Source: an uncultured Verrucomicrobiae bacterium
GTDB taxonomy: Bacteria > Verrucomicrobiota > Verrucomicrobiia > Chthoniobacterales > Terrimicrobiaceae
Reading direction: 5' to 3'
Length of the DNA: 64,000 bases
NCBI GenBank assembly: GCA_963706955.1
Contig: CAVPOC010000012.1
Span: forward strand, 19,081-83,080
Shown here: positions 1-64,000 of the stretch, in pieces
How the letters are laid out: each line of letters opens with the position of its first letter
Position numbering within the stretch: the first letter of the stretch is position 1
The notes under the pieces: model-generated
What the model was told of the DNA's origin: nothing
What the model saw: the letters and a program-made list of their open reading frames with translations, nothing else
Databases searched by the model: none
Position numbers and translations under genes: made by a program

Positions 1-1164
1 TGTAGCGGCCCGATCATGGCAAAGGGGGTGGAAGACACCGCCTTCTACGCATACAATCGTCTCGTCGCGCTCAATGAGGTGGGCGGCAAGCCAGAGCAGT
101 TCGGGATCGATCTCGCCGACTTCCACACCTTGAATCAGGCAAGAGCTGACCACTGGCCGCATACACTACTGGCGACCTCCACGCATGACACCAAGAGAAG
201 CGAAGATGTTCGGTTGCGCATTGTTGCGCTCTCGGAAATCCCGCAACTCTGGAGCAAGGCGATCCTCCGTTGGAGCAAACTAAACAAGAAGTATCGCGTT
301 GAAATAGATGATCACCGCGCGCCCTCTGCAAATGAAGAGTACCTCATCTATCAGACGCTTCTCGGAACATGGCCGCTGAGCGATTTTCGAGATACCGAGC
401 GTCGCGAGTATGTCGACAGGATTCAACAATACATGGTCAAGGCGGTCAAAGAGGCCAAGGTCAATAGCAGCTGGATCGAGCCTAACGAAGCTTGGGAAGA
501 GGCGACGACATCATTCGTTGAGAAAATTCTGGATGAGGAAACCAACGGAAAGTTTTGTCGCGATCTCGCCGAACTGGCCCAGCTGGTGGCGCGACTTGGC
601 GCGATCAACTCGCTCGCGCAAGCTATCATCAAGTGCACTGCACCGGGTGTCCCGGATTTTTACCAGGGGACTGAGGTCTGGGATTTTAGCCTGGTCGACC
701 CCGACAACCGCCGGAAGGTGGACTATTTGGCAAGGCGACGGCTTTTGGCGTCGTTGCGCCATGCGCATCCCAGAGAGTTGCTCGAAGATTGGCAGAGCGG
801 CCGGATTAAGCTTTTCGTCATAAAGCGTCTCTTAGCCTTTCGTGCGGAAAATCAACGACTGTTTCTGAAGGGAAGCTATCAAGAGGTGCCGATCGCGGGA
901 GAACATTCTCATTCCGTTATCGCCTTCGAGAGGAAATTTGGTTCCCAGCGCCTCCTGGTTATCGTTCCTCGCCTCACCTACAGGGTCGGTCTTTGGCCAA
1001 CCGGCGACGTCTGGAAAGAAACTCTCCTGACAGGATTCAAGCCAGAGGCGCACGGTTGGCAGGACGTCCTCATACAGAGGGGACCGATTACACTCCCAGA
1101 TCGCGTTAGCTTATCCACGATCCTTGCAGATCTACCCTTCGCAGTTCTGTTTTACCCCGGCTAG
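1..1164 (+). CDS. treY: Malto-oligosyltrehalose synthase, 5'-truncated by window start
   Basis: Frame open from base 1 (CSGPIMAKGVEDTAFY); motifs LNEVGG, TSTHDTKRSEDVR, PGVPDFYQGTE, SLVDPDNRR. Confidence 0.93.
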   Translation, partial: CSGPIMAKGVEDTAFYAYNRLVALNEVGGKPEQFGIDLADFHTLNQARADHWPHTLLATSTHDTKRSEDVRLRIVALSEIPQLWSKAILRWSKLNKKYRVEIDDHRAPSANEEYLIYQTLLGTWPLSDFRDTERREYVDRIQQYMVKAVKEAKVNSSWIEPNEAWEEATTSFVEKILDEETNGKFCRDLAELAQLVARLGAINSLAQAIIKCTAPGVPDFYQGTEVWDFSLVDPDNRRKVDYLARRRLLASLRHAHPRELLEDWQSGRIKLFVIKRLLAFRAENQRLFLKGSYQEVPIAGEHSHSVIAFERKFGSQRLLVIVPRLTYRVGLWPTGDVWKETLLTGFKPEAHGWQDVLIQRGPITLPDRVSLSTILADLPFAVLFYPG

Positions 1165-1182
1165 TTCGACCAGGTCACCTAA

Positions 1183-1455
1183 GAGACTGTTGAAAAACTC
1201 ACGCATGTCACGCGCGAGCTCTTTGGGGTAGATATCGGTGAAGCGACGAAGGAGCATCCCCTGAAGGGGCTGTAACTGAGGAGCGACGCCGAGAGGTGCC
1301 CCAAAAAGTTCGCGCCCTCCGGGTTGCGCTAATTTTCGGCCCTCGCGGTGTCGCCAAGCTTGTCCGTAGCACTGCGGCTACGACCTGCGCTTGGCTCCTT
1401 GCGATCTTCCGAAAATTGGCAGCAACGTGGCATACGTGAGTTTTTCAACAGTCTC
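1183..1455. mobile_element. MITE (non-autonomous element, 273 bp)
   Basis: TIR GAGACTGTTGAAAAACTCACGcATGtCACG matches the reverse complement of the right end at 28/30 (first 21 perfect); flanked by direct repeat CTAA at 1179-1182 and 1456-1459; no transposase; lies between convergent genes. Confidence 0.85.
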
Positions 1456-1470
1456 CTAAGCGGAGTTACG

Positions 1471-1656
1471 CTAGTAAACGGTTCGCTCCACCGTTGTCGA
1501 GGGGGCGGGAACGATCGTCGAGGAGCGAGTCTCCGTGGTCGTGACGGTTGTGATGGGCTCTGTCTCTCGCTTCACAGTTATGCAGCCCGTCAGGCACATC
1601 AAAACTCCAACAATAATCAAGTGACGCAGCCGAGGTCCGAAATCTGTATGCTTCAT
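1471..1656 (-). CDS. Small Thr-rich putative lipoprotein (61 aa)
   Basis: From ATG 1656: basic N-region, hydrophobic stretch, lipobox LTGC, then Thr-rich tail. Confidence 0.65.
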   Translation of the reverse strand: MKHTDFGPRLRHLIIVGVLMCLTGCITVKRETEPITTVTTTETRSSTIVPAPSTTVERTVY

Positions 1657-1690
1657 TCTTCTAAGCTTCCCTCGAAGTTCGTTCTGGAAT

Positions 1691-2608
1691 CTATTGGCGA
1701 TGGTCATAAACAGGTGACTGCTGCGTTTCGGATCCTGGTTTACTTGCTGTCTCCAGTGGTTTGATATCGACGCTAACCTCCATCGTCAGGTAGCTGCCGC
1801 TCGAGCCAGAGTAATAGCCACTGACCGGCATTACCCCGCGCGGATGCGAACTGACACCGCAGACAATGTGTTTTTCTGAGGTTCCCTCACCGAGGCTGGG
1901 GTCGCAGCCAAACCAACCATGCTCGGGAAAATAGACCTCCGCCCAAGCATGCGTGACGGCCTGACCCGCGCGGGAGGCGCTACCGTCCAAGTAGCCACTG
2001 GCAAAGCGGGCCGCTAGCCGCAAAGCTCTGGCGGTCTCGAGCAACAAGGTTGCCATGTCCCGACAGGAGCCGCTGCCCAGTCGCAAAGTCTCAAGTGAGC
2101 TTTGCACCCCACGATCTTCTCGCCGGCGATAGCGGACGGACCGGTGAATCCATTCATTGATCCTTTCCACAAGGAGAACGGCATCGTCGCCGGAATTGGG
2201 GGCAAAGGTTGCTTCCGCCCACTCGCGGAGTTCCTCGGTCTCGGTGCGGTAAACCGAATCTAAATAACCTCCCGCAACCGACGCTTCGATCTCCGAATAC
2301 CGCACGGGAAACTTTATGGGCAGAACATCCAACAGGCGACGGTGCGAAGTGTGATCACGGCGGCAAACAACCGCTTCGCTGGAGAACTCCAGCAGATCGG
2401 CCGGTTCGGAAAATGACGCCAATGCAATCGAGTTGCCGAAGATGTCTCGGTGCCAGCTCACGGCGGCAGCCGGGCTCACTTTGAGCGAAAGATTTTCGAC
2501 CTGGAGATCGTGGCCCTCGCGGGGCCGGATCACCAAGCGATGGATCCCAAACGACACCGGTTCCGAGTAACGGTAAGCGGTCGTATGAGAAATACGAATC
2601 CGAATCAT
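1691..2608 (-). CDS. Transglutaminase-like protein (Bact_transglu_N + core)
   Basis: N-terminal IRISHTTAYRYSEPV; triad motifs GSCRD, HAWAEVY, GWFGCDP; start taken at ATG 2608. Confidence 0.88.
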   Translation of the reverse strand: MIRIRISHTTAYRYSEPVSFGIHRLVIRPREGHDLQVENLSLKVSPAAAVSWHRDIFGNSIALASFSEPADLLEFSSEAVVCRRDHTSHRRLLDVLPIKFPVRYSEIEASVAGGYLDSVYRTETEELREWAEATFAPNSGDDAVLLVERINEWIHRSVRYRRREDRGVQSSLETLRLGSGSCRDMATLLLETARALRLAARFASGYLDGSASRAGQAVTHAWAEVYFPEHGWFGCDPSLGEGTSEKHIVCGVSSHPRGVMPVSGYYSGSSGSYLTMEVSVDIKPLETASKPGSETQQSPVYDHRQ

Positions 2609-2736
2609 TGATACTTGATCAAGGGAGATGGCGAATTGTTCAATCAATTTCCAACCCCTCCGGAAATTTTTGCAAGAATCCCCGCCGCGGCCTTACCTTG
2701 TTCCGACCGCGCGATCTGATCAATGACCGACGGCGG

Positions 2737-2889
2737 CTAGATTCTTCCGAGCAGAACAAGAATTAAGAGAATCACCAGGATCAGTCCCAGTGCACCACTT
2801 GGATAATAGCCCCAGCCGCTGCTGTAAGGCCACGATGGTAATGCACCAATCAGGAGAATAATCAGTATTATCAACAATAGAAGGCTCAT
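2737..2889 (-). CDS. DUF3309-family small membrane protein (50 aa)
   Basis: MSLLLLIILIILLIGALPSWPYSSGWGYYPSGALGLILVILLILVLLGRI is the typical family pattern. Confidence 0.9.
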   Translation of the reverse strand: MSLLLLIILIILLIGALPSWPYSSGWGYYPSGALGLILVILLILVLLGRI

Positions 2890-2965
2890 AGGAATCGGAT
2901 CTCTATCGTTACTTCGCAGACGGGATCTTGCCTGAGCGTATGAATGTGCGGCGCATGCCGCATCG

Positions 2966-3184
2966 CTACAGCGACCCCTTGCGGGCTGATGCGATGACGA
3001 TGCCCGCCCCGGCAAGGAGAACAACCACACCAATGATAGGCGAAACGGGAATACGTTCCTTCTTTTCCGCCACTGCCTCTATCGGGCCGATATCCAACAC
3101 CTTCTCTTGCTTGGTGAAAGTAATGTAGGGAAGAGCCAGCGTTAGGAGTCCAATGCAGATTAGAACAATTCCGACGATGCGCAT
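2966..3184 (-). CDS. Small two-TM membrane protein (DUF3185-like)
   Basis: Two hydrophobic helices flanking EKVLDIGPIEA. Confidence 0.75.
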   Translation of the reverse strand: MRIVGIVLICIGLLTLALPYITFTKQEKVLDIGPIEAVAEKKERIPVSPIIGVVVLLAGAGIVIASARKGSL

Positions 3185-3337
3185 AATTGATAGTTTCCGA
3201 AGATCGGCTACCTAAAGGCTCCCGCGCGTATTTCGCAACGCAAATTTTCCACTTACTGAATTGCCAGTCAGGGAAGACCTGAAGCTATCAGCTTCATTCT
3301 TTTGCGAACCCGTAGTGTGATTTATAAGGATTCGGAA

Positions 3338-3685
3338 ATGCGCCAGCAGTGGATGAGACTTGTCCACAACAAACTTATCCCGCTCAGGTTGCTGATCCCG
3401 ATAGGACCGGGCATCCATGAGTGGTCACGCACCTATCGAGACCTGATCTTTGAGATGGCATTTTTCATGGGCCGCTCTGGAGGTGAAGTGACGCTCGAGG
3501 AGGTTCGTAAATTCATCGGTCGCCGGCCGAGAAACGACATCGTCGCGAGCTTCTCGGAATCTGAGATCGGCGTGCTCATGCGAAAATCGGTCGAGTATAA
3601 TCTTCCGGTGCACAGGTCTTCTCCAGTGCGCGCAAACTCTCAAGCCACTCGCTTCCAAAAAGAGGAGGCTCCGCTCTCGATCTGA
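3338..3685 (+). CDS. Hypothetical protein
   Basis: ORF fills the gap; TAAGGA SD-like 7 nt before ATG 3338; no family recognised. Confidence 0.5.
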   Translation: MRQQWMRLVHNKLIPLRLLIPIGPGIHEWSRTYRDLIFEMAFFMGRSGGEVTLEEVRKFIGRRPRNDIVASFSESEIGVLMRKSVEYNLPVHRSSPVRANSQATRFQKEEAPLSI

Positions 3686-3824
3686 ACAGCCAGTAGAGAA
3701 AACCCCGAGGCGGAGGTCGGGGGTCATGCGGATATGTAAGATTTTCACTGATATTTCAATCGCTAAGGGCACCGATTGGGGAATGTGAGGCCGTCAGCTA
3801 GCGTTAGTCGAAACCAGATCGACT

Positions 3825-4424
3825 ATGGAAATGACACTTGATCGTGATTCAATGCAGGACGACCAGCAGCTGATGGATGGGATTCTGCACAAATGGCCCG
3901 ATGCTCTTGACCGCCTCTACAAGCGCTACCGGGTAGTCTTGAAGTCAATCATCATGCAAGTGCTCCACGATGAAACCGAGGCCGACGACGTGTTGCAGGA
4001 AGTTTTCCTGCAAGTATGGAACCGCGCGCCAAGCTATTCTTCCGGTAAGGGAAAGCTTATGAGCTGGCTCTGCACGCTGGCGCGCCGCCGCGCGATTGAC
4101 CGTCTTAGACAGCACGCCGCGTATCGCCGCGCTACCGACCGTTACGAAGTGTCCTGCAAACACTTCGAGAAGGGTTTTGATGAATCGCACAGCGTCGAGC
4201 GAGAAGCCTTTCGCGATGACCTGCGCTCCTTGCTTCGTCACCATCTCGAGACGCTGCCGGTCAATCAACAGGAAGTTATCCGGTTGGCCTTTTTCCAAGA
4301 GAAAAGTCAGCGCGAAATCTCTGCGCTAACCAAGATCCCCCTAGGCACCGTGAAGACGAGAATTGAGCTTGGGATCAAGAAATTGTCCCACTCATTGGGA
4401 GGTTTGCGAGAGAAAGTCGTTTAG
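3825..4424 (+). CDS. ECF sigma-70 factor (SigK-like)
   Basis: ADDVLQEVFLQVW, SWLCTLARRRAIDRLR, IPLGTVKTRI. Confidence 0.92.
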   Translation: MEMTLDRDSMQDDQQLMDGILHKWPDALDRLYKRYRVVLKSIIMQVLHDETEADDVLQEVFLQVWNRAPSYSSGKGKLMSWLCTLARRRAIDRLRQHAAYRRATDRYEVSCKHFEKGFDESHSVEREAFRDDLRSLLRHHLETLPVNQQEVIRLAFFQEKSQREISALTKIPLGTVKTRIELGIKKLSHSLGGLREKVV

Positions 4425-4449
4425 CCAATTCTCGCACTGCGCCTGACAG

Positions 4450-5502
4450 CTATTCGAGCTTCAGGTTCTCGGGGAGAGGGCCGGGCGCGAGGACATGAAG
4501 CTCGGACAGGCCGTCGCGCGGGCTATCGGTGCCATCCGCGATCGGGTGCTTGGCCGGACGCACCTCGACCGACATCTCTTGTCCCTCACGTTGAATGGTG
4601 ATGGGCACTCGGTCGCCAGCTGTGAGGAAGAACGATGCATCAATGACATCTTCGGCGGTTGCGATGTTCACGCCGCCAATCTTCGAAACGACATCTCCCT
4701 CTTTCAATCCTGCTTCGGCCGCCGGTGACGCCGATCCCAGCTCAGCGATTCGAACGCGCGACCCTTGGCCAGGAACATGTTCATCCACTACGTCTGCGCC
4801 GACCCACCCATATCTTGGTTCACCAAACCGGATGTAGTCCATCCGAAGCTTCTCGGCCGCCTCGATTGGCAGAGCGTAGCAGGCGCCGCCGCCTTCGATT
4901 CCCGAGATGATGATTCCGACGACCTCGCCTCTCAGGTTCATCAAGGGTGCCCCCCCAAACCCGGGTTCAACGGAGACAACGGCCCGGATGTGCGTGGTCA
5001 TGAAATATCTGCCGAGAAACTGGCGGTCGAATCCAGCCACAATTCCAAAACTGGGTGTGGCCGCGAGGTCCACCGGAAAGCCGATCGCCAGCACTGGAGT
5101 GGCCAGTGAAAGTCCCTTGGAATTGCCCACCGGTATAAAGGGAGAATTATAATCGACCTTAACCAGCGCGATACCACTGCGGGCATCAGCGAGCAGAAGC
5201 TTTGCAGGGATGCGGCGATCGCCGTGGATCACAAGAATCTCGTCGGCGTTCGCAACGATGTAGGAAAGCGTGTAAATTGTGCCGGCTGGATCGGCAAAAA
5301 AACCAGTCCCACTAAGTTTCCCGTGACGGTCGTATGCTTCGACCCGAACAGTCGATGCACGTCGCTCATCGAAGAGCCGTCGAACCTCGGAAGAGATTTT
5401 CTCACCAAGGTTGTCTTCTGCCCGACTCGCGACCGTCACGAGCAGGAGAAGGAGAACGCCAAGCTTTCCGCCCAGAGCGCTAGAAACTGAGCGGCTGCTC
5501 AT
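4450..5502 (-). CDS. HtrA/DegS-like trypsin + PDZ protein, catalytic triad apparently lost
   Basis: Signal peptide, SGTGF, VLAIGFP, GEVVGI, PDZ (GWVG...SPAAEAGLKEGDVV); triad motifs read TLSYIV, SGIAL, PGFGGAP. Confidence 0.85.
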   Translation of the reverse strand: MSSRSVSSALGGKLGVLLLLLVTVASRAEDNLGEKISSEVRRLFDERRASTVRVEAYDRHGKLSGTGFFADPAGTIYTLSYIVANADEILVIHGDRRIPAKLLLADARSGIALVKVDYNSPFIPVGNSKGLSLATPVLAIGFPVDLAATPSFGIVAGFDRQFLGRYFMTTHIRAVVSVEPGFGGAPLMNLRGEVVGIIISGIEGGGACYALPIEAAEKLRMDYIRFGEPRYGWVGADVVDEHVPGQGSRVRIAELGSASPAAEAGLKEGDVVSKIGGVNIATAEDVIDASFFLTAGDRVPITIQREGQEMSVEVRPAKHPIADGTDSPRDGLSELHVLAPGPLPENLKLE

Positions 5503-5908
5503 TGCTCACGGGCCTGGACTGAAGCACATAGTGTGATGGCAGCGACCCGCCGGTTTGTGCGGAGACCGGAAGCGTATCAGTGATTGTGACGGGTTTGGAG
5601 GCAGTAAGTGAGAATGAGGTCCGGGAACCATCTGCCGGCGCAAGTGTTCCCGAAGGCTGCTGAGTAACGATCAGCGCCGAGGCGACCGCAGCCAGCATGA
5701 GAATCACCGCATAGGCAAACTGAGGAACTCGAAAGGTCGGCGCGATTGAAACAATCCGCTCCCAGAGTATCGCCCAGCCGGGACGTCGAAGAGCCTCGAC
5801 GCGCTGGCGCCTTTGGAACTCCCGAAGAAAGTCATCAAAGTAAGCAGGAGGGGGCGTTTCGTAGCGCTTTAATCGCAGCAACTTTGAGACGTTCGGGTCT
5901 TCGTCCAT
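5480..5908 (-). CDS. Putative single-TM anti-sigma factor
   Basis: Directly downstream of ECF sigma; charged N-terminus, one TM helix, low-complexity C-terminus. Confidence 0.65.
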   Translation of the reverse strand: MDEDPNVSKLLRLKRYETPPPAYFDDFLREFQRRQRVEALRRPGWAILWERIVSIAPTFRVPQFAYAVILMLAAVASALIVTQQPSGTLAPADGSRTSFSLTASKPVTITDTLPVSAQTGGSLPSHYVLQSRPVSNEQPLSF

Positions 5909-5917
5909 ACCTTTGAG

Positions 5918-6505
5918 TCAGTGTTTGATAAACTCTTCGAGATAATTTTGCAACTGGCGGTGCGCATAAAATAACCTCGATCTGACGGTGCCTTCGGAAA
6001 TCCCAAGGATCTTGGCGATTTCGGCGTGGGGCATTCCTTGAATGTCAAACATGGTAACGACCGCTCTATGTTCATGAGACAGCTTCTGCAATGCCTCGTT
6101 CAATCTTTGTTGCAGTTCGGAAATATTCGCATCCTGCCGCGGATCGCCTCCGGTGGTGGCTTCGATGAAGTCGGGATCGTTCTGCACGCCGGCATCCATG
6201 TCATCGAGGCTCATCGCATGTCGTCGGCCACGTTTTTTGACAAAGTTGATCGTCATGTTAACAGCGATGGAATGTATCCAGGTATAAAAGCTCGATTTAC
6301 CTCGAAAGCCGCTGATTGAACGATAGGCTTTGGCGAAGACTTCCTGGAGGAGATCGTTGGTATCTTCATGGTTGGAAGTCATATTGTAGATAAGCCCATA
6401 GAGCCTCGGACTGTATCGAACCACCAGTTCATCAAATGCCTCCGGGTCTCCGCCCTGAGTGCGGGCGACCAAATCGTCGTCGTGTGGTTCCGGAGCTTCG
6501 TCCAT
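5918..6505 (-). CDS. ECF sigma-70 factor (RpoE/SigW-like)
   Basis: DLLQEVFAKAY, FRGKSSFYTWI, EIAKILGISEGTVRSRLFYA. Confidence 0.93.
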   Translation of the reverse strand: MDEAPEPHDDDLVARTQGGDPEAFDELVVRYSPRLYGLIYNMTSNHEDTNDLLQEVFAKAYRSISGFRGKSSFYTWIHSIAVNMTINFVKKRGRRHAMSLDDMDAGVQNDPDFIEATTGGDPRQDANISELQQRLNEALQKLSHEHRAVVTMFDIQGMPHAEIAKILGISEGTVRSRLFYAHRQLQNYLEEFIKH

Positions 6506-6606
6506 GCAGCGAAAAGCGCGACAGGATACCAGAGATGGCCCGGTTTGCCACTAGCTGATTAGGGTGGGCAAGTCTTCACGCCATGGAAGTGCGGTCCGTA
6601 TCCTCA

Positions 6607-7560
6607 TCAAGCGGGGCGACCCTCGGCTGCTTGGGGCAAGGGAGATTGAAGTTGCTTAAGACGCTCGTAGAGCAGCTGGAGGTGCGGAAGCGATAGTCCG
6701 ATTTTGTTCGCGCGACGTAGGGGTTCTCCCCACATTGCCTCGATTTCCAATTCCCTTCCCGCGAGCCAATCGACAAGCGTCGAGGGCTGATAGGCTCCCA
6801 TTGGATAGGTCCGCTCAATTTGCAGGTCGGCGTATTGTCGCTCGATCGGATAACCAAGGGCGGTTGCCGCGGTGATCGTCTCGTCCATCAACGCGCGGCA
6901 GCGTATTTTGAGCCCTGGGTCTCCGAGTATCTTGTCTACCGTAAGGCCGCCTTCCGTCACGGCCAGCCCGTTAAACGGAATATTCCAGACGAGCTTGCGC
7001 CAGCGTTCGGTGGCCAAATCCTTTACCAACCGCGCGTCGATACCGCTCTCGCAGAATGCCTGGACGAGTGCACCTGTGCGGGCGAGGGGAGATCTGGCAT
7101 ATTCGCCGATGGAAAGCATCCCGTGACCAAAGTGGTCAACGCTGGCTGCCGTTCGTCGAGTGAGGCAAACAAAGCACAAGCCTCCCAACACGCGCTCGGC
7201 TCCGCAAAACGCTGCCAGCAGTTCTTCGTTGCCGAGGCCGTTCTGCAGCGTGAGCAAAATGGTCCCGTCGTGGAGAAGGGGCGGAACCAATCTCTCGAGA
7301 GCACCGTTCGAAGTCGTCTTTAGCGCCACGATGACAACGTCGCACTGGCCAATTTCACGAACATCGCGAAATATCTTCGGCCGATCGAGGTGAACCTCTT
7401 CGCTGTTGACGCTAAAGATGGATATCCCGTGCTGACTCGCTTCATCGAAGCCGGAGCGGAGTAGAAAATGAACATCCACCCCCTCGGCAGCCAGCTTCCC
7501 GCCGTAATAAAGACCGACCGATCCCGAACCGATGACGGCGACTTTGCCGACGGCTGACAC
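6607..7560 (-). CDS. panE: 2-dehydropantoate 2-reductase
   Basis: GSGSVGLYYG, LTLQNGLGNEE, RWRKLVWNIPFN, ELEIEA. Confidence 0.88.
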   Translation of the reverse strand: MSAVGKVAVIGSGSVGLYYGGKLAAEGVDVHFLLRSGFDEASQHGISIFSVNSEEVHLDRPKIFRDVREIGQCDVVIVALKTTSNGALERLVPPLLHDGTILLTLQNGLGNEELLAAFCGAERVLGGLCFVCLTRRTAASVDHFGHGMLSIGEYARSPLARTGALVQAFCESGIDARLVKDLATERWRKLVWNIPFNGLAVTEGGLTVDKILGDPGLKIRCRALMDETITAATALGYPIERQYADLQIERTYPMGAYQPSTLVDWLAGRELEIEAMWGEPLRRANKIGLSLPHLQLLYERLKQLQSPLPQAAEGRPA

Positions 7561-7703
7561 AAACTAACTCTTAAGTTGAACGCGCTTCCGACAGACAGGC
7601 TTCGAAACCCCTCTCAAGCTCTGCTCTTTCGGTCGCTGGATAGCCGGTATCAGCCAGGTTGGAGATGCGAGACCAGCCTTCCGCAAATTCACTTGCGCTG
7701 CTG

Positions 7704-9056
7704 CTAATCGGGTGCACCAGCGCCTTTTTCTTTCAGCACGCCCTCCTTGCCGACCTTTCCGGTGATGAGCCGAGCACCCTTTGCGTAGTTAACGTGTGCC
7801 CAAGCCCACTGCCAAAAGACGAAAACGCGGTTTCGGAAACCGATCAGAAATATCAGGTGAACGAAAACCCAGGCCAGCCAGGCCAGGTGTCCGCTAAACT
7901 TCATTCCAGCCACGCTGGCAACCGCCTTGTAGCGCCCGATCGTGGCCATGCTTCCCTTGTCAAGATAGTTCCATTGCAGTGGCGGTTCACCTCGAAGCTG
8001 GCGCTCGATATTCTTGGCGGCATGGCGTCCAGCCTGCATAGCCGCGGGACTCACTCCTGGCACAGGCTTGCCGCCGTCATAGCTGGTGGCTATCATGTCG
8101 CCGATCGCTTGGATTTCTGGACGGCCCTGGATGGTCAGGTCCGGGTTCACTTTGACACGGCCCTGGCGATCAGTCTCCCCACCGAGCATTGCGGCCAGCG
8201 GTGAAGCTTTATTTCCAGCCGCCCAGATCACCGTGCGTGCCTTGATGACCTGCTGATTAACGTCCACTTCGCCCTCTGCCAGGCGGGTCACTGCGCTGTT
8301 CAAGAGGACTTCGACGTGAAGTTCCTTAAGCTGCCGAAGCGCACTTTCGGAAAGCTCTGGGTCAAAGGGAGGAAGGACCCGCGGAGCGGCCTCTACCAGG
8401 ATGACACGAGCCGATGTTGGATCGATGTGGCGAAAGTCGCTCCGAAGGGTGAAACGTGCGAGTTCGGAAATTGCCCCGGCCATTTCGACTCCCGTCGGAC
8501 CCGCCCCCACGATCACGAAGGTCAAAGCTTGCCTGCGCTCTTCATCATTACTGGCCTTTTCAGCGACCTCGAAGGCCAGGAGCACGCGGCGCCGGATCTC
8601 GAGAGCATCTTTAATGCTTTTGAGACCGGGCGCTTGATCTTCCCACTGGTCATTGCCGAAATAATGGTGACGCGCCCCCGCCGCCACAATCAGGTAGTCG
8701 TATTTAAACGTGAGGTCTTCCGTAATCACCTCGCGGATCTCCGGATTGATTTGTTTGACCTCGTCAAGAACGACTCGGACGTTGGGTTGGTTGCGAAGAA
8801 TGCCGCGGATCGGCTGGGCGATATCGGCAGGCGACAATTCGGCAGTGGCTACCTGATAAAGAAGGGGTTGGAAAAGATGATGATTGCTCCTGTCGACAAG
8901 GATGACTTTGACGGGAGCATTGGCCAGCGCCTTGGCGGCACTGAGCCCCGCAAAGCCTCCTCCAATGATGACAACCACGGGCAGGCTTGCTTTTTCGTTC
9001 GAAGAGGAAACGGTAGGTAGGCTTGCTTTTTCGTTCGAAGAAGAAACAGTAGTCAT
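7704..9056 (-). CDS. ndh: Type II NADH dehydrogenase
   Basis: IIGGGFAGL, HHLFQPLLYQVATA, IVGAGPTGVEMAG, IWAAG, AIGD, YLDKGSMATIGR. Confidence 0.92.
   Translation of the reverse strand: MTTVSSSNEKASLPTVSSSNEKASLPVVVIIGGGFAGLSAAKALANAPVKVILVDRSNHHLFQPLLYQVATAELSPADIAQPIRGILRNQPNVRVVLDEVKQINPEIREVITEDLTFKYDYLIVAAGARHHYFGNDQWEDQAPGLKSIKDALEIRRRVLLAFEVAEKASNDEERRQALTFVIVGAGPTGVEMAGAISELARFTLRSDFRHIDPTSARVILVEAAPRVLPPFDPELSESALRQLKELHVEVLLNSAVTRLAEGEVDVNQQVIKARTVIWAAGNKASPLAAMLGGETDRQGRVKVNPDLTIQGRPEIQAIGDMIATSYDGGKPVPGVSPAAMQAGRHAAKNIERQLRGEPPLQWNYLDKGSMATIGRYKAVASVAGMKFSGHLAWLAWVFVHLIFLIGFRNRVFVFWQWAWAHVNYAKGARLITGKVGKEGVLKEKGAGAPD
8981..9052. repeat. 36-bp tandem duplication in ndh 5' end (TVSSSNEKASLP x2)
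   Basis: aggcttgctttttcgttcgaaga at 8983 and 9019 (period 36). Confidence 0.95.
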
Positions 9057-9126
9057 AGTTCGCGATCTTTTGAGAGTCTATGAGGTGGGGCAGGCGTCCA
9101 AACTAGAAGCGCAGCAAAATCCAAAC

Positions 9127-10374
<1,248 letters not shown>

Positions 10375-10390
10375 CCGGGCAGGAGCTTGG

Positions 10391-10729
10391 CTACCCGGGC
10401 GGCCACTTCATTTGGCGCCCACCGAGCACATGAACGTGAAGATGCGGCACGCTCTCGCCCGCATGCCAGCCCTGGTTCACAATGACGCGATACCCATTTT
10501 CCGCGATACCCTCCCGCTTAGCCACCTCTGCCGCCGTCAGCAGCAAGTGACCCAATAGAGTTTCATCGGCCTCGGTCGCCTCACCGAGCCGCGGAATAAC
10601 TTTTTTGGGGATGACGAGAACGTGAATCGGGGCTTGCGGGTTGATATCCCGAATCGCCACGCACCGGTCATCCTCGTGAATGATCTGCGCCGGAACCTCT
10701 CGGTTAACGATTTTTTCAAACAGGGTCAT
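10391..10729 (-). CDS. hinT: Histidine triad (HIT) nucleotide-binding protein
   Basis: DINPQAPIHVLVIPK, VPHLHVHVLGGR, WPPG C-terminus. Confidence 0.93.
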   Translation of the reverse strand: MTLFEKIVNREVPAQIIHEDDRCVAIRDINPQAPIHVLVIPKKVIPRLGEATEADETLLGHLLLTAAEVAKREGIAENGYRVIVNQGWHAGESVPHLHVHVLGGRQMKWPPG

Positions 10730-11283
10730 GACAATTGCATCTGCAACTCCGCGCCCGGTGAAGAGTCCACTTCGTTGCGCACGAAGTTGACGACTTCTTC
10801 AAGAAGCCCGGAGCAATCCCGGCGCCAGTTTTTGGCGGATCTCAGGAGCTTAATTCCGGAATGGGCATCACAAATTTCCAAGCGCTCGACCTTGGCCTCG
10901 AGAGCTTCGCGAAGACGCGAACGAAGAAGATCAAAGAAGGCGAGTTCGTAGCCGCAGCCGGCGGCCCGCGCAAGGTCGACCAGTGAGATCCGCGTCGGAG
11001 GAGGAACAGCGCAAAAGTGACCGGCGACGTCCGCATAGCCGATGACTTGAAGAACTGATTGCACCGCCTTTTCGAGACGTCCGATCGCGACAATACTTTC
11101 GGGGAAATCTTGTTCGAGATAGCTGGTGACACTTTCGGTTACATGAGGGGCTAGCCACCACTTCTTGTATCCGGCGCGCTCCGCGGCGCGGGCCAGCGTT
11201 CCGGCAAGCCAGCCACGCTCGAATTGAATTACTTGGCCATCGCTAAACCGGACGAGGGGCAAGTTATTCGGAAGGCTGATCAT
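10726..11283 (-). CDS. Hypothetical protein with degenerate ATP-cone-like N-terminal domain
   Basis: ATGA-coupled to nrdR and hinT; LVRFSDG..FERGWL..LARAA..VTESV..RLEKAVQSVL..VAGHF resembles ATP-cone spacing. Confidence 0.6.
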   Translation of the reverse strand: MISLPNNLPLVRFSDGQVIQFERGWLAGTLARAAERAGYKKWWLAPHVTESVTSYLEQDFPESIVAIGRLEKAVQSVLQVIGYADVAGHFCAVPPPTRISLVDLARAAGCGYELAFFDLLRSRLREALEAKVERLEICDAHSGIKLLRSAKNWRRDCSGLLEEVVNFVRNEVDSSPGAELQMQLS

Positions 11284-11774
11284 GCCTGGAAGAGTTCGGG
11301 TTGCGCAGAAGAGCGTGACGAGCGCTTTTCCTGATAGGTCTGGATTTCCTCGATGAAATCTCCAATCTCCTGAAATTGCCGGTAGACCGAAGCATAGCGA
11401 ACATAGGCGATGGGATCGATGGCGTGCAGCTTCTCCATGACCATAGCCCCGATCAAGCGCGTGGGGATTTCGCGCTTCTGTTGCGACTCGAGCTCGTGCA
11501 ATAGCTCCTCAACCGCTCGCTCAATTTGTTCCATCCCGATGGGCCGCTTTTCACAAGCCTTGACCAGACTGGTGAGAAGCTTGTGCCGGTCTAAGGGCTC
11601 GTGTCGGCCGTCGCGCTTAATCGCACGCAACTCGACCCGTTCAATTTCTTCGTAGGTTGTGTAGCGCGTCTCGCAGGCGAGGCACTCCCGCCGTCGACGA
11701 ATACTATCGCCGTCTCTCGATAGACGGGAGTCAATCACCTTATCTTGAAGGGAACCGCACTTAGGGCAACGCAT
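11280..11774 (-). CDS. nrdR: Transcriptional repressor NrdR
   Basis: MRCPKC..KVIDSR..IRRRREC..C..RYTTYE, KRDG, AYVRYASVYRQF. Confidence 0.97.
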   Translation of the reverse strand: MRCPKCGSLQDKVIDSRLSRDGDSIRRRRECLACETRYTTYEEIERVELRAIKRDGRHEPLDRHKLLTSLVKACEKRPIGMEQIERAVEELLHELESQQKREIPTRLIGAMVMEKLHAIDPIAYVRYASVYRQFQEIGDFIEEIQTYQEKRSSRSSAQPELFQA

Positions 11775-11805
11775 TGTGGTGCCTTAACTCTTGGTTGCGA
11801 ATTCA

Positions 11806-11827
11806 CCACAATATCTTGAGATGTCAA
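11806..11827 (-). promoter_or_regulatory. NrdR box adjoining a TTGACA -35 element upstream of nrdR
   Basis: CCACAATATCTTGAGA (11806-11821) matches acaCwAtATaTwGtgt at 12/16 including all core positions; minus-strand TTGACA at 11827-11822. Confidence 0.7.
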
Positions 11828-11832
11828 CCGGT

Positions 11833-12951
11833 TTATCGATCTTTTCTCGACAAGAGGTCGATGAGTAAACGTTCGATGATTACCGCGTCGGTGAGCGTTC
11901 CGCTAAGGAGTTGCTGGTTTGCCGCCGCGCAGGAGGAAAATCCCTCCCTAAGCTCCTCGAGCGTGTAACGGGAAGCGCCGGTCGCCGCAATTCCCAGAAG
12001 ATATACGCTGAGGGTGCCATCCTTCTTACGGGGAAGATGCGCGGTGTCGGCCGGGGAAAGGCGCTTGAGGGTTCCGGCAAAGAACTGCGGCTGCGAGGGA
12101 GGGGACAAGTGGTGTCTCAAAATAAGATCCTTGACGAGAAGAAGATTGCGCACGGTGGGGACGACGGCGGCGAGAAGGATGGCTATGCCACGTTCGCCTT
12201 GGTGAATCAGCTGTTGGAGAGTTTCCAGCGCCAGCGCAAGGTCTCGTTGCAGAATGGCGTCGCTCAGGTCGAAAATGCCCCCTTCGCGGGTCTGCGGCAC
12301 CAGAAGCCGGATGTCTCCTGAGCTGATCTGGGTGCCGGTTCCGAAGGCCGTCTCCAGCTTCCCGAGTTCACTCTCGAGTTGAAGCGGATTCAGTCCAACG
12401 CGGGCGGCGAGGATATCCACTGCGTCCGGACGCAATTGCACGCCGTGCTCCCGCGCCCGCACAGCCGTCCATTCCGCAATCGCCTCCTCGTCTCCCCGAA
12501 ATCCAAGGTTGGGAAGATCATAGACCGCCGTGGTCGCGAGTTTCGTTAAGAGCTTGTAGCCGGTTCTGCGCTTGTCGGCCAACGGTGCGCTGAAAAGAAA
12601 GCTAACGCCTTCGGGTAGTCCCGTTTCAACAACCGCGCAGAGTCTTTCAAGCGCACGAGTGACGCTCTCCGAGCGTCCGGCGCCGAGATCAGCCAGGAAC
12701 GAGGCGTTCTTCAGCCAAACCAATTTGGAACCGCCGAGAAATGGGAGGGTGAGCAACGCCTGGCTGGCTTGCTGGAGCGCGCTAATCGCCGCCTCGGCGT
12801 TGTCGGCGGCGCCGTCGATCATCTCGAGACCGAATACGTCTGCATCCGGCGCCAGCTCTTTTGCGAGCTCGATGGACGCCTTCCTTACGGCCGCCTCATC
12901 GGATCCAGTAACGAAGTGGACTTCAGAAGCTCTCGTCTTCGCCGAAACCAT
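11833..12951 (-). CDS. holA: DNA polymerase III delta subunit
   Basis: FVTGSD, LLTLPFLGGSKLVWLK, LESELGKL, IFDLSDAI. Confidence 0.88.
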   Translation of the reverse strand: MVSAKTRASEVHFVTGSDEAAVRKASIELAKELAPDADVFGLEMIDGAADNAEAAISALQQASQALLTLPFLGGSKLVWLKNASFLADLGAGRSESVTRALERLCAVVETGLPEGVSFLFSAPLADKRRTGYKLLTKLATTAVYDLPNLGFRGDEEAIAEWTAVRAREHGVQLRPDAVDILAARVGLNPLQLESELGKLETAFGTGTQISSGDIRLLVPQTREGGIFDLSDAILQRDLALALETLQQLIHQGERGIAILLAAVVPTVRNLLLVKDLILRHHLSPPSQPQFFAGTLKRLSPADTAHLPRKKDGTLSVYLLGIAATGASRYTLEELREGFSSCAAANQQLLSGTLTDAVIIERLLIDLLSRKDR

Positions 12952-15131
12952 CAGACAACCGATCGTTTGCGGCCTCTCCTTCCGCTTGGATACCTACTGG
13001 GAACTCTCCTTGGTTCGACCTTCGCAATCCCTGAACCGCTCTTGAGCTCGGCAATTTGATCACGCAACAAAGCGGCGCGTTCATATTCGAGACCGGCAGC
13101 AGCAGAGGCCATGTCACGCTCCAATTCGCGGATGAGTTCGTTGAGATCGAAGTCTGCCGGAGACTCATTGACGATGCCTTGCTCCACTTCGCGGGCCTTC
13201 AAGATCACATGCAAACTTTCCTGGACGGCACGTCGAACACTCTTGGGGGTGATGCCGTGTTCCTCATTGTACGCCAGTTGGCGTCCCCGCCGGTAGTCAC
13301 TCACATCGAGCAGCTTTTGCATGCTGCCGGTCACCTGGTCCGCAAATAGAACGACCTCTCCGTTGACGTGCCGCGCAGCTCGTCCCGCCGTCTGGATCAG
13401 GGAAGTCTGCGAGCGCAGGTAGCCCTCCTTGTCAGCGTCCAGAATGCAAACAAGGCTAACCTCTGGCAGGTCCAAACCTTCACGAAGCAGGTTAATTCCT
13501 ACCAACACGTCGCACTCTCCGGAGCGCAGACCACGTAGGATTTCGACTCGTTCGATTGTATCAATGTCGCTGTGAAGGTAGCGGACTTTCAGGCCGATGT
13601 CGCGCAGGTAATCCGCCAGGTCCTCGGCGGTCCGCTTCGTCAAGGTGGTCACGAGAACTCGCTCGCCTTTCTCGATGCGCTGTCGACACAATTCGATCGT
13701 GTCGTCGATCTGATTTTTCAGTCCTCGAACAGTGATTTTCGGATCGAGAAGCCCGGTCGGGCGAATGATCTGCTCAACCACAAGAGGAACGCCAGGAGTT
13801 AATGGGTCGAATTCGCGGGCAACCTCCGGTTTTTGATTTTGGCCCGTAACGTCAGAGAAGCTAGCCCACCCTCGCTCGCGGAGCTGGTCACCAGGAGTGG
13901 CGATATAGCTTCGGTTACCGACAACACTGTTCCGAAGCTCGAATTCGCCGGGCGTAGCACTGACGTAGACTAACTGGCGCGTCATCGTCATGAATTCCTC
14001 GAAGTTTAGCGGTCGATTGTCGAGCGCGCTGGGGAGCCGGAAACCGTAGTTGACGAGCACTGTCTTCCGCGAGCGATCTCCCGCAAACATGCCACCGATC
14101 TGTGGAACGGTGGCATGAGACTCATCGATCACGAGAAGGAAATCTTCGGGCAGAAAGTCCATCAGGGTGTAGGGTCGCGAGCCGGGAGGGCGTCCACTGA
14201 GGTGGCGCGAATAGTTCTCGATGCCATTGCAGAATCCCATTTCCTGCATCATCTCCAAATCAAACTCTGTGCGTTGTTTAAGCCTCTGCGCCTCGACCAG
14301 TTTGTTCTCGCGCTCCAGCAAGGTAATTCGCTCATCAAGTTCATGACGTATTGCCCGCACCGCCCGCTGGAGCTTGTCGTAAGGAGTTACGAACTGCTTG
14401 GCAGGGTAGATCGTTAGAGTAGTAAGTGTCGACGTAGCCCGCCCGGTCAGCGGATCGAATTGGCTAATGCGTTCGATCTCATCACCGAAAAATTCAACGC
14501 GAATGGCTTCTTCGTCCACCTGTGCCTGGTGCACCTCAACGACGTCGCCGCGAACGCGAAACTTCCCTCGACCGAACGCGATATCGTTGCGCTCATAAAG
14601 CATGTCCACGAGCTTCGCCAGAAAGGTCTCGCGACTCATCGTCTGTCCCTGCTTGATGGTGACGAGCATTTGCAAGAAATCCTCGGGCGAGGCCAGCCCA
14701 TAGATGCAGGACACGCTTGCCACAACGATCGTATCGCGCCGCGAGAGCAGCGAGCTAACAGCCGACAGTCGAAGCCGCTCAATCTCTTCATTGATTGAAG
14801 AATCCTTTTCGATGTAGGTATCGGTCCGCGGGATGTAGGCTTCCGGCTGATAATAATCGAAATAACTGACAAAATATTCGACGGCATTGTGCGGGAAGAA
14901 CTGCCTGAACTCGCTGTAGAGCTGGGCCGCCAGCGTCTTGTTGTGAGACATCACCAAAGTTGGCCGATCGAGTTCCTGGATGACATTTGCGATGGTGAAG
15001 GTCTTGCCTGAGCCGGTAACGCCCAGCAAGGTTTGGTGGCGGTTTCCTGCCACCAGCGAACGGATCAATTTGCTGATGGCTTGTTCCTGATCACCACGGG
15101 GCTCATAGCTGGCCGCCAATTCGAAAGACAT
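12951..15131 (-). CDS. uvrB: Excinuclease ABC subunit B
   Basis: [47 protein letters not shown]-terminal UVR motif; start taken at ATG 15131. Confidence 0.98.
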
Positions 15132-15284
15132 AACCCAACAATTTACTGGGGAACGGAGCTCGCCGCAAGCGATCGGCTGCGGATGGTCACTCCGGCACGT
15201 TGCCTTCAGCTCCGCAGCTGGCGATTGCAATAAGAAGTTGCCGTGCGACCATGAGTCTGTGAAATACTTTGTGGCAGGCCCATT

Positions 15285-16418
15285 ATGAATCCGCGTCTGA
15301 TCTCGAGAGACTTGCAGCCACTCCTACGCAAGGTCGAGAGTGGGCTTCGCATCTCCGAAGAGGACGCAAACCTCCTTTATAACAGCACCGACATTAATGG
15401 CATTGGGGCGATCGCAAACATCGTCCGTGAGCGGAAGAATGGGAACGTTGCGACCTATATTCACAATCGCTACGTCAACTATTCCAACGTCTGCCTCCTC
15501 TCCTGCCAATTCTGTGCCTTCGGTGCCAAGAAGCGCGAAGCGCATGCATTCGAGATGGCAATCCCCGAGATCGTCCAGATCGTTCGTGACGCTTTGAACC
15601 TTGGTATTACCGAGATTCATATGGTCGGGGGACTCCACCCGACTCTGAAAGGGGATTGGTATCTTGAGTTATTACGCAGCCTTCACGGACTCGACGAGCA
15701 GTTGATCATCAAAGCGTTCACCGCCATCGAGATTAGACACCTCGCCGAGCGCGTCTTCAAACTTCCCCTCCGTGCTACCCTTGAGCTTCTCCGGGAGAAC
15801 GGACTGGGTGCGATTACCGGCGGCGGCGCCGAGATCTTTGATCCGGAGATTCGCGATAAGATCTGCCGGGGCAAGGAAAGCGCCGAAGAATGGCTTGAAG
15901 TGCACAGAACCTGGCACCAAATGGGGGGCCACAGCACTTGTACCATGCTCTACGGTCACATCGAAACTGCCTCTCACCGGATCGATCATCTGAGACGCCT
16001 GCGCGAACTTCAGGACGAGACCGGTGGCTTTACCGGATTTATTCCCTTTGCTTTTGAGCCTGAAGGTGCTCGCCCTGTCCTGCACGGAATCGCCCATGCC
16101 ACCGCATTCGAAGAATTGCGCAACCTGGCGATCAGCCGACTTTTCCTCGATAACATTCCTCACATCACCGCTTATTGGATCAGTCTTGGACTCCCTCTCG
16201 CGCAACTTTCCCTCAGTTACGGAGTTGATGACCTTCATGGCACCATCATCGAAGAGAAGATCTTCCACATGGCAGGAGCACGAACACCACAGCAGCAAAC
16301 GGTAGAGGCTCTTGAGAAGGCCATCCGTGAGGCAGGTCGCATCCCGATGCAACGGAACAGCTTCTACGAGCGCATATCCAATACCATGCCGCGGGCCCCG
16401 CACCTGGCGGCGGCGTGA
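15285..16418 (+). CDS. mqnE: Aminofutalosine synthase (radical SAM)
   Basis: [49 protein letters not shown]; coupled to mqnA. Confidence 0.9.
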
Positions 16419-17191
16419 GTCCAGCTGTCTTCGCTCTTTCCGGTCTGCGAATCGGTCCGGTTTCCTATCTCAACGCCAAACCGTTGATCTGGGGCCTCAA
16501 TTCGAGTCTCCTTCGAACGGATATTCCAGCGGTCTTGTCGGAGCAGTTTTTCGCGGCAAAATTGGATATCGCCCTGCTGCCGGTTGTTGACGTCCTTCGA
16601 GCGGGCGCGGCATCGATTGTCGATAATGTTGGTATCGCCTGCGATGGCGAGGTCTTCAGCGTGGTGGTCGCCAGCCGGACAAGCTTCTTGGAGACGCGCA
16701 AGATTCACCTCGATCCTGCTTCCCGCAGCTCGACAGCGCTCCTGCGGGTTTTGCTTGCTGAGTTTTATCCCGGAGGTCCGCAAATCGCGGAAGGCGAGGA
16801 GATGCCTCACGAAGGAGCGCGACTCCTGATCGGTGACTCGGCCATCGCGTTCCGTCGATCTAAGGGATCAACCTGGCACTATCACGACCTGGGATGGCTT
16901 TGGAAAGTTCATACCGGACTTCCCTTCGTTTTCGCCGTCTGGGCGGTGGCCAGTGGTGCCAGTTCTTTGGTTTTCGACGCGCTCCGCGACGTCAAAGCGG
17001 CCGGGCTCGCGGCACGCAGAGAGATCGCTGCGCGGGAACCCGATCCAGAGTTCGCCTATGCCTATCTGACAAAGCATATCCGCTACGACATCGGCAGCGA
17101 CGAGAAGGCGGGTCTTCGACACTTTGAGGGGCTGGCGAAGCGTCACGGCATTCTTCCCGAGACCTCTGCAGCCAGACTCGATTTCCGTTGA
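16415..17191 (+). CDS. mqnA: Chorismate dehydratase (futalosine pathway)
   Basis: VSYLNAKPLIWGL, IACDGEVFSV, SRSS, LLIGDSAI, DLG..W...TGLPFVFAVW. Confidence 0.9.
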   Translation: MSPAVFALSGLRIGPVSYLNAKPLIWGLNSSLLRTDIPAVLSEQFFAAKLDIALLPVVDVLRAGAASIVDNVGIACDGEVFSVVVASRTSFLETRKIHLDPASRSSTALLRVLLAEFYPGGPQIAEGEEMPHEGARLLIGDSAIAFRRSKGSTWHYHDLGWLWKVHTGLPFVFAVWAVASGASSLVFDALRDVKAAGLAARREIAAREPDPEFAYAYLTKHIRYDIGSDEKAGLRHFEGLAKRHGILPETSAARLDFR

Positions 17192-17200
17192 GGCGATCTT

Positions 17201-17611
17201 TCAATCCGAGCGCGACGGCGACGCGTTCGGGGCAAAACGGGGTAGATATTGTTCGCGAAAGAACTCAGCATTCCACGGCTTCTCCGACAGAATGGATCTG
17301 CGGGAAGGAGGCACGACATAGGCAAGAGCAAGCCTCTCTCCTTCCGGGCAGAGCACGGACACCTCTTCAAGCTCGTAAAAATCATCCTCAAACGCGGTAA
17401 GACGCTCCCACTCGAGCTCGCTGATGTTCGAGTAAAGGATTCCTTCTACTTTCCCGCCGCCACTCTCCCTGATCAGGGCAGGAAACAACTCGCCAAGAAC
17501 CTCGAGGCACCGATAGCCGTTGATTGCCGCGGGACAACACGCGGGAACACGCCCGAGAACCGATCTGATCACCGGCGCGAACATCAGTGTGCCGTAAGCA
17601 AATAGCGGCAT
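17201..17611 (-). CDS. Gamma-glutamylcyclotransferase (AIG2-like)
   Basis: LFAYGTLM, FPALI, VEGILY, LTAFEDDFY. Confidence 0.85.
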   Translation of the reverse strand: MPLFAYGTLMFAPVIRSVLGRVPACCPAAINGYRCLEVLGELFPALIRESGGGKVEGILYSNISELEWERLTAFEDDFYELEEVSVLCPEGERLALAYVVPPSRRSILSEKPWNAEFFREQYLPRFAPNASPSRSD

Positions 17612-17642
17612 GCTCCCGAGAGATTGTCCGGTCACACCAATC

Positions 17643-18728
17643 TCAGATGAACGCTTCAGCAACCGAATCTGCCAGGAGCCGTCCCTTGGGTGTCAGAAAC
17701 CAGCGACTTTCCCTCAAAACGAGCAGGCCGATCGTGGCGAATTCCTCGGCTTGAGCTTTCGCAACGAGCTCCGAAGCGACCCCGTAGTTCGTGCGTAGGG
17801 AAAAGGCGACGCGTTCTGAGCGGCGCACGCTTTCGGAGAGCCTCTCTTGGAAGTCGACTGGCTCCCGACCCGCGTCGACGGCACTGACGTACTTCGCCGT
17901 GTCGCTGACGTTCTTCCATCGCTTGTGACCCACAGTCGAGAACGCGCTGGGGCCAAGCCCAAGAAAGTCTTCCCCGAGCCAATAGGCAAGATTGTGACGG
18001 CACTCTCGATTCGGCCGCGCGTAGTTAGAGATCTCATACTGCGAGAAGCCGGAGCCTTCCAGCATCTCCATCGCCATCTCGAACAGATCGGCCTCGAGCG
18101 ACTTGTCAGGAACATATTCCGCACGGGTCATGCGTGCGAAGTATTCAGTGTCCTCCTCGTAGGTTAGGCAATACGCCGAAACGTGGTCGGACTCGAGAGC
18201 AAGCGTTTCATCTAAAGTCGCTCGCCACTGTTCGCGATTCTGCCCAGGTATGCCGAACATGAGGTCCAAATTTATGTTGTCGAAGCCAGCCTCGCGAAGG
18301 AGCGCGTAGCTTCTTCTCGCCTGTTGCGATGAGTGAACCCGGCCGAGCGTCGCAAGTAACCCGTCATCCCAGCTCTGCACTCCCATGCTCACGCGATTGA
18401 CGCCCATCCCACGAAGCATCGCCGCTTTCTCAAGTGAAACCGTGGCGGGATTCATTTCCACGGTGAATTCCTTGAGGTCCGAGACGTCGATGCGCTCTCG
18501 CAGACCGCTAATCAGGTAGCGCAATTGTGGGGTCGTAAGTGCTGTCGGAGTGCCGCCGCCAAAGAATATCGTCTTGGGTCTCAGATCAGCGGCGTGGCCC
18601 TCCGCCTCAACCAAGACAGCATCAAGGAAGCTTGCCGTTTTGTGGCGGTCACTCGATTCCTTGTAAAAGCTGCAATATGGGCACACCTTCGGGCAGAACG
18701 GGACGTGGACGTAAAGATGCGCGATCAT
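17643..18728 (-). CDS. hemW: Radical SAM heme chaperone HemW
   Basis: LYVHVPFCPKVCPYCSF, FFGGGTPT, YEISNYA, HNLAYW. Confidence 0.92.
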   Translation of the reverse strand: MIAHLYVHVPFCPKVCPYCSFYKESSDRHKTASFLDAVLVEAEGHAADLRPKTIFFGGGTPTALTTPQLRYLISGLRERIDVSDLKEFTVEMNPATVSLEKAAMLRGMGVNRVSMGVQSWDDGLLATLGRVHSSQQARRSYALLREAGFDNINLDLMFGIPGQNREQWRATLDETLALESDHVSAYCLTYEEDTEYFARMTRAEYVPDKSLEADLFEMAMEMLEGSGFSQYEISNYARPNRECRHNLAYWLGEDFLGLGPSAFSTVGHKRWKNVSDTAKYVSAVDAGREPVDFQERLSESVRRSERVAFSLRTNYGVASELVAKAQAEEFATIGLLVLRESRWFLTPKGRLLADSVAEAFI

Positions 18729-18767
18729 TCGGCTGGATTTTCGAGGCGGATTGACAAAATTCAGAAG

Positions 18768-19817
18768 ATGAAGGCGGTTCTCGGTTTTGCGTTTCTGCTG
18801 GCTGTGAGCCTGCCTGCCACTGCTCAGGATGCGGCCAGAGTCTATTACGCGCTCGATACGAATGCAATCGGCCCCGCTCGATCGATTCAGACACGCGTGG
18901 TGCGAAGGATGGTTGATAGCCTGATTTGCCGGGTCACTGGCACTTATTCTGTCGCGGCAGCTTGGAGGTCGCTCTTAAACCCAAAGGATAGGGTGGGAAT
19001 CAAAGTTTCCGCCTCGGGTAGGTCGGTCAGCGGGACGAACCCGGAGGTCGTCGATGCCATCGTGGAGGGCTTGACCGAGGCGGGAGTCCCCTCGAAAAGC
19101 ATTATCGTTTGGGATAAGAGTATCGACGATCTTCTGGCTGCGGGCTTCAAGAAGGATGGTACGCGCTACCTTCTCCAAGGAATTGATCCGAAGAGCGGCT
19201 ACGATCAGCAAGCCGGAGTGAGTGCTCCTGTTCTCGGGAAGCTTATCTGGGGAGACAGTCGGTTCGGCGATCGTCGCGGGCATCGCTTCGCGGATCTTCT
19301 CTCGAGCGGCGAGCAACTTAGTAGTCAAAGCTACTTTGCCAAAGTCCTCACCACGGACGTCACCAAGGTGATCAACGTCCCGTCCTTGAGTGACAGTTAC
19401 CTTACGGGAATAAATGGTGGCATCGTGAATATGACCCTTCCAAACCTGGACAATTGGCGCCGCTTTGCTAAGGCGGCGGCAGAGGGCGGTTCTTATATCG
19501 CGGAAGTCTATGCCGATCCACTGATCCGAGAAAAGGTGGTGTTAACGCTTCTCGACGCGCTCATCCTGCAATTCGCGGGCGGACCATTTCCGGATCCAAA
19601 CTTCTCGCTTGAAAACTATGCCTTGTTTGCCAGTAAGGACCCGGTCGCGATTGATGTGATCGCTTTGCGGCTCATTGAGGACGCTCGAAAAGCCAGCAAA
19701 ATGCCTTCGATTAAACCAATGACTGCCTACTTGGGAGCCGCTGCCGAACTCGGGCTGGGAGAGGCCGTCGAGTCACGCATTCAAACGATCCGGGTGGGGG
19801 TAGAGGGATTCAGATAG
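18768..19817 (+). CDS. Exported DUF362-like protein
   Basis: Signal peptide from ATG 18768; DRVGIKV, TNPEVVDAIV, KVINVPSL, SKDPVAIDV, AAELGLG. Confidence 0.7.
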   Translation: MKAVLGFAFLLAVSLPATAQDAARVYYALDTNAIGPARSIQTRVVRRMVDSLICRVTGTYSVAAAWRSLLNPKDRVGIKVSASGRSVSGTNPEVVDAIVEGLTEAGVPSKSIIVWDKSIDDLLAAGFKKDGTRYLLQGIDPKSGYDQQAGVSAPVLGKLIWGDSRFGDRRGHRFADLLSSGEQLSSQSYFAKVLTTDVTKVINVPSLSDSYLTGINGGIVNMTLPNLDNWRRFAKAAAEGGSYIAEVYADPLIREKVVLTLLDALILQFAGGPFPDPNFSLENYALFASKDPVAIDVIALRLIEDARKASKMPSIKPMTAYLGAAAELGLGEAVESRIQTIRVGVEGFR

Positions 19818-19827
19818 AGCAGAGCCA

Positions 19828-20631
19828 ATGCCTGCCTCCAACGCTTTTCTTGCACGTGAAACCTCAGCCTCGTTGCGAGCGCCTTCGGTAGACTGGCCGC
19901 TGCTCAAGCGGGTTTCGCGTTCTTTTTATCTGAGCCTTAGGCTTCTGCCCAGACAGGTCCGCGAATCGATAGCGCTCGCTTATCTTCTCGCCAGACTATC
20001 CGATACTTTGGTCGATGGAGCGACCACCGACGCAGAAAGGCAACTCCTGGCGCGACGCCAGGAAATCGAGGCATGGCTTTCCTGTTCGCCGGATCGTCTT
20101 GAGATCGAAAGCGTCTGGTCAACCATTCGCCAGGGTCAGGGGTTCGACCATGAACGCTTCTCGGCCAATTCAGCCCCACTTAGCCCGGAGGAGCTCGATC
20201 GCTATACGTATCTCGTAGCCGGATGCGTCGGCGAATTTTGGACGCTTCTTTGTGAAAAGAAAATACCTGGCTTTGCATCCTTGGAATTCTCCAAATTGCG
20301 CGATTTGGGTATCCGCTTCGGCAAAGGGCTTCAACTCGTCAACATACTGCGCGATCGACACGGCGACGCGCTGATGGGGCGCATCTATGTGCCTCCTGAG
20401 CGGTTCGCGGCCGCCTTGGCGGAGGCTCGCGCGCATCTTGATGCTGCCCGGCAATACGTCGATTCGCTGCGGATTTATCGCTTGCGGGTTGCTTGCACTC
20501 TCCCGCTCTACCTGGGAAACGCCACTCTCGATCTGGTCGAGCGCTATCCGTCAAGGGAGCGCGTGAAGGTCCATCGCCTAAGCGTGTGGCTCCAGTTCCT
20601 GCGAGCTTTGCTGCCCGGAAAGATCAGCTGA
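19828..20631 (+). CDS. Squalene/phytoene synthase family protein
   Basis: VSRSFYLS, YLLARLSDTLVD, YTYLVAGCVGEF, GLQLVNILRD..D..GRIYVP. Confidence 0.88.
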   Translation: MPASNAFLARETSASLRAPSVDWPLLKRVSRSFYLSLRLLPRQVRESIALAYLLARLSDTLVDGATTDAERQLLARRQEIEAWLSCSPDRLEIESVWSTIRQGQGFDHERFSANSAPLSPEELDRYTYLVAGCVGEFWTLLCEKKIPGFASLEFSKLRDLGIRFGKGLQLVNILRDRHGDALMGRIYVPPERFAAALAEARAHLDAARQYVDSLRIYRLRVACTLPLYLGNATLDLVERYPSRERVKVHRLSVWLQFLRALLPGKIS

Positions 20632-20657
20632 AACCAAGAGGCGCCCCTGGGCTGGCA

Positions 20658-23600
20658 TCAATCGAAGGATGTTTTCGCGTATTCCCGCAAAATCCCGGCC
20701 AGGACCTTAACGGTGGGTTGGCTCAGCATCTGATCGGGATCGCAGTTCAATCGATTAATGGCCGCGTCGGGGGCACAAGCTCGCCAGGCGGCTTCGTGAT
20801 CACGCGCCATCGTCGTCCCCATTACTACGCAGCAGGGACCGCTCAGCGGTCGCGTGCGAAACTCTCTCAAGGCATTGGCATGCGAGATCTCGACCGAGCG
20901 CATGTTTGAATCGACAAGAACCTCGCGCTTACCAGAGCGCGAAAATGCTCGTGAAAGCGAACGCATCCAGTCATCGGCCTTTCCGTTGAGCAAAGGAGCG
21001 CGCGAGCCCGTCAAGGCAAGATAACGGACGCGAGAACCCGCCTCGCGCATGCGGTGAGCCATCTCAAACGCGAGAACCGCCCCGAAACCGTAACCCAAGA
21101 GATGATACGGGCCATCGGGGTCCTGCATTCGCACCGCTTCAACCAGGGCGGCAGCCTCACTTTCCACGGTTTGATGGCATGCTGCCGGTTCGGTGAGCCC
21201 GCGGGCTGTTGTCCCGATCAGTGTCCAATCTTCGGCGAGCAGTGTGATGAGTTCTCGGTATTTTTCCGGACTCCCTTCGACGTCATGAATAAGGAACAAC
21301 GTGGGAGCGTTGGGAGTAGTGTGCAGGAGCAACAGCGGCTGCCAGGTGATCGAATCGGCCGGATGGACTGTCGGCGAAGTCTTCGTGAGCACGTCAGTCA
21401 ACGATCGATGCAGCCTCGCCGAATCAATTCTCCCGCCGGCGGTGAGTGGAAACTCAGCGACGGCATGCAGGTAGTCTGGCTGCATCGTTTTTGGCTGAGC
21501 ACTAATTGCACTTTGTATTGTCTCCGAGACATGAAGGCTGCGATCTTGCAGAATTAACCAGGCATGGCGAGCGGCCCTGGCACCGCCTGCCATGGTTACG
21601 CAATGTGCGTCTTGAACTCCTGCAATCTCGGTCAGCGATCGTTCGATAAGCTCGTCGTCCGAGGGGATCAGATGAATGACGCCCGATTTGTCGCGCCAGG
21701 CGGGCGCGGCGAACTTCTCTGCATGGTCGCGGAGCTGAATGGTCAATCGTCCTGGGTAGCGCGGCGGAATGAGATGGCCGGCCGAATCGATCAAGCGCGC
21801 TGCAACTCCGGCGCGTGGAGTTCCAAGAGGAACTTCGGTGATGGAGACGGAAAGGCCCGGTCGATCCCCGGCTTCATAGTTAACACTCAAACCGGAAAAT
21901 CCCACCGGGCTGGAAAAGAAGATCGTTCTCGCCCGGCCGTCGTTGATCTCCTGCCACTGTCGATGGATTGCCGGCGCCAAAACTTTCCGCTCGATGCATA
22001 CACAACGCAGCGAATCTGGAAAAGCCGCCCGCTCTCCTCGTAGCCCTGTTGTCCAGCTCCGCCATTGCGCGGAAGTTAGACGCAGATGCGAAGGCCTAGC
22101 ATTTCTTAGCGTCGCGGCGAGTTCTCCCTCTCCGAGCAGAATGATGGTCGACCCTGCGAGCATTGCCGAAAGCACTATTTCTGCGAAAGCGGCAGTCCCA
22201 CCGGTTGTTAGGAGAGGAATTCTATCTCCTGGTTGCAGCTCCCAGAGAGTAATGGTCTCCAGACACGCCTCGAGCAGCAGTTGTGAGCTTAAAGTTTGCA
22301 CGGCAGGCGGCTCATCAAATTCCGTGCCCGTAAGAACCAAAGCGGGCTGGGGGTCGGCCACTGGCGGAACTTCCCCGCTGGATGTCGCGGTGATCACATC
22401 CCACTTTTGATCCAAGATAATGAGCTTGCACCTCAGGTTCGCGAACAAGGGCGCGGTGATTGAATCACAGAGAACAATGTTCACATCGAGAGCGGTGAGC
22501 TTGCTGGCGAGCCACGTCGCACTGGAATTTGGATCTAGAGGCACGCACGTTTTCCCACCGATAAGAATTCCCAGGACGGCGACCGGCAGCCAGGGCGTCG
22601 GTGTCAGACATGTCGCGACACGGCCAGTATGGGCGGGATCTTCAGTGCGAAGATGAGCCGCGAGCAGCTTTGCGCATGAGTCGAGCTCGGCAAGGGAGAG
22701 CGCCGCATCGTTTGGTCCCTCAATCGCGAGTGATAAAGGCTGTCGCGTAATCACCGCGGCGATTTTCTCCTGAAGGGTCAGGCTCGGCTTTTCGCTCAGC
22801 CGCCCGAGCTCCTTAGGTTGGGGGATTTCGGTTTCGGCCTTGGTGAGAATAGAGAGCGACCCCACCTTCCCCGCAGGGTCTTTGATGACCGACTCGGTCA
22901 CCCGCACGATCCGCTCCAAAAGATTTGTCGCTTCCAAAGAAGGAAAGAACTCGGGATCGAATTCAACCCGCAGTTCGAATTGTTGTCCCGACCGCACCTC
23001 GATGGTGAAGGGAAAAATCGAGCGCTGGATCGCCTTGACGTCGAAGCGAATCCAGCGGGGAAGTGCGCGGTGGATACGATCATTCAGCGCCGTCGGCAAC
23101 CACAAAAAGGCGACGGGAAACTCGCTGAGAGGGCGATTCGGCTGCGAGGACTGGAGGGCTTGGGAAAGGCTGATGGCGGCGTGATAGCGACGTTCCTCCT
23201 CCTCGAAGGCAATACTCTTCAACCATTCGGTTGCCGTGCGTTCATCTCGAATCGAGACAAGCGCAGGTAGAAGATTCTCGATCAGACCCCAGCCCAAATT
23301 TCTCGGACCGGCCACGGAACAGCTTGCCAACAAAGTCAGGTTATCGCGGTCGGTCAATCGGCCGATTGCCAGCGCCCAAAACGCGAGGAATGCGTCCCGG
23401 GCCGAAACTCCGAGCTGTCGGCATAGCTTCTGGAGAGACGCAGAGACCTCGCGGTCCATCGTAAGGTGGCTTTCAGCACGCGCACTGGTAGGCAAATCCA
23501 GCGCCCGATGGGGGTAGACCCGAAGCATCCGGGGCTGGGCAGCCTCGGCAAGATGTTTGGACCACCAGTCGGCCGTCGTCTCAGACGCCTCGAATAGTCT

Positions 23601-24107
23601 GGATGGTTCTTCCGCATCCAAAGGTAATGCTCCTTCCAAGGCACCGAGCCATGCACAAAGCAGGCGGAAGACAGCATCTTCATCAAGGAGGACCTTCGGA
23701 TAGGTCATTAACAAGTGGCAGTGGCCTTGCGGCAACTCAATCGCGATGAATCGAACCAGGGGCGGTTTAGCGAGATCAAACGGCTGAGCGGCATCTTCTT
23801 CGAGTAACGCAGACCAGCGCTCAGGCGCCTCTTCGGCAGCCAGCTTCGTCCAATCGAGCAATCGCCATGAGGCCTCGATCCCATCGTGCTCGCGGTAGAG
23901 AAAGTCACCCGCCGGGACCTTGAAAAAGCTTGAGCGAAGGACGCCATAGTTGGCGGTGACCTGCTGCCAAGCCTGGCGGACGCGGGCTGCCGGACAGGCT
24001 TCCCCGAGACTTATCGACAACTGGATGTTTTGAAACGCCGCCGAAGGAGAAGAAGCATGTAGAAAACAAGCAGTGGTTTGAGCAGGGTGGGCGGGTGACT
24101 CGCGCAT
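20658..24107 (-). CDS. NRPS-like protein (condensation - degenerate adenylation - thioesterase), no PCP, predicted inactive
   Basis: C: LRSSF, PFDLAKPPLVR; A: LSLAEL, CVPLDP, FPLTAGGRID; TE: PTLFLIH, GPYHLLGYGFGAVLAFEMA. Confidence 0.8.
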   Translation of the reverse strand: MRESPAHPAQTTACFLHASSPSAAFQNIQLSISLGEACPAARVRQAWQQVTANYGVLRSSFFKVPAGDFLYREHDGIEASWRLLDWTKLAAEEAPERWSALLEEDAAQPFDLAKPPLVRFIAIELPQGHCHLLMTYPKVLLDEDAVFRLLCAWLGALEGALPLDAEEPSRLFEASETTADWWSKHLAEAAQPRMLRVYPHRALDLPTSARAESHLTMDREVSASLQKLCRQLGVSARDAFLAFWALAIGRLTDRDNLTLLASCSVAGPRNLGWGLIENLLPALVSIRDERTATEWLKSIAFEEEERRYHAAISLSQALQSSQPNRPLSEFPVAFLWLPTALNDRIHRALPRWIRFDVKAIQRSIFPFTIEVRSGQQFELRVEFDPEFFPSLEATNLLERIVRVTESVIKDPAGKVGSLSILTKAETEIPQPKELGRLSEKPSLTLQEKIAAVITRQPLSLAIEGPNDAALSLAELDSCAKLLAAHLRTEDPAHTGRVATCLTPTPWLPVAVLGILIGGKTCVPLDPNSSATWLASKLTALDVNIVLCDSITAPLFANLRCKLIILDQKWDVITATSSGEVPPVADPQPALVLTGTEFDEPPAVQTLSSQLLLEACLETITLWELQPGDRIPLLTTGGTAAFAEIVLSAMLAGSTIILLGEGELAATLRNARPSHLRLTSAQWRSWTTGLRGERAAFPDSLRCVCIERKVLAPAIHRQWQEINDGRARTIFFSSPVGFSGLSVNYEAGDRPGLSVSITEVPLGTPRAGVAARLIDSAGHLIPPRYPGRLTIQLRDHAEKFAAPAWRDKSGVIHLIPSDDELIERSLTEIAGVQDAHCVTMAGGARAARHAWLILQDRSLHVSETIQSAISAQPKTMQPDYLHAVAEFPLTAGGRIDSARLHRSLTDVLTKTSPTVHPADSITWQPLLLLHTTPNAPTLFLIHDVEGSPEKYRELITLLAEDWTLIGTTARGLTEPAACHQTVESEAAALVEAVRMQDPDGPYHLLGYGFGAVLAFEMAHRMREAGSRVRYLALTGSRAPLLNGKADDWMRSLSRAFSRSGKREVLVDSNMRSVEISHANALREFRTRPLSGPCCVVMGTTMARDHEAAWRACAPDAAINRLNCDPDQMLSQPTVKVLAGILREYAKTSFD

Positions 24108-24116
24108 GCTGAGGAA

Positions 24117-25820
24117 TCAAAGGCCAGCGTCCGTCACCGCCCCGAGCGAAGCGGTCGTCACGTGTGCCGCATACTTAGCCAAAACCCCTCGGCGATAACG
24201 AGGCTTTGGACGCTTCCAGCTTTTCAGCCTCGTTCTGATCTCACCTTGTGAGACGCGAAGATCGATGGTCCGACTTTCCGCGTCGATCGTGATAATATCG
24301 CCATTCTTGACAATTGCGAGGGGTCCACCGTCGAACGCCTCGGGCGTGATATGCCCCACCACAAAACCGTGAGTGCCACCGGAGAAGCGTCCGTCGGTGA
24401 CCAACGCCACTTCCTTGCCGAGGCCGCGGCCCATGACCGCGCTGGTCGGCGAGAGCATCTCGCGCATCCCGGGTCCTCCGCGTGGTCCCTCGTAGCGAAT
24501 AACGATAACGTCTCCTCTCTTGATCTCTCCTTGAAGGATCGCATGCATAGCCGCCTCTTCGCTGTCATAGACCCGGGCAGTTCCGCTAAATTGCTCGCCT
24601 TCCTTGCCGCTGATTTTGGCAACGGCTCCCTCCGGTGCCAGATTGCCGCGGAGAATGACCAAATGGCTGTCCTTTTTCAGAGGCTTGCTCAGCCGAGCGA
24701 TGATTTGCTGACCCTTTGGATAGGCTTTAAACGGCGCGAGATTTTGCTTAAGCGTCTTGCCGGTGACCGTCAGGCAATCGCCGTGCAACAAGCCGGCATG
24801 GACGAGCTCTTTCATCAAGGGAACGATGCCGCCGATCTCGACCAACTGGCTCATCATAAAGCGACCGCTCGGTTTGAGATCGGCTAAGACCGGGACGCGC
24901 TTTCCGATTCGCGTAAAATCATCCAAGTCGAGACGCACATTTGCCGCATGTGCGATGGCCAGCATATGAAGCACCGCATTTGTGGAACCCCCCAAAGCGA
25001 TGACCACCGTGATCGCGTTTTCGAACGACTCCTTGGAAAAAATGTCCGAAGGCCGAATGCCCCGTTTCAGCATCTGGATGACCGCGGCGCCGGCATCGTG
25101 ACAATCGCGGACTTTGTGCTCGGAGATTGCTGCCTGTGCCGAACTGTTTGGCAAACTAAGGCCCATCGCCTCGAGCGCCGAGGCCATCGTATTGGCGGTG
25201 TACATTCCCCCGCACGATCCAGGACCTGGGATAGCGCAGGATTCGACAGCATGCATTTCCTCCTTGTTGATCTTACCGGCGGCTTCGGCCCCAACCGCTT
25301 CGAAAACGGAAACGATGTCGAGATTCCGGCCGTTCAGACATCCCGGCAGAATTGTGCCACCATAGACAAACACCGCTGGCCGGTTCAGCCGCGCCATGGC
25401 AATGCAACAGCCCGGCATATTCTTGTCGCAGCCGCCGATCGCCACAAAGCCGTCAAAGCCCTGGCAACCAACCACCGTTTCGATTGAGTCGGCAATCACT
25501 TCGCGCGAAACGAGCGAATACTTCATTCCCTCCGTTCCCATCGAAATTCCGTCCGATATGGTAATGGTGTTAAAAATGGTCGCCTTTCCTCCGGCGTCGT
25601 TGACTCCCGCAGCGGCTTCCCGCGCAAGTTGATCGATGTGCATGTTGCACGGAGTGACCATGCTCCAGGTCGAGGCAACACCAATCTGCGGTTTGGAAAA
25701 ATCGTTCTCCCGGAAACCAATCGGATACAACATCGCACGGCTCGGAGCGCGGCTCTCGCCGTCCAGGACAACGGACGAGAATGGACGCAAACCGTTTTTT
25801 GCAGAGACTTTGATTCTCAT
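24117..25820 (-). CDS. ilvD: Dihydroxy-acid dehydratase
   Basis: [56 protein letters not shown]; start taken at ATG 25820. Confidence 0.97.
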
Positions 25821-25875
25821 GGACCTAACCACATTAGATAAGTGGCTGGAAGGTCGCAAAGCCAAAACCTTAGCC

Positions 25876-27273
25876 TCAACGGGCTCTCTTCGATTCGATC
25901 GCTTCAATGGCGTCGCGAATGTCGTCTCTTTCCCGAGGCCCAAGTTGGTCGCTTTCGAGCGCAGCACGATAGCTGCGCAGCGCCGACTCGGCCAAGCCCT
26001 GTTTGGCGTAGGCCTGCCCCAGGTAGATCTGATAATCAACGGGGGAGACCCCCGCGTTTCTCGCGTTGGTGACGAGTTTTTCAAGGGATGCGGCTTCGCC
26101 GCTGTAGTCAGTGAGGGTTCTCCGAATTCGCGCCGAGAGAAACAGAGTGTATGAATCATTGGGCGACTCGAGGAGCACCTCCTCAGTAAGCTTCTCCGCT
26201 TGCTCCGTCTCACCTGTTTCGAAGAGTGCCAACGCCTGAACCAACTTCGCATGGCCAAGGTTAGGGTTGCTCTCGAGAGCCTTTCTGCTATGGGCAAGGG
26301 CGTCCTGCCAACGCCGCTGCGCGACGGCAAAGTTGGCCGCGTGGGAGAGCACTGAGGTGTTTTCAGGAGCCAAGCGAAGTGCACGCTCAAGGCAAGCGCG
26401 CGCATCTCCGGTCCGCCGAATCGCTTCATAGTAACCAGCGATCTGGGCTAAATAGAGCGCGGTTCCATTATCCGGTCCAAATTGAAAGGTCTCCTCGAGA
26501 GCCCGTGGCGGAAGCCCGGGACCATGGCGAAAGAGAAAGCCATGGTTGGTCACAGAAGCAAGGTGCCAGTCGGGCGATATCAGCAGGTGATCCAGCAAGG
26601 GTCTGTATTCTCCGATCGGGCCGGACAGAACGACGGCAGGCCATCGCTGCCGGCGAAATGCCTCACGCCATTGGCTGGGATTTAGCGCGAGGCGGGCAGA
26701 ATCCTCTAGCGAAACGCCGCCTCCCTCCTTCGGAAGAAGAAGCAAGAGCAAATGCCTCAATGCGGTGGGATTTGCAAACACCTTCTCTCCGCTCAGCCGC
26801 CGGACCTCGTCAGCCAATTCCGATGGAAGCAGGAGGCGCAGATCGGATGCCGTCTCCCCGCGGTTTCTCCAGCTCATCCACACTGGCGGGACACACGTGG
26901 CCAAGACAAGGATAATGGCAGAACCGAAAAGAATCGCCCGGGAGCGCCGATCATCGAGCAGTCGCACAATCGCGTAAATTACCGCCAGCGAAAACAGCGT
27001 TGCCAGCGTCCAGCCGGCAAAGACCGCCACCCATTGTCCGGTAGCCAGCAGGGAGGCTCCGCCAGCCTCCCAGAGACGGCCCGCGACCAAGTCCGACACT
27101 GACGCATTCCCAAATCCCTCGATCCTCCGGAGTGACGCCAAGCCACGGATTGCCGCTGCCAGGCTCCGCTGCGTAGGAAAGCCACTGAGAAAGGGCAGGG
27201 AATGCAAGAAACCGCAGATAACGGAGGCAGCGACGCCAAATATCGCGTATCTGAAAGACGACGACCTAGACAT
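25876..27273 (-). CDS. Membrane-anchored TPR protein
   Basis: About three N-terminal TM helices, a globular middle domain, several TPR repeats ([22 protein letters not shown]). Confidence 0.8.
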
Positions 27274-27306
27274 TCTTCAAGAGACTGCGACTTTTCTCAC
27301 TAAGCC

Positions 27307-27813
27307 ATGAAACTACCACTTCTCGTCCTCTCCGCGATAAGCTTGTTTGCGTTGACGGGCAGAGCTGAACCACTCACCGTCGGCACGCCCGCGCCTGTTA
27401 TCACCGCCAAAGATCAAGACGGTCAGGCCATCAACTTTGCGGATGTTTACTCCAAGGGAACGACGCTGGTTTATTTCTACCCCAAGGCGGGCACCGCTGG
27501 TTGCACGGCACAAGCATGTTCGCTCCGCGACTCGTTCGCGGATTTGAATCAGAAAGGATTGCAAATCATCGGCGTGAGCGAAGACACCGTCCAGTCTCAA
27601 AAGAAGTTCAGGGACGAGAACCAACTTCCATTCACCTTGATTGGGGATAGCGATGGCAAGGTCGCTGAGGCCTTCGGAGTGCCCATAACCATGGGTCTCG
27701 CCAAACGGCAGTCGTTTATTATCAAAGAGGGGAAGATCGCGTGGGTTTCTCCGCAGGCGAAGACGAAGGAACACGCCCAGGAGGTCCAGGCCGCGCTTCA
27801 GTCCCTGAACTAG
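27307..27813 (+). CDS. bcp: BCP/PrxQ-type peroxiredoxin with signal peptide
   Basis: VYFYPKAGTAGCTAQACSLRD, IIGVS, LPFTLIGD. Confidence 0.88.
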   Translation: MKLPLLVLSAISLFALTGRAEPLTVGTPAPVITAKDQDGQAINFADVYSKGTTLVYFYPKAGTAGCTAQACSLRDSFADLNQKGLQIIGVSEDTVQSQKKFRDENQLPFTLIGDSDGKVAEAFGVPITMGLAKRQSFIIKEGKIAWVSPQAKTKEHAQEVQAALQSLN

Positions 27814-27986
27814 AATCGCTATTTCCTCCGATTTTGCGCTTCAGCCGACGGACCAAGCGTGCGACGCGTGGACGTTTTGAAGTCTCAGCGCCCGTCGCGG
27901 GCTCAAGTTAGGTGGGCGCTCGTGCGATTGTCGCTCAATCGACACGGCAAGATTGCTGAACCGCTAGCAATGATCTTCTAGCGAGG

Positions 27987-28238
27987 TCAGTTCCCTTCCT
28001 CGTCTGCCGCCGGGGTGGGGCGCTCCGACTTGGGAAGCCTTTTCAGGATCTTCTCGGTCTTCTTTTTCTTTCTGACTTCAAGTTCCCACTTGACGGGATT
28101 GATCTCGCCCTTGGTGCTCCACCAACGGCTGCCCGTCCACATTCCCAAGGTGCGGGTTCCGTTTGGAAGCCAGACGCGAACTGCCTTATAGGGCACCGGT
28201 TTCTCATTATCGGACTGTTCCCGCTCTCTATCCTTCAT
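27987..28238 (-). CDS. Small hypothetical protein (83 aa, Trp-rich core, Lys-rich tail)
   Basis: ATG 28238; VRVWLPNGTRTLGMWTGSRWW; the longer ORF call runs through a tRNA. Confidence 0.55.
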   Translation of the reverse strand: MKDREREQSDNEKPVPYKAVRVWLPNGTRTLGMWTGSRWWSTKGEINPVKWELEVRKKKKTEKILKRLPKSERPTPAADEEGN

Positions 28239-28354
28239 CGAGTAAATTGTGGGACCTGAGGGTAATGGAAGCGCCTCCGGTCCGTCAAACCTCTGATGCT
28301 CGCAAGCCCAGTCGCCTCGCCTCGGTATATCACTAGAACACTCAGCTGGGGGAG

Positions 28355-28426
28355 TGGGTTGGGAGGGACTCGAACCCTCAACCAACGCCTTAAAAGGGCG
28401 CTGCTCTACCATTGAGCTACCAACCC
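28355..28426 (-). tRNA. tRNA-Lys(UUU), CCA not encoded
   Basis: GGGTTGG-TA-GCTCAATGGTAGAGC-A-GCGCC-CTTTTAA-GGCGT-TGGTT-GAGGGTTCGAGTCCCTC-CCAACCC-A cloverleaf. Confidence 0.96.
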
Positions 28427-28573
28427 GCAGTCCGGCCCCAAAACCAAGAAAGAGAACTCCATCCGGCGGCTTTGTTTTGCGCTCTCCAGCCATCCACGTG
28501 GCAATTGGAGCGACGTCGCATATTAATCCACAATCGCTCGGAAGGCGCAAGAGTCTTCCCCCAAGCGCTGGCC

Positions 28574-29915
28574 TCATTCGCGAACAGGCTCTTTCGCTTC
28601 GACTTCGTCGGTCGCCAAGAGGGTAATCCGCGCCCGACGTAGCCCGGAAGCGTGTGTCTGCAATGCAGTGATCTCAAACTCGCCGATTCGCAGACTTTCA
28701 TCTCGTTGCAAGAGTCGTCCCGCGAGTCGCTTTACCCAGGCTTCGACCGTCTCACGGGGTTGAAACTCAAAGTTCCAACCGGTTTCCGCGCGGAGTTCGC
28801 GGATGGGGAGGGAAGCATCGACCACGATGGAGTGCTCGGTTTGCTCGAAGATCGGGCCTCGTTCGATGTCGAGCTCGTCGCGGATCTCTCCGACGATTTC
28901 TTCAAGGACATCCTCGAAGGTAACGATGCCGAGCATCGCCTCATTTGTATCAATGACGACAGCCAAGTGACGGCGCGAGGAGCGAAACAGCTCCATCATT
29001 GTCGGCAATGGTGTCATCGGGAAAAAGGTCAACACAGGACGCATCAGCGGTTGAAACGACGACTTTTCTCCCAAGCGCTTGAATTTGCCAGAGCCATTCC
29101 TTGATCAGGACCATTCCAAGCACATTGTCGAGAGATTCCTGGCAGACGGGATATCGACTGTGACCACTCTTTTGCGCAATCCTAAGATTCTCATCGATGC
29201 TCTTGTCCACCCAGAGCGCCACCACTGTTGTCCGGGGAAGCATCACCTGCTGCGCAGTAACGTCGCGCAGTCGTAACGAGCGGACCATGATCTTATTGAT
29301 CAAGGCGTCACCGGGATGAATGTGCCTGGAATGGCTGAGGACATACTCCAGCTCGTCGGCGGAGAAGGCGTGCTCGCTTTCGGAAGCCGGCTGCAAGCCC
29401 GCCCAGCGAAGAAACATGTTTGCCGTGCCGTTCAGGACGTAAATAAACGGAAAGAAAATATAATAAAAAATCAGCAGCGGGGCTGCGATCCAGAGAGAAA
29501 CGCCCTTAGGCCGTTGAATGGCCAATGATTTCGGAGCGAGCTCACCCAGGACGATGTGGAGGAAGGTAATGATCGTGAACGCTACTCCAAACGCCAGCGA
29601 GTGCTGCAAACGGACGCTGTTCACGCCGAGATACGCAAACGCCGGCTGCAGCCAGTGTGCCAGAAATGGCTCACCGAGCCAGCCAAGGCCGAGGCTGGCG
29701 AGAGTAATCCCAAGTTGAGTGGCCGAAAGGCAGGCATCCAGATTGTTGACCGCCCGGAGCGCCATCGGCACCCGCCAATCCCCTGATTTGAGCAGGGGCT
29801 TGAGCTGACTGGCCCGGATCTTCACAATGGCGAACTCCGCCGCCACAAAGAATCCGTTCGCGCAGACAAGCAAAAGGATGACCAGAAGCTGCCATCCCAG
29901 TTCAAATAGCATCAT
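28574..29915 (-). pseudogene. CNNM/CBS/CorC-HlyC (hemolysin family) transporter with one frameshift near 29070
   Basis: NGFFVAAEFAIV, QLGITLASLGLGWLGEP, GELAPKSLA, SGHSRYPV in ORF 28950-29915; HLAVVID..GIVTFEDVLEEIVGEIRDE continues in +1 frame (28574-29074). May be an assembly error. Confidence 0.8.
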
Positions 29916-30057
29916 CGTTAAAGCCTTTTCCGCACCTTGGTCACCGTTTCAATCTCCTCATCCGCCGAAGACAAGGCAAACATAAGTAGCGTTTTTTCGC
30001 CAAGGCCGAAAATGGGGATTGGATTTTCGCGCATCACGCTGATATTTCCGCGCGACC

Positions 30058-31983
30058 ATGCCTGATTTCGGCCGAGAAGACGCCATCTCTCTCTACAACG
30101 TAGACCGCTGGGGCGAGGGGTACTTCACCGTGAATCGGAAAGGTCATATGGTCGTTCTACCCAATCGCTCGAGCGATCAAAAGATCGACCTGATGGAGGT
30201 TGTTGCAGAGGCAAAACGGCGCAAACTCGGCTTTCCCTTGACGGTGCGTTTTCACGATCTATTGCGTGATCGCGTGGAGACCATCAACATGGCCTTTGCC
30301 GACGCGATCGAGACCATGGGCTACCGCAACGTCTATCGAGGCGTGTTTCCGATCAAGGTGAACCAACTCCGGGAAGTCGTCGAAGAGATCCTCGACGCCG
30401 GCAAGCGCTGGAATTTTGGTCTCGAGGCGGGAAGCAAGCCGGAGCTCATGGCGGCTCTGGCCCTTCATCAGGATTATGAAAGCCTGATCGTCTGCAACGG
30501 CTACAAGGATACTGATTTCGTGCGCACGGCTCTGCTTGGACGAAAGTTGGGGAAAACCGTTATCCTGGTTGTCGAGAAGGTCGAGGAGTTGACGCATATC
30601 CTCAAGGTCTCCGCCCAGATGAAGGTCGAGCCATACGTTGGCTTCCGCGTGCGTCTGCTCTCAAAGGGAGCCGGTAAATGGGCGACAAGCGGAGGAGAAA
30701 ACGCCAAGTTCGGTCTCGCTACGGCCGAGCTCGTCGCCGCAAGCGACTTGCTGACAGAGGCTGGTCTGGCTCATGCGCTCAAGCTCGTCCACTTTCATGT
30801 AGGTTCCCAGGTTCCTGATATCGGGACGATCAAGCGTGCCACCAAGGAGGCGGCGCGTTTCTATTCGAAGCTGCAAAAGATGGGCCATGAGATGGGCTAT
30901 CTGGATGTGGGAGGAGGTCTCGGTGTCGACTACGATGGTTCCCGGACGACATTCGACAGCTCAACGAACTACTCGCTCAACGAGTATGCTCGCGACATTG
31001 TCTACAGCATCATGGAGGTGTGCGACGCGGAGGGCGTTCCACATCCCACCATCGTGAGCGAAAGCGGTCGGGCAATCGTCGCCCATCACTCCGTGCTCAT
31101 CGTCGAGGCCTTTGGATCCATCGAGAAAAGTCCCGACGGTGAAAAAATCGAAGCGACCGAAGATAATCCCCAGATTCTTCACGATATCGTCGAGATCTTC
31201 GAGAACCTCGGCAAAAAGAACCGGCTCGAGAACCTCCACGACGCCCACGAAATTCGTGAACGCGCCCAGGCTATGTTCGACTTGGGACTGCTCGATCTGC
31301 GAGCGAAGGCGAAAATCGAGACTGTATATTGGCAAATAGCCGGGGCCGTCGTCGCGATGTTTCGAGGCATGCGTTACATTCCGGAAGAGGTCAAGGAGAT
31401 GGAGGTGGCCTTGGGTGACCAGTTCCTTTGCAACTTCTCAGTCTTTCAATCGCTTCTTGACCATTGGGCACTCGGTCAGTTGTTCCCGGTCATGCCGATT
31501 CACAGACTAAACAAGCTGCCCGATCGCAACGCCACCATCGTTGACATCACTTGCGATTCGGATGGCAAAGTGAGCAAGTTCGTGGACCTGCAAGACGTCA
31601 AGGAAACTCTTCCTTTGCACCGGTGGGAACCCGGTGAACCATACTACATCGGCTTTTTCCTGGTGGGCGCCTACCAGGATATCATGGGTGACATGCATAA
31701 CCTCTTCGGACGAGTGAACGAGATGCACATCTATCTGGATGAGGACGAGGACTGCGGCTATTACGTGGAGGAAGTCCTTCCCGGCAGCACCATCGGCCAG
31801 GTCCTTTCCCTTACGCAGTGGGATACAAATGAACTTGCGCGCCGCATGAAGTCGCAGGTCGATGCAGCCATCAAGAGCGATCGGCTCAAGCCGAGCGAGG
31901 CGATGCGTGTGCTCGATGATTACGAGAAATGCCTCTTCACCTACACTTATCTCAATTTTGACGATCAGAAAAAGAAGCGATGA
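30058..31983 (+). CDS. speA: Biosynthetic arginine decarboxylase
   Basis: WGEGYF, FPIKVNQ, GLEAGSKPEL, HFHVGSQ, DVGGGLGVDYDGS, DITCDSDG, GAYQDIMGDMHNLFG. Confidence 0.97.
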   Translation: MPDFGREDAISLYNVDRWGEGYFTVNRKGHMVVLPNRSSDQKIDLMEVVAEAKRRKLGFPLTVRFHDLLRDRVETINMAFADAIETMGYRNVYRGVFPIKVNQLREVVEEILDAGKRWNFGLEAGSKPELMAALALHQDYESLIVCNGYKDTDFVRTALLGRKLGKTVILVVEKVEELTHILKVSAQMKVEPYVGFRVRLLSKGAGKWATSGGENAKFGLATAELVAASDLLTEAGLAHALKLVHFHVGSQVPDIGTIKRATKEAARFYSKLQKMGHEMGYLDVGGGLGVDYDGSRTTFDSSTNYSLNEYARDIVYSIMEVCDAEGVPHPTIVSESGRAIVAHHSVLIVEAFGSIEKSPDGEKIEATEDNPQILHDIVEIFENLGKKNRLENLHDAHEIRERAQAMFDLGLLDLRAKAKIETVYWQIAGAVVAMFRGMRYIPEEVKEMEVALGDQFLCNFSVFQSLLDHWALGQLFPVMPIHRLNKLPDRNATIVDITCDSDGKVSKFVDLQDVKETLPLHRWEPGEPYYIGFFLVGAYQDIMGDMHNLFGRVNEMHIYLDEDEDCGYYVEEVLPGSTIGQVLSLTQWDTNELARRMKSQVDAAIKSDRLKPSEAMRVLDDYEKCLFTYTYLNFDDQKKKR

Positions 31984-33095
31984 ACCGCCGGACACCGCTT
32001 TATGACAGGCACGTGTCCGGTGGGGCACGCATGGTGGACTTTGCCGGGTGGGAGATGCCAGTTCAATACGGAGGCATCCTCGAGGAACACAGGGCGGTGC
32101 GGGAGAATTGCGGCATTTTCGATATTTCTCACATGGGCGAGTTCCTCATCCGCGGGCGCGAAGCCGCTTCCTGGTTGGATTCGCTGCTCACGAACTCCGT
32201 AACCAAGCTCGCGGAAGGACAGGCACACTATTCGTTGCTGCTGAACCAGCATGGCGGCATCATCGACGATCTCATCGTCTACCGAACGGGAGCGCAGGAA
32301 TTTCTGCTGATTGTCAATGCGGCAAAAATCGACGAGGATTTCACCTGGCTGCGTGACCACATCCCCGGGGCTGAAGAGGTTGCCCTCGTAAATCTGAGCG
32401 ATGCCTACGCGGCTCTAGCCATCCAAGGACCCCGGGCACCGGAGGTTTTCTCGAGAGCATTTTCTCTTTCTTGGGAGCAGCGCAGAAATCGCATCGCGGA
32501 ATTCGACAATGAACTTGCCCGCGGCGGAAATCCGAATTTCGACCGGACGGTTCGCTCGTTGGTTGCGACCACCGGCTATACCGGTGAAGTGGGATTTGAG
32601 GTTCTCATTCCCGCAAATGAAGCGACGCGGTTCTGGGATTCGTTCATCGCCTCGGGAGCCAAGCCCTGCGGGCTGGGGGCGCGAGACACGCTTCGCCTTG
32701 AAATGTGCTATCCACTCAATGGTTCTGATCTCTCGGTTAACCACACGCCCTTGGAAGCGGGACTCGGCGCTTTCGTGGACTTTGAAAAAGGACACTTCGC
32801 CGGTCGCGACGTTCTCTTGCGGCAAAAGGAGAAAGGCATCGCTAGAAAGCTCGCCGCAATCCGCGTCCAAGAGAAGTCGCCACCGATTCGCGCGCACTAC
32901 TCGATCGTGGTGAACGGAGAGAAAGTTGGCGAAACCAGCAGCGGGGCGCTGTCGCCGACACTCGGCTGCGGAATCGCTTTGGGCTATTTGCCGTTCCCAC
33001 TTGCCAAGATTGGGCAGGATTTGGAAATTGAGGTTAGGGGCCGCCTCTATCGCGCCTGTGTCGTCAAAAAACCATTTTACAAGCCAAGGTCATGA
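31980..33095 (+). CDS. gcvT: Glycine cleavage T protein
   Basis: [40 protein letters not shown]. Confidence 0.97.
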
Positions 33096-33468
33096 ATGTT
33101 CCCGACGATTTGAAGTTTGCCGAAACCCACGAATGGATTCGCGTTGACGGAGACGTCGGCACGGTGGGCATTACGGATCACGCCCAGGCTGAACTGACCG
33201 ACATTGTCTTTGCCGAAGCGCCCAAGGTCGGCACCAAGGTCTCCGCCAAGGAAGCACTCGCTGTCGTCGAGTCCGTCAAGGCGGCCAGCGACATTTATAG
33301 CCCTGTAGGGGGAGATATCGTCGAAGCGAACGAGGCACTCTCTGAAAATCCGGCGTTGATCAATCAAGACCCCTACGGCGCCGGATGGATCTTCAAGATC
33401 AGAATCGCTGATTCTTCTGAACTCAATAGCATGCTGGACGCGGCGGCCTATCGCGCCCAAACAGAGAA

Positions 33469-33472
<4 letters not shown>
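33092..33472 (+). CDS. gcvH: Glycine cleavage H protein
   Basis: [21 protein letters not shown] lipoyl-Lys, DPYGAGW. Confidence 0.97.
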
Positions 33473-36348
<2,876 letters not shown>

Positions 36349-39238
36349 ACTCCGGATCGTTCTTCCACGTGGAGAAGGTTGGGTCGCTAAGAAAGGCTTT
36401 CCGCAAGGAAGGCCCGCCCAGCCTGATTGCAGCGTGGGCGGCCTCGTAGAATTCGCTCTTTTTGTTCAGCACGAAGCACGCCCGTGCGAGAAGAAGGTAG
36501 TTCTGGACATTTGAAGTCTCCACACGGGTGAGATGCCGGGCTGGCTCGAGCGTTTTAGCCAGTTCGCCACGCTCCTCATAATAGCGGATGATGAACCTTA
36601 GCATATCCGCGTCCTCAGAGAAACGGCTTTGCGCCTGCTGCAGCAGAGGTTCGGCCTTGTTTGTTTCGCCGACGCTTGAATAAAGCTGAATCAACCTGCG
36701 GAGGGTTTCGCCGCTGGTTGGCTGGCTGATCAGCAGCTCGCGGAGGGCGTGAATTTCGCCCGCCGTCTCCTTGCGCTTTTCCGCATAGAGTCGGAGCCGC
36801 CACAGGTCAATGCTATTGGGATCATCGGTAAGCGCTTGGTTGTAAAGGTCAATCGCCTCTTCAAAATCTCCACGATCCCAGAGGTAAGAGGTGAGTGCGA
36901 CCAGCGTTTCCGCATTACCAGGCCAGAGAGCGAGTGCTTCGCGATACGCGCGCTCCGCTTCGGCAGACATTCCGCGGTGTCGATAGATATTAGCTATGGT
37001 TTGACGCAACTTCGAGAATGACCGCCGAGCGTCAAAGTCGCTCTTAAAATTTGGATCGCCGAGTAATCGGTCGGAATATTCCTTCCAAAAGGCGAAATCC
37101 CTGTCGACAATCTCTTTTGGGAGAACCTCGAGCTTGGTCCGATTGAGCTTATAGAGCAGTCCGTGCGGAACTGCGTAGTCATAGGTCCACCGGATCGGAA
37201 AGCTCTCTTCAATGAAGAACTCGTGCTGATCACGATTTTTCTCCCATACCCATTGCAGAATCGTGCCGAAGAGCTCGGCGGTATCCCCGGCATCGCCGTT
37301 CTCCACGTCTTTTGCGGCGGCAAGGTCTACCAAATCCTGGACTTCTTTTTCGTTTGGTAGAATCAACGGCCTAGACGGGTAGATGCTCTCGCGCCCAAGC
37401 CATCTCTCGAAAGCATTCGATGGCGGCGGGCGCGCGACGGTGTATTGATCGCGCAAGTACTTCATATAGTTGCGCTCCCCTAGAGCATTTTGGGTGATGA
37501 TATAGAGATCGCGGCGGTCGAACGCTGGGTCGCGTTTATGGCGCGGCGGCTGCATGCTTTCTCCGAAGATCATGTAGGTCGGCACAAATCGTCCAGGATC
37601 GGTCCCCCCAATTACCACACTGCCAGCCGGCAGATCTTTCAACATGTCATGGCCGTACATCCATCCAAACCAGTGATCCTTCTGACTCGCGGCGTTTTTG
37701 CTTCCTGCAAACGTAAATAACGGGAGCGCCAAAAGACCCGGGGCCAACCAGAAAACGTAAGCGCGTGCCTTGGAGAATTTGCTGATGAGCAGTCCCATCC
37801 CGAGCCCGGAGAGCGTGGCAAAAATGAGGTTTGTGTAGGTATGGTACGGCATCTGCGTCCACCAATCTGCATTGTCGATTTTCGAGTTTGCGGTCAGCGG
37901 CTGGAGAAATGCCGCGAGCACAAATGCGACGTGCAAGAAATAGATCCAGATGCGTTTTGGCAGGGAGAGCGCGAACACAAGAACAAACGAAGAGAAATAT
38001 CCGATCAGGCCAAAAACCGAAAAGGCCTTGAGAAGTTGCTGCCAAAAAAAACCGATCCAAAGCTGCGCGGTCTGCCATCGGTTGCCCTGTTTTTGAGCGC
38101 CGGTCCGCGTTGCCTCGGGATCGCCTTGCGGCGTCCCCATCAGGCGCCCCAAAGACTTGACGCTGACCTCTGAAAGGCTGCCTGAATACTGCGACCGGTT
38201 AATTGAAAAGAAAAATCCGGCCGAGTCGCGAGTGTATCCCCAGTTCATCGGAGGGTTCGTCGCCGAAGCCAGCGGCATATATGCGTAGGGAAGAAGGCCC
38301 GCCGCAACCACGATGGGAAGGAACGCAATCAATCTCCAACGGAGCCGGCCACGCCGCAGCCAGACAAACGTCCCAAAGGCAAGCGCGACACAATAGAAGA
38401 AGCGAATGGCTGTGCGAAGAACAGCGGGATTCTCGGACAGGATGGCGAAAGCCAGATAACCTAACAGAACCGTCAGGACCCCAGCAAAGAACCAGTCGAA
38501 AAATGCACGTCGACGGAGCAGCAGAATCAAGAGATAGGGAAGCGGCGCCAGCGTCATCGTGAGGTGATGATTGCTAAACGACAGCCCAAGGACGAAGAAG
38601 ATGCTCAGCATCAAGCGATCGCTGGCAGGCTGCTGTAGCCAGCGATAGCAGAGCATAAGAAAAATCGCGATCAGCAGTGCATGCAAAGCATAGACCTCGG
38701 CGATGACTGCCTGTGACCACATTGACATGCTGAAAGCCAGCATCAGGGAAAAGGAGAGGGCCACGATGCGTGACAGAATTTTTGCCTTGGCCCCAAGCCA
38801 GGTCCCATAGCACCAGAGCTGAGCGCTCGAAAGAAGTGCCGCGCAGCAACCCACAGCGCCGGCTGCGCATAGCCCACTAAAGATCGCCACTTTCCAAGCA
38901 GCGTTGCCTAACGGAAGCAGAAGGAAAAGCCAGTTGAGAAAAGTCCAAAGCGGGTAACCAGTGGGATGGGGCACTCCGAAGTGCTGCGCTGCCACAACAA
39001 ATTCGCCCGAGTCCAGGAGCGTTACATTCGGAGCGGCCGACCACGCGTAGACGGCAAAGCTTATTACGCCGGCGACGATGCCCAGTGGGCCATCGAGACT
39101 TTCCCGCACAGCTGGAGGAGCATGGCCGCGCGGAGCTTCCCCCTTTGTCAGCAGAGTGTCCACTGGCGAGCCTGGAGAACCGGATGACATCGTCCCTTTA
39201 CTAGGCGGCCTTCGCGGAAAATTTCAACAATCCCAATC

Positions 39239-42200
39239 TCATCGTTTAAAAATTGCGAGCTGAAGAACGCGGCAGATCGCCTCCAAAGCGATTGCTGCGG
39301 TCATCTTTGTTTGCCCTGACCGTCGTTCCGTAAACACTATCGGCACCTCGACGAGACGTGCTCCTGTTTTCCAGAGGAAGTAATGAAGTTCTACCTGAAA
39401 CCCGTAGCCCTCGGTTCTAAACTGTTTCCAATCGAGATTGCGGAGCGCATCGCAGCGGATTGCTTTGAAGCCGCTCGTCACGTCCGCCAGCGGCAGACCG
39501 GTCAACGCTCGCACAAATCGCGAGGCTCCCACGCTGAGGAACAACCTTTCCTGGGGCCAATTCAACACCCGCACTCCGCCGGAGTATCGCGAACCAATGG
39601 CCACATCGGCTCCATTTTCGAGTGCGACTAGCAGGCGGGGAATATCGTCTGGGTCGTGAGATAGGTCGGCATCAATTTGAATGCACGTATCGAACCCTCG
39701 CTCCATCGCCCACCGAAAACCTTCCTTATAGGCGCTGCCAAGTCCGAGTTTACCTTTTCGTTCGAGGAGATGCACCCGCTGACCAAATGCTCGATGAGCT
39801 TTAACCACCTGCGCCGTCTGGTCGGGCGAGTTGTCATCGATGACGACCATTTCCAACCCATGATTCGCATTGAGCACTCTGTTAAGAATGCTATCGATTC
39901 CGGATGCCTCATTGTAAGTCGGAATGATCGCGAGGACTCGCGACGGCGCGTCCTCGTTCATTCTCTTGTGCGGGGAGGGTAAAACCATAGGTTGGGCCCG
40001 AGGCGCGCCCAACCAAGGAGTTCGCCACCTTGCCGGGACTAGCGCCAGCTTCTCGAGTGCAAGAATGCCGATGACTCCGAGCCATCCGGCAAGAGCGGTC
40101 CACACACTGACGGGGTACCACCAGGGGGCCTTAAACGACAAAGCAATCTTGCCTGGTTTTCCGTCGAGGCGAATCGCGATCAAGGCGCCGTATGCCTTGG
40201 CAAGTTCAAGGTCGTGTCCGGCCCGGACTGCCCTCCAGTCCCGGTGATAAGCTTCCGGGATGACAAGCCAGCCAGTTTCTTCCGACTGGTCAATCTCAAG
40301 TGCCTCCGCCGTTCTTCTCTGAACGGCGGCTTGGGAAAGCTTGCTGATTGGAGTCGCGGGGCGGAGATCCTCAGATCTTATTAGACCTTCGCTGTCGCCG
40401 AACCTTGTTCGTGCGCTTACGACAAGCAGTCCGCCCGCCGCAGCGGCTAGCGAGCGAGCCGCAATCTCTTCAGGCGTCCCGTCGAGATCCATGAAGTATT
40501 TTGAATACGCTGCCGGATAGAGCGAATCAGGATTGTCGAGAATGACGAAGTGCTCGTTCTCAAAAACCGGGATTCCGACAGACCGGAGAAATTCCTGCAA
40601 ACTCTGCGGCGTGTCCGGATCTTTCTTATCGATCAATATCTGCGAAACCCCAGCAATCTTCAGAAAAGTGAGGAAGCTTTGCCTTGACTGCAAGGATGCG
40701 CGCTGAAGCTCGGCAACCCCACGCAGCATCAAATGGCTATTGAATGCCTCCGCGATGATAGGTCGGCCCGACAGTATGGGCGTAAGCAGGTAGAAATAGC
40801 GGCCTGAATACGGAGCTACTCGCCCAGGCCGAGCTTGTTCTGAGAGAAAATGTTGCGCCGCCAGAAAATCATCGAACGTCTGGCGATCGATTGGCCCTTT
40901 GAAAAACGATGGAACCGAGCTGACCGAATCTAACCACGCTAAGCCAAGCAGAGCGACCGCAGCAATCGCTCGCAGGTTCGGGCCGCAGATTTCCCGGAGG
41001 AGGAGCCGTGCAGCCACACCGCAGGCCACCGAAAAGCAAAAGGTCCCCCCCATCTCGAAAAAATCATGCGGTGCCCGAATATCGGCATAGAGCGATAGGT
41101 TCTCGATTACGCGAAATCCTGGAACGCCAAAATACACCACGATGGCAACGGCAGCGATCCAACCCCGCCCTGGGAGCGCACTTGGCAGAATACACCAGAT
41201 CGCCACACCTTGAAGCACGAGGAGTCCCCACGAGATGGCAATTGCCGGATCCCACGCCGAACCTGCGTGGGTAAGAAAAGCAAACTGACCCGATAGAGCC
41301 GTGTTCGCGCCGAGTCCTAACCAATGCGCCAGCAGCGTCAACGCCACAAAAAGCCGAAAGATTCCCGCCTCTACGGTCCGCCAGGTGTCTCGCCGACGAA
41401 CAAAGAACAAACCGATGACACACGCTACGCCGAGAAGTCCCATATACGAGGAGCTCGCCCGCACCTCGCTTTGCGCCGATGGCTGTCGCCCAGTAAGGAA
41501 ACCTTCCCGATCGATCCACGAAATCATCGATTCGGCGGAGTAGCTTCTCTGCCACGCCTCGAAAGGTCCGAAATCAAACATCGCGACCCCACCTGCTTCG
41601 CGAAAGGATGGCAGGTTCGGCAGCACCCCTAAGATCACGAACACGCCAACGCACAGCAAGACGAGCCGTCCTGCAGGCAAGTAAAAGCGAGCACGTGCGA
41701 TCCAAGTCCAAAATGCAAATACCACCAGCAAGGGGAGGACAAGAACCGCCACCTTCGCATACGAAAGCACTAGCAGGGCACTCGTCGCCGCGCACATCAC
41801 TGCGGCACGAGCTGTCCTCTCCTCGAGGAAGACCAGCACGCCCTGGAAAACCAATGGGATCGCCGCGAAGCCCAGTACGTTCGCAAGATGCTCCACGTGC
41901 CCAAGCCGCAGCAGCACTGCCGGCGCGAGCGCGTAGGCGACGCCGCAAGAAAATGCCGTCCATCCATCCCCCGGACAGAGCCGTCGGACGAAGGAAAACA
42001 TCGTCAGCGGACATAGGAAAAGAAAGGCGAGCGCCGCGATCTTGACGCCCGCATACGGTCCAACCATCGCTGCGCAGGCATACAGCGTCAGACTGGAGAG
42101 CGCTCCCAAAGAAAGAAACGCCAGCGAGCAACCTTGCAGAAAATTCGGTGTCCACCACGGAAGGCCCCTGACCGAGGCTGCCGCATTGGCGTAGTCAGCC

Positions 42201-42322
42201 ACCTTCGCGTAGTTGGCCAGGAGCTCCTGATTCGATGGCGGTTGCTCCAACCAAGAGAAACCAAGAAACCCAACGAACAGGGAAGCAAAGGCCAACAAGG
42301 CCAGCCAAGGACCAAACTTCAA
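39239..42322 (-). CDS. Fusion: YfhO-like multi-TM GT-C region + polyprenol-phosphate mannose synthase (GT2)
   Basis: N-terminal LPWWTPNFLQG, >10 TM helices, GWLVIPEAYHRDWRA; C-terminal IIPTYNE, IDDNSPDQT, GKLGLGSAY, IDADLSHDP, GYGFQVE, VPIVFTERRSGQTKM; TTG start uncertain. Confidence 0.82.
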   Translation of the reverse strand: MKFGPWLALLAFASLFVGFLGFSWLEQPPSNQELLANYAKVADYANAAASVRGLPWWTPNFLQGCSLAFLSLGALSSLTLYACAAMVGPYAGVKIAALAFLFLCPLTMFSFVRRLCPGDGWTAFSCGVAYALAPAVLLRLGHVEHLANVLGFAAIPLVFQGVLVFLEERTARAAVMCAATSALLVLSYAKVAVLVLPLLVVFAFWTWIARARFYLPAGRLVLLCVGVFVILGVLPNLPSFREAGGVAMFDFGPFEAWQRSYSAESMISWIDREGFLTGRQPSAQSEVRASSSYMGLLGVACVIGLFFVRRRDTWRTVEAGIFRLFVALTLLAHWLGLGANTALSGQFAFLTHAGSAWDPAIAISWGLLVLQGVAIWCILPSALPGRGWIAAVAIVVYFGVPGFRVIENLSLYADIRAPHDFFEMGGTFCFSVACGVAARLLLREICGPNLRAIAAVALLGLAWLDSVSSVPSFFKGPIDRQTFDDFLAAQHFLSEQARPGRVAPYSGRYFYLLTPILSGRPIIAEAFNSHLMLRGVAELQRASLQSRQSFLTFLKIAGVSQILIDKKDPDTPQSLQEFLRSVGIPVFENEHFVILDNPDSLYPAAYSKYFMDLDGTPEEIAARSLAAAAGGLLVVSARTRFGDSEGLIRSEDLRPATPISKLSQAAVQRRTAEALEIDQSEETGWLVIPEAYHRDWRAVRAGHDLELAKAYGALIAIRLDGKPGKIALSFKAPWWYPVSVWTALAGWLGVIGILALEKLALVPARWRTPWLGAPRAQPMVLPSPHKRMNEDAPSRVLAIIPTYNEASGIDSILNRVLNANHGLEMVVIDDNSPDQTAQVVKAHRAFGQRVHLLERKGKLGLGSAYKEGFRWAMERGFDTCIQIDADLSHDPDDIPRLLVALENGADVAIGSRYSGGVRVLNWPQERLFLSVGASRFVRALTGLPLADVTSGFKAIRCDALRNLDWKQFRTEGYGFQVELHYFLWKTGARLVEVPIVFTERRSGQTKMTAAIALEAICRVLQLAIFKR

Positions 42323-42646
42323 GGGAGCGATAAGACCAATCCTCCAGCCACCGAAAGAAATGATCTCGGTCCCGCAGCGATCTCGTCACATCGATATCCG
42401 CATCTGGAAAATGAGACGGTCACGACCATGTCACTGGCAAAAAATTTGTTGGAGGTCTTTCTCTCGTGCCGACCATAGTACCCGTCGGGTCAAGGAGCGC
42501 AACTTGCGAACAGTGTCGAAACAGTGCTTGGCCAGATTCGGCACGCCTCCAAACGCCCCGCCTGGCGCCGAGTCCAGCCCTCTCTTTTCAAATGTATTGA
42601 AAAACGGCTTGCTTGGGCGTTTCTAGACCAGAGCGTCTCCGGAATA

Positions 42647-43333
42647 ATGGACTTTGATTCGTTCGCGGAAAGTTATGAGCGCGAAGTCGCGGAAGCGATT
42701 CGCTTTGCAGGGATTCCGCATCGGTTTTTCCTCGATGCCAAACTGGACCATATGTTGGACACACTGCGCCGACGATTCGAGAACTTACGTCGGCTTCGAG
42801 TGCTCGATCTGGGTTGTGGGACTGGCCTGGTCGATCACCTCCTCAAAGTTCACCTGCCGAAGTTGGTGGGAGTGGATATTTCGGAAAAGGTTCTGCAAGC
42901 CGCAAAGTTCAGGAATCCGGAAATCGACTACCGGCACTTGACCGACGACGTCCTCCCGTTCGGAGATCGGTCGTTTGACGTGGTCTTTGCAATTTGTGTC
43001 TGGCACCACGTTCCGCCCGATCGATGGAGAAACTTTCTTGCCGAGATTTCCCGGATCGTTGCTGCAGACGGCGTTCTTCTAATTTATGAGCATAATCCGT
43101 GGAATCCTCTGACGCGAGTAGCCGTCTCTCGCTGTGCGTTTGACGCTGATTCCGTCCTGCTAAGCGCTCGGCAGGCCGCCAAAAACATTCGTTCGGCAGG
43201 ATTTGGAAGCGTAATTACAGATTACATTTTGTTCCTGCCGTTCAGAACCCACTTCACAGAATTTTGCGAAAGGAAAATACTCCGGAAAATTCCTATCGGA
43301 GCTCAGTATGCACTCTGTGCGACGCGACCATGA
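42647..43333 (+). CDS. Class I SAM-dependent methyltransferase
   Basis: VLDLGCGTG, GVDIS, LPF..SFDVV, HH, EHNPWNPLTR. Confidence 0.88.
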   Translation: MDFDSFAESYEREVAEAIRFAGIPHRFFLDAKLDHMLDTLRRRFENLRRLRVLDLGCGTGLVDHLLKVHLPKLVGVDISEKVLQAAKFRNPEIDYRHLTDDVLPFGDRSFDVVFAICVWHHVPPDRWRNFLAEISRIVAADGVLLIYEHNPWNPLTRVAVSRCAFDADSVLLSARQAAKNIRSAGFGSVITDYILFLPFRTHFTEFCERKILRKIPIGAQYALCATRP

Positions 43334-44265
43334 GGGCCAGAGCTATTCCCGCCAACGTCTCGATCGTCGTTCCAACGTTCGCGAACGCAAAGGCACTTGA
43401 ATCGCTCGTCCACGAAATCTCGCAGGTTCTACTACTTGAGAGCCGCGAGTTTGAAATAATTCTCGTAAACGATGGTAGTCCGGATGCGACGTGGGATGTT
43501 GTTCAACGGATGCATTTGGCGCATCCCTCCGTGCGAGGAATTAATCTTATGAGAAACTACGGACAACACAGTGCTCTGCTCGCAGGCATCTTCAATGCCC
43601 GCTATAAAGTGATCGTCACGTTAGACGACGATTTTCAGACTCCGCCCACGGAAATTCCTAAGCTCCTCCGCAAACTAGACGAGGGATTCGATCTGGTCTA
43701 TGGAGCAAGAAATAAGGAACAGCACGGCCTTGCGAGGAACATCGCATCTTCCGGCGTAAAGTGGCTGATGCAGTACGCGCTGAATGTCCCCCATACTCGC
43801 TCGGTCAGTTCGTTCCGGGCCTTTCGATCCCATTTGATGCGCGACTATCCTCGTAACCCGCCGCCGGCGGCTTTTCTCGACGCACTTTTGGGCTGGACAG
43901 CACAGCATGTCACTTCTGTGCCGGTCGTGCACAATCCCCGTGCGAGCGGCAAGTCAAACTACACCTGGCCAAAGCTGATCCGTCATGGTGTGGATATGGC
44001 CATGAGCCTTTCTGTCGTCCCTCTGCGGGCGGCAGCCTGGCTCGGATTTCTAATCGCAGTGCTCGGCGCGGGTCTCTTCGTTTTCGTGATGGTTTCTTAC
44101 CTGCTACATGGAAGAGAGGTGCCAGGCTTCACCTTCCTTGCTGCAGTCATACTCCTGTTTGCCGGTGCGCAACTTTCCGTCCTGGGAATCATCGGGGAAT
44201 ACCTTTCCCGGGTCTATCTTCGCCTTCTTGGCAAACCTGCATTCGTAATCAAGGAAATCCTTTGA
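43330..44265 (+). CDS. GT2 polyprenyl-phosphate glycosyltransferase (GtrB/ArnC-like)
   Basis: VNDGSPD, RNYGQHSA, LDDDFQTPP, two C-terminal TM helices, LGIIGEYLSRVY. Confidence 0.9.
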   Translation: MRARAIPANVSIVVPTFANAKALESLVHEISQVLLLESREFEIILVNDGSPDATWDVVQRMHLAHPSVRGINLMRNYGQHSALLAGIFNARYKVIVTLDDDFQTPPTEIPKLLRKLDEGFDLVYGARNKEQHGLARNIASSGVKWLMQYALNVPHTRSVSSFRAFRSHLMRDYPRNPPPAAFLDALLGWTAQHVTSVPVVHNPRASGKSNYTWPKLIRHGVDMAMSLSVVPLRAAAWLGFLIAVLGAGLFVFVMVSYLLHGREVPGFTFLAAVILLFAGAQLSVLGIIGEYLSRVYLRLLGKPAFVIKEIL

Positions 44266-44936
44266 GTCTTTCGGCCGTTCTCATGCGATGCAGAGACCGT
44301 CTCCTCGAGAGAAGGTACCTCTATAATCTGTTGCAGTCCACCGTCGGCGCGACGAACGCCAGGCGCTATTTCGTAGAGCACTTTGCGAGCTTGCCAGAGG
44401 CCGCCGGGGTATTGGACATCGGCTGCGGACCGGGCACCCTGATCCCGTTTCTACCTCGGCATGTTGCCCGATACGTCGGTTTCGACCCTAATCCCCAATA
44501 TATCGAGGTCGCCAAACGGCGCTTTGGTAGCGACTCACACAGCTTTTTCGAGGCGGACTGTTCCACTGCCGGAGACTGGTTGGCCGAACGGGGCGGTCGC
44601 TTTAATGTTATCCTCGCGGCCGGCGTTCTGCATCACCTGGATGATCGCGAGGTGACGGAATTGCTGGATCTTGCCATCACTTACTGTGAACCCGATGGGT
44701 TTTTCGCGTCCTTTGACAATGCCATTCTTCCGCATGAAAATCCGATCGCTGCCGCCCTCATCCGTGTGGATCGCGGCGAACACGTCCGGCCGCCTTTCGA
44801 ATACGAGATGCTACTGCGTGCCAAATTTTCGAACATAAAGTCCGAACTCCATCGCAATCTAATGCGAGTGCCTTATCCTTTGGTCTTCTTTAGAGCCACG
44901 GCTCAGTCTTCCTCGAGCTTTTCACGCCCAGGGTAG
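44262..44936 (+). CDS. Class I SAM-dependent methyltransferase
   Basis: VLDIGCGPG, YVGFD, GVLHHLDD, DRGEHVR. Confidence 0.85.
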   Translation: MSLSAVLMRCRDRLLERRYLYNLLQSTVGATNARRYFVEHFASLPEAAGVLDIGCGPGTLIPFLPRHVARYVGFDPNPQYIEVAKRRFGSDSHSFFEADCSTAGDWLAERGGRFNVILAAGVLHHLDDREVTELLDLAITYCEPDGFFASFDNAILPHENPIAAALIRVDRGEHVRPPFEYEMLLRAKFSNIKSELHRNLMRVPYPLVFFRATAQSSSSFSRPG

Positions 44937-46462
44937 GTCGGATTTTCGGCAACAAGATAGTATTTGCCTGACCAAACAATTGGCCACTTCTCTTGACTAA
45001 TCCGTTCTAGGCTCGGCCACACATTCTCTTGATGAACCGTCCATCGGGAATCGATGTCTCCTAAGACAAGGTATCTGGCCTTCGAGATATCTGCGTCGTA
45101 GCGAAAGCGAGATGCTTCGAATACCCTCGGAAAGCCAAATGTAGTTCGCTTCTCCCAAGCCGTGCTCTGGAGCAGATCTGCCGTCCGACAATTCAACAGC
45201 CATCCGATATTTTGACTACAGATGACCAACTCATCGGAGCGAACGTGCTCGTTAATCCAGGCAGCAGCGCGCTCGACTTCGTGCACATCCTGGGTCACCC
45301 AAGGATCATTGCGCGAAAGCAAGTTGCCTCGCAGGGACGAAGGCAGAATGAGCAGAGTCATGCTGATTGGAACCGACATCGCGATGTATAGCAAAGCTCT
45401 CCTTGCAAAGGTCCCTCGAAGCAATGGTCTTAACCAAGTGGAAATAGTCCGCAACCCTCCTGCCCACGCCAACGCAAAAATTGGCAGTAAAACTATAGCC
45501 TGATAGTAAAAGACGGGAAGGTTTTGCCTATTCTGCAAGAGGAGAAGTGAGACCGTGCCAGCAAAGATTGCGATGGGATACAATCGCCGTGAGCAGCATA
45601 GGAAGATCGCAACCAGATTGAGAAGATGGAACAAATCGTGGGAATAGAAGATCGCGACATTTTTCGGTGCTTGCCAAGCCCCGGCGTTCTCTCTGCTAAA
45701 GTCACGATAGAACTCAACCAGGGTAACAATGTCTTGGAAGACCCAAAGGTGAGGCCAGTAGCGAACGAGCGAAATGCCAATCGTGAACGCAAGAACAATA
45801 GTCGCAGGAACAAGGAGCCGAGGCCACGCTTTAGGTCGCTTAATGCGGCAAGCCCAGGCCGCGGCAGCACCATGAATGAAGAGTGGGTGGCTTAGTGCGC
45901 CGACGGCAAGTCCGAAACCGGCTGTCCAGTCCACCCGTGGTCGACTTGATCGAAGCAAAGCCAGAATCGTAATTGTGAAACCTAGAGCGACACCATTGTG
46001 AGGATAAATCCATCGAAAGTGAATCACAGCCTGATCGTACGATAGAAACAAGAGAGCTCCAAAGAAGGAGGGGAGACAGCCAAGTATCGCTCGACCTCCG
46101 AAATAGATCAGCAGAGCGACCAGTAACGCAATTGAGCAGCTTAGTAGCCGCGCGCCCAAGATATCGCCACCAAAGATCCACGCCATCACTCCGGCAAGCC
46201 AGGCAAAGCCCGGCTGATAGGGGTAGCTGGGGTGCCAAAACGTTGCGTTCAGTGACCGATCGGCTGCTTGGCCTGAGGCCAGGCTCTTGCCAATCATCAA
46301 GGTCAGCGTCTCATCGCCGTACCACCGGGGACTCGTTCTCAAATGGGGCAGATACAAAAGTCCCCACAGGAACGAGATGATCATCGCAGGTGCGATGATC
46401 AATTGGCGCTTCAAAAGTCTATACGACATCGCGCTATGAGAAAGGGAACTTCTTTCACTCAT
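44903..46462 (-). CDS. GT-C (ArnT/PMT-like) membrane glycosyltransferase
   Basis: WYGDE motif after TM1, YQPGFAW, ARLLS, multiple TM helices, periplasmic tail with AAAWI. Confidence 0.7.
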   Translation of the reverse strand: MSERSSLSHSAMSYRLLKRQLIIAPAMIISFLWGLLYLPHLRTSPRWYGDETLTLMIGKSLASGQAADRSLNATFWHPSYPYQPGFAWLAGVMAWIFGGDILGARLLSCSIALLVALLIYFGGRAILGCLPSFFGALLFLSYDQAVIHFRWIYPHNGVALGFTITILALLRSSRPRVDWTAGFGLAVGALSHPLFIHGAAAAWACRIKRPKAWPRLLVPATIVLAFTIGISLVRYWPHLWVFQDIVTLVEFYRDFSRENAGAWQAPKNVAIFYSHDLFHLLNLVAIFLCCSRRLYPIAIFAGTVSLLLLQNRQNLPVFYYQAIVLLPIFALAWAGGLRTISTWLRPLLRGTFARRALLYIAMSVPISMTLLILPSSLRGNLLSRNDPWVTQDVHEVERAAAWINEHVRSDELVICSQNIGWLLNCRTADLLQSTAWEKRTTFGFPRVFEASRFRYDADISKARYLVLGDIDSRWTVHQENVWPSLERISQEKWPIVWSGKYYLVAENPTYPGREKLEED

Positions 46463-46590
46463 GAAACCGCGATCAATACAAGCCGAGAAGCTGAAGGTAT
46501 CGAGGTCTTCGCCGACACAGCAATGTCGACGTCGACGAGCCGCCCTGGAGAGCGGGTGACTAGCAAATGATCTCGCACGGCGACATTGTG

Positions 46591-47673
46591 TCAGCAGGAT
46601 GAGGTCCTGCGAACGGTTTCAGTAGTCAGGCGCCGAGTCCAAGCAGTGACAATTTCCTCAACGATATTCGAAAGGGGAATTTTCATCTCCCAATTCGGAT
46701 AATGGGCCCTGATCTTTCGCAGATCGCTGTAGTAGCAGACGTGATCGCCGATGCGGCTCTCTTCGAGAAGTAGGTAATTCTGAGGCTTTCCGGAGAATTT
46801 CTCAGCGAGTGCGAAAGCCTCGAGGATCGAGCACGAGTTCTGCTTGCCGCCGCCAAGATTGTAAACCTCGGCGATGCGCGGCTTTTCGAGGAATTCCTCT
46901 ATGAAGCGGACCACGTCACTCGCGTGAATGTTGTCGCGAACCTGTTTTCCCTTGTAGCCGTAAACCTTGTATTGACGGCCCTCGACATTGCAGCGGATCA
47001 AATAACCAAGAAAACCATGCAGTTCGACGGCGGCATGGTTCGGACCCGTCAGGCATCCGCAGCGCAAGCAGCAGGTTGGCATCCCGAAACGTCGACCATA
47101 CTCCTGCACCAAGATATCGGCCGCGAGTTTGGAGGCCCCGAAAACCGCGTGCGTAGACTGATCGATCGGAAAATCCTCAGGGATTCCATTGAGAAACCGT
47201 GGATCCGCGAAATCCCAGCGGAGCGTTGACTCCTCCAACTCGATCGTGTTCGGACGATCCCCATAGACTTTGTTGGTGGAAAGGAAAACAAATGGAGCTT
47301 CGGGCGAAAATCGTCTGGCGGCCTCAAGAACATTGATCGTGCCAGTGGCGTTGATGTCGAAGTCGTCCAGAGGAATGTCAGCTGAACGGTCATGGGATGG
47401 CTGAGCGGCGCAATGGATGATTGCATCTGGACGCAACTCCTCGATCAACGCATTGACACCGGCGCGGTCTCGAATGTCGAGCTCATGATGACCAAACCCA
47501 GCCACTTCCTGGACCAGCCGCTGTTGATTGAAGCGAGTGTCACCCTGGGGCCCAAAGATCACCGCTCGTTGATTATTGTCGATTCCGTGAATCTTGAACC
47601 CCTGCGTGCCGAAGTGCACACAAGCCTCAGAGCCAATGAGACCTGAAGAGCCCGTGACGAGGATCGTTTTCAA
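46591..47673 (-). CDS. NAD-dependent sugar epimerase/dehydratase (CDP-paratose 2-epimerase-like)
   Basis: LVTGSSGLIG, HCAAQPSHD, STNKVYGD, FGASK, GKQVRDNIH; TTG start. Confidence 0.88.
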   Translation of the reverse strand: MKTILVTGSSGLIGSEACVHFGTQGFKIHGIDNNQRAVIFGPQGDTRFNQQRLVQEVAGFGHHELDIRDRAGVNALIEELRPDAIIHCAAQPSHDRSADIPLDDFDINATGTINVLEAARRFSPEAPFVFLSTNKVYGDRPNTIELEESTLRWDFADPRFLNGIPEDFPIDQSTHAVFGASKLAADILVQEYGRRFGMPTCCLRCGCLTGPNHAAVELHGFLGYLIRCNVEGRQYKVYGYKGKQVRDNIHASDVVRFIEEFLEKPRIAEVYNLGGGKQNSCSILEAFALAEKFSGKPQNYLLLEESRIGDHVCYYSDLRKIRAHYPNWEMKIPLSNIVEEIVTAWTRRLTTETVRRTSSC

Positions 47674-47895
47674 GGATGGACTCTTTTTTCTGCGTGGAAG
47701 GTTGAATTTGCAAGATGAGATACCTTCGACAGGATGATGGTTCCGACCACTTCTCTTTCGCGATCGAAATCGATTTGATCAAGGCGGACAACGGGATCGC
47801 TTCCATCGCGGTGCTTTCCATGCACGCGCGTTCAGGCAAAATTAGACGTCTAGGGTCCTTACTTCGCTCGCGCTCCACTCGCGAGAGCTCGCCTC

Positions 47896-48456
47896 TCATG
47901 CGGAACTCACACGCGATCGGCCGCGTCGATCATTTCCGCCTCGATTCTCTCGCGCTCGGCGCGCGCTGACGCGATCGATGAACAGAATTCCGTGGAGATG
48001 ATCGTGCTCGTGCTGAATCGCACGCGCGAGGAGTCCACCCGCCTCGAACTCAAGCATCTTGCCGTCCAACGATTGGGCTCTCACGCGCACAGCGGCGGGC
48101 CTGGTCACGTCGCTTCGCACTCCTGGGAAGCTCAAGCAGCCCTCAACGCCGGTTTCAGGCTTCCCGAAAGGCTCTACTTCGGGGTTGATCAGCACCAACG
48201 GCATATGCTCGCCGATCTCCACAGCCCGGCCAGCAATGCGAAGCGTACTCGGTCGATCCTTGACGCCTTTGACGTCGACCACGCAAAGCTGAACGGGCAG
48301 ACCCACCTGCTGAGCGGCCAGGCCAACCCCTTCCGCCGCATACATCGTCTCGAGCATTTCGTTCGCCAGAGCACGAATCCGAGCGTCTACATTCTCGATT
48401 CGCCGTCCTTTGGCACGTAGCGCAGGATGGCCGTATGGGACGATGTCCAAGGTCAT
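47896..48456 (-). CDS. def: Peptide deformylase
   Basis: GVGLAAQQVG, EGCLSFPG, QHEHDHLHG; C-terminal tail possibly frameshifted. Confidence 0.95.
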   Translation of the reverse strand: MTLDIVPYGHPALRAKGRRIENVDARIRALANEMLETMYAAEGVGLAAQQVGLPVQLCVVDVKGVKDRPSTLRIAGRAVEIGEHMPLVLINPEVEPFGKPETGVEGCLSFPGVRSDVTRPAAVRVRAQSLDGKMLEFEAGGLLARAIQHEHDHLHGILFIDRVSARRARENRGGNDRRGRSRVSSA

Positions 48457-48505
48457 GCTTTACAATACCGTGCAGGTCATTGCGTAAGCAACCTCCCAAA
48501 CAGTG

Positions 48506-48925
48506 TCACTTGGGTTCCTCCGGCTGGGTAAAGGCTGGAATGTTCTTAACGCCCGCATCTTTGAGCGCATCGAGCACCTTTACCACGACACCAAACGGCG
48601 CCTCCCGGTCTGCCTGCATCGCGATTGGGCGAGTGGGGGCCTGGGCGCGCACGGTTTTGAGTGCTTCCGCTAGCAAATCGAGGGTCACAGGCTTTCCGTC
48701 GAGGGAGATTTCGTCGGCGCTCTTCACGCTGAGGACGACTGGTTCATCCTTCTCAGCCGGAGCCTGCTCCGCCGATTTGGATTCCGGTAGGTTGATTTGA
48801 AGCTGAGGCTGACTCTTTCGAAATGTGGTCGTAACGATGAAGAAGATCAGCAGAATCGCGAGGATATCGATGAGCGACACGATGATGATCGAGGGGGCTC
48901 GCCGCTTGCGAGTATAGAACCTCAT
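48506..48925 (-). CDS. exbD: Biopolymer transporter ExbD/TolR
   Basis: SLIDILAILLIFFIVTTTF, INLP, ADREA. Confidence 0.9.
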   Translation of the reverse strand: MRFYTRKRRAPSIIIVSLIDILAILLIFFIVTTTFRKSQPQLQINLPESKSAEQAPAEKDEPVVLSVKSADEISLDGKPVTLDLLAEALKTVRAQAPTRPIAMQADREAPFGVVVKVLDALKDAGVKNIPAFTQPEEPK

Positions 48926-49575
48926 CGGACCGACTCGACAACCGGCGTTTCACCGGATGGGTAACATTTCACGACGAGATCGGCCACGAGGGATTCCATT
49001 TCTACAGCCATCACCTCGATTCTGCGCTGGAAATAGTTGTAGGTTATCAGGCTCGGCACAGCCACGGCGAGGCCGACAATCGTCGTATTGAGAGCCTCGG
49101 CAATACCACGAGCAACTGCATTCGGATCGTTGCCGATGGCCGTGAAAATACTCACCAGGCCCGACAAGGTGCCGAGCAGGCCCAAAAGCGGCGCGATGCC
49201 AGTGGTGATCTCTAAAAATATCAACCCGCTCTCCAAGCGCGCGACCTCATGGCGGGCCTTGGTTTGAACCGCCTCTACTGCTTCAGCCCTCGACCAAGTT
49301 AGATGCCGAATCAATGTGCTCAGGACGCGTCCGAGGGAGGAGGGATAGCGCGCAATGAGGCGTTCGAGCTTATCGAGGTCGTCGCCGGGCTGAAGACTTT
49401 CAATTTCGGACGCAAGAGGCGGAGGAATGACCGACTTTTCGCGCAGCGCAGCGCCGCGTAGAACAATGACCGTGCCTGCGACGATCGAGACAACCAAGAG
49501 GATGCCCATAAAAAAGCCCCCATTGATGAAGAACGAGAGGGCATTCTGGATGACCGAGGCAAAGAATAGTTCCAT
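48922..49575 (-). CDS. exbB: MotA/TolQ/ExbB proton channel
   Basis: IAPLLGLLGTLSG, GIAEALNTTIVGLAVAVP. Confidence 0.9.
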   Translation of the reverse strand: MELFFASVIQNALSFFINGGFFMGILLVVSIVAGTVIVLRGAALREKSVIPPPLASEIESLQPGDDLDKLERLIARYPSSLGRVLSTLIRHLTWSRAEAVEAVQTKARHEVARLESGLIFLEITTGIAPLLGLLGTLSGLVSIFTAIGNDPNAVARGIAEALNTTIVGLAVAVPSLITYNYFQRRIEVMAVEMESLVADLVVKCYPSGETPVVESVR

Positions 49576-50576
49576 TAGTTTGACAGGATGGTGAAGGAAT
49601 ATTCGATTTCAATACGGCTGCCTTCGAGCATTGGGACAAGTTCCTTAGGAATTGGAGGAATGTCAGCTTCCATGATCGCCCGCACGGTGCAAGCTGCAAA
49701 ACTCTCGTTTGAACTGTTGCGGAGCACCTGCACCCGCTCGACCTTCCCGTTCTCACGAACCATGAAACGGACCTCTACGGTCCCCACATTTAAGAGACCC
49801 AGCTGCTCCGTAACATAATAGTACCAGCGCGATCCGATGGCATCGGAGAGCATTTTCTTATATCGGCCAAGTGGAGTTGCCGTAGCGCCGACGGCAGCCC
49901 GTCCCTTATTGGAAATGTTGCCGCGAATCCGAGTAATCCGGGTTTGCGGCTGATAGCCGGGAGGTTGGGGGGTCTGCGCTTGTTGCTGCTGCTCCTGCCG
50001 AACTGCCTTCGCCGCCTTGGGTCGGGGGGGAGTCTTTGGCTTCGGCGGTTCCAGCAAGGCGAGTTGAGTGCTCTGTTGCGGGGTCATCTTTGGCTTGGAC
50101 TCCTCCTTTGGTTCGGTTGCTGTCTCGGGCGCTGTCTCCTGGCGCGGCTGAACGGCAGGCGACGACTCCCGCGGCACAGGTCCAGCCGTGTATTCTCTGT
50201 TCTCCAAGCTGAGACCCGGTTGATCCCTGCCATCCTGTGTCGGCACGGGAGCATCGCCGGCAGCGGGCAATGGCGATGCGGCATGGGTATCCTTGTCCGA
50301 CTCGAAAACCGAATCCTCCGGAGGCTTCTCCGCACGTTGCGATTCGCTTGTTTGCACGTAAGAAGGCCTTTGCTTTGGCGCAGTGTCAGGAGCCGCGACG
50401 AGCGTCAACTCGACGGGCGATTCCTCCGGGGGCGGAACGAAGATCGGCCTGCGGGCCGCCAGCACCAAACCCACCGATCCAATAATAAAAAGGTGGAGCA
50501 AGATCGAGGCAGCGAGCGCCGCGAGGGCTTTCCGCCGGTCATCCTCGCGCCAGGCTGTTAGCGTTGCCGAGCTCAT
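49575..50576 (-). CDS. TonB/TolA-like energy transducer
   Basis: TM anchor with SILLH, Pro/Glu/Lys-rich linker, C-terminal GTVEVRF..G.V..V.VLRNS. Confidence 0.8.
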   Translation of the reverse strand: MSSATLTAWREDDRRKALAALAASILLHLFIIGSVGLVLAARRPIFVPPPEESPVELTLVAAPDTAPKQRPSYVQTSESQRAEKPPEDSVFESDKDTHAASPLPAAGDAPVPTQDGRDQPGLSLENREYTAGPVPRESSPAVQPRQETAPETATEPKEESKPKMTPQQSTQLALLEPPKPKTPPRPKAAKAVRQEQQQQAQTPQPPGYQPQTRITRIRGNISNKGRAAVGATATPLGRYKKMLSDAIGSRWYYYVTEQLGLLNVGTVEVRFMVRENGKVERVQVLRNSSNESFAACTVRAIMEADIPPIPKELVPMLEGSRIEIEYSFTILSN

Positions 50577-51412
50577 AGGGGCAAAGTCTTGCTCATCCGT
50601 GCATGGTGAAAGAGGTATTGCTGGATGTAACCGGCATACCGCCCGAACTGACGATTCGAAAATTCCTCCAATTCGATGAGTGAAGCGGAGCGCTTATGCA
50701 TCGCGTGAAGAACTCGTGCAATCCAAATATCCACCGGAACGACATCAAGGCGCTCGTAGGCAAATAACAAGACACAGTTTGCCACCTTCCGCCCCACGCC
50801 CGGCAAGGAACAAAGCCTGTTGCGGGCAACTGCAGTTGTTTCGGATGCCAAGGCAGTCAGATCGAATTCCGCGGATGCAATTGCCACCGCTGAGGCGAGA
50901 AGGTTCTTTGCACGGAAGCCGAGCTTGCACTGCCGGAGTTCGCCCTCCGTTGTCTCAGCTAGTCGCGCCGGCGTCGGGAAAGCATTCACCTGCGAGCCGA
51001 AAACTGGTTCGCCATAGCGTGCCCGCAACTCCAGAGAGATTTGGCGGATGTGGGGGACCTGCTTCATTGGCGAAGCGATAAAGGTAGCGAGACACTCCCA
51101 GGCTGGCTGTCTGAGGATCCGCAGACCGCGGCACGTCGAAAGCGCGGAGCGACTGAAGGGATCAGAGGGAAACTTGGCGTAGATCGACCTTAGAGGATGG
51201 TCGAGGGCGAAGTAATTCCGGGCAAGGTTTTCCTGCCCGGCGCAGACGGAGAGCGCTCGCCCGTGTTGCTCGGCGTAAAGCAGTGTCCGATCGACGAGGA
51301 CTTGCCAGCCATCGCCCTCCGGCATCGCGTGAAATACCTGCCCACTTTCCAGCGTTCGGCGCAAATCGAACTCCGCAACGCGCAGCTGCACAAGGTTCTC
51401 GCGACGACTCAT
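50573..51412 (-). CDS. 8-oxoguanine DNA glycosylase/AP lyase (HhH-GPD)
   Basis: TLESGQVF, GLRILRQPAWECL, LGFRAK, LPGVGRKVANC, PVDIW, AGYIQQYLF. Confidence 0.9.
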   Translation of the reverse strand: MSRRENLVQLRVAEFDLRRTLESGQVFHAMPEGDGWQVLVDRTLLYAEQHGRALSVCAGQENLARNYFALDHPLRSIYAKFPSDPFSRSALSTCRGLRILRQPAWECLATFIASPMKQVPHIRQISLELRARYGEPVFGSQVNAFPTPARLAETTEGELRQCKLGFRAKNLLASAVAIASAEFDLTALASETTAVARNRLCSLPGVGRKVANCVLLFAYERLDVVPVDIWIARVLHAMHKRSASLIELEEFSNRQFGRYAGYIQQYLFHHARMSKTLPL

Positions 51413-51523
51413 CTTCTGACAGACTTTCACGCAGGTAGATTAAGCTCGAGCAAACCGATACCCTGATTCGCACGCCTAGCAAAGGAGGCCAATTTCTGCG
51501 AGTCACCCAGACTTTCACTGCAA

Positions 51524-52885
51524 CTACGACGCGAACAGCGCCGGGTCGCCATAGAGGGTCGAAGCAGATGCCGACCCGATCTGAACCTCGAAGATTTGAC
51601 CCACATGACGTGGCGATCCCTCGAAGACGACTATCTTGTTCGTGCGGGTGCGGCCGGTCAGACGGTTCGGATTGTTTTTGCTGCGTCCTTCGCACAGGAT
51701 TTCCACCCGGCGTCCGATGTGGGCATTTAGTTTTTCCCTCGAGTGACGATTCACAACGGACAACAGATCCTGGTTTCGAAACTCTTTGGTCTCCTCGGCG
51801 ACCTGATCCTGCATTGAGGCAGCTGGTGTGTCGCGACGCTGCGAATAGCGAAAGACAAAGGCATTGTCAAAGCCGATGCCATCGGCAATCGCCCGCGTCG
51901 ATTGGTAATCCTCATCCGTTTCGCCTGGAAATCCTACGATAATGTCGGTCGTTATGGCGATTCCGGGACGTGCCTGCCGAAGCTCCTCGACAAGGCGCAA
52001 GTAAATCTCGGATGTGTATCCCCTCCGCATTTTCTTAAGGATTCGATTTGATCCGCTTTGCAAAGGCAAGTGAACATGCTCGACGAGCTTTTCAAGATGG
52101 GAAAACGCCCGCACAAGATCCTCGCGAAAGCCGATGGGATGTGGCGAGGTGAAACGCACGCGAGCGACACCTTCGACGGCGCAGACTGCCTCGAGCAATT
52201 GAACAAATGGGCTCAGTTCCGCGCGCTTGGCAAACTCGTGTCGACCATACAGATTCACTATCTGTCCCAACAGGGTAACTTCCTTAACCCCTTTGGAGGT
52301 CAAGTCCCGAACCTCGTTGACAATATCTTCGATCGAGCGACTCCGCTCTGTTCCTCGCGTTTGCGGGACGATGCAAAACGCACAACGCATGTTGCAGCCT
52401 TGCATGATCGAAACGAATGCGGTTGCTGGCGCGCCGTCGAGATGGTCGCGGATGGCCGATTGGGAACCGGGCTCTTCTCCCACATCTAGAATCGGCAGAC
52501 GCTCATCATCAATACGGTCCTCGCTTCTCCGCCGGACAAGCTCGTCGACGTAGTCGGCAACCCGGTGAAACTTCTGCGTGCCGACGACCAAATCGACCCG
52601 CGCGGGGGAACTAAGCAGCTCGGCACCGCGGCTCTGCGCCATGCACCCTAAATATCCCAAAACCAAATGCGGGCGCTTCTCGCGAAGGCGCTGGAGCATC
52701 CCCATCTTCCCAATCGCCTTTTGTTCCGCCATATCACGCACGCTGCACGTATTGAGAAGGATCACATCTGCCTGAGTTTCATCATCCACCAGGCGATAGC
52801 CGCGCACGACCAACGATCGGGCCACCTGCTCTGAATCGCGCTCGTTCATCTGGCAGCCATAGGTCTTAATGTAAACGCTGGGCAT
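51524..52885 (-). CDS. miaB: tRNA-2-methylthio-N6-dimethylallyladenosine synthase
   Basis: TYGCQMNERDSE, NTCSVR, GCMAQ, GCNMRCAFCIVP, TDIIVGFPGET, TRAM domain. Confidence 0.97.
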   Translation of the reverse strand: MPSVYIKTYGCQMNERDSEQVARSLVVRGYRLVDDETQADVILLNTCSVRDMAEQKAIGKMGMLQRLREKRPHLVLGYLGCMAQSRGAELLSSPARVDLVVGTQKFHRVADYVDELVRRRSEDRIDDERLPILDVGEEPGSQSAIRDHLDGAPATAFVSIMQGCNMRCAFCIVPQTRGTERSRSIEDIVNEVRDLTSKGVKEVTLLGQIVNLYGRHEFAKRAELSPFVQLLEAVCAVEGVARVRFTSPHPIGFREDLVRAFSHLEKLVEHVHLPLQSGSNRILKKMRRGYTSEIYLRLVEELRQARPGIAITTDIIVGFPGETDEDYQSTRAIADGIGFDNAFVFRYSQRRDTPAASMQDQVAEETKEFRNQDLLSVVNRHSREKLNAHIGRRVEILCEGRSKNNPNRLTGRTRTNKIVVFEGSPRHVGQIFEVQIGSASASTLYGDPALFAS

Positions 52886-53002
52886 GACTCGGAAGGCAAA
52901 GGTAATGCCCAATAAGAAAATTTCCAGTCCGGGACGAGTTCCTCGGTGAGGTCACAAAAAACCCTTGTTATTTGGCTCCGGTCGCGCGGATGCTTAGTTG
53001 CG

Positions 53003-54046
53003 ATGATCAAGTCCACTCCAGCCAGGGAAGGCTATTCGATGCCAGCAGAGTGGGAGCCTCACGAGGCAACGTGGATCTCATGGCCGCATCCGGACGGAGC
53101 GAGTTTCCCATCTGCTTATGAGCGCGTGGTGCCCTTCTTCGTGGAGATGGTCAGGGCGCTTGTGCCGTCGGAGATCGTGCGCATCAACATAAGGGATGCT
53201 GCTCAGGAGGCGGAGGTGCGCGCGCTACTCCACGACTGCCCTCTCAATCGTGTGGAGTTCTTCCAGATCCCGACAAACGAGCCGTGGTGCCGCGACCACG
53301 GTCCCATCTTCCTTAAACGCAAGGAGAATCCGCGGATTTTGGCCGTCAGCTTCGGATTTAATGCCTGGGGGTACAAGCTCGCTCCGTTTGAGGATGACGA
53401 AGCAGCCGCCACCCTCATGGCCGAAAAGATTGGAGTTCCGGTTTTTGATTTCGCCGACTTCGTCCTTGAAGGCGGGTCGATAGAGGTCAATGGCCAGGGG
53501 ACATTGCTGACCACCGAATCGTGTCTTCTGAATCCTAATCGCAATCCGGACCTGTCGCGGGAGCAAATCGAGGCGAATCTGCGCGACGCGCTTGGTGTTT
53601 CTCAAATTCTCTGGCTGGGCGATGGAATCGAAGGCGATGACACCGACGGACACGTCGATGATATTACGCGCTTTGTCAGCCCGAACACTGTGGTCACCGT
53701 AGTCGAAGAGGACGAGGAGGATTTGAACTACGAACCGCTCGAATTAAACCTGCAACGCCTTCGGACGATGCGACTCTCCAACGGCTCGCCGCTCAGAGTC
53801 CTCAAGCTGCCGATGCCCTCTCGCATCGTCCGGGAGGGCCAGCGGTTGCCCGCCAGTTACGCCAACTTTTACGTGGCCAATACGGTAGTTCTCCTGCCGG
53901 CCTATCACGACACAAATGATGCCTGGGCTGCTTCCGTGCTCAGGGAAGCCTTTCCTGACAGGCGCATCGTTCCGATCGATTGTCGGGAACTCATCTGGGG
54001 ACTGGGTGCGTTCCACTGCCTTACGCAGCAACAGCCGACCGCATAA
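53003..54046 (+). CDS. aguA: Agmatine deiminase family protein
   Basis: MPAEWEPH, WCRDHGP, EGGSIE, DTDGHVD, ASYANF, GAFHCLTQQQP. Confidence 0.92.
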   Translation: MIKSTPAREGYSMPAEWEPHEATWISWPHPDGASFPSAYERVVPFFVEMVRALVPSEIVRINIRDAAQEAEVRALLHDCPLNRVEFFQIPTNEPWCRDHGPIFLKRKENPRILAVSFGFNAWGYKLAPFEDDEAAATLMAEKIGVPVFDFADFVLEGGSIEVNGQGTLLTTESCLLNPNRNPDLSREQIEANLRDALGVSQILWLGDGIEGDDTDGHVDDITRFVSPNTVVTVVEEDEEDLNYEPLELNLQRLRTMRLSNGSPLRVLKLPMPSRIVREGQRLPASYANFYVANTVVLLPAYHDTNDAWAASVLREAFPDRRIVPIDCRELIWGLGAFHCLTQQQPTA

Positions 54047-54051
54047 ACTGC

Positions 54052-54079
54052 TTGCGACGCGCCCGCCCGGCTGTAAACT
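54052..54079 (+). promoter_or_regulatory. Putative sigma-70 promoter of rpsN
   Basis: TTGCGA-16 nt-TAAACT, ending 12 nt before ATG. Confidence 0.4.
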
Positions 54080-54091
54080 ACCAGGTTCTTT

Positions 54092-54361
54092 ATGGCAAAA
54101 AAATCGTGGTTCGAGCGCGACAAGCGCAAGCGCAAGACTGTGCAAAAGTATGCAGAGCTGCGCGCGGAGCTGAAGGCGAAAAAAGACTATTCGTCTCTTT
54201 CGCAAATGCCTCGCGACGCGAGTCCGACGAGGCTGACTAACCGTTGCCAGGTCACCGGCCGTCGGCGCGCATTCATGCGCCGGTTTAAGATTTCGCGCAT
54301 TACCTTTCGCGAGCTCGCTGCCGCCGGAATGATTCCGGGCGTGACGAAATCGAGCTGGTAG
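54092..54361 (+). CDS. rpsN: 30S ribosomal protein S14 (89-aa, zinc-free type)
   Basis: [39 protein letters not shown]. Confidence 0.97.
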
Positions 54362-54417
54362 CTTCTGACCGCGGTTCGGAAAGCTGGGCCGGCCGATCTC
54401 GAATACGAAGTTTTTTT

Positions 54418-54584
54418 TGGCCCGGTCCCGCGTGCAACTCAAGGGACCGACCGCTAAGCGGCTCCGCTCTGCAAGAAGCCGGTGCGCAAGGTCCTCTCGC
54501 TCACTAACACTCCCAAAGTATTAACGGGCACTTGGACCACTTTAGTCAGGTCGACGAGTATCCACTTGCGAGAACCCAGGGCCA
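54418..54584 (-). ncRNA. Candidate structured RNA (long imperfect hairpin with branched apex), unassigned
   Basis: Nested inverted segments: TGGCCC/GGGCCA, GGTTCTCGC/GCGGGACC, GTGGATACTC/GAGTTGCAC, CGACC/GGTCG, CTAA/TTAG; mismatches become G-U pairs on the minus strand. Confidence 0.4.
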
Positions 54585-54593
54585 GTTTTTCCC

Positions 54594-55445
54594 TCACTGC
54601 CTCGGCAAGTCACTTGTCGGCGGCAATAGGTCGATGAGCTCGTCCGTTGCGGGATACTGTTCAAGACTGGCTAAAACAGGTGCCATATCGCACCGCCGAA
54701 AAGTCTCCCCATAGACCCGGTAAATAGCTTCGACAATCCGAAGGACCTCGGCGCCGGAGATCGTCGGCTCGCTTTCTCGCCCGACACGACGAACTATCAA
54801 GCTAAGCGATAGAGGTCTGGCGCCCCCCGTCAGATCGATTTCATCCGGCTCGCGAAAATCGGGTTGCAGGTAGCGAACTCTGCGGGGATCGATGAGAAGA
54901 TAGCCGGCTTTCTCATAGGCCTTCAAACGCGCATAGCTCGCCGGGTCGGCCGGGTCGAGGGCCTTCATCTCTCCGACAAGGATGATCGGCGACGCCGAGG
55001 AACGTCCCTGCTCCGCTAAGCAATTGCGGGCAGACTGGATCGGTAGGGCGCGCAGCCAACCCGCGAGGCCACTCCGCCGCCATTCCGGGGCAATGAAGTT
55101 GTGAGAAAGATGGACGATGGCCTCTTCCTGGCCGCCGCGCACAATCGCGGTGTGATCACGAACAGCGGCCAGCTTTCCGTGAGACTTCAGAAGCACCAGT
55201 CGGTAACGCAAGGCGTAGCCTTCAACGAGTTTGTCGCCATTCCAGCGGAGACGACGCGAAAGCACCGTCGGCTGCTCGACTTCGCTCCTGGCGCCGAACT
55301 CCGCCCAGAGCGCGCCAAATGCGAGGTCGAATTCAGGGTCGTCGGTAGAATGAATTCGATGCAGCTCCATACTCGACCAATCGCCCTCCAAGCTCTTCAC
55401 GTCACCGGGGGCGAGGTCGGAGGGAATCATCCAGTCGGGCAGCAT
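54594..55445 (-). CDS. Hypothetical protein with GNAT-like fold
   Basis: HLSHNFIAPEWRRSGLA (acetyl-CoA-binding RxxGxA), RLKAYEKAGY, YLQPD. Confidence 0.65.
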   Translation of the reverse strand: MLPDWMIPSDLAPGDVKSLEGDWSSMELHRIHSTDDPEFDLAFGALWAEFGARSEVEQPTVLSRRLRWNGDKLVEGYALRYRLVLLKSHGKLAAVRDHTAIVRGGQEEAIVHLSHNFIAPEWRRSGLAGWLRALPIQSARNCLAEQGRSSASPIILVGEMKALDPADPASYARLKAYEKAGYLLIDPRRVRYLQPDFREPDEIDLTGGARPLSLSLIVRRVGRESEPTISGAEVLRIVEAIYRVYGETFRRCDMAPVLASLEQYPATDELIDLLPPTSDLPRQ

Positions 55446-55496
55446 TTACTCAGGCGAATTTAGAGCGCAAATACCTCACCCAAACGACGCTTGATC

Positions 55497-57516
55497 CTAA
55501 TCGAGACGCAAATCGCACGTGAAATCGCTTTTTCGGCCTCCTCGACACGGTCGCCCAGATAAGCTTCACGACGCTCGTGCCCGTTGCACGTCGAAACACC
55601 GATGTCGTTTGTGTTCAGCTCGAACTGTGCTGACGGGCGTCCGGACGCCCGGTCCAGCAAGGTAAGCAAGAGCGGAAGCTGCGTCGGGATGCCCGGATGC
55701 ATGGAGGGATAGAGATTTGTCCTGCGATAGCGAAGGCCGGAAAGGAATACGTCACCAGCTCTCCGCAGCTCGAGAGCGCGACCGTTTACATATAGTCGGT
55801 AGGCCGAGTGAAATTGCAGGATTGCTGCAAAATTCCAGACGCTGCATCGAGGTATCAACGAAACGGCTCGTCGTTCCGCCTTCCACCGGAGTTTCGCAAA
55901 GCAGCGGCCAGCTTTCCAGCGCTCGGCGGACTGTGAGTCGAGCGTCGCCTTTTCTCCAAAGTAACAAAGTCGGAAATCGCCAGTTCCAGATTTCTCGGTA
56001 GATCCGCCGGTTCAGGACTACGCCAGCCGCTTCGAGCTCGGTGAAAACAGATTCGAGGTCACTCCAAAGGCGTTCCGGAAGCAAGTATTCGTCATGTAAT
56101 CTGGTGCCAAATCGCTTCAGGCCACGCGGCGTCTTCGCCTCCAGAAGATGGGCTGCCAGGCAGGTCCAGAGCAGGGCCACGCTCGACATCCATTCCGCAC
56201 GGGGAAGAGATTCAATCGCCCGGAACTCAACCAGACCGAGAGCGCCAGAGGGCCAGGAGGTGTTCCAAAATTTGTCGAAGCTCATCTCGCTGCGATGCGA
56301 GTTGCCAGTGACGTCGGTTTGCAGGTGCCGCAGCGTCTCGTTGATAAGCTCTCGATGATCGCCTTCGGGAAGTGATTCGAGAAATGTATACGCCATTTCG
56401 ACATCGTAGAGGTCGCGGGCAGACTCATCCGGCCGCGGCGCCTGCGACGATGCCCCGACATAGCACCCAGTGAATAGATATGCCAGGGACGGATGGTGTT
56501 GCCAAAAACGAAGGATGGCTGCCAGCCATGCCGGGCGGCCGAAGAACGGATTCACCTCCAACCTCGGCCCACCCCAAAGAAGATGGTTGCCGCCGCCAGT
56601 CCCTTGCGGGAAGTCCCAAGCCGACTCCTTCCACGATCTCAGGCCGGCGGCTTCGCAGCTTGCCGTCACCGTTTCGATCCATTCCGCATATTCGTGCCAA
56701 CTGGAGCATGCGGGAAGATTGATCTCGAGCACGCCGGGATCGGCCGCCAACCCCAGCGTGATCCACTTGCCGGCTTGATCCTCGGGCGTGTAACCCTGCA
56801 GCAAGATTTGGCGAGTCCCGATCGTCACTCGCAGATCCCTCAATGGCGGCAAGCAACTCCAGGAATGGCTCTTGGAGAAGTGGCGGAATAAAGATGGCCA
56901 TCGTCTCCCCGCTTCTTTCGATAGACATGGCTCTTCGCGGCACCGATGGCGGCAATCGATCAAGCGGGAGTCGCAGCCCCACCGAACCGTCCGCTTTCGA
57001 CAAGACCCGGTCATCCTTGCTGAGGCTCCAACGCGCGGAGCGCCAGCCGGCATCATCATGGTCGATGGGGATGGCCAGGATCTCTGCGCCGGGATTATTC
57101 GGATCGACAAAACGGCGCCAGTGAGAAGCAATTCGCAGATGCCGACAGATATTGTGGGCCAAGTCGCCGAGAGCATGTGGCGAAAGCGCTCCTGATTGCT
57201 TAGGGAGTTGAAAGAGAGGCGAGCGATCCCGGTTGGCTAAAATTCGGACGACCCAGCGAGGATTGACCTCTCCCGGATAGGACTTGCCAGGACAAAAAAA
57301 TGCAGCAGAACCAGCCATCTGATTACCAAGAAGATGGTCGGCGACCTTCCAAGCATACCCCAGCTTGGTGGGCCCCACCGCTGCGTAGGTCCATTCGGGC
57401 CCTTCCGGATTGGGCGGGACATACGTCGGTTCACCGCCAAGGGTAAGCTGCACGCCATGCTTGCGAAAGATTGTCTCCGCGCGAGAAGCAGCCTGATCCA
57501 TCCACCGCGCGATCAT
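55497..57516 (-). pseudogene. DUF2126-type amidoligase (COOH-NH2 ligase-like), split by about four +1 frameshifts
   Basis: LTLGGEPTYV (ORF 56425-57516); DPGVLEINLP, GTGGGNH, SQAPRPDE, DVTGNSHRSE, LGLVEFRA (55752-57176); LRYRR..LYPSMHPGI (55460-55858); final frame ends FTCDLRLD* at 55497. Confidence 0.8.
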
Positions 57517-57517
57517 C

Positions 57518-58366
57518 TTACAATAGGACGATGTCTAACGAGGTGGTCAGAACACTGTCGATGGTCTCCTTCCCGTAATAATGGCCGACTATCGGAGCAA
57601 CGTCGTCGGCGCTTAGACCCACAGCCGTCGCCACAAAATGATCTTCGCACAACATTCCGTTGGTTGGGTCGAGTCCGACCCATCCCGCCCCTGGCAGATA
57701 AGTCTCGACCCAGGCGTGAAAAGCGTTCTGCGCGTGTTCCGGGCCGGCTCCCGACTTATCCTCCCACAAATACCCACTCGCTAATCGCACAGCCAAACCG
57801 TGGGTTTTCAAGACCTCGGCGAAAAGCACTGCAAAATCCCGGCAGGAGCCTTTTTGCCTCTCCAGCGTGGTTCTTGGCGGAAAGGCATCTCCTTCTTCTC
57901 GTCGCTCGTATTCGATGTTCTCATGCAACCAGCTGTTCATGGCGACGATCGCTTCGACGGTCGGGCGCGGAGACGCGGGAGTGAGGGCTGCCGGCAGTGC
58001 ACCCGTCTTGAATCGTTTTCGCCGAAACGGCGCCAGGACAGCCGCTTCGTCAGGACGGTATTCAAACGGCAATTTCAAGGCGTGGGAGTCCAAAAGAAAT
58101 TTGAAAGGATCCCACGCCTGAACCGAGGCATCGAATTCCAGCTTGAATTCCAGGACATCCAGTGGATTCGGATAGAGACAGGTGGCCGTCAAGTTGTCGA
58201 ACAAGTCGTGTCGGTATTGGACGTCTGCCGAAGGGTGGGTCGAAAAGGCGATCCTCTCGATGTTGATGAACAGCTCATGGCGGGGGAAGAGTCGGACGCG
58301 ATGGGGCGAAAAACTTGCCTCGCGGGCATAGTCAAACTGAGCCGAGTAGCGGACAGAGATTCTCAC
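57518..58366 (-). CDS. Transglutaminase-like protein
   Basis: GTG 58366 overlaps upstream TGA; GSCRDFA, RLASGYL, HAWVETYLPGAGWVGLDPTN. Confidence 0.88.
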   Translation of the reverse strand: MRISVRYSAQFDYAREASFSPHRVRLFPRHELFINIERIAFSTHPSADVQYRHDLFDNLTATCLYPNPLDVLEFKLEFDASVQAWDPFKFLLDSHALKLPFEYRPDEAAVLAPFRRKRFKTGALPAALTPASPRPTVEAIVAMNSWLHENIEYERREEGDAFPPRTTLERQKGSCRDFAVLFAEVLKTHGLAVRLASGYLWEDKSGAGPEHAQNAFHAWVETYLPGAGWVGLDPTNGMLCEDHFVATAVGLSADDVAPIVGHYYGKETIDSVLTTSLDIVLL

Positions 58367-59240
58367 GCTTTGTCGTTCATTCTTTTCATTAGGACACGAA
58401 CTTTCATTCTTTGGTCTCCAGAGCCCTTGAAGGTCCCACGCACGGGAGTCGCATCGACCGAATCGCGCCCATAGGCAATGGTAACGTGTCGCGGACCACA
58501 CCACTGATCATTGGTTGGATCAAGGCCAGCCACTTCATGCCGGGCGCCAGCGCTTCCACCCAAGCATGCGTTGCCAGCGATCCAATCAGCCTGGTTCGAC
58601 GTTCGGCCGGCTGTATTGGATCGGATTCAATATACCCGCAAACATAGCGCGAAGGTATTCCTGCGGTGCGAAGCACCCCCAGCATGACATGGGTGAAATC
58701 CTGGCAGACTCCCGCGCGTTGCTTCCAGACGGTTTCGAGTGGCGTCGAATTATTCGTGGATCCCGGCTCGTAGCGAAACTTCTCGTGAATCGCGCGATTG
58801 AGCCGCTCCAGCGCTTCGCCCAACGGAGCCCCGCCGGTAAAGAACTTTCGCGCCCAGTCGATCGATGGCGTTCCGATCGGCACGGCGGCGGTCGGCTGCA
58901 GATAGTCGAAGACATCTGTAAACCTGGAAGCGAAAAGTTGCCGCGCCTCGGCGATGGTGACATCCAGAGCGCCTGAAGACGGTGAAGTCTCCTTCGTTCG
59001 GACCGTTAGCTTATTGACGATGGTAAGTCGCTCATGACGCAGCGTCATGGAATAGAAGGTCACCTCATTTCCAAAGTAGTCGTGATAGGTGGAAACGCCG
59101 GTGGGCGGATGAAAATCGATTGCGTGGGAGAGTATTTCCTGGCTCGGAAGGGCAGGCGGAGTCAGACGCGCCTCGATGTAGGCTTCCCGCGCTGGCTGAC
59201 CGTAGCGATAGTCCGTGCGATGGGTAATCTCAAAGAGCAT
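58363..59240 (-). pseudogene. Transglutaminase-like protein with one frameshift near 58525
   Basis: MLFEITHRTDYRY, GVCQDFTH, RYVCGYI, HAWVE; LDPTN..HVTIAYGRD..PVRG continues in -1 frame and ends at 58363. Confidence 0.82.
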
Positions 59241-60279
59241 GCTTGAAACCAAAAAGTGTCGGCTGAATGTCCGGACCCATGTGAATTTGATGATTTAAGA
59301 ACCCGTCGGCGATGAGGTGGTGAATTTCCAATGTCGCATCCAGCAAGGCGAACCCATGATCGAGCAAAGTGGTGGCTTTCGGTGAGAGCGCCGATTCTGC
59401 TTCTTTCAAGAGCTTCTCCCAATCCGTCAAGCGAATCTCGTGAAGGAGCTGTTCGATACCGGCGAGCGTTCGCATCGTTGCCGCGGTGGCTTGCTCACCC
59501 GTCCCCCGCAAGCGCTCGCGGCAGGCCTCCAGGCACCGAGTGATTGATCGTGGAGCGACAGGATTTTTCCACAACAGATCAAGCATTGGTGCGGCTTCAA
59601 TACGGAGTTGGTAGACGCGGCGATAAACATCGCGACTGTTGATCAGACGCAGAAATGCCGAGAGCCGGATCTCGGCCTCATGCTCAGGCGGCGCGTTTCG
59701 CCGCGGCATTGGGCGCATGATTGAGCAGACGGCGTTTCCGGTGATAATCGCCCGCTCCAAGAGCTGACCGATTTCACAAAACGCCCAACCGCCATCCGCA
59801 ATCATCGTGCCCTGAGCCGTGCCAAAAAACTCCGGAACTGCTTTGACGACCGAGTCGCAATATCGCCGGGTGAAGGATGTCAGGTCCTCCTGGGAGGCTT
59901 GCGGACGAAAGCGGGCGCGCTGAAAGCGAGATCGCAGGGTGCTGAGCACGCTCCAAGCTTCCAGACTCAAGCATTCCAAGATCGATTCTGAATTCGCCGC
60001 CGCCCGCAGGATCGCTCGCACGACCGAGTCGGGTTCTTCCAGATCGAGCGTCAGCCGGTATCTGCCGGCGGGACTTGAAATATTGCGCCGAGAAACGGAT
60101 CCTGGATTTTCTAGGGGAGGAAGGATCCTGTCCCAGACAGGACGGTAGAGCGTCCGTTCGATCGGGTTCAGCTCCTCGAGTTCGAGCGATTCAATGACGC
60201 CAATCATGACTGCTAAATTGTGCGCTCGCTCAAGATATCGGCCGGTCCAATAAAAAGCCTCCGCCACGCGACTACTCAC
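59230..60279 (-). CDS. Alpha-E domain protein (DUF403)
   Basis: SRVAEAFYWTGRYLERA and second ER motif GQLLERA; GTG 60279 start, or fused to the upstream gene. Confidence 0.85.
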   Translation of the reverse strand: MSSRVAEAFYWTGRYLERAHNLAVMIGVIESLELEELNPIERTLYRPVWDRILPPLENPGSVSRRNISSPAGRYRLTLDLEEPDSVVRAILRAAANSESILECLSLEAWSVLSTLRSRFQRARFRPQASQEDLTSFTRRYCDSVVKAVPEFFGTAQGTMIADGGWAFCEIGQLLERAIITGNAVCSIMRPMPRRNAPPEHEAEIRLSAFLRLINSRDVYRRVYQLRIEAAPMLDLLWKNPVAPRSITRCLEACRERLRGTGEQATAATMRTLAGIEQLLHEIRLTDWEKLLKEAESALSPKATTLLDHGFALLDATLEIHHLIADGFLNHQIHMGPDIQPTLFGFKHAL

Positions 60280-61777
60280 ATGCTGAGAAGGAAGCAAGAG
60301 CTTCGCGAAGACGTGTGCGATCTGAGGCGGGTTCCTCGAAGTCCGCCGGCACCTGCACCCAGGTATCCTTGCTTCCTCCACCCAGCTCGTTGGCCGTAAA
60401 GGGAGATTCTTTGGTGGAGACTCGAGTTAGGGCACCAGGGAAAGTGTCGTACTCCCCTTCTGATTTGCGCAGGGAAAAAAGAATGTGGTCCTGTCTGCGC
60501 GTTACTTTGCGTCCATCGTGATAGGAAACCGTCAAAGCATCACAATCCTGCGGCTGGGCAACATATTGACCCCCGTTGCGCAGCATCGTTTCTTTCGCGC
60601 TCGTAATTTCTTCCTCAGTCGGATGCCGACCATTGCCACCGAGCAGGATCTTTTCCCCGAAGAGCGGCCGGATGGTATATTTTTCGATCTCCGCGAGCAC
60701 CATCTCGCGCTGGTCAATATCCCCCAGCCAGTAGGTCGGCAAGGTGGGCAAGAGCGCACGCTCACCCAGGTAGAAGCGAATAATTTGCCCAGCAAACGGT
60801 AAGAGAGCTCGATCATCGGAGAGCTGCGAGCCAATGGCATTCACGACAGCCACCGTTCCCTTGCGAATGCAATGGACGAGCCCCGCGACGCCCAGAAGGG
60901 AATCACGCCGAAAGACCATCGGGTCGAGCCATTGGTCGGAGATGCGATTGTAAATGACCTCGACTTTCTCAAGGCCCCATACCGTCTTGAGAAAGACCGC
61001 ATCGTTCAAGACGAGCAGGTCGCCGCCCTGCACCAGCGGGATTCCCATTCTGCGCGCGAGAAAGCTATGCTCCGAATAGACCGCACTCCCTGGCCCGGAC
61101 GAAAGGAGCACCACCGTGGGATCAGGATGGTCCGACAGCGACCTCAGTAACTCCAGAAAATCGACAGGCGCATCTGCGATCGAACGAATCGAAAAATCCT
61201 GAAAGCTTTGTGGAATCACTCGCGCCAGCGCACGCCGATTTTGAATCATATACGAGATTCCCGAAGCGTTGCTGAAGTAGTGTTGCTTGACGGCAAACTT
61301 CCCACTCGGCACGCGGCACAAGCTTATCCCGCTCAGATGCAAGTAAGCATCACCCGCAGGTGTGAGGCTCGCCGCCGCCCGTTGGTACGCCGTGCTTCCA
61401 AGCACCGGCTGGATCGGAAGCAGATTGGCTTTGAGAATCTCCTTCTTCCCGTAGATGTCGCGTAAAAATAGCTCGAAGGCCTTCATGCGCTGGGAAATAC
61501 CTTTTTCCAAGGGATCCCATTCCTCCGGAGTAAAGATTTGCGGCAGGACATCACAGAACCAGGGGCGCCGTCCCCATGGCCTCTCCCGCGCGATGTCGAA
61601 AGTCACTCCCATTTCGCGCATTGTTGCCTCCAGCCGCTCATCCAAAGCCTGCACTTGCCGCCGCGGCAATGCATCCAACCGCTCAAACAAAGGCCGGTAG
61701 ACGTGGCGGGCTTCGCCGGAGGATTCGTGAGTCTCCCTCCAATGCAAGAACTGCCCCGTCTCTCCGTTACGCTGCAC
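60272..61777 (-). CDS. Circularly permuted type 2 ATP-grasp protein
   Basis: GVTF, EW..LEKGISQR, SGISY, AVYSEHSFLARRMG, DSLLGVAGL, GALTRV, GGGSKDTWV. Confidence 0.9.
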   Translation of the reverse strand: MQRNGETGQFLHWRETHESSGEARHVYRPLFERLDALPRRQVQALDERLEATMREMGVTFDIARERPWGRRPWFCDVLPQIFTPEEWDPLEKGISQRMKAFELFLRDIYGKKEILKANLLPIQPVLGSTAYQRAAASLTPAGDAYLHLSGISLCRVPSGKFAVKQHYFSNASGISYMIQNRRALARVIPQSFQDFSIRSIADAPVDFLELLRSLSDHPDPTVVLLSSGPGSAVYSEHSFLARRMGIPLVQGGDLLVLNDAVFLKTVWGLEKVEVIYNRISDQWLDPMVFRRDSLLGVAGLVHCIRKGTVAVVNAIGSQLSDDRALLPFAGQIIRFYLGERALLPTLPTYWLGDIDQREMVLAEIEKYTIRPLFGEKILLGGNGRHPTEEEITSAKETMLRNGGQYVAQPQDCDALTVSYHDGRKVTRRQDHILFSLRKSEGEYDTFPGALTRVSTKESPFTANELGGGSKDTWVQVPADFEEPASDRTRLREALASFSACE

Positions 61778-61852
61778 GGCGGCAGAGGCTTGGCGGATCG
61801 CTGTTATCGGTCAAGAATTTTTCGACCGCAGACGTCCTGATCCTGATTCGGT

Positions 61853-61881
61853 TTGACACAAGGTGCGAAGTAACACATCAT
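61853..61881 (+). promoter_or_regulatory. Putative sigma-70 promoter of rplM-rpsI
   Basis: TTGACA-17 nt-CATCAT, 23 nt before ATG. Confidence 0.55.
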
Positions 61882-61904
61882 GACCGATTCTTGCCAAGAC
61901 TCCA

Positions 61905-62327
61905 ATGAAGACTTTCTCAGCCAAGCGTGACGAGGTCCACCGCGACTGGTGGATTATCGATGCTGCCGACCAGCATCTCGGTCACGTCGCGGTGAAGGCC
62001 GCCGGTCTTCTTCGTGGCAAGGGCAAGATCATCTATACTCCACACGTCGACACGGGTGATTTCGTGATCGTCATCAATGCGGCTAAAGTCCGCGTCGGGG
62101 GCAAGAAGGACGTCCAGAAGTCGTATATGAGTTTCTCGGGGTATGTCGGCGGTCATAAGTCGGAGAGTTTCGCGGCGCGTCGTCAACGCCATCCTGAGCT
62201 TCTGGTTGAGCGAGCTGTTCGCGGGATGATTCCTCACAACCGCCTGGGGAGCTCCGTCTATCGCAAACTAAAGGTCTATCGCGGCGATCAACACCCGCAC
62301 GCCGCTCAGAATCCCAAACCTGCCTGA
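61905..62327 (+). CDS. rplM: 50S ribosomal protein L13
   Basis: WWIIDA, YTPHVDTGDFVIVINA, AVRGMIP, HPHAAQNP. Confidence 0.98.
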   Translation: MKTFSAKRDEVHRDWWIIDAADQHLGHVAVKAAGLLRGKGKIIYTPHVDTGDFVIVINAAKVRVGGKKDVQKSYMSFSGYVGGHKSESFAARRQRHPELLVERAVRGMIPHNRLGSSVYRKLKVYRGDQHPHAAQNPKPA

Positions 62328-62338
62328 TCTCTTCTTTC

Positions 62339-62725
62339 ATGTCTGACATCATCGCCACCGGCCGCCGCAAGACCTCCATCGCCCAGATACGCCTGCGCGA
62401 GGGGAGTGGAAGTTTCAAAATCAACGGCAAAGAGTTTACCGATTATTTTCCGAGCCTCTCGATGCAGAACACGATCCTGCGCCCTCTCGAAATTGCCAGC
62501 GCCGTGCACCGATTTGATATGGAGGCAAAAACCTCCGGCGGTGGAATTGCCGGACAGGCCGGTGCGCTGCGCCTTGCCATTAGCCGCGCCATCTTGCGGA
62601 ATGACGAGAATTTGCGCGGCTCCTTGCGCGAAGAGGGACTTCTTACGCGCGATCCGCGCATGAAGGAACGCAAGAAATCCGGTCAGCCTGGGGCTCGCAA
62701 GCGGTTTCAATTCTCCAAGCGTTAG
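62339..62725 (+). CDS. rpsI: 30S ribosomal protein S9
   Basis: TGRRKTS, GGGIAGQAGA, LTRDPRMKERKK, FQFSKR. Confidence 0.98.
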   Translation: MSDIIATGRRKTSIAQIRLREGSGSFKINGKEFTDYFPSLSMQNTILRPLEIASAVHRFDMEAKTSGGGIAGQAGALRLAISRAILRNDENLRGSLREEGLLTRDPRMKERKKSGQPGARKRFQFSKR

Positions 62726-62740
62726 GCGCCCGCGTCTTCC

Positions 62741-63376
62741 ATGGCGCTCCCGCTTTTTAAGGACGCCCGCTGGATTTTCATCGGTGACAGCATTACCGAT
62801 GCCGGCCGTGGGCAGTGCCCCGAAGCCGTTGGGACCGGTTACGTCAGAGACATTCGAGACTGGCTGCGCGCCTCTATGCCAGCGCGCGCTCCGCAGATCC
62901 TCAACAAGGGCATTTCGGGCAACACGATCCAGGATCTTCGCCGACGCTGGAAGTCGGACGTTTTGGCCCATGAGCCGCAACTCGTTTCCATCAAGATCGG
63001 AATTAACGACGTCTGGCATGGGCTCGGCGAGGCCGGCGGTGGAACCTCGATTGAAAAATTCAGCGAGACTTACGTGGAGATTTTGGAACGACTCCGCGAT
63101 GCGCTTCCGGAGGTGGCCATGGTCCTTTGCGAACCGACGGTGATTTGGCCTCCGGGGCCTGCACAAGGCAACACAGCGCTTGCGCCCTACGTGACGGTTG
63201 TCCGCGAGATCGGCGTGAAATTCCAAGCCCGAGCTGTGGTGCCCCTTCATGATGCCTTTAACAAGGCCGGGTTAGAGCGACCGGATATTGAATGGGCGCC
63301 TGACGGTGTGCACCCTTCCTCATCCGGACACATGCTCATCGCCCGGAGTTGGCTCGCGAGCTTGGGCCTGCTATAG
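62741..63376 (+). CDS. SGNH/GDSL hydrolase
   Basis: FIGDSITD, NKGISG, IGINDVW, DGVHP. Confidence 0.92.
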   Translation: MALPLFKDARWIFIGDSITDAGRGQCPEAVGTGYVRDIRDWLRASMPARAPQILNKGISGNTIQDLRRRWKSDVLAHEPQLVSIKIGINDVWHGLGEAGGGTSIEKFSETYVEILERLRDALPEVAMVLCEPTVIWPPGPAQGNTALAPYVTVVREIGVKFQARAVVPLHDAFNKAGLERPDIEWAPDGVHPSSSGHMLIARSWLASLGLL

Positions 63377-63384
63377 GAAATCCT

Positions 63385-63903
63385 ATGGTCTTTTCTCGTT
63401 CCTTGGTCGTGTTCATGGTCTTTGCGGCCGTGGCCACCGCGGCGGGCCCGGTTGAGTTTACTGTCGGCAGCTTCACTTTTGCGCGGCCGGAGAGCTGGGA
63501 ATGGGTTGCGCCGACTTCGCCGATGCGAAAAGCACAGCTCTCGGTCCCTGGGAAGTCCGGCGTGCCGTCCGCCGAGGTGACCTTCTTTCACTTTGGAGCA
63601 GGGCAGGGGGGCAGCGTCCAAGCAAACGTCGATCGGTGGTTTAAGCAATTCTCCGATGGCTATACAGACGCCAAGAGCGAACAGGCCGGTAGCACGACCA
63701 TCACTTTCGTGAAGGCGGAGGGGACGTTCGCAAGTGGGATGCCCGGTGGCCCAACGGCCCCGATGAAAGACTATGCCATGCGGGGCGCCATTCTCGAGAG
63801 CTCCTCGGGCGACGTTTATGTGAAGATGACCGGTCCCAAAGACGTCGTCAAAGGCGCCGCACCCGCTCTTGAAAAAATGGTTCGCGAGGCCGCCGCCCGC
63901 TAG
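63385..63903 (+). CDS. Exported hypothetical protein
   Basis: Signal peptide; SPMRKAQ, GGSVQANVDRWFKQF, VKMTGP. Confidence 0.75.
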   Translation: MVFSRSLVVFMVFAAVATAAGPVEFTVGSFTFARPESWEWVAPTSPMRKAQLSVPGKSGVPSAEVTFFHFGAGQGGSVQANVDRWFKQFSDGYTDAKSEQAGSTTITFVKAEGTFASGMPGGPTAPMKDYAMRGAILESSSGDVYVKMTGPKDVVKGAAPALEKMVREAAAR

Positions 63904-63956
63904 AATCTCATTGCGCCGGCGAACGTTTTCACATTCTCTTAACGCGTCCTGCGTAC

Positions 63957-64000
63957 GCCAGCGTAGCACAGAGGTAGTGCAATCGATTCGTAATCGATAG
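63957..64000 (+). tRNA. tRNA-Thr(CGU), 3'-truncated by window end
   Basis: GCCAGCG-TA-GCAC-AGAGGTA-GTGC-A-ATCGA-TTCGTAA-TCGAT-AG: acceptor 5' strand, D arm and anticodon arm. Confidence 0.88.

Follow-up and report, generated by a model that had tools for sequence, protein, structure and literature searches.

An NRPS-like module behind ilvD, very probably dead for NRPS chemistry, is retained across a Chthoniobacterales clade

What keeps a gene whose product resembles an NRPS module stripped of its catalytic motifs directly behind ilvD? The locus lies in a 64,000-nucleotide stretch of DNA from an uncultured Verrucomicrobiae bacterium (contig CAVPOC010000012.1, positions 19,081 to 83,080; the window). 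A sequence-only reading had described an intact C-A-TE protein of 1149 aa without a carrier domain, and both points held: the open reading frame spans its 3.4 kb without an internal stop, and Pfam (E ≤ 0.1) recognised Condensation, AMP-binding and Thioesterase domains in the product and no PP-binding domain. The features concerned are as follows.

19828..20631, plus strand: squalene/phytoene-synthase-family gene (SQS), convergent; directly after ilvD in deletion genomes
20658..24107, minus strand: pseudo-NRPS gene, 1149 aa, degenerate C, A and TE domains, carrier domain deleted
20661..21347, minus strand: thioesterase-fold domain, aa 921-1149; triad Ser, Asp and His replaced
21348..21392, minus strand: low-confidence linker, aa 906-920; site of the carrier-domain deletion
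21393..22790, minus strand: adenylation-fold domain, aa 440-905; A3, A4 Asp, A5, A7, A8 and A10 lost
22848..24107, minus strand: condensation-fold domain, aa 1-420; its N-lobe and latch are the family's most conserved parts
23040..23087, minus strand: latch-region family signature LNDRIH.A.PRW..FD, aa 341-356
23679..23702, minus strand: replaced HHxxxDG motif, aa 136-143, YPKVLLDE; Asp alone kept (58/62 members)
23715..23735, minus strand: family-conserved hairpin L125-P126...H131
24117..25814, minus strand: ilvD (dihydroxy-acid dehydratase), 9 nt upstream on the same strand; most persistent neighbour
25876..27273, minus strand: TPR protein gene, upstream of ilvD

The ilvD match covers roughly 25814-24117, its longest open reading frame starting at 26429, and the ilvD stop lies 9 nt ahead of the pseudo-NRPS ATG, as had been noted.

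Pfam, the predicted model and fold searches agree that the folds follow the NRPS order C, A, TE. The predicted structure of the whole protein is condensation-adenylation-thioesterase (pLDDT 86.9), its best Foldseek matches are NRPS modules (E 1e-66 to 1e-62), and the best sequence match is McyB (E 1.6e-28). Catalytic columns were read against 15 aligned canonical C-A-T-TE homologues. The six degenerate motifs quoted in the sequence-only reading were all found (residues 136, 592, 730, 890, 1005 and 1123) and align to catalytic columns, confirming replacement at those positions. The two His columns of the C domain hold P137 and K138, and its Gly column E143; in the A domain A3 is replaced, the A4 Asp is A639, the A5 Glu G736, the A8 Arg S816 and the A10 Lys R893, and the A7 Asp is deleted; the TE triad columns (Ser, Asp, His) read G1007, G1034 and P1124. 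Consistent with the reported lack of a PCP between A and TE, the linker stretch is down to 22 aa; canonical modules have 89-104 aa there.

The same columns were followed through an alignment of 62 family members and the 15 canonical rows. HHxxxDG is intact in 0/62 family rows (13/15 canonical), the A3, A5 and carrier motifs in 0/62 (15/15 for each), and the TE motif in 0/62 (11/15). At the A7 Asp column, 57/62 family rows have a gap and none has Asp; the A8 Arg survives in one row and the A10 Lys in two, and triad residues are found at 0/62 (Ser), 3/62 (Asp) and 0/62 (His). One homologue outside the alignment (P0017) carries Ser at the TE elbow, yet lacks Asp and His. Querying the Atlas with homologue P0025 brought up NRPS clusters together with a carrier-less cluster of 79 members, which is probably this family.

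Do these losses reflect decay? Orthologues were found in 48/52 sampled genomes from six related families, one copy per genome, and frames of about 1,080-1,290 aa remain open among them at 18-30% identity. FastTree placed the family on one side of a branch with support 100 against the canonical rows, with f1, f4, f9 and f16 each forming one group; by this tree, inheritance is shown to be vertical, tracking the families. Within the genus, dN/dS was 0.08-0.21 (15 pairs, six same-genus genomes), resembling that of the SQS and TPR neighbours, and it lies far below 1 in C, the A core and TE; selection is weaker on the adenylation small subdomain, which is shortened in several orthologues. A slowly decaying pseudogene would fit the faster evolution of the gene between two 0.9-Mb genomes (0.18, against 0.06-0.12 for seven control genes), the dN/dS of 0.28-0.40 in f16 pairs and the loss of the gene in part of the genus. 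We nevertheless find it scarcely credible: the selection data refute it, the frames stay open at great divergence, and both 0.9-Mb genomes keep the gene. The original argument against random decay, from catalytic residues lost while the folds are retained, is borne out by the motif alignment, the intact predicted folds, the orthologues, purifying selection and the vertical tree, and the signs of decay named with it (orthologues absent or with intact motifs, dN/dS near 1) did not appear. Judged from sequence, the assignment as a pseudoenzyme, catalytic residues having been lost under purifying selection, is well supported, and the protein is very probably repurposed and dead for NRPS chemistry.

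The origin of the module can be approached through family f16, whose orthologues carry in the linker position a carrier-domain fold without the serine, the consensus having Lys at the column aligned to the phosphopantetheine serine. Since f16 keeps this serine-less fold, the ancestor would have been a full C-A-T-TE module. The vestige is recognised by position, length and fold ranking, and the sequence-profile evidence is weak: hhalign gave a probability of 3.5% (E 0.012), and the vestige alone had no Pfam PP-binding match, no match in a PDB sequence search and no Foldseek match at E ≤ 0.001. TomB N91 (8qsx) is among its structural matches (Z 7.1).

Column conservation in the family is highest in the latch (0.58) and N-lobe (0.50), and 0.34-0.46 in other parts. 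P126 occurs in 61/62 family rows and 0/15 canonical rows, H131 in 61/62 and 1/15, and W352 (62/62), P350 (61/62), R351 (57/62), D356 (62/62) and E36 (59/62) are similarly frequent in the family; a helix (341-348) and a strand (356-361) are predicted in the latch region. The protein could still be an enzyme, with a new C-domain active site built from H131, E36, D343, R351 and D356 and perhaps catalysing acyl transfer with CoA or a fatty-acid ACP. Besides the conservation of H131, D356, R351 and E36, this would draw on one short-frame PP-binding match in each 0.9-Mb genome and on the account in PMC10510592 of several C domains active without the second His, and of cyclization domains lacking it. 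A new enzyme nonetheless seems unlikely to us. The canonical site is unconserved, with 13 different residues at the His2 column and the Gly replaced in 62/62 rows (by Glu in 49), and H131 sits in the model at a strand start seven residues ahead of that site. The DxxxxD motif that stands in for HHxxxDG in Cy-type domains (PMC10510592) does not characterise the family, in which Asp occupies the first-His position in 4/62 rows. The selection acting on the A and TE domains would also be left unexplained.

A partnership with an active NRPS from another locus had also been proposed; a PKS could be the trans partner as well. Contig C8 of the window's genome carries a canonical NRPS cluster, a PKS together with a stand-alone C domain is found in several relatives, and X-domains, going by their published description, are a precedent for an inactive C domain within an assembly line. 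The two 0.9-Mb genomes, G044 and G058, contradict this as a general function: the pseudo-NRPS supplies their only condensation match and only AMP-binding matches, the one PP-binding match in each lying in a short frame, so that a partner NRPS is ruled out there and this part of the proposal fell. In G044, where 712 of 944 predicted ORFs have a match in the window's genome, Pfam searches of 80 of the 83 lowest-identity ORFs found no second NRPS-related protein; 11 of the ORFs scanned had no Pfam family. The PKS/stand-alone C unit is shared by carriers and non-carriers, searches did not recover it from G044, and genomes from which the pseudo-NRPS has been deleted retain NRPSs. We consider a trans partnership very improbable. 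A stand-alone 450-aa C domain was rejected as a replacement in the deletion genomes: its motif is intact, and it also occurs in carriers (G001, G004, G008, G020 and G023).

The neighbours of the gene in the window are ilvD, the TPR protein gene, SQS (convergent) and DUF362, with no NRPS or PKS among them, and its placement outside a biosynthetic cluster stands. Adjacency to ilvD, directly upstream and within 300 nt, is conserved across the six families in 56/64 loci; at loci with adequate flanks ilvD persists in 34/41, TPR in 19/41 and SQS in 16/39. The TPR gene was probably the first gene of the ancestral operon. A promoter scan gave nothing above chance. Among sequencing runs listed for genomes with the gene, none was recorded as RNA. 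Rfam matches in the window are two tRNAs only. Further branched-chain genes adjoin the pseudo-NRPS: ilvH-ilvC lies directly downstream in G025, and livM-livG-livF lies tail-to-tail with it in G044, with orthologues of these beside it in G058. Both adjacencies are convergent, the first seen in one genome and the second in one lineage, and both are absent in G363 and G374. This linkage points to a job tied to the branched-chain pathway, which we stop short of calling probable.

Seven same-genus genomes tell against such a tie: the gene is deleted cleanly, ilvD runs directly into SQS, and no orthologue was found elsewhere in them. Because they keep ilvD, IlvD does not need the pseudo-NRPS. The pair is also separated in G503, G471 and all four f9 genomes, the last keeping the gene beside a divergent peroxiredoxin gene, and a promoter-distal gene at a 9-nt gap stays linked for mechanical reasons. 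No IlvD column convincingly tracked the gene by being constant in carriers and altered specifically in deletion genomes (two Lys positions changed in 4/8). A modelled complex between IlvD and the C domain (aa 1-425) scored 0.00 in two runs, which counts neither for nor against the tie. A repurposed non-catalytic binding protein unrelated to branched-chain amino acids, acting, say, in the handling of lipids or isoprenoids or within some other protein complex, and sitting behind ilvD to borrow its promoter, would accommodate the clean losses, the f9 arrangement, the lack of co-varying IlvD sites and the survival of SQS elsewhere in G044; acyl chains, moreover, are often bound by C and TE folds. 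We regard an unrelated job as possible if doubtful: the ilvD pairing outlasts that of the other neighbours, branched-chain genes reappear beside the gene in G025, G044 and G058, and deletion genomes retain SQS. Replacement of the acetolactate-synthase small subunit was discarded, as ilvH is present in 48/52 genomes, carriers and non-carriers alike.

Tentatively, our best explanation is that the protein assists or senses branched-chain amino-acid synthesis without being a catalyst itself. A C-A-T-TE termination module of an NRPS would have come to lie behind ilvD in the common ancestor of one Chthoniobacterales clade, then lost all chemistry and been retained as a non-catalytic cytoplasmic protein. 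Its C-A core may form a rigid platform, with a putative binding surface made up of newly conserved residues of the N-lobe and latch in the C domain (W98, P126, H131 and P350-R351-W352). Presumably co-expressed with IlvD, it might bind IlvD or another pathway enzyme, and/or hold hydroxy- or keto-acid intermediates of the pathway in the vacated pocket of A or TE, the effect being flux that is tuned or protected and a protein that is not strictly required; these would be the weakest steps. A scaffold or ligand-sensor role is plausible, while a specific ligand in the A pocket is weakly opposed by the variation of the residue replacing Asp235 (G 28, A 17, P 7, L 5, F 4, S 1). That primary metabolism has taken over a whole assembly-line module, dead in all four domains, to sense metabolites and regulate branched-chain synthesis (IlvD) or to serve it as a protective partner, a service of enough value to preserve the gene in 0.9-Mb genomes lacking any other adenylating enzyme of the superfamily, is a possibility we advance with reserve. 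If true, this would illustrate plainly how secondary-metabolism machinery can be recruited to housekeeping. Within its bacterial clade the pseudo-NRPS behaves almost as a core gene, two 0.9-Mb genomes included; evolutionary intermediates are still visible (a serine-less carrier in f16, a decaying small subdomain in others), and natural clean deletions within one genus, seven genomes beside seven carriers, form a comparison set. Domain-based annotation calls family members NRPSs, a chemistry that, going by the known motifs, would be impossible for them.

In domain order and folds the protein is like the NRPS termination modules SrfA-C (2vsq), AB3403 (4zxh), EntF (5ja1) and ObiF1 (6n8e), and McyB C1-A1 (8hlk). 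Unlike these modules, it lacks catalytic motifs in all three of its domains, its carrier is deleted or serine-less, and it is single-copy, vertically inherited and set in a housekeeping neighbourhood. Loss of the TE triad recalls neuroligin, NDRG and GID1, non-catalytic alpha/beta-hydrolase folds whose triad is replaced and whose fold is reused for binding, neuroligin and NDRG having Gly for Ser at the elbow; these proteins are eukaryotic and of unrelated origin, and the likeness is one of analogy only. The TomB N91 adaptor domain (8qsx), going by its entry title, has a carrier-like fold resembling the f16 vestige and, unlike the pseudo-NRPS, is part of an active NRPS. The X-domain of glycopeptide NRPSs (Tcp12, 4TX2), in the description given by PMC10510592, is likewise C-like and without catalytic activity, and serves as a docking platform for the P450s that it recruits inside an active assembly line; G044 and G058, by contrast, host the pseudo-NRPS without an active NRPS, and no P450 was found among the neighbours scanned. 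The dead NRPS domains known so far work for active assembly lines, whereas here an entire stand-alone module appears dead in all of its domains.

The pseudo-NRPS ORF, a condensation-adenylation-thioesterase (C-A-TE) protein, begins 9 nt after the stop codon of the dihydroxy-acid dehydratase gene ilvD, and its presence and length agree with the sequence-only reading:

20658-24107, minus strand, pseudo-NRPS ORF, 1149 aa

Pfam scanning confirmed Condensation, AMP-binding and Thioesterase domains and no PP-binding domain, and all NCBIfam NRPS models scored far under cut-off (e.g. TIGR01733, 62 bits vs 317). The protein is probably cytoplasmic, because its most hydrophobic 19-mer lies within the A core. 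The degenerate motifs quoted by that reading are present and align with the catalytic positions in 15 canonical C-A-T-TE proteins. Across 62 family rows, which are not independent and include close relatives, none retained an intact HHxxxDG (13/15 canonical), A3 loop, A5 motif or carrier motif (each 15/15 canonical), or TE elbow (11/15 canonical). Single residues fared similarly: the second His of the C domain was kept in 1/62 rows, the A4 Asp in none, the A10 Lys in two, and the TE triad Ser, Asp and His in 0, 3 and 0, respectively. Motif roles were assigned from excerpts of PMC10510592, which also describe some C domains as active without the second His.

An AlphaFold2 model built from 31 sequences (mean pLDDT 86.9, pTM 0.72) suggests that the NRPS folds are kept, with low confidence confined to short stretches, including linker 906-920 and one TE loop. 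Its top Foldseek matches were NRPS termination modules, and the A core superposed on solved A domains with Z about 40 and rmsd 2.5. In all 10 orthologues examined from family f16, the A-to-TE stretch spans 93-102 residues, as compared to 21-56 in the other 23. This piece aligns by position with a carrier domain, carrying a consensus Lys at the serine column, and is predicted to form a helical bundle of carrier topology. Searched against 48,161 chains, the 50 best matches listed were all carrier domains or carrier-containing proteins, at Z 9.0-6.3. Such values are modest for helical bundles this small, and sequence profiles lend little support; we regard the piece as a putative carrier remnant because of its position and the fold-match ranking. 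Most probably, the family descends from a full C-A-T-TE module in which all four domains had died before the carrier was deleted.

A protein search returned 31 proteins (counting the one encoded in the window) that share 30-100% identity and lack PP-binding annotation, before dropping to canonical NRPSs. Profile searching of 200 genomes from the order, each with a completeness of 90% or more, found orthologues in 48/52 genomes of six related families: 28/30 in f1, the window's own family, 11/12 in f16, 4/4 in f9, 3/3 in f4, 1/1 in f10 and 1/2 in f2. A 29th f1 match, a 3858-aa NRPS in G003, is outside this count. Five of the remaining 148 genomes had matches of 343-392 bits, judged by score alone to be canonical NRPSs (that of the own genome scores 372); true orthologues scored 400 or more, and very divergent members could escape the search. 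In a sample of 300 genomes from the phylum, matches beyond the order reached at most 381 bits, and no pseudo-NRPS followed ilvD in 12 genomes of the order's other families, some loci being cut short. In a quick IlvD tree the carrier families form a single branch (support 96); in the protein tree f1, f4, f9 and f16 form one group each, and the family stands apart from canonical NRPSs. These trees fit one origin and vertical descent.

Decay of the gene is hardly credible in view of its selection: Nei-Gojobori dN/dS was 0.08-0.21 across 15 pairs among 6 same-genus genomes, many with dS >1, and 0.19 and 0.21 in the two closest pairs. C, A-core and TE gave like values. The small A subdomain, a part that shifts in the catalytic cycle of genuine NRPSs, was looser (0.12-0.70, three pairs undefined) and is shortened in several orthologues. 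Neighbouring SQS (squalene/phytoene-synthase-family) and TPR genes were comparable to the pseudo-NRPS, and ilvD gave 0.03-0.06. Between the 0.9-Mb genomes G044 and G058 the value was 0.18, above seven control genes (0.06-0.12), and three f16 pairs gave 0.28-0.40.

These two genomes, each one contig and 99% complete, also bear on the earlier proposal of a partner for an active NRPS elsewhere, which they did not support. The pseudo-NRPS supplies their only condensation match and only AMP-binding matches, and PP-binding gave a single match, in a short frame. No other AMP-binding member turned up in either whole genome, hence no acetyl- or acyl-CoA synthetase of that superfamily. A trans partnership with an NRPS or PKS is thus very improbable.

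Canonical systems were also observed. The own genome's NRPS cluster (G000:C8:725000-764000) is broken into many frames of 355-2409 aa, possibly by assembly indels. In G374 (f9), ilvD is followed 320 nt on by a canonical multi-module NRPS (L133:6619-16001), probably by coincidence, and the pseudo-NRPS is on another contig. A unit of PKS plus stand-alone C domain (450 aa, HHAIADG intact) recurs in 11 loci of the family (L210:6619-15786 in G020, L211, L203-L209, L212, L213), and looks like a dedicated lipid pathway; the large PKS in G020 has 2593 aa (KS-AT-DH-MT-ER-KR-ACP), and the G013 unit adds a fatty-acid desaturase and a MacB-like permease. Neither the own genome nor G044 showed an orthologue of the unit.

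At 56/64 pseudo-NRPS loci, ilvD immediately precedes the gene, in the same orientation and at most 300 nt away; the other eight are G052 (gap of some 330 nt), G492 (where restriction-modification genes intervene), G503, G471 and the four f9 genomes. Where flanks sufficed, ilvD was kept at 34/41 loci, the upstream TPR gene at 19/41 and convergent SQS at 16/39. All displaced carriers tested retain ilvD elsewhere. Convergent ilvH-ilvC directly follows the pseudo-NRPS in G025, and livM-livG-livF lies tail-to-tail with it in G044 and G058; the liv genes are absent beside it in G363 and G374. On these grounds we tentatively favour a role in branched-chain amino-acid synthesis, as an accessory protein or sensor. 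Within its own genus the gene occurs in only 7/19 genomes; in seven non-carriers, with no orthologue found elsewhere in the genome, ilvD runs straight into SQS, and in an eighth the contig stops too soon to judge. This patchiness and these junctions count against a strict tie to ilvD. A binding role unrelated to branched-chain amino acids, with the gene hitch-hiking on the promoter, is a close but somewhat less likely alternative.

Several further observations concern these neighbourhoods. In G492, an MT-A70 methyltransferase and a BglII-like endonuclease (L138:10317-12785) separate a truncated ilvD from the pseudo-NRPS, and a second ilvD is on another contig. G044 retains an mqnE-mqnA-hemN-SQS block (L181:333-4418) apart from the pseudo-NRPS. 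The own ilvC, outside the window (G000:C1:144600-145623), lies in two frames, as compared to the intact 341-aa ilvC of G025, through either an assembly indel or a real frameshift. Within the window, 8884-10374, which from its sequence we take to be nuoD, adjoins no other nuo genes and lies beside an NDH-2-type dehydrogenase (7704-9056).

Column conservation peaks in the latch (aa 336-362) and the C N-lobe. W47, W86 and probably G35-E36 and D356 are shared with McyB and may be inherited, while W98, P126, H131 and P350-R351-W352 are novel in this family. Because the latch contributes strands to the N-lobe sheet of C domains (excerpts of PMC10510592), these residues may form one surface. The protein may work by binding, through this surface and perhaps also the emptied A and TE pockets; a new active site is unlikely.

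No description of the family was found in the titles and abstract openings of the non-subscription literature searched, nor NRPS-related terms in the main text of two genome papers on Xiphinematobacter, a genus with reduced genomes (PMC7857533, PMC4607532); an orthologue labelled as an NRPS may still figure in their supplements. Taken together, sequences and models describe a protein dead by every known motif, predicted to fold, under selection and independent of any NRPS, pointing to a real, conserved pseudoenzyme family, apparently not described before, that arose from an entire NRPS module. Neuroligin, NDRG and GID1 provide analogies for such a protein.
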